Shown here: one piece after another, positions 1-20,398 of the stretch | How the letters are laid out: each line of letters opens with the position of its first letter | Numbering within the stretch: position 1 is the first letter of the stretch | Assembly: GCA_963977015.1 (NCBI GenBank) | Contig: CAXBMO010000046.1 | Coordinates: forward strand, 1-20,398 | DNA length: 20,398 nt | Direction: 5' to 3' | Source: an uncultured bacterium | Lineage (GTDB): Bacteria > Verrucomicrobiota > Verrucomicrobiia > Verrucomicrobiales > DEV007 | The notes under the pieces: generated by a model | Database searches by the model: none | What the model was told of the DNA's origin: nothing | What the model saw: the letters and a program-made list of their open reading frames with translations, nothing else | Position numbers and translations under genes: made by a program

Positions 1-239
1 GGGTAGCGCAGAACTTCAGTTTTCAAGTGTCCATTTTTCGGGAAACAGGTCAGAAAGTCGCGAGAAAATTTCCCTCTGTGAAGGTGAATTCAATAGTTGG
101 CATTTTTCTGACTGCTAACCTTCAGTTCAGAATAGGTCGCCTCTTTCCAACGCCTCCTCATTGCGACTCAGAATAGCTCAACCCTGTTCATAGTCCAGGT
201 CGACTCACGCCACATCGAAGCTAGGAAATGCAAACAATT

Positions 240-485
240 TTAGTCCAAATGAAGCGGGCCACGCGTCCTTTTGGCTCCAAATCGCTGATCTCTATTTAAA
301 CCTTTTCCCTGTGCAAACTCCTTATCTTCATCCTGAATACGATCAAGGTTCTCTTTTAGCACACGCTGCCGTTCACCCGCACGTTTGGATGACCAACCAA
401 AGTAGCCACCCTGAGTTGGATCGCTAGTCTGGCAACCCGTAAGCATCAATCCAACGATTGCGCAAGTGACTGTGGAGACTTTCAT
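240..485 (-). CDS. Small putative lipoprotein (81 aa), function unknown
   Basis: ATG start; N-terminus MKVSTVTCAIVGLMLTG|C has a basic residue, hydrophobic core and lipobox LTGC; divergent from htpG; in an AT-richer stretch. Confidence 0.5.
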   Translation of the reverse strand: MKVSTVTCAIVGLMLTGCQTSDPTQGGYFGWSSKRAGERQRVLKENLDRIQDEDKEFAQGKGLNRDQRFGAKRTRGPLHLD

Positions 486-571
486 TTGTCTCAGTATTTA
501 TCGGCGGAGACTAGAGTCAAGAGCAGCTTTAGGTGTCGCCAGGATCCTGATTTTTGCCTCAACGCGAGCAG

Positions 572-599
572 TTGACGTTTGCGAGAGCGTGGCTATGAT
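572..599 (+). promoter_or_regulatory. Candidate sigma-70-type promoter of htpG
   Basis: TTGACG (572-577), 16-nt spacer, TATGAT (594-599), about 125 nt upstream of the htpG ATG. Confidence 0.45.
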
Positions 600-723
600 C
601 CCAACCGATTTTTACCCGGAGTGTTTTTGGGGTGTGGCCGTCGCGGAATCAAGATGTTCTGGTCAGGCGACGCTCTGCTCCCCTCGCTTCAACTCACCTT
701 TTAATACCCAATACCAATCCAAA

Positions 724-2586
724 ATGTCTGACGAAACCGAACAACAGCAACCGTTTCAGGCCGAAGTCCAGCAATTGCTCGACATCGTCATTAACTCGCT
801 CTACACGGACAAGGAAATTTTCGTTCGTGAGTTGGTATCGAATGCGTCTGATGCGCTGGAAAAACTCCGCCATTTGCAACTGACCGAGAAGGAAATTTTC
901 GATCACGATCTGCCATTGGAGATCAATATCACGACCGACGACACGGCGAAAACCATCACGATTTCGGATTACGGAATCGGGATGACCCGCGATGAGTTGG
1001 TTGAGAACATCGGTACGATCGCCCACTCCGGTTCGAAGCAGTTTTTGAAGGCGATGAACGAGGATGCGAAGAAGGAGTCTTCGTTGATCGGTCAGTTTGG
1101 GGTCGGCTTTTACAGCGCGTTCATGGTGGCGAAGGAGGTGAAGGTTTACACGCACAGCTGGAGGAATGACGGCGAGCATCTCGTCTGGATCAGCGACGGG
1201 AAAACCGGTTACACGATCGAGGAAGCCCCCGGTCAACGGCGCGGCTGCAAGATCGTGGTCGAACTGCGCGACAACGAGGAAGACCACGATTACGGGCAGT
1301 TTTCGACCTCCAGCGTGATCAAGGGAATCCTGGAGAAGTATTCCAATTTCGTTCCGTTCCCGATCAATCTGAACGGCGAGCGGATCAATACGGTGGAGGC
1401 CATCTGGCTGAAGCCGAAGAAAGAGGTTACCGACGAGCAATACACCGAGTTCTACAAGTTCGTGGCGCATGCTTGGGATGAGCCGCGCTTCAAAATGCAT
1501 TTCCAGGCGGATTCGCCGATTGTGATCAACTCGCTCCTCTTTGTGCCGTCCGAGAACAAGGAGAAGTGGGGCATGGGCCAGCAGGAGCCGCACGTGGCGC
1601 TGTATTGCAAGAAGGTGCTGATCGATCCGAACCCGAAGGCGTTGCTGCCGGAATGGCTGCGGTTCCTGGGTGGGGTGATTGACAGTGCGGACCTACCGCT
1701 GAACATCAGCCGCGAAAGCATGCAGGACAGCGCGCTGATTCAGAAGCTGAACCGCGTGGTGACGAAACGCTTTTTGCGGGACCTGGGCAAGGAAGCCCAG
1801 AGCGATGGCGACAAGTACATGGAGTTTTACAAGGAATTCCGCCGCTTCATCAAGGAAGGGATCGCGACCGATCCCGAGCATCAGGAATCGCTCGCCAAGC
1901 TACTGCGTTTTGAGTCTTCCATGACGGAACCCGGCGAGTTCACCAGCTTGTCGGACTACCTGACCCGCGCCAAAGACGGCCAGGAGAAGATCTATTACCT
2001 GGTCGGCAACGATCGAGAGACGATCGAGCAAGGGCCGTATCTCGAGGCGTTCAAAGCGCGCGGACTCGAAGTGATCTACTTCGACGAGCCGATTGACGAA
2101 TACGTCGTTTCCTCGCTTCAGAAGTTCGACGAAAAGGATCTGGTTTCAGCCGCGCAGGCGGATTTGGATCTGGGAGACGCACCGGAAGCGGAAGGCGAAG
2201 CCTTGAGCGACGAAGACGCGACCAAGTTGTGTGAGTTCCTCACGGAGACACTTGGCGATGCTGTCGAGAAGGTCGAAGTCGGCAAGCGATTGGTCGATTC
2301 ACCCGTTGCCGCGATGAATCCGGAAGGCCAGATGTCGCCCCAGGTTCGCGAAATGCTGAAGGCAATGAATCAGGCCGGCGCCAGCCCGATGAAGGTGCAG
2401 CTGGAGATCAATCCACGTCACGAGCTGATCAAGAATCTTGCTGCAAAGCACGAGTCCAATCCCGAGCTCGCCAAGTTGGCCGCTCAGCAGTTGCTGGACA
2501 GCGCGTTGTTGGCCGCAGGATTGCTCGACAGCCAGATGCCGTTGCTGAAACGCGGATACGACATCCTCAAAGAGGCGCTGAAGTAA
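724..2586 (+). CDS. htpG: Molecular chaperone HtpG (Hsp90), about 620 aa
   Basis: Hsp90 signatures FQAEV, NSLYTDKEIFVRELVSNASDALEK, D-G-GMT, GTIAHSG, IGQFGVGFYSAF, GVIDSADLPLNISRE, LEINP-H. True start is most likely ATG 724 (MSDETEQ); the 86 codons upstream in the ORF track are not Hsp90-like. Confidence 0.97.
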   Translation: MSDETEQQQPFQAEVQQLLDIVINSLYTDKEIFVRELVSNASDALEKLRHLQLTEKEIFDHDLPLEINITTDDTAKTITISDYGIGMTRDELVENIGTIAHSGSKQFLKAMNEDAKKESSLIGQFGVGFYSAFMVAKEVKVYTHSWRNDGEHLVWISDGKTGYTIEEAPGQRRGCKIVVELRDNEEDHDYGQFSTSSVIKGILEKYSNFVPFPINLNGERINTVEAIWLKPKKEVTDEQYTEFYKFVAHAWDEPRFKMHFQADSPIVINSLLFVPSENKEKWGMGQQEPHVALYCKKVLIDPNPKALLPEWLRFLGGVIDSADLPLNISRESMQDSALIQKLNRVVTKRFLRDLGKEAQSDGDKYMEFYKEFRRFIKEGIATDPEHQESLAKLLRFESSMTEPGEFTSLSDYLTRAKDGQEKIYYLVGNDRETIEQGPYLEAFKARGLEVIYFDEPIDEYVVSSLQKFDEKDLVSAAQADLDLGDAPEAEGEALSDEDATKLCEFLTETLGDAVEKVEVGKRLVDSPVAAMNPEGQMSPQVREMLKAMNQAGASPMKVQLEINPRHELIKNLAAKHESNPELAKLAAQQLLDSALLAAGLLDSQMPLLKRGYDILKEALK

Positions 2587-2596
2587 GGATTCGGCG

Positions 2597-3127
2597 TCAG
2601 GACGCTTTCGGAATCTCCAGAATCGGGTCAATCCATTCTTTGGCAATGCGCTTGCCCAAAGATTGGGTTCGCTCGATCACGAGAGAAGGACGATTTTCCT
2701 GATCGAATGCCTGAATCAGCCCGATCGAGTCGAGGAACCAGCCCGCGCGGCCGTAAATGCCTTTGAATTCGCCGGATTGATCGACCTTGAGGACAAAAGG
2801 CGTCCCTTTGTCGCATCCGAACAGGGGAGAGCTTTCGCGGGTCGTATGAAACTGGATGGAGTTGATGTGCTTGCCGCTTCGGCCGGTGATTCCGATCAAT
2901 TTGTCGCGTTCACCAAGGCGGTATTGAATCCGGTTTCCGCCGACTCCGCCGACGAAGGGAAGCAAGCCGGGGGTTTCCGTTCGGTCCATCGTTTCGAGTT
3001 GGAGGCCGTCAATGACGTCGCCGGCATGAATATAGATGGAGGAGAGGCGCGTTCCCTTGGGAATGAGATAGGCTCCGAAGATTTGCCCGCCAGCACCGCC
3101 GGCAAGACGAGTCCTTTTCAGTTTCAT
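2597..3127 (-). CDS. Jacalin-like (beta-prism) lectin domain protein
   Basis: Three-fold repeat typical of jacalins: AGGAGG...IDGLQL, VGGVGG...LIGITGRSG...INSIQFHT, FKGIYGRAGWFLDSIG; ATG at 3127 (TTG 3130 alternative); no signal peptide. Confidence 0.75.
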   Translation of the reverse strand: MKLKRTRLAGGAGGQIFGAYLIPKGTRLSSIYIHAGDVIDGLQLETMDRTETPGLLPFVGGVGGNRIQYRLGERDKLIGITGRSGKHINSIQFHTTRESSPLFGCDKGTPFVLKVDQSGEFKGIYGRAGWFLDSIGLIQAFDQENRPSLVIERTQSLGKRIAKEWIDPILEIPKAS

Positions 3128-3295
3128 CAATGAATTGGGTTAGTGGTCTTTTGGATTTGGGCGTGTCAGGGGGATGAGTCGTTAAATTTAACTAATTAAA
3201 GATACCTCGCAAGATTGATATTCAATTTTTCTTAAATTTGACAAATCGGTGGATTCCTTGAGCAAATCCGGAACTCGAGTGTCCATTGTCACCCA

Positions 3296-5650
3296 ATGAC
3301 GCGATTGATTCGAACCTCCCTCCTCCCAACCTGGGTTTTAGCCCTGACCGTCACGCTTTCGGCACCAGCCTTCGCGGCCGATGAATCGGCGTTTATCCGT
3401 GATATTGAGCCACTTTTGATCGATTACTGTTTCGACTGCCACGGTGACGGCGCAGACAAGGGAGGCATTACGTTGGACGACTACGCATCGCTTGAGGAAC
3501 ACTTCACCGATCATGAATTGTGGGAACGGGTCTGGCACAATATGCGGTCGCAGCTGATGCCTCCCAGTGAGAAAAGCCAACCTACGGCCGAGGAATCCGC
3601 CAAGCTGACGGCCTGGATTGAGCGCGAAGTCTTTAAAATGGACTCCGAAAATCCGGATCCGGGCCGGGTCACGCTTCGAAGGCTGAATCGCGAGGAGTAT
3701 CGCCATTCGGTGAAGGACCTGCTCGGGGTTGATTATGATGTGGACGACAACTTCCCGCCGGACGACACCGGATACGGATTCGATACGATCGGGGATGTGC
3801 TGACGTTGTCGCCGCTGCTGATGGAAAAGTATCTGGATGCGGCGCAGAAAGTCGCGAAAGCCGCGCTTCCCTTGGAATCCGGTCAAATCCCCAGGAAATA
3901 CCTCACGGGTTCTGATTTCAAACAGGCATCGAATCCAAAGATCACGTCCAACTACATGCCTTTTGACAAGGACCGAACCGTGACTGCGAAAACGTGGGTG
4001 CCTCACGATGGCCGCTACAAAGTGGTCGTGGATATGGAAGTTCGCGGCTCCGATGAAGCCACGGAAAACACCGCCACCTTCACGATGGACATCAATGGGA
4101 AGAAGGCGAATCAGCGAGACCTGGGCTGGGATCCCGGCAAGCACGTCTACATGGGTGCTGAGCGGGATTTCAAGAAAGGCGAAGCGCAATTCACCCTGAC
4201 GGTGACGCCCAAAGACCCTCCGGAAGAAGGGGAAAACCCACTCTATGTGAAGGTTCACAAGTTTCGATTGGAAGGGCCGCTCGATGGCTCGGTAAAGGAG
4301 TTTTCGCCCGCTTACAATCGAATCATGGTCAACGGCCCGCCACCGCATTGGGAAGATGGTGAAGGCCGCCAGAAATACGCGATCGTGATTCTGCGAAACC
4401 TGGCCAGCCGTGCGTTTCGACGTCCGGTGAGTGACGAAGATCTTGGCAAATTGGTGAAGATTGCGTTGTTTACCGACAGCCAGCCCAACACAAGCTTTGA
4501 AGAAGGGATCCGCCAGTCCATCGCTGCGATTTTGGCCTCACCGAGTTTCCTCTTCCGCGCCGAAGCTCAGCCTCAGCCCAATGATCCCGGCAAAGTCGTC
4601 ACCTTGGATGAATTCGCGCTCGCCTCACGCCTCTCCTACTTTCTCTGGAGCAGCCTACCGGATTACGAACTCTACTCGCTCGCCTCGCGCGGGGAGTTGC
4701 GAAAGAATCTGAAATCGCAGGTGGACCGCATGCTGGATGATCCGAAGTCGGAGCGGTTTTCGCGAAATTTCGTCGGTCAATGGCTGCAGGCAAGGGACGT
4801 TCCGACGATCAATGTCAATCCCAAGTATGTGCTTCGCCTGCGCTCCAACACGGACGCCTACAAGGTCTTCAATCGCTCGCTTCGTCAGGACATGAAGCGG
4901 GAGACGGAACTCTTTTTTCACCACATCCTCACGCAAAACCGCCCGGCCACCGAGCTGTTGACGGCAAACTACACCTTCCTCAACAATCGATTGGCCGAGT
5001 TTTACGAGATCGAGGGAGTTGAAGGATCGCACTTGCGGAAAGTGGACGTTCCGAAGGAAAGCCATCGCGGCGGCATTCTGCAGCAGGCAACCTTTCACGT
5101 CGTCACCTCAAACCCTTCCCGGACTTCCCCCGTCAAACGCGGATTGTTCGTGCTGGAGAATCTCCTCGCGACACCGGCTCCACCCGCTCCGCCAGACGTT
5201 CCCGAGTTGGAAGCGGTCAAGAAGCAAACCTCGGGCCGGCCCACGATGCGCGAGATGATGGAGATTCATCGCGAGAAGCCGATTTGTGCCGGCTGCCATG
5301 CGCGAATGGATCCCATCGGCCTGGCGTTCGAGAACTTCAACGCCTTGGGAATGTGGCGTGACGACGAAAATGGGAAGCCGATCGACACGGCCGGCAAACT
5401 GATCACGGGAGAGACCTTTTCGACGCCGGCGGAACTGGCCCAGGTGCTGGCGACCGAACGCAAGACGGACTTCTATCGATGCCTTGCCGAGAAAATGCTA
5501 ACCTACTCACTGGGGCGCGGTGTTGAATACTACGATGCGCCGACCATTGACGGGATTGCAGCCAAGCTGAGCAAAGGCGGCAGCCTTCGAGAGCTCATTC
5601 ACGGCGTTGTCGAAAGCGCACCGTTCCAGAAACGGCGCGGTGACGGATAG
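3296..5650 (+). CDS. DUF1592/DUF1588/DUF1587-family (planctomycete cytochrome c / PSD domain) exported protein, 784 aa
   Basis: Signal peptide ending AFA|A; CFDCH and CAGCH heme-c motifs; MPP; RRLNREEY; GYGFDTIG; FALASRLSYFLWSSLPD; RGGIL; TSPVKRG; DPIGLAFENF; YSLGRG. Confidence 0.9.
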   Translation: MTRLIRTSLLPTWVLALTVTLSAPAFAADESAFIRDIEPLLIDYCFDCHGDGADKGGITLDDYASLEEHFTDHELWERVWHNMRSQLMPPSEKSQPTAEESAKLTAWIEREVFKMDSENPDPGRVTLRRLNREEYRHSVKDLLGVDYDVDDNFPPDDTGYGFDTIGDVLTLSPLLMEKYLDAAQKVAKAALPLESGQIPRKYLTGSDFKQASNPKITSNYMPFDKDRTVTAKTWVPHDGRYKVVVDMEVRGSDEATENTATFTMDINGKKANQRDLGWDPGKHVYMGAERDFKKGEAQFTLTVTPKDPPEEGENPLYVKVHKFRLEGPLDGSVKEFSPAYNRIMVNGPPPHWEDGEGRQKYAIVILRNLASRAFRRPVSDEDLGKLVKIALFTDSQPNTSFEEGIRQSIAAILASPSFLFRAEAQPQPNDPGKVVTLDEFALASRLSYFLWSSLPDYELYSLASRGELRKNLKSQVDRMLDDPKSERFSRNFVGQWLQARDVPTINVNPKYVLRLRSNTDAYKVFNRSLRQDMKRETELFFHHILTQNRPATELLTANYTFLNNRLAEFYEIEGVEGSHLRKVDVPKESHRGGILQQATFHVVTSNPSRTSPVKRGLFVLENLLATPAPPAPPDVPELEAVKKQTSGRPTMREMMEIHREKPICAGCHARMDPIGLAFENFNALGMWRDDENGKPIDTAGKLITGETFSTPAELAQVLATERKTDFYRCLAEKMLTYSLGRGVEYYDAPTIDGIAAKLSKGGSLRELIHGVVESAPFQKRRGDG

Positions 5651-5660
5651 GCCAAGCCAA

Positions 5661-6629
5661 CTACAAATCGAAATTGAGATAAATCTCGTAGGGATCGCTT
5701 TGAACCGAAGAAGGCAGAGCCGGAACATTCCGCACGGCCGATAACGCGGTCGCGACGGTTTCGTTCATTTGTGGATGATCGGACGACTGCACGATTTGCG
5801 CGCTGAGAATTCGGCCATCCCGGGCGATTGCGACCCGGGCTTTGACGCGATACTTCTTTCCGGCGGTCATGATCGAGCGGGGCTGAGCCCAATTTGAGCG
5901 AAACGCGGATTGCACGATGAAATGGTAGTCGTTGAGGCTTTGCCCGGAATTGCCCGCAGTTCCCTCGGTGGAAGCCGTCATGCCTGACGAACCTGTGGTT
6001 GCCGGTTTGGGGGCCGGCTCGGGCGTTGGAACCGGCGGATCTGGCTTGGGCTCCGTTTTGACGATGGGCGTCGGCTTGATGGGTTGCGGCTTGGGAGCAG
6101 GCGTCAGTTTGACCGGCTCAACCTTCGGCTCAGCTTTTGGCTTTGGCGCGGGCTTGAGTTCGACGACCGGCTTGGGTTTCGGTTGAGGTTTCGGAGTCGG
6201 CTTGGGCTCGATTTTCGTCAACTTGGGCCGGGGTGGTGTCGGTTTCGGCTCCGGTTTCGGAATGGGCTTGAGGCGATTCAACGCCAGATTCTTGGGTGGT
6301 TCCGGCTTTACCTCAGGCTCTTCAGGTTTCGGTTCCGGCTCGGGAGTTTTCTCTTTCGGCTTGGGAAGCGGGATCTCACTTTCGGGTTCATGTTCCGCTT
6401 CCGCCTCTGAATCCTGAGCCTCGGCCTGACGTGTCATCTGGTCGACATCCATTTCCAACCAATGCGCGTTCTGCAATTCGACCAGCTCCGGCGCGGGAGC
6501 AAGCTCGGCCAGGGGTTCCGACATGGGCGGGTGCTTTCTGAAAAACAGGAACAGCCCGAGAAACAGCAGTGCATGCAGGATCGCAGTAACGATGACGCAC
6601 AGGGCGAAGTTTGGACCGAGCCGGTTCAT
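5661..6629 (-). CDS. TonB/TolA-family energy transducer (322 aa)
   Basis: N-terminal TM helix with conserved His (ILHALL), long Pro/Lys/Glu-rich linker, C-terminal TonB_C/TolA-like domain (W-P...V-IARDGRI...SS...ET...A); ATGA overlap with exbD. Confidence 0.85.
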
Positions 6630-7051
6630 GAATTCTCGCCAGCCTTGGTCATGACCCCGACTTTGCTGATGCCGACATTCTTGGCCACATCCATCACCGA
6701 AACGAGATCTTCCACCGTCAGCTTTCGGTCAGCCTTGATCAGCACCGCCATTTCCGGGTCGGAGCGAAAGCTCTGGCCCAGCCGGGACTTCAGCTGACTC
6801 ATCGTGACCAACTCCTTGCCGAGATAAATTTGCTGGGTCCGGGTGATGGAAACCGTCGTCACCTGGTCCTCGCGAACCGCTTCGCGAGACGCCCGGCTCG
6901 TCGGGATGATCAAATCCGCGCTCTCGGCCAGAAACGGCGCGGTGATCATGAAGATGATGAGCAGCACGAACGCGAGATCGAGCAACGGGGTAATGTTCAG
7001 CTCGGAGAGCGTCCCCATTTCGGTTGGCTGGTTTTGAGAAGATCGGCGCAT
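6626..7051 (-). CDS. exbD: Biopolymer transporter ExbD/TolR
   Basis: [25 protein letters not shown] motif; periplasmic VLIKAD...VMD...G; lies between the ExbB-like and TonB-like genes. Confidence 0.92.
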
Positions 7052-7091
7052 CGGTCAGTTCCAATTCCTGGTCAATCGACAAATCGTTCGC

Positions 7092-8042
7092 TCAGACGGG
7101 CCGGCGACGCGGACGGCGAGCCTGCTGCGCAATCGGGTTGATGGGAGGGCCTCCCTCTTCGCGGGCTTGGGAAGGAGGCGGAAAGGATTCGTTCGCCACC
7201 GGGCCCGTCGCAGGTTGAGCGTTAAACCCGGTCGATGCCGCCGGTTGCTCGTAATGGGGTTGGGAAGCTGCCGGGGCCGCATTTCCCTGACGAGCCAGGG
7301 CATAGTAATCGACAAACTGGCGTTCGAGCATCGCGCCCAGCTCCGCCGCAAAATTGTGCATCTCCAGGATCAGGGTCCGGATCTTGTTGATCAGGAAGTT
7401 GTAGCCAAACATTGCCGGAATCGCGACGAGCAGGGCCACCACGGTGGTGACCAGCGCAGCCGCAACTCCCGGCGCCATCAGCTTGATGCTCGCCGACGCA
7501 CCGCTGCTCGCGACACGGCTGAACACCTCCATCACTCCCCAGACGGTTCCGAGCAGTCCCAGAAAGGGCGCACCACTCACGGCCGTGGCCAAAAACGTCA
7601 TTCGCCGCTCCAGAAACAGAACCATCTCGCCAATCGTGCGATCCATCGCCATTCTCACCGTTTCCATTTGTGGCGGCGTCAGGGCACCGGCATTCGCCAT
7701 CCGGGCATGCGTCGTATCGTCAACTTCGCCAGTTCCGATCAATTGCATCGACAACTCGCGGCAGGCCGCCCGATACACGAGAAAGAGGGGCGCCCCGGCC
7801 ACCGAAAACTTTCGCAGGTGAGGCTCCATCGCGTTCGAAGCCTGGCGGAAGCCATGAACAAACTTGTAATTCTGCCGCGCGACTTTGGCCGTCATCGAGA
7901 GCTTGCTGAACATGACCGACCAGCTAATGACCGAAAGCGCCAGGAGAATGCCGGAAATGATCACCCCCGGTAAATGCGCTTGCTGGAAGGCGTAGGAGAA
8001 CCCTTCGGTCCCCCAGTCCAATTTGGCTAATGGGATATTCAC
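7092..8042 (-). CDS. MotA/TolQ/ExbB proton channel family protein
   Basis: LATAVSGAPFLGLLGTVWGVM and APGVAAALVTT...VAIPA..GYN motifs; GTG start; disordered C-terminal tail. Confidence 0.92.
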   Translation of the reverse strand: MNIPLAKLDWGTEGFSYAFQQAHLPGVIISGILLALSVISWSVMFSKLSMTAKVARQNYKFVHGFRQASNAMEPHLRKFSVAGAPLFLVYRAACRELSMQLIGTGEVDDTTHARMANAGALTPPQMETVRMAMDRTIGEMVLFLERRMTFLATAVSGAPFLGLLGTVWGVMEVFSRVASSGASASIKLMAPGVAAALVTTVVALLVAIPAMFGYNFLINKIRTLILEMHNFAAELGAMLERQFVDYYALARQGNAAPAASQPHYEQPAASTGFNAQPATGPVANESFPPPSQAREEGGPPINPIAQQARRPRRRPV

Positions 8043-8282
8043 AATGGCGGAGTGAGGGAGGATCTACAATGAACGTGAGGGACAATTGGCAGGGAATCTG
8101 AATTCCTCATCTTTATCTGACCCCTGCCAGATTTCAATATTCATTAAGCAAAGTCCCGAATCAACCGGCTGTATTGTTGAAATAGTGAGAAATACGCAAA
8201 GAAACCGGAAAACATGCTTCAAATTTGACGATTGACGGCGCTTGCAAGGTTGACGCAAAGTACTGTAGAGTCCCGACGAAAC

Positions 8283-8744
8283 ATGGCCAACGCACACAAA
8301 ATTAGCCTTGTCGCAACCTTGGCATTGATGATGCCGGGATGTGCTGCGCTTGATGTGCTGAAGTTGCCGCTCACGGCAACCGCCGGCCTCTTCAGCAGCC
8401 TAGTTCCATCGGGTGGAGAGAAGAAAGACGCGAAGGCCGACAAAAAGAAAACGGAGGAGGAGTCGGAACCGCAAAAACTGGTCGGCACGGTTCGTTTCAG
8501 TTACGAGGACTTTGTCCTGATCTACTCCCCCACCAACGCATCCGTTCCTCCCGGGACTCCGTTGACCACCGTCAACAAGGAGGGCATCCCTCAGTCTGTG
8601 AAGTTGAAAATGAGTGCCGAGCGCAAGGGATCGTTTCTTGTCGCCGATGTGGTGAAGGGCAACCCAAAATCCGGACACCTTGTCGTGACGGATCCCAAGG
8701 CCGCCTCTGCGTCCCAACAAAGCGAGTATCAGGTGCTGGATTAG
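8283..8744 (+). CDS. Putative lipoprotein (about 153 aa), function unknown
   Basis: ATG 8283, MANAHKISLVATLALMMPG|C lipobox-like; stop TAG abuts the moeA ATG (TAGATG). Confidence 0.65.
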   Translation: MANAHKISLVATLALMMPGCAALDVLKLPLTATAGLFSSLVPSGGEKKDAKADKKKTEEESEPQKLVGTVRFSYEDFVLIYSPTNASVPPGTPLTTVNKEGIPQSVKLKMSAERKGSFLVADVVKGNPKSGHLVVTDPKAASASQQSEYQVLD

Positions 8745-9959
8745 ATGCTGGAGGAAGCCGAAGCGCGATCGCGCATTCTTGAAGCCACTTCACTGGGAGA
8801 GATCGAGGACATTGCCCTGGGCGAAGCTCTCGGGAGATTTTCCGCCCGCGACATCCTCGCCACCACCGCGCTCCCCGGCTTCGACAATTCTCAAATGGAT
8901 GGCTATGCCGTTCGCGCCGCCGAAGCACAGAAGGACGCCGAATTGACGCTCGTTGGCGAGCAACCCGCCGGCCCGCGAATCCCGCTCACCGTCAACCCAG
9001 GCGAAGCCGTCCGAATTTTCACCGGAGCCCCCATGCCAGCCGGGGCCGATGCGGTCGTCATGCAGGAAGACGTCGATCGGATCGATGAAACCCGCATTCG
9101 CATCAACGAGTCGGCCGAACCCGGAGAATTTGTCCGCCGCGAAGGTTCGGACCTCTGTGCGGGCCAGAAAATCCTTTGTCAAGGCGACCGCCTCAATCCC
9201 GCCCGGATTGGTGTTCTTGCCTCGCAGGGGCTGGCCCAGATCCCGGTCAGAAAACAGCCGCGCTGCGCCATCGTTACCACCGGCGACGAACTCGTCGCTC
9301 CGGGAACCGAGCTCGCCGAAGGTTCCATCTACAACAGCAATGGTCCCATGCTCTCCGGTTTGGTGCGGCAATTCGGCGCAGGTGAGGTCACCGTCTTTCA
9401 CGCGCCCGATCAACCGGAAACGCTGAAGTCCATACTCGAGCAGGCGATTCAAGCCAGCGACATTTGCCTCATCGCCGGCGGAGTTTCGGTTGGCGAACAC
9501 GATCACGTCAAAGATCAGCTCGCCGCGCTCGACGTTTCCGGCGGATTCTGGCGCGTCCGCATCAAACCCGGCAAGCCGCTCTTTTTCGGTCAGAAAGCCG
9601 GGAAACTCGTGTTCGGCCTTCCCGGCAATCCCGTTTCCGCCTACATCACCTTCTTGCTCTTTGCCCTCCCCGTCCTCCGCAAATGGCAGGGAATGACGGT
9701 TTCCGCCGACGCTCCTCCCCTTCCGCGGGTCACCGCAAAACTCGAAGGCGACGCCATCAACGATCGCGGGGATCGCCCCCATTATCTGCGCGGCTGGCTG
9801 GACCTGGACGCCCTCACCTTCCGCCCGCTCGGCCTCCAGCAATCCCACGCCCTCTTCGCCCTCAGCCGCACCAACGCCCTCGTTCGCGTCGATCCCCAGC
9901 AAACTCTCCGCGCCGGAGATACCGCCCGCTGCTTCCTCGTCGCAGAAACCCTCAGCTAA
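8745..9959 (+). CDS. moeA: Molybdopterin molybdotransferase MoeA (gephyrin-like Glp)
   Basis: FDNSQMDGYAV, RIFTGAPMP-GADAVVMQE, TTGDEL, GGVSVG, IKPGKP, GLPGNPVS motifs. Confidence 0.96.
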   Translation: MLEEAEARSRILEATSLGEIEDIALGEALGRFSARDILATTALPGFDNSQMDGYAVRAAEAQKDAELTLVGEQPAGPRIPLTVNPGEAVRIFTGAPMPAGADAVVMQEDVDRIDETRIRINESAEPGEFVRREGSDLCAGQKILCQGDRLNPARIGVLASQGLAQIPVRKQPRCAIVTTGDELVAPGTELAEGSIYNSNGPMLSGLVRQFGAGEVTVFHAPDQPETLKSILEQAIQASDICLIAGGVSVGEHDHVKDQLAALDVSGGFWRVRIKPGKPLFFGQKAGKLVFGLPGNPVSAYITFLLFALPVLRKWQGMTVSADAPPLPRVTAKLEGDAINDRGDRPHYLRGWLDLDALTFRPLGLQQSHALFALSRTNALVRVDPQQTLRAGDTARCFLVAETLS

Positions 9960-10014
9960 GCGTGAAAAACACTTGCAGGGTGATCGTGATAAGCCATTTT
10001 ACCGGCCCGTTTCT

Positions 10015-10086
10015 GCACGGATAGCTCAGCGGTAGAGCATCTGGTTTACACCCAGGCGGTCGGGGGTTCAAATCCCTCTCCGTGCA
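10015..10086 (+). tRNA. tRNA-Val (anticodon TAC), CCA not encoded
   Basis: Acceptor stem GCACGGA/TCCGTGC plus discriminator A; D arm GCTC-AGCGGTA-GAGC; anticodon arm TCTGG-TT TAC AC-CCAGG; T arm GGGGG-TTCAAAT-CCCTC. Confidence 0.96.
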
Positions 10087-10247
10087 CGTTTTTTTCTCTG
10101 GGGCAACCACCGCATCTCAACGGGTTGACGGCTCTCGAGTCTACAAGGCCTCCACCAACATTCGGGGACGGCTGTTTTTGCGCCCAAGGCAATTCCACAA
10201 GGGGGCAGACGTTGGAGCGATGAAGAGCATCCTCTAACGCCCAAACG

Positions 10248-10279
10248 AAAAAAGGCGATCTGAAATTCAGACCGCCTTT
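10248..10279 (-). terminator. Rho-independent terminator of the left YRG gene pair
   Basis: Minus strand reads AAAGGCGGTCTGAATTTCAGATCGCC-TTTTTT: long stem followed by a U6 tract, about 36 nt downstream of the stop at 10316. Confidence 0.8.
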
Positions 10280-10315
10280 GATCACGTCGAGTTTGCTGAT
10301 CGAGTCAGCGTTTCT

Positions 10316-10519
10316 TTAGCGATTGAAGGTTCCGGTTTCGCCGCGGAAGGTGACTTCCACATCCTTTTTTTGATGAGGCTTGGTGTTGGTTTCGCCGGCC
10401 GCGCCGCGATATTGGACGAGTTGGCTGCCTTGTTGCTGTTGCATCTGCTCGGAGCGTCCATTTTTGAGTTCGGACAGTTCGGCTGAGGCTCCGCGGTAGG
10501 TGATCGTTGAATTTTTCAT
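10316..10519 (-). CDS. YRG-motif mini-protein, copy A (67 aa)
   Basis: ATG..TAA frame conserved in 4 copies; many differences between copies are synonymous in this frame; motifs ITYRG, VQYRG, VTFRG. Confidence 0.8.
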   Translation of the reverse strand: MKNSTITYRGASAELSELKNGRSEQMQQQQGSQLVQYRGAAGETNTKPHQKKDVEVTFRGETGTFNR

Positions 10520-10576
10520 TGTCGTATTTTGGTTGGAATGAGATTGAATTGGTTGGTTGAGCGAATCAGTTTTTCC

Positions 10577-10786
10577 TTAGCGATTGAAGGTTCCGGTTTC
10601 GCCCCGGAAAGTGATTTCCACATCCTTTTTCTGATGAGCCTTGGTGTTGGTTTCACCGGTTGCGCCACGGTATTGGACGAGTTGACTGCCTTGTTGCTGT
10701 TGCATCTGCATCTGCTCGGAGCGTCCATTTTTGAGTTCGGACAGTTCGGCTGAGGCTCCGCGGTAGGTGATCGTTGAATTTTTCAT
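10577..10786 (-). CDS. YRG-motif mini-protein, copy B (69 aa; in-frame QM duplication)
   Basis: ATG at 10786 is equivalent to the start in the other copies; 6-nt in-frame duplication (EQMQMQ); the longer start at 10879 in the ORF track lies inside the candidate promoter. Confidence 0.8.
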   Translation of the reverse strand: MKNSTITYRGASAELSELKNGRSEQMQMQQQQGSQLVQYRGATGETNTKAHQKKDVEITFRGETGTFNR

Positions 10787-10872
10787 TGTCGTAATTGGTT
10801 TGGATTGAATTGAATTGGTTGGTTTCAGCTTTCGCTGAGGGAAACCTGTTTGTTTCGTTGAAAGAGTATTAA

Positions 10873-10888
10873 GCGCCAATCATGCCAA
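10873..10888 (-). promoter_or_regulatory. Candidate sigma-54 (-24/-12) promoter of the YRG gene pair
   Basis: Minus strand TTGGCATGATTGGCGC: GG (10886-10885), exactly 10 nt, GC (10874-10873); TGGCATG resembles the TGGCACG consensus, but the TT before GC is absent. Confidence 0.5.
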
Positions 10889-11004
10889 CTTTTTCTCACC
10901 CGGCATTAACTTACTCATTACCAGGGATTTATGGAGTTTAAAAAATTACGCTTCGGTATTTCCCGAAATTTCAGCCCCCTTTCTGATCACCGCTCTTCCA
11001 CCCG

Positions 11005-11043
11005 GTGGTAACTCATTTACCACAGACCTGAACCCGAGTTACC
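11005..11043. promoter_or_regulatory. Inverted repeats, possible activator (bEBP) binding sites
   Basis: GTGGTAA-CTCAT-TTACCAC (11005-11023) and GGTAACTC (11007-11014) / GAGTTACC (11036-11043). Confidence 0.4.
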
Positions 11044-11206
11044 TTCTGAGACCTGGAATGCATTGCGAAACGAAAAGGCGTAGGTCTTCCTCAAAAATTA
11101 TTGGGAACAAAAATGTAACGCCCGCGCACTCCAAAGCCAATTCCATGATTGCAGTATCCTTAATCGTTCAAGTTTTAATGGATATTTTCAGTTGAAATAA
11201 GCGAAC

Positions 11207-11227
11207 ACTCGATTACATGTATCGAGT
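11207..11227. promoter_or_regulatory. Palindromic operator-like site upstream of the RM operon
   Basis: ACTCGAT-TACATGT-ATCGAGT, just downstream of a TTGAAA -35-like hexamer at 11192-11197. Confidence 0.45.
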
Positions 11228-11401
11228 ATCGCCAGTACTGGAGAAAGCCACACGACCAAAAAGTTGGGGCTTTCGGCAGTAACCGATCACCCCAAACATC
11301 TATCCAGCCGAAGCCGGAGTCAGACGTCGCAACTCATGATGATGGCAAGTGGCTGGATTTTCAAATCCTAAAACTAATTAACCAACCCTGATTATTACAT
11401 C

Positions 11402-12121
11402 ATGAGTACAAGTATTGCTATTCAGCAAACTCCATCCGCTCAGGTGCGCCAAGCACCCAGAATGAGCATCAATTCTCTCGCGAAGTATTGGGACACCAGC
11501 AGTCCACTTAAACGTCTGACCATTCTTCGGGGGCAAAAGTTCCCGAAGGATTACATCGTGTCGTGGTACAAAGACTCAATGGACCCGATTTCGGACTTTT
11601 TGACGGATCCAAACCATGACACTTCCATTATCACAGGTGCAATTTCCGTAATTCGGGCGAAGCCCGCTTTGAACGACCATCAGGAATCGGTCAAAGACGT
11701 TAATGTCCAAGCCCTGAGGCTGTTCCTTAGCGGAATTCAAAATTTCCCTCTCGGAGATTATGATTTTCAGCGGAAGGACAACCAGGCTCCCCACTCCACC
11801 ATCAATGGCCTGTCGATTAGCGTTCGACCGGAGTTTGAGTTGATCTACCGCGGAACCGGGAATCGTCTTGGCGCTCTGAAATTGTACTTCAGCAAATCGG
11901 ATCCCCTGTCCGTGGATGCTGGGGCCATGGTTGCAATGGTCGTTAAGCAGCACACAGAACGCCACAATGCCACCCAAGAACGGGTAAATCATCGACATTG
12001 CTTCGTGATTGACGTATTCGCGAACAACATCCATGTGGGGCCGCAGGCGACCGCCCAGCGTCGAAATAGCCTCACCGCTGCATGCGACGAAATTGTTGCC
12101 CGTTGGCCCAGCATCACGTAA
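11402..12121 (+). CDS. Hypothetical protein (239 aa), possibly a degenerate PD-(D/E)xK-like fold
   Basis: Long ORF with ATG after an A/C-rich leader, 16 nt upstream of the next gene; beta-strand pattern ISVRPE...GALKLYFSK...CFVIDV; fold call is inference. Confidence 0.8.
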   Translation: MSTSIAIQQTPSAQVRQAPRMSINSLAKYWDTSSPLKRLTILRGQKFPKDYIVSWYKDSMDPISDFLTDPNHDTSIITGAISVIRAKPALNDHQESVKDVNVQALRLFLSGIQNFPLGDYDFQRKDNQAPHSTINGLSISVRPEFELIYRGTGNRLGALKLYFSKSDPLSVDAGAMVAMVVKQHTERHNATQERVNHRHCFVIDVFANNIHVGPQATAQRRNSLTAACDEIVARWPSIT

Positions 12122-12137
12122 TCCTCACACGCCAAAA

Positions 12138-12713
12138 ATGCAAACCACGCCACTCTCCCAGCTCCTGGAATCGATTCGTGCCGGACACCAGTTCCGGTCC
12201 CGGATCGATCCGGAGCCGGAGGGTGAGTATCGAATCGTGCAAGGCAAGGACATCAACCGCAGCCGGAAAATCGTGGTGGACGAATTGACCCGCGTTGAGC
12301 AGCGCCACATCAAAGACCCTGAACGGAACTGCCTCCGGCCTGGCGAAGTGCTTTTCATGGCGCGGGGAACACGTTTAATGGCCACGGTCGTGGACGAAAC
12401 GATTCCTCCTCAAACTGTGGCGGTTTCCAGTTTTCATGTTTTGGTCCCTAACACTGACCTCCTTTTGCCTGAGTATTTGGTCTGGGCAATCAATGACGAA
12501 ACTGCCCAATCGTGGCTCGTAAGCAATATCAGCGGAACCACCATTCCCATGATCACTCAGAAAACGCTCCTTTCGCTCCCCCTTCCGACTCCTTCCATCC
12601 AATCGCAGCATCGTTTTGTTCAACTGCTTCGCCTTGCGGAGAAGGAACGTGAATTGGCCGAGCAACTTTACAAGACACGCCAACAAATGCTGAGAGGCAT
12701 CCTCCAATCTTAA
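12138..12713 (+). CDS. Half-size type I RM specificity-subunit-like protein (single TRD, about 191 aa)
   Basis: ATG 12138 (MQTTPLSQL); Methylase_S-like pattern IVQGKDI, LRPGEVLFMARG, LLPEYLVWAIN, SGTTIPMI, LPLPTPSIQSQ-coiled coil; directly upstream of hsdM. Confidence 0.8.
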   Translation: MQTTPLSQLLESIRAGHQFRSRIDPEPEGEYRIVQGKDINRSRKIVVDELTRVEQRHIKDPERNCLRPGEVLFMARGTRLMATVVDETIPPQTVAVSSFHVLVPNTDLLLPEYLVWAINDETAQSWLVSNISGTTIPMITQKTLLSLPLPTPSIQSQHRFVQLLRLAEKERELAEQLYKTRQQMLRGILQS

Positions 12714-12731
12714 TCGAAATTTCCCTTCAAC

Positions 12732-14318
12732 ATGAGCAAAGCCAAATCCGCTCCCACTAAACGCGGTAAGTCTGCGCGAAAGACTACCAAGCGCAAAAAT
12801 GCGGGCGCAAAAACTACCGCGCCAACCACCCAAGACCGAAAGGACGAAATCAATCGCGTCGCTTGGGCCGCTTGCGACACGTTTCGCGGCGTGATGGACT
12901 CGTCCACCTACAAAGACTACGTCCTAACGACATTGTTTATCAAATATCTGAGCGATGTGCGTCGCCAGAAAATTGAAGAGCTAACCGAACAGTTTGGCGA
13001 TGACAAAGCAATGATTCAACGCCGCCTCAGTCGTGAACGTTTTCTCATTCCGGCGAAGGCCGATTTTTACCACCTCTTCGAACACCGCAACGCCGAGAAC
13101 ATTGGCGCACTCATCAATGGCGCCCTTGACGAAATTGAGGACGAGAATAAAGCAAAGCTCGAAGGCGTTTTCCGGAAAATCGACTTCAACTCCGAAGTTC
13201 ACTTTGGCGAAACGCGCGACCGGAACCGCCGCCTAAAACACTTGCTTGAGGATTTCTATCCGCTCGATCTACGGCCTGCCTCAGTTGGTGATGCCGATAT
13301 TATCGGAGATGTTTACGAATTCTTGATCGCGCGCTTTGCAAGCGACGCCGGCAAGAAAGGCGGCGAGTTCTATACGCCCGGCGAAGTTGCCACTCTCTTG
13401 GCGCGCCTCCTGGATCCAAAACCGGGCGACCGCATCTGTGATCCGGCGTGTGGTTCTGGTTCCCTGCTTATCAAAGTCGCCAAGGAAGTCGGCAGCGAAA
13501 ACTTTTCAGCTTACGGGCAGGAGAACAACAATCAAACTTACGCACTCGCGCGGATGAATCTCTTTCTTCACGGGTTGGATAGTGCGCGAATCGAATGGTG
13601 CGACACGTTGAATTCTCCCAAACTGGTTGATAACAAAGGCCGCCTCATCAAATTCGACGTTCTTGTCGCCAATCCGCCGTTTTCGCTCGACAAATGGGGA
13701 GCGGAACATGCTGCCTCGGACCGGCATGCTCGCTTTCACCGCGGTATTCCGCCCAAGAGCAAGGGCGATTTTGCGTTCATCAGTCACATGGTCGAAACTG
13801 CGGTTGAGGGTTCTGGAAAAGTCGGTGTCATTGTGCCACACGGCGTGCTTTTTCGTGGCGGCTCGGAGGGAAAAATTCGGGAGTCCTTTGTTGAGGAAAA
13901 CTTGATCGAAGCTGTCATCGGCCTGCCGCCAAACCTCTTCTTTGGGACGGGAATTCCCGCCGCAATTCTGCTCTTCAACAAAGGAAAAACCACCAGTGAT
14001 GTACTTTTCATTGATGCTAGCGGAAAGGACTGTTTTGAGCAGGGAACGAACCAGAACCGGCTCCGCGAGGTGGATATCGAGCGAATTGTGACGGCGTTTC
14101 GCGGTTTTTCGGATATCGAGAAGTTTGCGGCACGGATTCCGGTGGAGACGATTCGGGAGAATGAATACAATCTGAACATACCGCGGTATGTCGATACGTT
14201 TGAGGAGGAAGCCCCAGTAGATTTGAACGCAGTGCAGGTGGAGATCGATCGGCTAGAGGGCGAGTTGGTTGAGGTAAGGAGGGAAATGCGAAAATACTTG
14301 GAGGAGCTAGGAGTATGA
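12732..14318 (+). CDS. hsdM: Type I RM methyltransferase subunit M (N6-adenine)
   Basis: WAACDTFRG, GEFYTP, motif I DPACGSGSLL, motif IV NPPF, PHGVLFRG, YNLNIPRYVDTF. Confidence 0.97.
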   Translation: MSKAKSAPTKRGKSARKTTKRKNAGAKTTAPTTQDRKDEINRVAWAACDTFRGVMDSSTYKDYVLTTLFIKYLSDVRRQKIEELTEQFGDDKAMIQRRLSRERFLIPAKADFYHLFEHRNAENIGALINGALDEIEDENKAKLEGVFRKIDFNSEVHFGETRDRNRRLKHLLEDFYPLDLRPASVGDADIIGDVYEFLIARFASDAGKKGGEFYTPGEVATLLARLLDPKPGDRICDPACGSGSLLIKVAKEVGSENFSAYGQENNNQTYALARMNLFLHGLDSARIEWCDTLNSPKLVDNKGRLIKFDVLVANPPFSLDKWGAEHAASDRHARFHRGIPPKSKGDFAFISHMVETAVEGSGKVGVIVPHGVLFRGGSEGKIRESFVEENLIEAVIGLPPNLFFGTGIPAAILLFNKGKTTSDVLFIDASGKDCFEQGTNQNRLREVDIERIVTAFRGFSDIEKFAARIPVETIRENEYNLNIPRYVDTFEEEAPVDLNAVQVEIDRLEGELVEVRREMRKYLEELGV

Positions 14319-15553
14319 ACTGGGAGGAGGTCAAGATTGGCGAGATTGCCACGCTCATAAATGGTCGGGGTTTCAAGCCACATGAGTGGTCTTCAACAGG
14401 ATTGCCCATAATAAGAATTCAGAATCTAAACGGATCTAGTGAATTCAATTTCTACACAGGAGAGTTTGCTGAAAAGATCAGAGTTCGCCAAGGTGATCTA
14501 CTCTTTGCTTGGTCTGGCAGCCGCGGCTCATCGTTTGGCCCACATTTTTGGAAACGTTCCGAAAATGGACTCCTAAATTACCACATTTGGCGGATCGAAT
14601 GTTCGGAACGGGTTGATAAGCTGTTTTTTTTCGCTGTCTTACAACAACTGACATTGCAGATTGAGAGTGATGCTCATGGCGCTGCCGGATTGGTTCATAC
14701 CCAGAAGAATATCGTAGAGAAATGGAAAGTGCGATTGCCATCGATGCCGGTTCAACGCAAAATCGCAGCCATACTCACCACGATTGATCGGAAAATCGAA
14801 ATCCAAGAGAAACTCATTGAGGCGAGAACTGAGCGTCAACGCGGATTGCGGCAACAGTTACTAAGCGGCGCAACTCGCTTTCCAGAATACCGCAATAAGC
14901 CTTGGGTAGAGCGTCGATTGGAGGATGTGGCCCAAAATGAATCGCAGCGGAACGGTAGCCGGTTCGGGACCGACAGGCTCTATGGAGTAACCAAAACGGA
15001 AGGAGTGATACCGATGCGCGAACACGTGAAAGGCGAGAAGTTCGAGCGCTGCAAGTTGGTTGAGCCGAATTGGTTTGCCTACAATCCAATGCGTCTCAAC
15101 ATCGGTTCGATCGCGCGTTGGCAAGGTGAACGTGAGGTGATGGTGAGTGGCGATTACGTTGTGTTTTCCTGCGACGAACGACTGCTTGCGCCTGAATATC
15201 TCGATCATCTTCGCCGGACGCGATTGTGGGAACATTTCGTGAATGCTTCTGGAAATGGGAGTGTGCGAGTTCGGATCTATTTCAAGGATCTTGGGCGAAT
15301 AAGATTTTCGTTACCTCCGATAGAAGAACAACGCCGCATCGCTCAATTACTCGACACCGGCGATCGCGAAATCGTCCTCCTCAAGCGTCAACTGCATGCT
15401 CTGCGGGAGCAAAAACGCGGACTGATGCAAAAGCTACTGACTGGTGAATGGAAAGTCAGCGTGGATGAAGAGGCCGACGTGCCAAAGCCTCGCAAGAAGG
15501 CGAAAAAGAAGGACAAGGCATCTCGGAAACAGACGAGAAGGCGAAAGAAATGA
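14315..15553 (+). CDS. hsdS: Type I RM specificity subunit S (two TRDs)
   Basis: W..V.IGEI start, central LPSMPVQRKIA...GLRQQLL and distal LPPIEEQRRIA...KRGLMQKLLTG conserved regions; ATGA overlaps with hsdM and hsdR. Confidence 0.95.
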   Translation: MNWEEVKIGEIATLINGRGFKPHEWSSTGLPIIRIQNLNGSSEFNFYTGEFAEKIRVRQGDLLFAWSGSRGSSFGPHFWKRSENGLLNYHIWRIECSERVDKLFFFAVLQQLTLQIESDAHGAAGLVHTQKNIVEKWKVRLPSMPVQRKIAAILTTIDRKIEIQEKLIEARTERQRGLRQQLLSGATRFPEYRNKPWVERRLEDVAQNESQRNGSRFGTDRLYGVTKTEGVIPMREHVKGEKFERCKLVEPNWFAYNPMRLNIGSIARWQGEREVMVSGDYVVFSCDERLLAPEYLDHLRRTRLWEHFVNASGNGSVRVRIYFKDLGRIRFSLPPIEEQRRIAQLLDTGDREIVLLKRQLHALREQKRGLMQKLLTGEWKVSVDEEADVPKPRKKAKKKDKASRKQTRRRKK

Positions 15554-18500
15554 CCTCCTACTTCGACAGCGCCGAAAACGGTGAACGCCCCGATTCCGAG
15601 GAACGGCTGATTTCTCAAATTCCGGCGATCGAGCTGCTGATGAAAATGGGGTTCACCTATCTCCGACCGGAGGAGGCGAATGAATTACGCGGAGGCAGAA
15701 CATCGCAGGTCATTCTCACCTCAATTCTGCGGCAGCAACTGGAAAAGCTGAACCGCATTTCCTACCGCGGAAACGAATATCCGTTTGATGATACCGCAAT
15801 CGATGGCGCGATTGCCGCAATCACCAATCTAGCTTACGAAAGCTTGCTGCTTACAAGTGAGCAGATTTATGATTTGCTCTCTCTGGGGAAGAGCTTTCTC
15901 CAAACTGTTGAGGGCGACCGGCGTAGCTTTGATATCGGTTTTATCGACTGGGAGAACCCGGAAAATAACGCATTTCATGTCACGGAGGAATTCATCGTAG
16001 AGCGGAGTGGCTCCAAGGACAAATACAGGCCGGATATCGTGCTTTTCGTCAATGGAATCCCCCTCGCAGTTATTGAGTGCAAGCCTCCTGGCCACGTCGA
16101 AGAAGGAATCGATGATCACCTGCTTAAGCAGCAGGAAGACGGAATCACCAAGCTCTATCAGTATTGTCAGATTCTTGGAGCCATCGACAAAGAATCCGGG
16201 ATGTATGGCACGCTGGGGACGAAGAAGAAGTTTTGGAGTCAGTGGAAGGCCGAGGTCAATCAATCAGCCTTGCGCAAAATCGTCAATGCTCATTTGCCGG
16301 ATGAAGATCGAGTGAGGCTTTTTTGGAGACGTGCAGAATCTGCCCGGGTCGCCGAAGATCCTGCGGAACGGCTCCCAACTGCCCAAGACCGGTTCCTTTT
16401 TGCCCTTTTTCGGCCAGAGGAGCTTCTGAAGTTGACCCGCCTGTTTGTCCTCTATGACGCCGGAGAGAAGAAGATTGCGAGATACCAGCAATACCGCGCG
16501 GTTCGCAATGCTCTGGAGCGAGTGAAAACTCGAACGGACGAAGGCGTGCGTCGAGGTGGAGTGGTTTGGCACACCCAAGGCAGTGGGAAGTCGCTCACGA
16601 TGGTGATGTTAGGTAAATCGATTGCACTCGATCCGGACCTTGCGGGATCTCGCCTGATTCTGGTGACGGATCGCGTGGAGTTGGATAAGCAGATTCGCGA
16701 TACGTTTCGCTACTGTGGCTATGACCCGGTTCTCGCCAAGGATGGTCAGGATCTCCGACAGCTCATCGAAGGCGGCAAACGGACGGTGGTTACCACGGTG
16801 ATCAACAAGTTTGAACGCGCGGTAAAGGGGCGCAAAAACCTGGATGAAGACGAGAACCTCTTTGTGTTGGTCGATGAAGGGCACCGGACGAACTTCGGTT
16901 CCTTTCATGCCCTCATGCGCAAAGCCCTGCCCCGTGCCTGTTACCTGGGTTTTACCGGCACGCCGGTGATGAAGCAGGATCGGAACAATGTGAAGGTCTT
17001 TGGAGATTTCATCGATAAATACACGATTGATGAAGCGGTGGAAGACGAGGCAGTGGTTCGCCTGCTTTACGAAGGTCGCCACATCGAGCAGGAGGTCGAT
17101 CAGAGGACTCTGGACAAGTGGTTTGAACGCCTGATGCGCGATCGTTCAGAGAGAGAGAAAGCCGATTTTAAGCGGAAGTTTGGCAACGCCGATCATGTCA
17201 ATCGATCTGAACAGAGGCTGGAGGCGATTGCCTGGGACATCAGCGAACATTTTGCAAATCGGTTTCAGAGCACAGGAGCCAAGGGGCAACTGGTGGCCCC
17301 ACGAAAGGACGTGGCCCTTCGCTATCATCATATGTTGAACCAGATTGGTATGGTTAGCAGCGAGGTTCTCATTTCAGGGCCAGACAACCGGGAGGATGAG
17401 GAGGATTGTGATGAGGCGGCAGTGCCAACGGTTCGCAAATTTTGGAAGGAAATGATGGATCGCTTCCGAACGGAGGAGCGCTACAACGAAAGTTTGATCA
17501 ACCGGTTCAAAGGGCGCAAAGACCCCGAGATTATTATCGTGGTAAGCAAGCTTCTGACCGGTTTTGACGCGCCTAACAACACCGTTCTTTACATCGACAA
17601 GCCGCTGAAAGGGCACACGCTGCTCCAAGCTATCGCGAGGGTGAATCGACGGCGGGAAGGAAAAGACTTTGGCTACATCATCGACTACTACGGTGTTTTG
17701 GGGGATTTGAACCGAGCGCTATCCAGCTACGAAGCTTTGGCGGAGTTTGAGGAGGACGATTTGGCCCGCGCCCTGACCCCGATTGAAGAGGAGACGCAGA
17801 ATCTTCCCCAGGCCCACGCCGATCTTTGGGCAGTCTTCGCGGAAGTGAAGAACCGGAAGGACGACGAGCAATTTGCGCAGTGCCTTCAGTTTCAGGATCG
17901 GCGCGATTTGTTCTACGAGCGGCTGAATCGATTCTCCCGGTTGTTTGAAATGGCCATGTCGTCGATGAAGTTTCTCGAAAAGACACCGGAGGCGACCGTG
18001 CAGCGTTACCGTGAGGATCTGCGCTACTTCCAGAAGCTCAGGACGAGGATTCGCAAGCGTTACGCAGAAGAAGTTGACTACCAGGAATACGAAAAGCGAA
18101 TTCAGAAGCTCATCGATCGCTATGTCGGAGCAGGAGAAGTTACCCAGGTAACTGAGTTGGTGGATATCTTCGACAAAGAAAAATTCGATGCCGAGGTCGA
18201 ACAGTTAGAAGGCAAAGCTTCGCGTGCTGACACCATTGCCCACCGCACAGAGCGAACTATTCGTGAAAAGTGGGACGAAGACCCTGTCTTCTACGACCGC
18301 TTCTCAAAGATCCTCAAGAAAGTGATCGCCGACTTCAGGGCGCAGCGTATCACCGATGCTGAATACCTTGAGAAAGTCACCGACGTGCTGCATACGGTTC
18401 GAAATCGAGGTGAAGACGAAACGCCCGAGCCCTTGAAACATCGTGAGGAAGCTCGCGCGTTTTACGGGCACGCGTTGGATACGCTCGAATCCGCCGGGAA

Positions 18501-18729
18501 CCGCAAAAATTGGTGCGCGGAGATTGGCCTGGCTGTGGACGAGATCGTAGTCGGCAATCTGGTTGTCGATTGGACAGATAAGGATGAAATCAAGAACCGC
18601 ATTCGAAATGAAATTGAAGACTACCTTCTCAAGTTCGCCAAGGAGCAGGACATAGAGTTTGGCTTCGATGAGATTGACCGATTTCTCGATGATGTCCTAC
18701 CTACCGCGGAGACGCGCTATCACCGATGA
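15550..18729 (+). CDS. hsdR: Type I RM restriction subunit R (HsdR)
   Basis: Nuclease RPDIVLFVNGIPLAVIECK; Walker A HTQGSGKS; DEGHR; GFTGTP; LLTGFDAP; QAIARVNR. Confidence 0.97.
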   Translation: MTSYFDSAENGERPDSEERLISQIPAIELLMKMGFTYLRPEEANELRGGRTSQVILTSILRQQLEKLNRISYRGNEYPFDDTAIDGAIAAITNLAYESLLLTSEQIYDLLSLGKSFLQTVEGDRRSFDIGFIDWENPENNAFHVTEEFIVERSGSKDKYRPDIVLFVNGIPLAVIECKPPGHVEEGIDDHLLKQQEDGITKLYQYCQILGAIDKESGMYGTLGTKKKFWSQWKAEVNQSALRKIVNAHLPDEDRVRLFWRRAESARVAEDPAERLPTAQDRFLFALFRPEELLKLTRLFVLYDAGEKKIARYQQYRAVRNALERVKTRTDEGVRRGGVVWHTQGSGKSLTMVMLGKSIALDPDLAGSRLILVTDRVELDKQIRDTFRYCGYDPVLAKDGQDLRQLIEGGKRTVVTTVINKFERAVKGRKNLDEDENLFVLVDEGHRTNFGSFHALMRKALPRACYLGFTGTPVMKQDRNNVKVFGDFIDKYTIDEAVEDEAVVRLLYEGRHIEQEVDQRTLDKWFERLMRDRSEREKADFKRKFGNADHVNRSEQRLEAIAWDISEHFANRFQSTGAKGQLVAPRKDVALRYHHMLNQIGMVSSEVLISGPDNREDEEDCDEAAVPTVRKFWKEMMDRFRTEERYNESLINRFKGRKDPEIIIVVSKLLTGFDAPNNTVLYIDKPLKGHTLLQAIARVNRRREGKDFGYIIDYYGVLGDLNRALSSYEALAEFEEDDLARALTPIEEETQNLPQAHADLWAVFAEVKNRKDDEQFAQCLQFQDRRDLFYERLNRFSRLFEMAMSSMKFLEKTPEATVQRYREDLRYFQKLRTRIRKRYAEEVDYQEYEKRIQKLIDRYVGAGEVTQVTELVDIFDKEKFDAEVEQLEGKASRADTIAHRTERTIREKWDEDPVFYDRFSKILKKVIADFRAQRITDAEYLEKVTDVLHTVRNRGEDETPEPLKHREEARAFYGHALDTLESAGNRKNWCAEIGLAVDEIVVGNLVVDWTDKDEIKNRIRNEIEDYLLKFAKEQDIEFGFDEIDRFLDDVLPTAETRYHR

Positions 18730-19430
18730 GACACGAGATCGACTACGGCTCCGGCAAGATTGAATTCGAGCTGCGGTATCGCGCTGCGGATTCGATCAGC
18801 TTCACCGTAAAACCGAGCGGGGAAGTCGAAGTGATTGCGCCAAAGAAAAAGCCGCTTGAGGCGATTCAGGACCGCGTCTTGAAGAGAGCGAAATGGATTC
18901 GCAAGCAACAACGTGAGTTTGAGACCTACGAAAACAGGGCCGATGACAGACGATATGTTAGCGGAGAATCCTGTCGTTACCTTGGCCGGCAATACCGGCT
19001 GCGGGTGGTCGAGCAAGAACCGCTTGGAGTCGCGATGTCCCGCCCTCACCTTCGAGTTTCGGTGCGTAATCGGCACGATTCGGAGGAAATACAACGGCGC
19101 CTCGAATCATGGCTTCGTGAACGCGCCAAGATTCGATTCTCAGAGCGCTTTGAGCGATGCCTCGAACAAGTTCGCCGCCATGGCATCACGAGCGAAGGCT
19201 TCAAGCTTCGCCGGATGGCTAAGCGCTGGGGATCTTGCTCCAGGGCTGGTGAGATTCTACTGAATCCCGAATTGATCAAAGCGCCCGTCGATTGCATTGA
19301 CTACGTGATTCTTCACGAACTCTGCCACCTCAAGGAATTCGAACACTCTCCTGCATTCTACCGGCTCCAGGATCGAGTCTGTCCAGACTGGGTTCGCCGA
19401 AAACACAGGCTTGAACGGGTGGAACTCTGA
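18726..19430 (+). CDS. YgjP/DUF45 (M48/SprT-like) zinc-dependent hydrolase associated with type I RM
   Basis: GE...YLG, RWGSCS, IDYVILHELCHL..HS..F (HExxH); ATGA overlap with hsdR. Confidence 0.9.
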   Translation: MRHEIDYGSGKIEFELRYRAADSISFTVKPSGEVEVIAPKKKPLEAIQDRVLKRAKWIRKQQREFETYENRADDRRYVSGESCRYLGRQYRLRVVEQEPLGVAMSRPHLRVSVRNRHDSEEIQRRLESWLRERAKIRFSERFERCLEQVRRHGITSEGFKLRRMAKRWGSCSRAGEILLNPELIKAPVDCIDYVILHELCHLKEFEHSPAFYRLQDRVCPDWVRRKHRLERVEL

Positions 19431-19436
19431 TCGCAA

Positions 19437-19850
19437 CTACGACTTTCGTGCGTTTGGGCAGGGTTTCTCCTCCATCCAATCAACCCGATGAAACCCACAT
19501 TCGAAAATCTCGTGCAGCGCATAGTGTTCGGATCCAACCCAGGCTCCGCCGCGCTCTGAGATCGGAGCATTGCAGTGAGGGCACCGATACTCGTTCAGCT
19601 CTTCCGTCGCCAACTCCAACTCAGTTTGCAGCTCCTTGAGCGCTTCTCCGCTTGCTAGTTTTTCAAGCGTAGCCCGCGGGTGCTTTTCGTAAATGTCGGG
19701 TAGTACCACGCGGAGAACTTCGATGGCGATGTCTTCAGCCTTCTTTCTGAACGTCGTAATGGCAATTTTGTCAGCAAGTGGCGGGCTGAAGTTCAGAATG
19801 TCGATTTCGAAAGCGGCTGATGCTCCTAGGATAAGAAGCGATCTTCGAGC
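19437..19850 (-). pseudogene. 5'-truncated gene remnant with a C-terminal Cys (Zn-ribbon-like) domain
   Basis: Frame stays open and protein-like upstream of GTG 19709 (…AAFEIDILNFSPPLADKIAITTFRKKAEDIAIEVLRVVLPDIYE…) with no ATG/GTG/TTG until it runs into the repeat at 19851; C-terminus CPHC…ECG…PCP. Confidence 0.6.
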
Positions 19851-19853
19851 ACG

Positions 19854-19885
19854 AAAAAAGGCGATCTGAAATTCAGACCGCCTTT
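19854..19885 (-). terminator. Rho-independent terminator of the right YRG gene pair
   Basis: Identical to 10248-10279. Confidence 0.8.
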
Positions 19886-19926
19886 GATCACGTCGAGTTT
19901 GCTGACCGAGTCAGCGATTCCCTAGC

Positions 19927-20130
19927 TTAGCGATTGAAGGTTCCGGTTTCGCCGCGGAAGGTGACTTCCACGTCCTTTTTCTGATGAGGCTTGGTGTTGG
20001 TTTCACCGGCCGCGCCGCGGTATTGGACGAGTTGGCTGCCTTGTTGCTGTTGCAACTGCTCGGAGCGTCCATTTTTGAGTTCGGACAGTTCGGCTGAGGC
20101 TCCGCGGTAGGTGATCGTTGAATTTTTCAT
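19927..20130 (-). CDS. YRG-motif mini-protein, copy C (67 aa)
   Basis: Differs from copy A by one residue (M to L) plus synonymous changes. Confidence 0.8.
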   Translation of the reverse strand: MKNSTITYRGASAELSELKNGRSEQLQQQQGSQLVQYRGAAGETNTKPHQKKDVEVTFRGETGTFNR

Positions 20131-20187
20131 TGTCGTATTTTGGTTGGAATGGGATTGAATTGGTTGATTGAGCGAATCAGAGGTTCG

Positions 20188-20391
20188 TTAGCGATTGAAG
20201 GTTCCGGTTTCGCCGCGGAAGGTGATTTCCACGTCCTTTTTCTGATGAGGCTTGGTGTTGGTTTCGCCGGTTGCGCCGCGGTATTGGACGAGTTGGCTGC
20301 CTTGTTGCTGTTGCAACTGCTCGGAGCGTCCATTTTTGAGTTCGGACAGTTCGGCTGAGGCTCCGCGGTAGGTGATCGTTGAATTTTTCAT
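20188..20391 (-). CDS. YRG-motif mini-protein, copy D (67 aa)
   Basis: Near-identical to A-C; 261 bp from copy C. Confidence 0.8.
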   Translation of the reverse strand: MKNSTITYRGASAELSELKNGRSEQLQQQQGSQLVQYRGATGETNTKPHQKKDVEITFRGETGTFNR

Positions 20392-20398
20392 TGTCGTA

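Follow-up and report, generated by a model that had tools for sequence, protein, structure and literature searches.

How did a block of restriction genes come to lie between two direct repeats of chromosomal DNA, downstream of a tRNA gene and without a linked recombinase? The question is raised by the genome of an uncultured verrucomicrobial bacterium (G000), in which the window (i.e. the whole analysed stretch of 20,398 nt, which is the entire contig C46) carries a type I restriction-modification (RM) block flanked by copies of a segment encoding small proteins with YRG motifs (Table 1). Nobusato et al. reportedly described in 2000 the insertion of RM genes with a long target duplication.

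Extent and boundaries of the direct repeats

The initial annotation placed the RM block between two same-orientation copies of a terminator and two YRG genes, 9606 bp apart. This arrangement was confirmed, with positions 10245-10830 and 19851-20398 aligning by blastn at 94.0% identity over 554 alignment columns (E = 0) and both gene pairs being intact. The spacing between copies is 9606 nt, or 9611 nt past a 5-nt indel. Copy 1 begins 157 nt past tRNA-Val(tac), rather than the 159 bp first given, and the tRNA lies outside the repeat.

The contig end falls within copy 2. Among 100 other contig ends, the sole fit to the right part of the repeat was the 5' end of contig C40, where 64/66 positions (C40:1-66) were identical to window positions 10980-11045 and the first 55 were exact. 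An exact match of 55 nt at the start of C40 is as would be expected from the k-mer overlap of the assembly, and copy 2 appears to run on into C40 across ~186 unassembled bases. In a contig from a related sequencing run (X2), position 11045 leads directly to letters matching C40:67-96 (29/30). Because of the match between C40:1-66 and 10980-11045, the repeat is revised from ~550 bp, as originally estimated, to ~801 bp (10245-11045), comprising a terminator, two intact genes for DUF4278/IF17-like proteins of 67-69 aa and a leader.

Similarity between the copies ends abruptly at both boundaries, the scores for the 60 nt outside the left and right boundaries being reached by 43/500 and 240/500 shuffles, respectively. 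The cargo of 8805 bp (11046-19850) fills exactly the interval from the end of copy 1 (11045) to the start of copy 2 (19851).

One reading of this structure is a wrong join through the repeat, with the RM block residing on an episome or at another locus. The contig does stop inside the repeat and, because identical runs of 96 and 82 nt exceed the 55-nt contig-end overlap, phasing of the copies relied on read pairs. Such an artefact is nevertheless highly improbable, as the copies differ at 33 columns, unique DNA was assembled on both sides of copy 1, C40 alone can continue copy 2, and an independent contig of 331 nt from another run (X1; 4 other letters) covers 10104-10434 and with it the transition from flank into copy 1.

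Table 1. Annotated features of the window, with strand and supporting evidence
Feature	Position	Strand	Evidence or remark
tRNA-Val (anticodon tac)	10015..10087	+	ARAGORN; Rfam tRNA 71.7 bits; left neighbour, 3' half not duplicated on C46 or C40
Direct repeat copy 1, 801 bp	10245..11045	.	94% to 19851-20398; right end from C40:1-66 = 10980-11045
Terminator-like hairpin and T-run closing the small-gene pair	10251..10279	-	13-pair stem, 6 G-C pairs, T-rich tail
YRG-a, 67 aa, three YRG/FRG motifs	10316..10519	-	PF14105 19.4 bits
YRG-b, 69 aa, paralogue carrying a two-codon insertion	10577..10786	-	DUF4278/IF17-like pair
Leader/promoter region of the small-gene pair, within the repeat unit	10787..11045	-	Copy-2 counterpart: C40:1-66 and unassembled gap
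Non-coding AT-rich left end of cargo	11046..11401	.	GC 0.43-0.46; unique in genome
orf239, PD-(D/E)XK-nuclease-like, module gene 1	11402..12121	+	Atlas model, lead only; 55% identical to G263 homologue, same position
Half (single-TRD) HsdS-like gene	12138..12713	+	Methylase_S 2.4e-7; PADLOC Specificity_I 2.9e-18; G263 homologue 59%
hsdM	12732..14318	+	N6_Mtase 4e-101, HsdM_N; TIGR00497 292.6 bits (cut-off 242.75)
hsdS, two TRDs	14315..15553	+	Methylase_S, 2 stretches; PADLOC Specificity_I 4e-73
hsdR	15550..18729	+	HSDR_N, SWI2_SNF2, T1R_D3, T1RH-like_C; TIGR00348 462.5 bits (cut-off 284.55)
YgjP-like metallopeptidase gene, last gene of module	18726..19430	+	PF01863 3e-60; G263 homologue 63%, after hsdR
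TIR-domain gene stump, without start codon, abutting copy 2	19437..19799	-	Frame open to 19850
Direct repeat copy 2 (= 10245-10793), cut at contig end	19851..20398	.	Holds YRG-c and YRG-d
YRG-c, intact	19927..20130	-	Copy 2
YRG-d, intact	20188..20391	-	Copy 2

Cargo genes and their occurrence in other genomes

By its predicted gene content, the cargo encodes a complete RM system of type I, with hsdM, hsdS and hsdR intact and adjacent. The first gene, orf239, had zero matches in Pfam, PADLOC and NCBIfam. Residues 18-100 of the TIR gene stump align with residues 108-190 of a 208-aa protein (P0016) at 61% identity; the TIR domain of that protein comprises residues 8-122, and the stump retains only the part past this domain. 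A gene stump at the right end of the cargo is what would be expected of a fragment of donor DNA. The GC content of the cargo is 0.52 as compared to 0.56 for the genome.

The same six-gene module (i.e. orf239, half-S, hsdM, hsdS, hsdR and ygjP) was found in a genome of another genus, G263, at a different chromosomal site between housekeeping genes. Amino-acid identities were 85% for hsdM, 36% for hsdS and 76% for hsdR. At the nucleotide level, hsdR and hsdM were 71-76% identical to those of G263, as against 64% for moeA of G020, a member of the same genus as G263. Neither YRG genes nor the TIR stump were present at the G263 module, and no long repeats were found flanking it. Among three genomes of the same genus as G000 (completeness 87, 92 and 59%), none carried the module at E<=1e-100. 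On these comparisons, the restriction block is evidently a horizontally acquired, mobile module.

Recombinases and tRNA-derived sites

No recombinase, transposase or duplicated tRNA 3' end had been noted in the window, and this held within the scope of the searches. The whole genome was searched for four families (i.e. Phage_integrase, Resolvase, rve and DDE_Tnp_1); C46 and C40 were free of matches to any of them, all six Phage_integrase places of the genome being on other contigs, and a Pfam scan of the window ORFs detected no mobility genes. A second tRNA-Val 3' half was absent from C46 and C40, where the best match was 12 nt (E 0.08). The proposed inspection beyond 20398 for an integrase or attR was made on C40, which has neither and whose first 8 kb hold ordinary genes. 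A composite transposon was rejected, as the flanking repeats encode nothing beyond two YRG proteins of 67-69 aa each and no transposase.

These results bear on whether an integrase made an island at tRNA-Val, with its gene and attR lying in unassembled DNA. The structure does adjoin a tRNA gene, and in the closest GTDB relative (G003; moeA 78% nucleotide identity) similarity is lost 18 nt past tRNA-Val, where other genes are found. As in the islands made by tyrosine integrases, foreign defence genes directly follow the tRNA gene; in contrast to those islands, no integrase was found and the repeat starts 157 nt past the tRNA, which is not part of it. With the missing tRNA 3'-end repeat, the lack of integrase and resolvase on C46 and C40, and the ordinary genes on C40 also weighing against it, an integrase-made island is scarcely credible.

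The YRG genes

The four YRG proteins of the window scored 19.4-21.2 bits against PF14105, under the Pfam gathering cut-off of 25.3; PF14105 was matched at E<=0.01 by all 17 of 17 YRG family members, and more distant members are listed with this family in a precomputed table. DUF4278/IF17 proteins are described by Klaehn et al. (2018, PMC6212724) as glutamine synthetase inactivating factors of cyanobacteria. The window proteins are similarly small with repeated YRG motifs, but differ from IF17 as there described in their host (Verrucomicrobiota), their sub-cut-off PF14105 scores and the lack of an upstream glutamine riboswitch. No glnA or Downstream-peptide riboswitch match, and hence no known riboswitch, was obtained for the small-gene leader. 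The window proteins may be termed IF17-like, with a role in glutamine synthetase control being only putative.

The YRG family was present in 13/301 genomes of the order (G000 counted). Gene pairs are the usual state of the family; two pairs on one contig were seen in G000 alone, and the 12 remaining genomes with YRG genes lacked this arrangement. No RM or recognizable defence gene lay within 7 kb of any of 10 other YRG loci.

Tandem YRG arrays exist, as G003:C25 opens with three tandem copies. An older tandem duplication of the cassette, giving four tandem genes, might have been followed by insertion of the RM block between the units; the age of the copies, and sites shared within the cassette that point to gene conversion, are compatible with such a history. 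This two-event account is quite unlikely, as the insertion would have had to strike the unit joint exactly, to the base, on both sides, and neither a terminator nor a 260-nt leader separates the closely packed genes of the other tandem arrays.

Divergence of the repeat copies

Of the 554 columns in the alignment of the two copies, 22 are substitutions and 11 are gaps, and the identical runs measure 55, 45, 34, 96, 27 and 82 nt. Codon differences comprised 4 synonymous and 1 nonsynonymous between YRG-a and YRG-c, and 7 synonymous and 2 nonsynonymous between YRG-b and YRG-d. Because the copies differ by 4% substitutions and indels, mostly synonymous, the duplication would be old, and the copies evidently do not mark a site of recent or visibly ongoing exchange.

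Comparison with related sequencing runs

The X2 contigs flanking the locus differ from G000 at 106 of 5992 letters (8 listed pieces summed), i.e. ~2% divergence. Both the joint between repeat and C40 and the joint between TIR stump and copy 2 are shared by X2 and G000. The X2 contig resembles G000 from 19741 onwards and its 221 nt further left are unlike G000, so the interior beside copy 2 differs between the strains. Retention of the TIR-stump joint together with a differing interior is not predicted by a simple insertion/deletion polymorphism.

The X2 pattern fits replacement of the interior and leans towards the cassettes being standing recombination arms between which strains exchange DNA, the RM block being the current occupant. 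The initial annotation had similarly regarded the cassette as a landing pad or boundary for swapping defence cargo. What stands of that proposal is a mobile module between the repeats and the differing X2 interior, to which the identical runs (longest, 96 nt) may be added. As a general defence landing pad the cassette did not hold up, given the counts for other loci and genomes (0/10 with defence neighbours; 0/12 with two pairs) and the other home of the module, G263, which has neither YRG genes nor long flanking repeats. Moreover, the X2 contig could belong to another locus, the X2 interior between the arms being unread, and any flanking homology suffices for exchange, so the cassette is not singled out. 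A swap slot at this site is therefore possible, though doubtful.

Deletion or circle junctions had been proposed as a check, and no such joint was present among the contigs of four runs. Neither the genomes nor the runs yielded an empty site with a single 801-bp copy, the GTDB relatives being too distant, and metagenome scans returned no close sequence.

Origin of the locus

Overall, a one-event, recombinase-free insertion between duplicated segments is probably, with some reservation, the best explanation. A chromosomal segment of 801 bp downstream of tRNA-Val would have been duplicated, with a horizontally acquired defence block at the joint of the two copies, insertion and duplication most likely being one event. 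This event could have been an insertion with long target duplication, as known for RM genes, or, in a topologically equivalent manner, the single-crossover integration of a circle bearing one copy of the segment. In Campbell-type integration, a circle that shares one homologous segment with the chromosome ends up as an insert between direct repeats. The layout here is the same and its reversal would yield a 9606-bp circle, but the contigs contained no joint indicative of a circle, an amplification or a deletion. The event would be old, drift between the copies having mostly affected synonymous positions without disrupting any of the four small genes, and the joint of TIR stump and copy 2, at the least, would predate the split from the ~2% diverged strain.

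At present, the repeats would act as passive homology. RecA recombination between long direct repeats permits deletion or amplification of the intervening DNA, and the suggestion that this applies here is upheld in so far as the identical runs, the longest being 96 nt, would allow it. The block may accordingly be deletable or amplifiable, and the repeats may provide arms for replacement of the interior between strains. Post-segregational killing, which is established for RM systems, would counteract loss of the block. A more far-reaching scenario is that strains of this marine species trade defence blocks (variants of type I RM, TIR genes) at a single slot linked to the tRNA, without a recombinase of their own and with the IF17-like cassette pair as the standing arms, and that the RM block leaves as a 9.6-kb circle whose cassette directs it to that slot again in another host; this combination is unlikely. 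Such an exit and return would represent the release-and-reinfection step of the RM 'life cycle'.

Relation to known RM insertions and significance

Furuta et al. (2010, PMC2853133) delimit insertions with long target duplication by R and M genes inside, an insert of <20 kb, a duplication of >30 bp and no other mobile element. At this locus, the R and M genes lie in an 8805-bp insert, the repeat is 801 bp, of which copy 2 has 548 bp assembled in the window (94% identity) and 66 bp on C40 (97%), and no linked mobility gene was found in the searches described above. The published cases include type I systems and, as in these cases, R, M and S occupy an insert of <20 kb with slightly deviant GC between long chromosomal direct repeats, without integrase or transposase (PMC2853133). 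The locus differs from the cases compared here in that its repeat is longer (801 bp as against 46-423 bp), more diverged (94-96% identical) and holds two intact selected genes, and in that the insert additionally includes a gene stump and two further genes. The class-defining test is a related genome with an empty site and one target copy (PMC2853133); no such site being found, membership is not proven. According to the same source, the E. coli hsd locus may hold EcoKI, EcoB or non-RM genes. Similarly, a type I RM block appears to vary here among close strains between conserved flanks (in X2, from 19740 leftwards), whereas at this locus each flank is a copy of one and the same segment. RM gene amplification via repeats is also mentioned (PMC2853133), and the release-and-reinfection step of an RM 'life cycle' is stated by Furuta et al. 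never to have been observed.

The insertion pattern is already known for defence genes and the locus is tidy but fairly ordinary, leaving current views unchanged at present. It adds a clean Verrucomicrobiota example to the short list of recombinase-free RM blocks with long direct repeats, among which its repeat is unusually long, old and gene-bearing. If sister strains carry different cargo between the cassettes, the locus would provide a direct test of defence exchange by homologous recombination, and it would also probe whether RM blocks are ever released as circles.

The repeat unit and its probable continuation

The window makes up the whole of contig C46 of the source genome (G000; 6.9 Mb, 51 contigs), and its left 10 kb carries ordinary genes (i.e. 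Hsp90, a PSD/PSCyt-domain protein, TonB, ExbD, ExbB and MoeA) followed by a tRNA-Val. The segment starting at 10245 was found to recur at 19851 in the same orientation with 94.0% identity; the alignment spans 554 columns, of which 22 are mismatches and 11 contain gaps. The minus strand of each copy has a strong terminator-like hairpin and two intact genes for proteins of 67-69 aa with three YRG/FRG motifs. Contig C46 stops at 20398, equivalent to position 10793 of copy 1. Comparison of the cassette with the 100 other contig ends identified a single match, the 5' end of contig C40, where bases 1-66 agreed with window positions 10980-11045 at 64 of 66 positions; the first 55 were exact, which is the overlap size seen at other contig ends. 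As C46 ends inside copy 2 and this was the sole contig-end match, copy 2 most likely extends via ~186 unassembled bases into C40. A piece of this size would fall under the 3-kb minimum contig size (the smallest contig in the assembly is 3002 bp), and the missing stretch of copy 2 is probably represented by a 212-nt contig from public run X1, which maps on 10835-11046 and has 8 differences. The initial annotation of a restriction-modification (RM) block between same-orientation cassette copies was confirmed and, given this continuation, its ~550-bp repeat extended to a unit of, most likely, 801 bp around a cargo of 8805 bp. Repeat similarity broke off abruptly at both sides, with no leftover similarity past either end.

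Features of the locus
Feature	Position	Strand	Remark
tRNA-Val(tac)	10015-10087		upstream of copy 1
Repeat copy 1	10245-11045		801 bp, most likely
Small gene a	10316-10519	minus	YRG protein
Small gene b	10577-10786	minus	YRG protein
Cargo	11046-19850		8805 bp, most likely
orf239	11402-12121		no family hits; Atlas model resembles a PD-(D/E)XK nuclease, a lead only
HsdS-like gene	12138-12713		single TRD
hsdM, hsdS, hsdR			intact; above curated cut-offs
YgjP-type metallopeptidase gene			in cargo
TIR-gene stump	abutting copy 2	minus	open frame without start codon
Repeat copy 2	from 19851		most likely continues into C40
Small gene c	19927-20130	minus	YRG protein
Small gene d	20188-20391	minus	YRG protein

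Genes for ordinary proteins (e.g. a kinase-like AAA_33 protein, a sulfotransferase and a deaminase) occupy the first 8 kb of C40. A whole-genome six-frame search located Phage_integrase at six places, Resolvase at one, and rve and DDE_Tnp_1 at none; neither C46 nor C40 contained any of these four families or a second copy of the tRNA-Val 3' half, in agreement with the earlier observation that recombinase, transposase and duplicated tRNA 3' end are missing. At the opposite end of the window, the first 52-55 bases of positions 1-55 are common to 12 ends of 11 other contigs (98-100% identity); the pattern resembles the border of a multi-copy element, perhaps an insertion sequence, that was left unassembled and at which contigs break off.

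Cargo genes and divergence of the repeat copies

The open frame abutting copy 2 aligned solely to residues 108-190 within a TIR-domain protein of 208 aa, whose TIR domain spans residues 8-122. This restricted alignment and the missing start codon indicate a 5'-truncated gene stump, whose position at the cargo end would fit a piece of donor chromosome. At the other end of the cargo, the PD-(D/E)XK-like and single-TRD HsdS-like proteins precede hsdM (11402-12713), as they do in G263 (locus L123 2868-4167), a genome from a different genus in the same family. The two may constitute a further, uncharacterised pair of effectors that travels with this type I family.

At position-specific sites gene a resembled gene c and gene b resembled gene d, indicating that the small-gene pair was copied as one unit; some sites were common to the genes within one cassette, which would fit gene conversion. 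Codon differences were mostly synonymous for a versus c (4 synonymous, 1 nonsynonymous) and for b versus d (7 synonymous, 2 nonsynonymous, plus a two-codon insertion in b), indicating that all four small genes are intact and under purifying selection. Substitutions between the copies amounted to 4%, as compared to ~1.8% (106 of 5992 letters over the 8 pieces listed) between G000 and the flanks in X2, a run from a different study. Hence either the duplication is not a recent one or one of the copies derives from a more distant lineage.

The locus in relatives and public sequencing runs

An empty site at tRNA-Val, a comparison suggested in the initial annotation, was sought in 40 GTDB relatives using the moeA-tRNA-cassette DNA as query. 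No empty site was seen in these relatives, which are too distant for this comparison: in the best relative, G003 (78%), similarity stopped 18 nt past tRNA-Val and was followed by a prepilin-like gene, and in G001 and G002 the tRNA-Val matches and moeA lay on different contigs. The C40 kinase has homologues at other places in the latter two genomes, whereas a search of G003 (59% complete) gave none. Among metagenome contigs, the exact 34-nt terminator pattern gave no matches and a MoeA protein query gave 80 loci, at best 54% identical.

The flank was present in six public runs, four of which were examined as Logan contigs. Three of these (X1, X3 and X4) come from a single study, possibly from the source sample itself. 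Most of their contigs were at least 99% alike to G000 (46 of 63 in X1); flank as well as cargo was covered, and one X1 contig bridged the joint between flank and copy 1 (10104-10434). The fourth, X2, derives from a named organism and is ~2% diverged from G000. One X2 contig exited the repeat at 11045 into letters matching C40:67-96 (29 of 30), and a second matched from 19741 across the joint of stump and copy 2, its 221 nt leftward being unlike G000 and found nowhere in that genome. From these two contigs, X2 shares the joints of the repeat right end with C40 and of the stump with copy 2, not the adjacent interior. A plain deletion derivative does not explain X2, because a pop-out between the repeats would have taken the stump away. 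All flank bins were covered in X2 and no contigs of at least 90% likeness lay on 11071-15739 or 17074-19074, such contig gaps not being evidence of RM absence; short pieces at least 90% alike fell inside hsdR (16412-16602), with loose ends on both sides. Assignment of these pieces to a diverged G263-like allele was rejected, the windows of at least 90% for that allele being 17005-17057 and 17803-17868. For the 30 loose X2 letters at 19740, one frame resembles the TIR-gene family at that point and is too short to claim as a diverged allele. The deletion or circle junctions suggested as a check in the initial annotation did not appear, no joint across the cargo being present among the contigs of the four runs, which drop rare variants and so do not address rare excision; the sole joint, in X1, was a skip of 109 nt at 1733-1843 that is unrelated to the cargo.

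YRG genes at other loci

Of 301 genomes sampled across the order, 13 (with G000 counted) had the YRG family, usually as tandem pairs; a contig with two pairs was seen in G000 alone. Ten other YRG loci were annotated with Pfam over the surrounding 7 kb (86 ORFs), which showed genes such as those for chaperone, RecN, transglutaminase-like, sulfatase and GltB proteins, together with a single YhgA-like transposase and a single SNF2 helicase; neither RM genes nor others recognisable as defence genes were present in these intervals. Synteny was likewise absent, tblastn of 22 G000 proteins against 13 loci giving YRG matches and one PSD-family paralogue only. In G003, at least three tandem YRG genes stand at a contig start (G003:C25; L018 2-692) with more copies on two other short contigs, indicating that the family breaks assemblies repeatedly. 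Elsewhere (L029 54-7606; G255:C29), a pair of YRG genes is found ~1.6 kb away from sixteen tRNA genes clustered within 7.6 kb.

All 17 aligned family members matched PF14105 (DUF4278) at E≤0.01, the four window proteins scoring under the curated cut-off, and by sequence comparison the YRG proteins appear to be distant DUF4278 relatives. In PMC6212724, DUF4278 is described as a component of IF17, a glutamine-synthetase inactivating factor of cyanobacteria. A single-copy YRG paralogue adjoins a transglutaminase-like gene in L005 (2642-2842), L031 and L034, with Pfam support, and apparently, by eye, in L019; in L031 a gene for the large subunit of glutamate synthase is ~3 kb away. Domain kinship and gene neighbourhood hint at a nitrogen-regulation role in Verrucomicrobiota, a lead that has no bearing on the repeat structure. 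No glutamine riboswitch was matched upstream of the small genes at the gathering threshold or at E≤10.

A related module in another genus

The closest HsdR among 5.8 billion proteins (76% identical) was encoded in G263 by a module with the same gene order (orf239 55%, half-S 59%, hsdM 85%, hsdS 36%, hsdR 76% and ygjP 63%), in which hsdS and hsdR are separated by an inserted Abi_2 (abortive-infection-like) gene and an ORF of 193 aa (L123 7017-8593; G263:C81). The neighbours of this module are a POT transporter gene on one side and ROK/dxr genes on the other. Neither YRG genes nor a TIR stump occur in its vicinity, and there were no long flanking repeats, only chance-like pairs of 20-58 nt. None of the three same-genus genomes gave a match at E≤1e-100 (completeness 87, 92 and 59%). 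The moeA of a G263 congener had 64% nucleotide identity as compared to 71-76% for hsdR and hsdM, and the GC content was 0.52 for the cargo versus 0.56 for the genome. Combined, these are modest but consistent signs of horizontal transfer, and the RM module appears to be mobile and independent of the cassette. The earlier interpretation was thereby supported in part, namely for a mobile cargo, the module being in another genus at another site; a general role of the YRG cassette as a landing pad for defence genes was not supported, given the 10 other YRG loci without such genes and the G263 module without YRG genes.

Origin of the locus

The exact placement of the cargo at the junction of the two units makes a single event of duplication and insertion the best reading. 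Apart from the empty-site comparison, the locus has the features that Furuta et al. 2010 (PMC2853133) give for RM insertions with long target duplication. Single-crossover integration of a circle with one cassette would produce the same map, the two routes being indistinguishable here. From established recombination biology, present-day excision, amplification or swapping of the cargo via the repeats, none of which was observed, is plausible.

Follow-up and report, generated by a model that had tools for sequence, protein, structure and literature searches.

The window analysed here, a whole contig of 20,398 nucleotides from an uncultured bacterium (G000:C46), carries four genes for small basic proteins in two tandem pairs, each of which would be transcribed as a two-gene operon. 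What is new is that a sigma-54 promoter with an upstream palindrome occurs at all 11 distinct homologous loci with upstream DNA and otherwise, in this genome, only before the gene for P-II. The mini-proteins are probably nitrogen-status regulators. In the reading that we favour, and hold to be somewhat better than an even bet, the operon is expressed together with P-II according to nitrogen status, and its products would dock hairpin tips bearing a Tyr/Phe-Arg-Gly motif onto a protein of nitrogen assimilation. A putative bacterial enhancer-binding protein, acting on GTGGTAA-N5-TTACCAC about 120 nt upstream, would activate transcription at the sigma-54 (RpoN) promoter, and the transcript would run from a leader with a 5'-proximal hairpin through both genes to a single intrinsic terminator.

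Four small genes under purifying selection

The original prediction correctly described two tandem pairs that repeat every 261 bp and named no strand; all four genes are on the minus strand. Operon 1 consists of copy 2 (10577..10786, promoter-proximal) and copy 1 (10316..10519, promoter-distal; identified by the ORF list, PF14105 and dN/dS), and operon 2 of copy 4 (20188..20391, promoter-proximal) and copy 3 (19927..20130, promoter-distal); a repeat finder gives start-to-start spacings of 261, 9350 and 261. The contig ends 7 nt 5' of the ATG of copy 4. Copies 1, 3 and 4 encode 67 amino acids and copy 2 encodes 69, a Gln-Met pair having been added by a GCAGAT duplication, which is the in-frame 6-nt indel noted earlier. 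Each protein contains the three predicted (Y/F)RG motifs (7.5 kDa, pI 9.6, GRAVY -1.23). The proposed sharing of a terminator within pairs was also borne out: operon 1 is followed by an intrinsic terminator at 10251..10279 (minus strand, 13-bp stem then a T run), and its twin in operon 2 (19857..19885, minus strand, placed via the 9606-nt offset of repeat D3) belongs to a 76-nt repeat (19851-19926) that is 95% identical to its operon 1 counterpart. A fifth copy with 64% identity is present elsewhere in the genome (C4:438641-438841), and one relative has at least three copies in tandem; the gene has indeed been amplified, as suggested.

The four ORFs are true protein-coding genes under purifying selection. 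Nei-Gojobori estimates of dN/dS are 0.07-0.29 among the four copies and 0.07-0.48 between the copies and seven homologues, the latter range covering pairs with estimable dS (dS is saturated in 3 of 55 pairs). In a same-genus genome, two tandem copies are set apart by 14 synonymous changes and 0 non-synonymous ones. Selection on the peptide, as originally proposed, is thus upheld by both measures. Gene callers had been expected to miss these ORFs; in fact both forms from this contig are already called genes in the protein database (P0001, P0002). Transcription has left one trace, a 237-nt contig in one metatranscriptome.

A Verrucomicrobiota branch of the DUF4278 family

DUF4278 (PF14105) is a little-understood family, which Pfam describes by a repeated YRG motif in proteins of about 50-140 amino acids; with 67-69 residues, the mini-proteins fit this description. 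Sequence comparison identifies them as a Verrucomicrobiota-restricted branch of this 'YRG-repeat' family. The earlier suggestion of a DUF4278 relation stands at the level of the family, whereas the window copies themselves fall under the Pfam gathering cut-off of 25.3 bits, with scores of 19.4, 20.8, 19.4 and 20.5 bits for copies 1 to 4 (E 0.0014 for copy 1). A six-frame genome search with PF14105 likewise yielded 15.4-18.2 bits, below the cut-off. When homologues are considered, PF14105 matches 17/17 members of our alignment A1 at E<=0.01 (best E 1.8e-6) and is the sole Pfam family to reach that threshold; a precomputed PF14105 match exists in 23 of 120 listed relatives. One homologue that is 46% identical to copy 1 (P0017) carries the NCBI name 'DUF4278 domain-containing protein', and the ESM Atlas neighbours at ranks 2 and 3 are DUF4278 clusters (scores 0.86 and 0.85). 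Membership is therefore established by transitive homology.

Across 34 sequences, the only invariant columns are Y8, R9, G10, Y37, R38, G39, R59 and G60, so that the first two motifs read YRG and the third (Y/F)RG. A QQQQG tract is kept in the close subfamily and lost across the wider family. Typical DUF4278 proteins, found at the edge of our profile search (P0133-P0135), contain the same motif 3-5 times; the mini-proteins differ from them in having exactly three motifs and a Gln-rich helix, and from cyanobacterial DUF4278 proteins in the phylum where they are found.

A conserved sigma-54-type promoter and palindrome

Upstream of operon 1, on the minus strand, we identified a sigma-54-type promoter, TTGGCATGATTGGCGCTTA (10870..10888), with its GG at 10886-10885 and its GC at 10874-10873, 84 nt 5' of the copy 2 ATG. 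A perfect palindromic, enhancer-like site, GTGGTAA-N5-TTACCAC (11005..11023), is located about 117 nt 5' of the -24 element, and the stretch between the two is AT-rich. In 11/11 distinct loci with upstream DNA, a TTGGCAC-N5-xTGC-type element starts 67-100 nt 5' of the ATG (motif start to ATG), and its -24 GG and -12 GC are ten bases apart, in the manner of TGGCAC-N5-TTGC; for this genome, the chance expectation of TTGGC-N9-GC is 0.006 per 40-nt window. The palindrome, present at all of these loci and lying within about 80-150 nt of the promoter, is a conserved and specific candidate activator site. The genome encodes RpoN (PF04552 at C3:356304-356777, 203 bits) as well as eight enhancer-binding proteins, all strong PF00158 matches that also carry receiver and HTH parts. 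No sigma-70-like site was found on the operon strand between the genes and 11045.

The predicted 5' leader contains two short stem-loops (10825..10856, minus strand; 10856-10841 and 10838-10825; -10.7 kcal/mol, z -3.26). In 10 out of 10 leaders the first-position hairpin is part of the minimum-energy fold, and stem sequences differ from one leader to another. A search of positions 9900-11500 at E<=10 revealed neither a glutamine riboswitch (glnA or Downstream-peptide) nor any other Rfam family upstream of the genes.

The same control module precedes the P-II gene

The combination of promoter and palindrome is specific to these genes and P-II. Among 122 palindrome-like sites in the genome, a strong sigma-54 element lies downstream of only 3: those of the window operon, of the fifth copy on contig C4, and a site at C1:125424/125515, which sits 57 nt before the single P-II (glnB/glnK-type) gene (PF00543, E 1.3e-34). 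Another perfect palindrome, the fourth site, is found at the start of contig C40, into which operon 2 probably extends. The 19-mer palindrome, allowing at most one mismatch, occurs 7 times in four relatives, 6 times before DUF4278-like genes and once before P-II. Both elements of the P-II promoter are kept in the same-genus genome G002 and, more weakly, in G001, whereas the G010 palindrome has degenerated to 3 mismatches.

Since the module is otherwise found only before P-II, the mini-proteins are most likely made together with P-II on nitrogen status, and the sequence data point to a nitrogen regulon; we infer nitrogen control from this one co-regulated gene. The arrangement recalls the glnK-amtB operon of E. 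coli, which depends on sigma-54 and NtrC: sigma-54 control is a feature of both, and here the mini-protein genes would have their enhancer in common with the P-II gene. NtrC-type control usually means nitrogen limitation, while the inactivating factors of cyanobacteria are made under nitrogen excess. Another top sigma-54 match in this genome precedes a gene for an Amt transporter (PF00909). Further top matches precede what appear, from a reading of the sequences, to be ABC-transport components.

Predicted hairpins and a likeness to the P-II T-loop

AlphaFold2 places strands at E5-8/E11-14, E33-37/E40-44 and E53-58/E61-66 and a helix at H15-29 (pLDDT 70, pTM 0.26). R9-G10, R38-G39 and R59-G60 would be turns, because the predicted strands flank them. 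The mini-protein is thus predicted to consist of three beta-hairpins with Tyr/Phe-Arg-Gly at the tips, connected through one helix and one linker, a model that fits the multivalent YRG elements of the original prediction. On this model the protein is not largely disordered, as had been claimed, although it has no confident global fold.

The T-loop of this genome's P-II reads EIY46-R47-G48-S49-EY, and the YRG(A/S) tip of the modelled hairpin matches the tip of this loop. Both would present Tyr-Arg-Gly-(Ala/Ser) at the end of a beta-hairpin, and one mini-protein molecule would offer three such tips, as many as the T-loops of a P-II trimer. The likeness covers YRG(A/S) only, with the hydrophobic residue at -2 and not at -1, and an equivalent of Tyr51 is absent from most mini-protein motifs. 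Homology to P-II (PF00543) was not detected by hhalign, which gave a probability of 10% over no more than the 22 columns that surround YRG. Unlike P-II, the mini-protein has its three tips in one chain and is devoid of a nucleotide- or 2-oxoglutarate-sensing body.

According to PMC4274968, the tip of the GlnK T-loop, with Arg47, blocks the exit of the AmtB pore. By analogy, the most specific candidate target would be the cytoplasmic face of Amt channels, which the mini-protein would engage as the P-II/GlnK T-loop does. Glutamine synthetase (GS), the target of the cyanobacterial relative IF17, comes second to Amt as a candidate docking partner. A predicted complex of the mini-protein with two copies of AmtB (two of the three channel subunits, owing to a size limit) gave an ipSAE of 0.59 (runs 0.57, 0.63 and 0.59) against 0.00 for the best of 3 controls, which speaks weakly for the pairing: 58 of 80 solved complexes reach the mark, as do 2 of 110 mismatched pairs, yet scores of 0.60 or less comprise only 7 of the 80 solved complexes and both passing mismatches, and, as the structure of GlnK with AmtB has been solved, the model may owe its score to having learned that complex. 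Agreement between runs extends to at least 39% of contacts, with a partner pLDDT of at least 59, and no interface was returned. A P-II gene beside the amt locus was found in none of the sampled genomes of the order, with or without the mini-protein, and there is therefore no complementary distribution.

Alternative roles

It seems unlikely to us that the mini-protein, like IF7/IF17 of cyanobacteria, would bind a GS of this genome and inhibit it, although the analogy has some appeal: homologues of gifB/IF17 are sought by way of the Pfam family DUF4278 (PMC11288750 and PMC6212724), both kinds are small proteins of repeated hydrophobic-x-YRG with a link to nitrogen control, the mini-protein is small and basic, GS genes of the GSI, GS-like and GSIII types are present, and the nitrogen-regulon link applies equally. 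Yet the GS-binding residues of IF17, as described in PMC6316151, are in a C-terminal IF7-like part of roughly 65 amino acids that the 67-aa proteins lack; these end 7 residues after the third motif and so have no room for it. The DUF4278 moiety of IF17, following the same paper, mainly confers stability and is not the GS-binding part. The palindrome, moreover, precedes no GS gene in this genome, and the glutamine riboswitch present in the 5' UTR in 28 of 32 cyanobacterial genomes with gifB has no counterpart in the region searched here. Similar in size are the DUF4278-only mini-proteins of marine picocyanobacteria (for example Prochlorococcus PMM1846 / Yfr6 locus), which are also about 7 kDa and often multi-copy. 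Their expression is tied to nitrogen status and their function is unproven (PMC6212724, PMC6316151); NtcA and riboswitches of the glnA or Downstream-peptide type control them, in contrast to the sigma-54 promoter and enhancer palindrome described here.

The ancestral single-copy locus has proteostasis genes around it (Clp-like AAA+, transglutaminase-like, GroEL, DnaK), and such neighbours would also fit a stress role, in which a hydrophilic, partly disordered protein under a sigma-54 stress activator would act with chaperones or, through its Gln tract, as a substrate of the transglutaminase-like enzyme. The single-copy gene stands directly 3' of the transglutaminase-like gene in 4 genomes, with the Clp-like AAA+ gene beyond it in 2 of these, GroEL and DnaK adjoin it in G000, and the GRAVY of -1.23 and the QQQQG tract of the close subfamily agree with such a role. 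We nevertheless give it only an outside chance: the gene has an enhancer and a promoter of its own, which begin past the stop codon of the transglutaminase gene, these neighbours are absent from the tandem arrays and from 5 other loci, the Gln tract is not conserved more widely, and this enhancer otherwise occurs only with P-II. Near-identical short ORFs, multi-copy and in tandem, might also encode the precursors of a ribosomally synthesised natural product, and the transglutaminase-like neighbour of the ancestral copy has a cysteine-protease fold. This is very improbable given that three internal motifs are what is conserved, with no leader/core pattern, proteins devoid of Cys and of a double-Gly site, arrays with no modification or export genes beside them, and control of the nitrogen-type sigma-54 kind. 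As for the earlier speculation that the mini-protein assists or modulates the type I restriction-modification (RM) system enclosed by the pairs, physical proximity in this window is all that favours it, and comparative sequence data already contradict it, leaving it scarcely credible: tblastn with the seven island proteins gave no match in 13 homologue-bearing loci (10 distinct homologue loci), PADLOC has no model match for the mini-protein, and the island, of lower GC, is inserted between operons that are complete and self-contained and whose transcription leads away from the RM genes. On these sequence grounds, the island is no part of the mini-protein system, for which nitrogen-status regulation is the probable role.

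Duplication of the operon around the island

Sequence comparison shows one whole operon, enhancer to terminator, doubled as direct repeats of about 0.8 kb that flank the island. The left repeat (10245..11045) is complete and 94% identical to 19851-20398; the right repeat (19851..20398) is cut by the contig end and probably continues into contig C40, whose positions 1-66 are 97% identical to 10980-11045. Metagenome contigs pass from 11045-like into C40-like sequence. Diagnostic codons are shared by the promoter-distal copies 1 and 3 and by the promoter-proximal copies 2 and 4, and the pair was therefore duplicated as a unit. The four copies would thus have arisen in two steps, a tandem duplication and then a duplication of the whole operon. 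The 8.8-kb inserted island (11046..19850, plus strand), annotated with Pfam and PADLOC, encodes a 239-aa ORF without family, a half-size HsdS, HsdM, HsdS, HsdR and a YgjP-like metallopeptidase, together with a 90-aa ORF on the minus strand; its GC is 0.48-0.54, against 0.55-0.62 to its left. A tRNA-Val(TAC) gene (10015..10087, plus strand) adjoins the left repeat.

Two tandem operons of small genes

The source genome (6.9 Mb in 51 contigs) contains the window as one complete contig. The original prediction described four small ORFs in tandem pairs with a 261-nt period and a shared terminator. All of these exist, on the minus strand: our ORF list gives copy 1 at 10316-10519 (67 aa), copy 2 at 10577-10786 (69 aa), copy 3 at 19927-20130 (67 aa) and copy 4 at 20188-20391 (67 aa). 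A repeat finder placed the starts of the four repeat units 261, 9350 and 261 nt apart. Each pair has one intrinsic terminator, with a 13-bp stem at 10279..10251 (minus strand) for copies 1 and 2 (operon 1); that of copies 3 and 4 (operon 2) is a twin inside the 76-nt repeat 19851-19926, which is 95% identical. Seventy-eight aligned columns are identical in all four copies: 7 nt belong to the leader, and the other 71 nt open the coding sequence. The in-frame 6-nt indel already described follows this stretch and corresponds to a GCAGAT duplication in copy 2. Since copies 1 and 3 have the variant codons Ala-Ala and Glu-Val in common, and copies 2 and 4 share Ala-Thr and Glu-Ile, the tandem duplication is the older event, and the later one copied the pair as a whole.

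The predicted gene amplification holds, and it extends beyond these four genes. A fifth copy, 64% identical, is found elsewhere in the genome on contig C4 (C4:438641-438841), and another genome of the same genus (G003) harbors a tandem array of at least three copies with a 251-bp period and a single enhancer-and-promoter module (end of contig C300 and start of C25; loci L063 and L007). The neighborhood of this array differs from that of the window. Because the assembly breaks inside the array in both G003 and the window, copy numbers may be underestimated in both. Directly upstream of the gene on C4, at C4:434137-438392, we observed genes for a Clp-like double-AAA+ protein of 1122 aa and a transglutaminase-like protein of 290 aa, with matching loci (L008/L068, L015 and L045) in several genomes.

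The claim of selection on the peptide is borne out. Comparing the four copies with one another gives Nei-Gojobori dN/dS ratios of 0.07-0.29; comparing them with seven homologues, taken from this genome and three related ones, gives 0.07-0.48 (55 pairs, with dS saturated in 3). Two adjacent copies in a same-genus genome differ by 14 synonymous and no non-synonymous substitutions. The encoded protein is basic and very hydrophilic (pI 9.6, GRAVY -1.23). Gene callers had been expected to miss these ORFs, yet both protein forms are present in the protein database as called genes from the window contig (P0001 and P0002). In public sequencing runs, the window stretch is matched only by marine-metagenome contigs. 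One metatranscriptome contig of 237 nt covers 10286-10517 with 10 differences; as DNA can occur in such libraries, this is at most a weak hint that the copy 1 region is transcribed.

A verrucomicrobial branch of DUF4278

PF14105 (DUF4278) is the sole Pfam family matched by the window copies at E<=0.01. The DUF4278 membership suggested earlier stands at the family level, where 17 of the 17 members of our first alignment match PF14105 at E<=0.01 (best E 1.8e-6), but not for the window copies taken individually, which score 19.4-20.8 bits and thus fall below the 25.3-bit cut-off. No family was found in NCBIfam, and nothing meaningful in PADLOC or PHROGs. A profile search against 1.84 billion representatives returned 34 proteins at E<=0.001, while a search of a 5.8-billion-protein collection returned 123 at E<=1 among 1812 candidates. 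A precomputed PF14105 match exists for 23 of 120 listed relatives, one of them named 'DUF4278 domain-containing protein'.

Source names among the matches listed are all Verrucomicrobiota or Verrucomicrobiales MAGs. A match is present in 5 of 41 related genomes, including that of the window (3 of 32 by genus), and a species-genome collection yielded five loci, in Verrucomicrobiota, Verrucomicrobiales or Roseibacillus MAGs. In the ESM Atlas, the neighbors comprise two clusters of DUF4278 (scores 0.86 and 0.85) and, scoring higher at 0.91, one unnamed cluster from Verrucomicrobiota. Typical DUF4278 proteins at the edge of the profile search contain the hydrophobic-x-YRG motif 3-5 times. Within DUF4278, a YRG-repeat family, the mini-proteins form a narrow branch from Verrucomicrobiota.

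We know of no function for the DUF4278 domain itself. The family is an abundant group of small proteins in marine cyanobacteria, where it is tied to nitrogen sensing via glutamine riboswitches. Literature searches with the term PF14105 retrieved no paper, and the matches listed for 'YRG motif' concern only plant AP2/ERF factors or miR172. The relevant passages of three cyanobacterial studies describe DUF4278-only mini-proteins located behind glutamine riboswitches and NtcA sites in marine picocyanobacteria, and a DUF4278 moiety in the glutamine synthetase (GS) inactivating factor IF17 that is dispensable for GS binding and stabilizes the protein (PMC6316151, PMC6212724, PMC11288750).

Sigma-54 promoter, palindrome and leader

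Upstream of copy 2, the promoter-proximal gene of operon 1, lies a sigma-54-type element, TTGGCATGATTGGCGCTTA (10888..10870, minus strand), with a distance of ten bases from GG to GC; it is located 84 nt ahead of the ATG. About 117 nt further upstream we found a perfect palindrome, GTGGTAA-N5-TTACCAC (11005-11023), separated from the sigma-54 element by an AT-rich stretch. The same arrangement occurs in 11 of 11 distinct homologous loci with available upstream DNA, including the promoter of the same-genus array of at least three copies. For a 40-nt window of this genome, the expected number of TTGGC-N9-GC occurrences is only 0.006. Within a pair, the 57-nt intergenic spacer contains no sigma-54 element, so each pair is one operon, and a simple sigma-70 scan of the gene strand from the genes to 11045 revealed no site. 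The genome encodes RpoN, and eight of its proteins are strong enhancer-binding protein matches that contain receiver and HTH parts.

In a Roseibacillus MAG (L044:3273-4805, minus strand), a gene for a sigma-54 enhancer-binding protein is adjacent and convergent to the mini-protein gene. Its closest match in the window's genome, at C11:61493-63142, shows 57% identity, and the neighbors of the latter gene hold no nitrogen clue. As a lead only, proteins of this type are candidate activators acting at the palindrome.

A hairpin of 4-7 bp begins a few nucleotides past the predicted transcription start, in the window (10825-10856, minus strand) and at 10 other loci. The minimum-energy structure is a 4-5 bp stem in all 10 folded leaders, and stem sequences differ through compensatory changes (GAAAC/GUUUC, CAGCG/CGCUG, GAGAC/GUCUC, GAACG/CGUUC); z-scores of single leaders are modest, from +0.4 to -3.3. 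The relative's array promoter displays, by eye, a 7-bp version. We infer that this element acts as an mRNA-stabilizing 5' stem-loop. Downstream of the hairpin, the leader is rich in C and A, and no Shine-Dalgarno sequence is obvious there. An Rfam scan upstream of the genes for a glutamine riboswitch or any other RNA family detected only tRNA.

A proposed small regulon shared with P-II

A search of the genome yielded 122 palindrome-like sites (at most 2 mismatches in 12 half-site positions). Only 3 of these are followed by a strong sigma-54 element 30-220 nt downstream: those of the window operon, of the fifth copy on C4, and a site at C1:125424/125515, 57 nt ahead of a 117-aa P-II protein (PF00543, E 1.3e-34). 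This gene (C1:125423-125925), monocistronic and sigma-54-driven, is the sole canonical P-II gene of the genome. A fourth perfect palindrome is found at the start of contig C40. In four relatives, the 19-mer occurs seven times at no more than 1 mismatch, six times before DUF4278-like genes and once before P-II; a reversed-pattern control shows two-mismatch matches to be noise. Both elements are kept in the P-II promoters of two same-genus genomes, one more weakly, and in a same-family genome the palindrome of the P-II promoter is degenerate (3 mismatches). The best-scoring sigma-54 element of the window's genome precedes a gene for an Amt ammonium transporter (PF00909), but this palindrome is absent there.

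These observations argue for a very small regulon, composed of the mini-proteins and P-II and responding to nitrogen status. Our confidence in it is moderate, as it rests on one partner gene. A nitrogen link would then be common to this branch and to cyanobacterial DUF4278 proteins; however, the wiring is achieved by a completely different device, that is, sigma-54 and an enhancer shared with P-II and no riboswitch here, glutamine riboswitches there. Because this non-cyanobacterial branch is wired differently, it would provide independent evidence for a role of DUF4278 in nitrogen signaling. To our knowledge, nitrogen regulation in marine Verrucomicrobiota has been little studied, and one palindrome with two kinds of target gene makes a compact, testable regulon in this group. 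Among the matches listed in our literature searches, we found no published account of a sigma-54, nitrogen or PII system of this type in Verrucomicrobia.

Predicted structure and possible targets

An AlphaFold2 model based on the 34-sequence alignment (mean pLDDT 70, pTM 0.26) consists of three beta-hairpins (5-8/11-14, 33-37/40-44 and 53-58/61-66) and one Gln-rich helix (15-29), with no confident global packing. The turns fall exactly at R9-G10, R38-G39 and R59-G60. The YRG elements singled out in the original prediction are thus predicted to form three hairpin tips, and they contain the only columns invariant across the 34 sequences (Y8 R9 G10, Y37 R38 G39, R59 G60). No solved structure was matched in the PDB by sequence profile (best E 0.53), and Foldseek comparison of the model with the PDB gave 0 matches at E<=0.001; at a pTM of 0.26, such fold searches are uninformative. 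Three invariant tips on flexible connectors suggest, in this model, a multivalent protein binder.

What such tips would bind may be approached through P-II, whose T-loop in this genome reads E-I-Y46-R47-G48-S49-E-Y51 (EIYRGSEY). As described in the relevant part of PMC4274968, the GlnK T-loop tip enters the cytoplasmic pore exit of AmtB, where Arg47 blocks conduction. The mini-proteins resemble this T-loop in no more than YRG(A/S) at the tip of a hairpin, and the hydrophobic residue is at position -2 in the mini-proteins but at -1 in P-II. Homology is ruled out, since profile comparison gives a probability of only 10%. We may still hypothesize, as an unlikely though specific reading, that the YRG-repeat proteins of DUF4278 mimic the P-II T-loop within a single chain, or act as Amt plugs. 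Each hairpin would present a Tyr-Arg-Gly tip like the one with which GlnK plugs AmtB, and expression of the mimic would depend on the sigma-54 enhancer module that also serves P-II. The three tips of one 67-residue chain could close the three pores of an Amt trimer; alternatively, the mini-protein could compete with P-II at its other receptors or its modifying enzyme.

We predicted a complex of the mini-protein with two copies (of three subunits) of the Amt whose gene is sigma-54-driven, using residues ~62-474 and an alignment of 20 orthologues. The ipSAE is 0.59 (runs at 0.57, 0.63 and 0.59), against 0.00 for the highest-scoring of three controls; at least 39% of contacts are shared between runs, and partner pLDDT is 59 or higher. 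Of 80 solved complexes, 58 reach the mark applied to ipSAE, as do 2 of 110 mismatched pairs, but values up to 0.60 include only 7 of the 80 solved complexes and both of these mismatched pairs. Furthermore, as the GlnK-AmtB complex has already been solved, the score may reflect likeness rather than binding. The prediction tool, which returned no interface, rates this outcome for the Amt channel as 'weak support'. The genome has 4-5 amt genes and one P-II. Although amtB-glnK pairing is common in other bacteria, none of the 34 amt loci that we compared across 23 genomes of this order has a P-II gene within ~1.5 kb, with or without a mini-protein (L058-L062, L079-L107), and no complementary distribution of the mini-protein and amt-linked glnK emerges.

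Other roles may be considered. By analogy with the inactivating factors, GS is a candidate target, although IF17 binds GS through a part other than its DUF4278 moiety. A function in stress or proteostasis would fit the position of the single-copy gene, directly downstream of a transglutaminase-like gene in four genomes, with a Clp-like AAA+ gene beyond it in two of these four and GroEL and DnaK nearby in the window's genome. We keep such a role as an improbable alternative; against it, the single-copy gene is served by an enhancer and a promoter of its own, and these neighbors are missing from seven other loci. Returning to T-loop mimicry, its confirmation would give a function to the whole DUF4278 family, including the mini-proteins that are under riboswitch control in Prochlorococcus and Synechococcus, as well as the N-terminal half of IF17. 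The YRG-hairpin/T-loop likeness, together with the weak AmtB result, offers a concrete, testable lead on a domain of unknown function. Three features are new and testable: wiring through sigma-54 and an enhancer in common with P-II, an architecture of hairpin tips, and the resemblance of these tips to the T-loop. Our full-text literature searches retrieved no paper that describes them.

A restriction island and duplication of the operon

The two operons flank an 8.8-kb island (11046-19850), located between direct repeats at 10245-11045 and 19851-20398; the stretch 10245-10793 of the left repeat matches the right one at 94% identity. Contig C40 opens with 66 nt that match 10980-11045 at 97% identity, palindrome included, and diverges thereafter, while metagenome contigs from two studies contain a diverged copy of 10836-11045 (16-19 differences) followed by C40-like sequence. 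These matches make it most probable that the right-hand repeat extends over the assembly gap and on into C40. The duplicated unit of ~0.8 kb would then be the whole operon, from enhancer to terminator, and the window illustrates how a restriction island is able to duplicate an entire regulatory operon.

The island encodes a complete type I restriction-modification (RM) system (HsdM, HsdS, HsdR), an extra half-size HsdS (12009-12713) and a YgjP-like metallopeptidase, for which PADLOC and PHROGs gave nothing meaningful. At its two ends lie a 239-aa ORF (11402-12121, plus strand), which overlaps the start of the half-size HsdS by 113 nt, and a 90-aa ORF (19437-19709, minus strand) with a CxxC pair and two more Cys; neither has a match in Pfam, PADLOC or PHROGs. 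GC content is 0.48-0.54 in the island versus 0.55-0.62 to its left. The island adjoins a tRNA-Val and contains no integrase. We infer integration by homologous recombination of a circular piece bearing its own copy of the operon. A link between the mini-proteins and the enclosed RM system had been raised as a speculation; tblastn of the seven island proteins against 13 loci (10 distinct homologue loci) gave no match, and the island is an insertion, not a partner of the mini-proteins. The core part of the contig also contains ordinary, unrelated genes, such as those for a jacalin-like lectin-domain protein (2597-3130, minus strand) and the molybdopterin molybdenumtransferase MoeA (8745-9959, plus strand).
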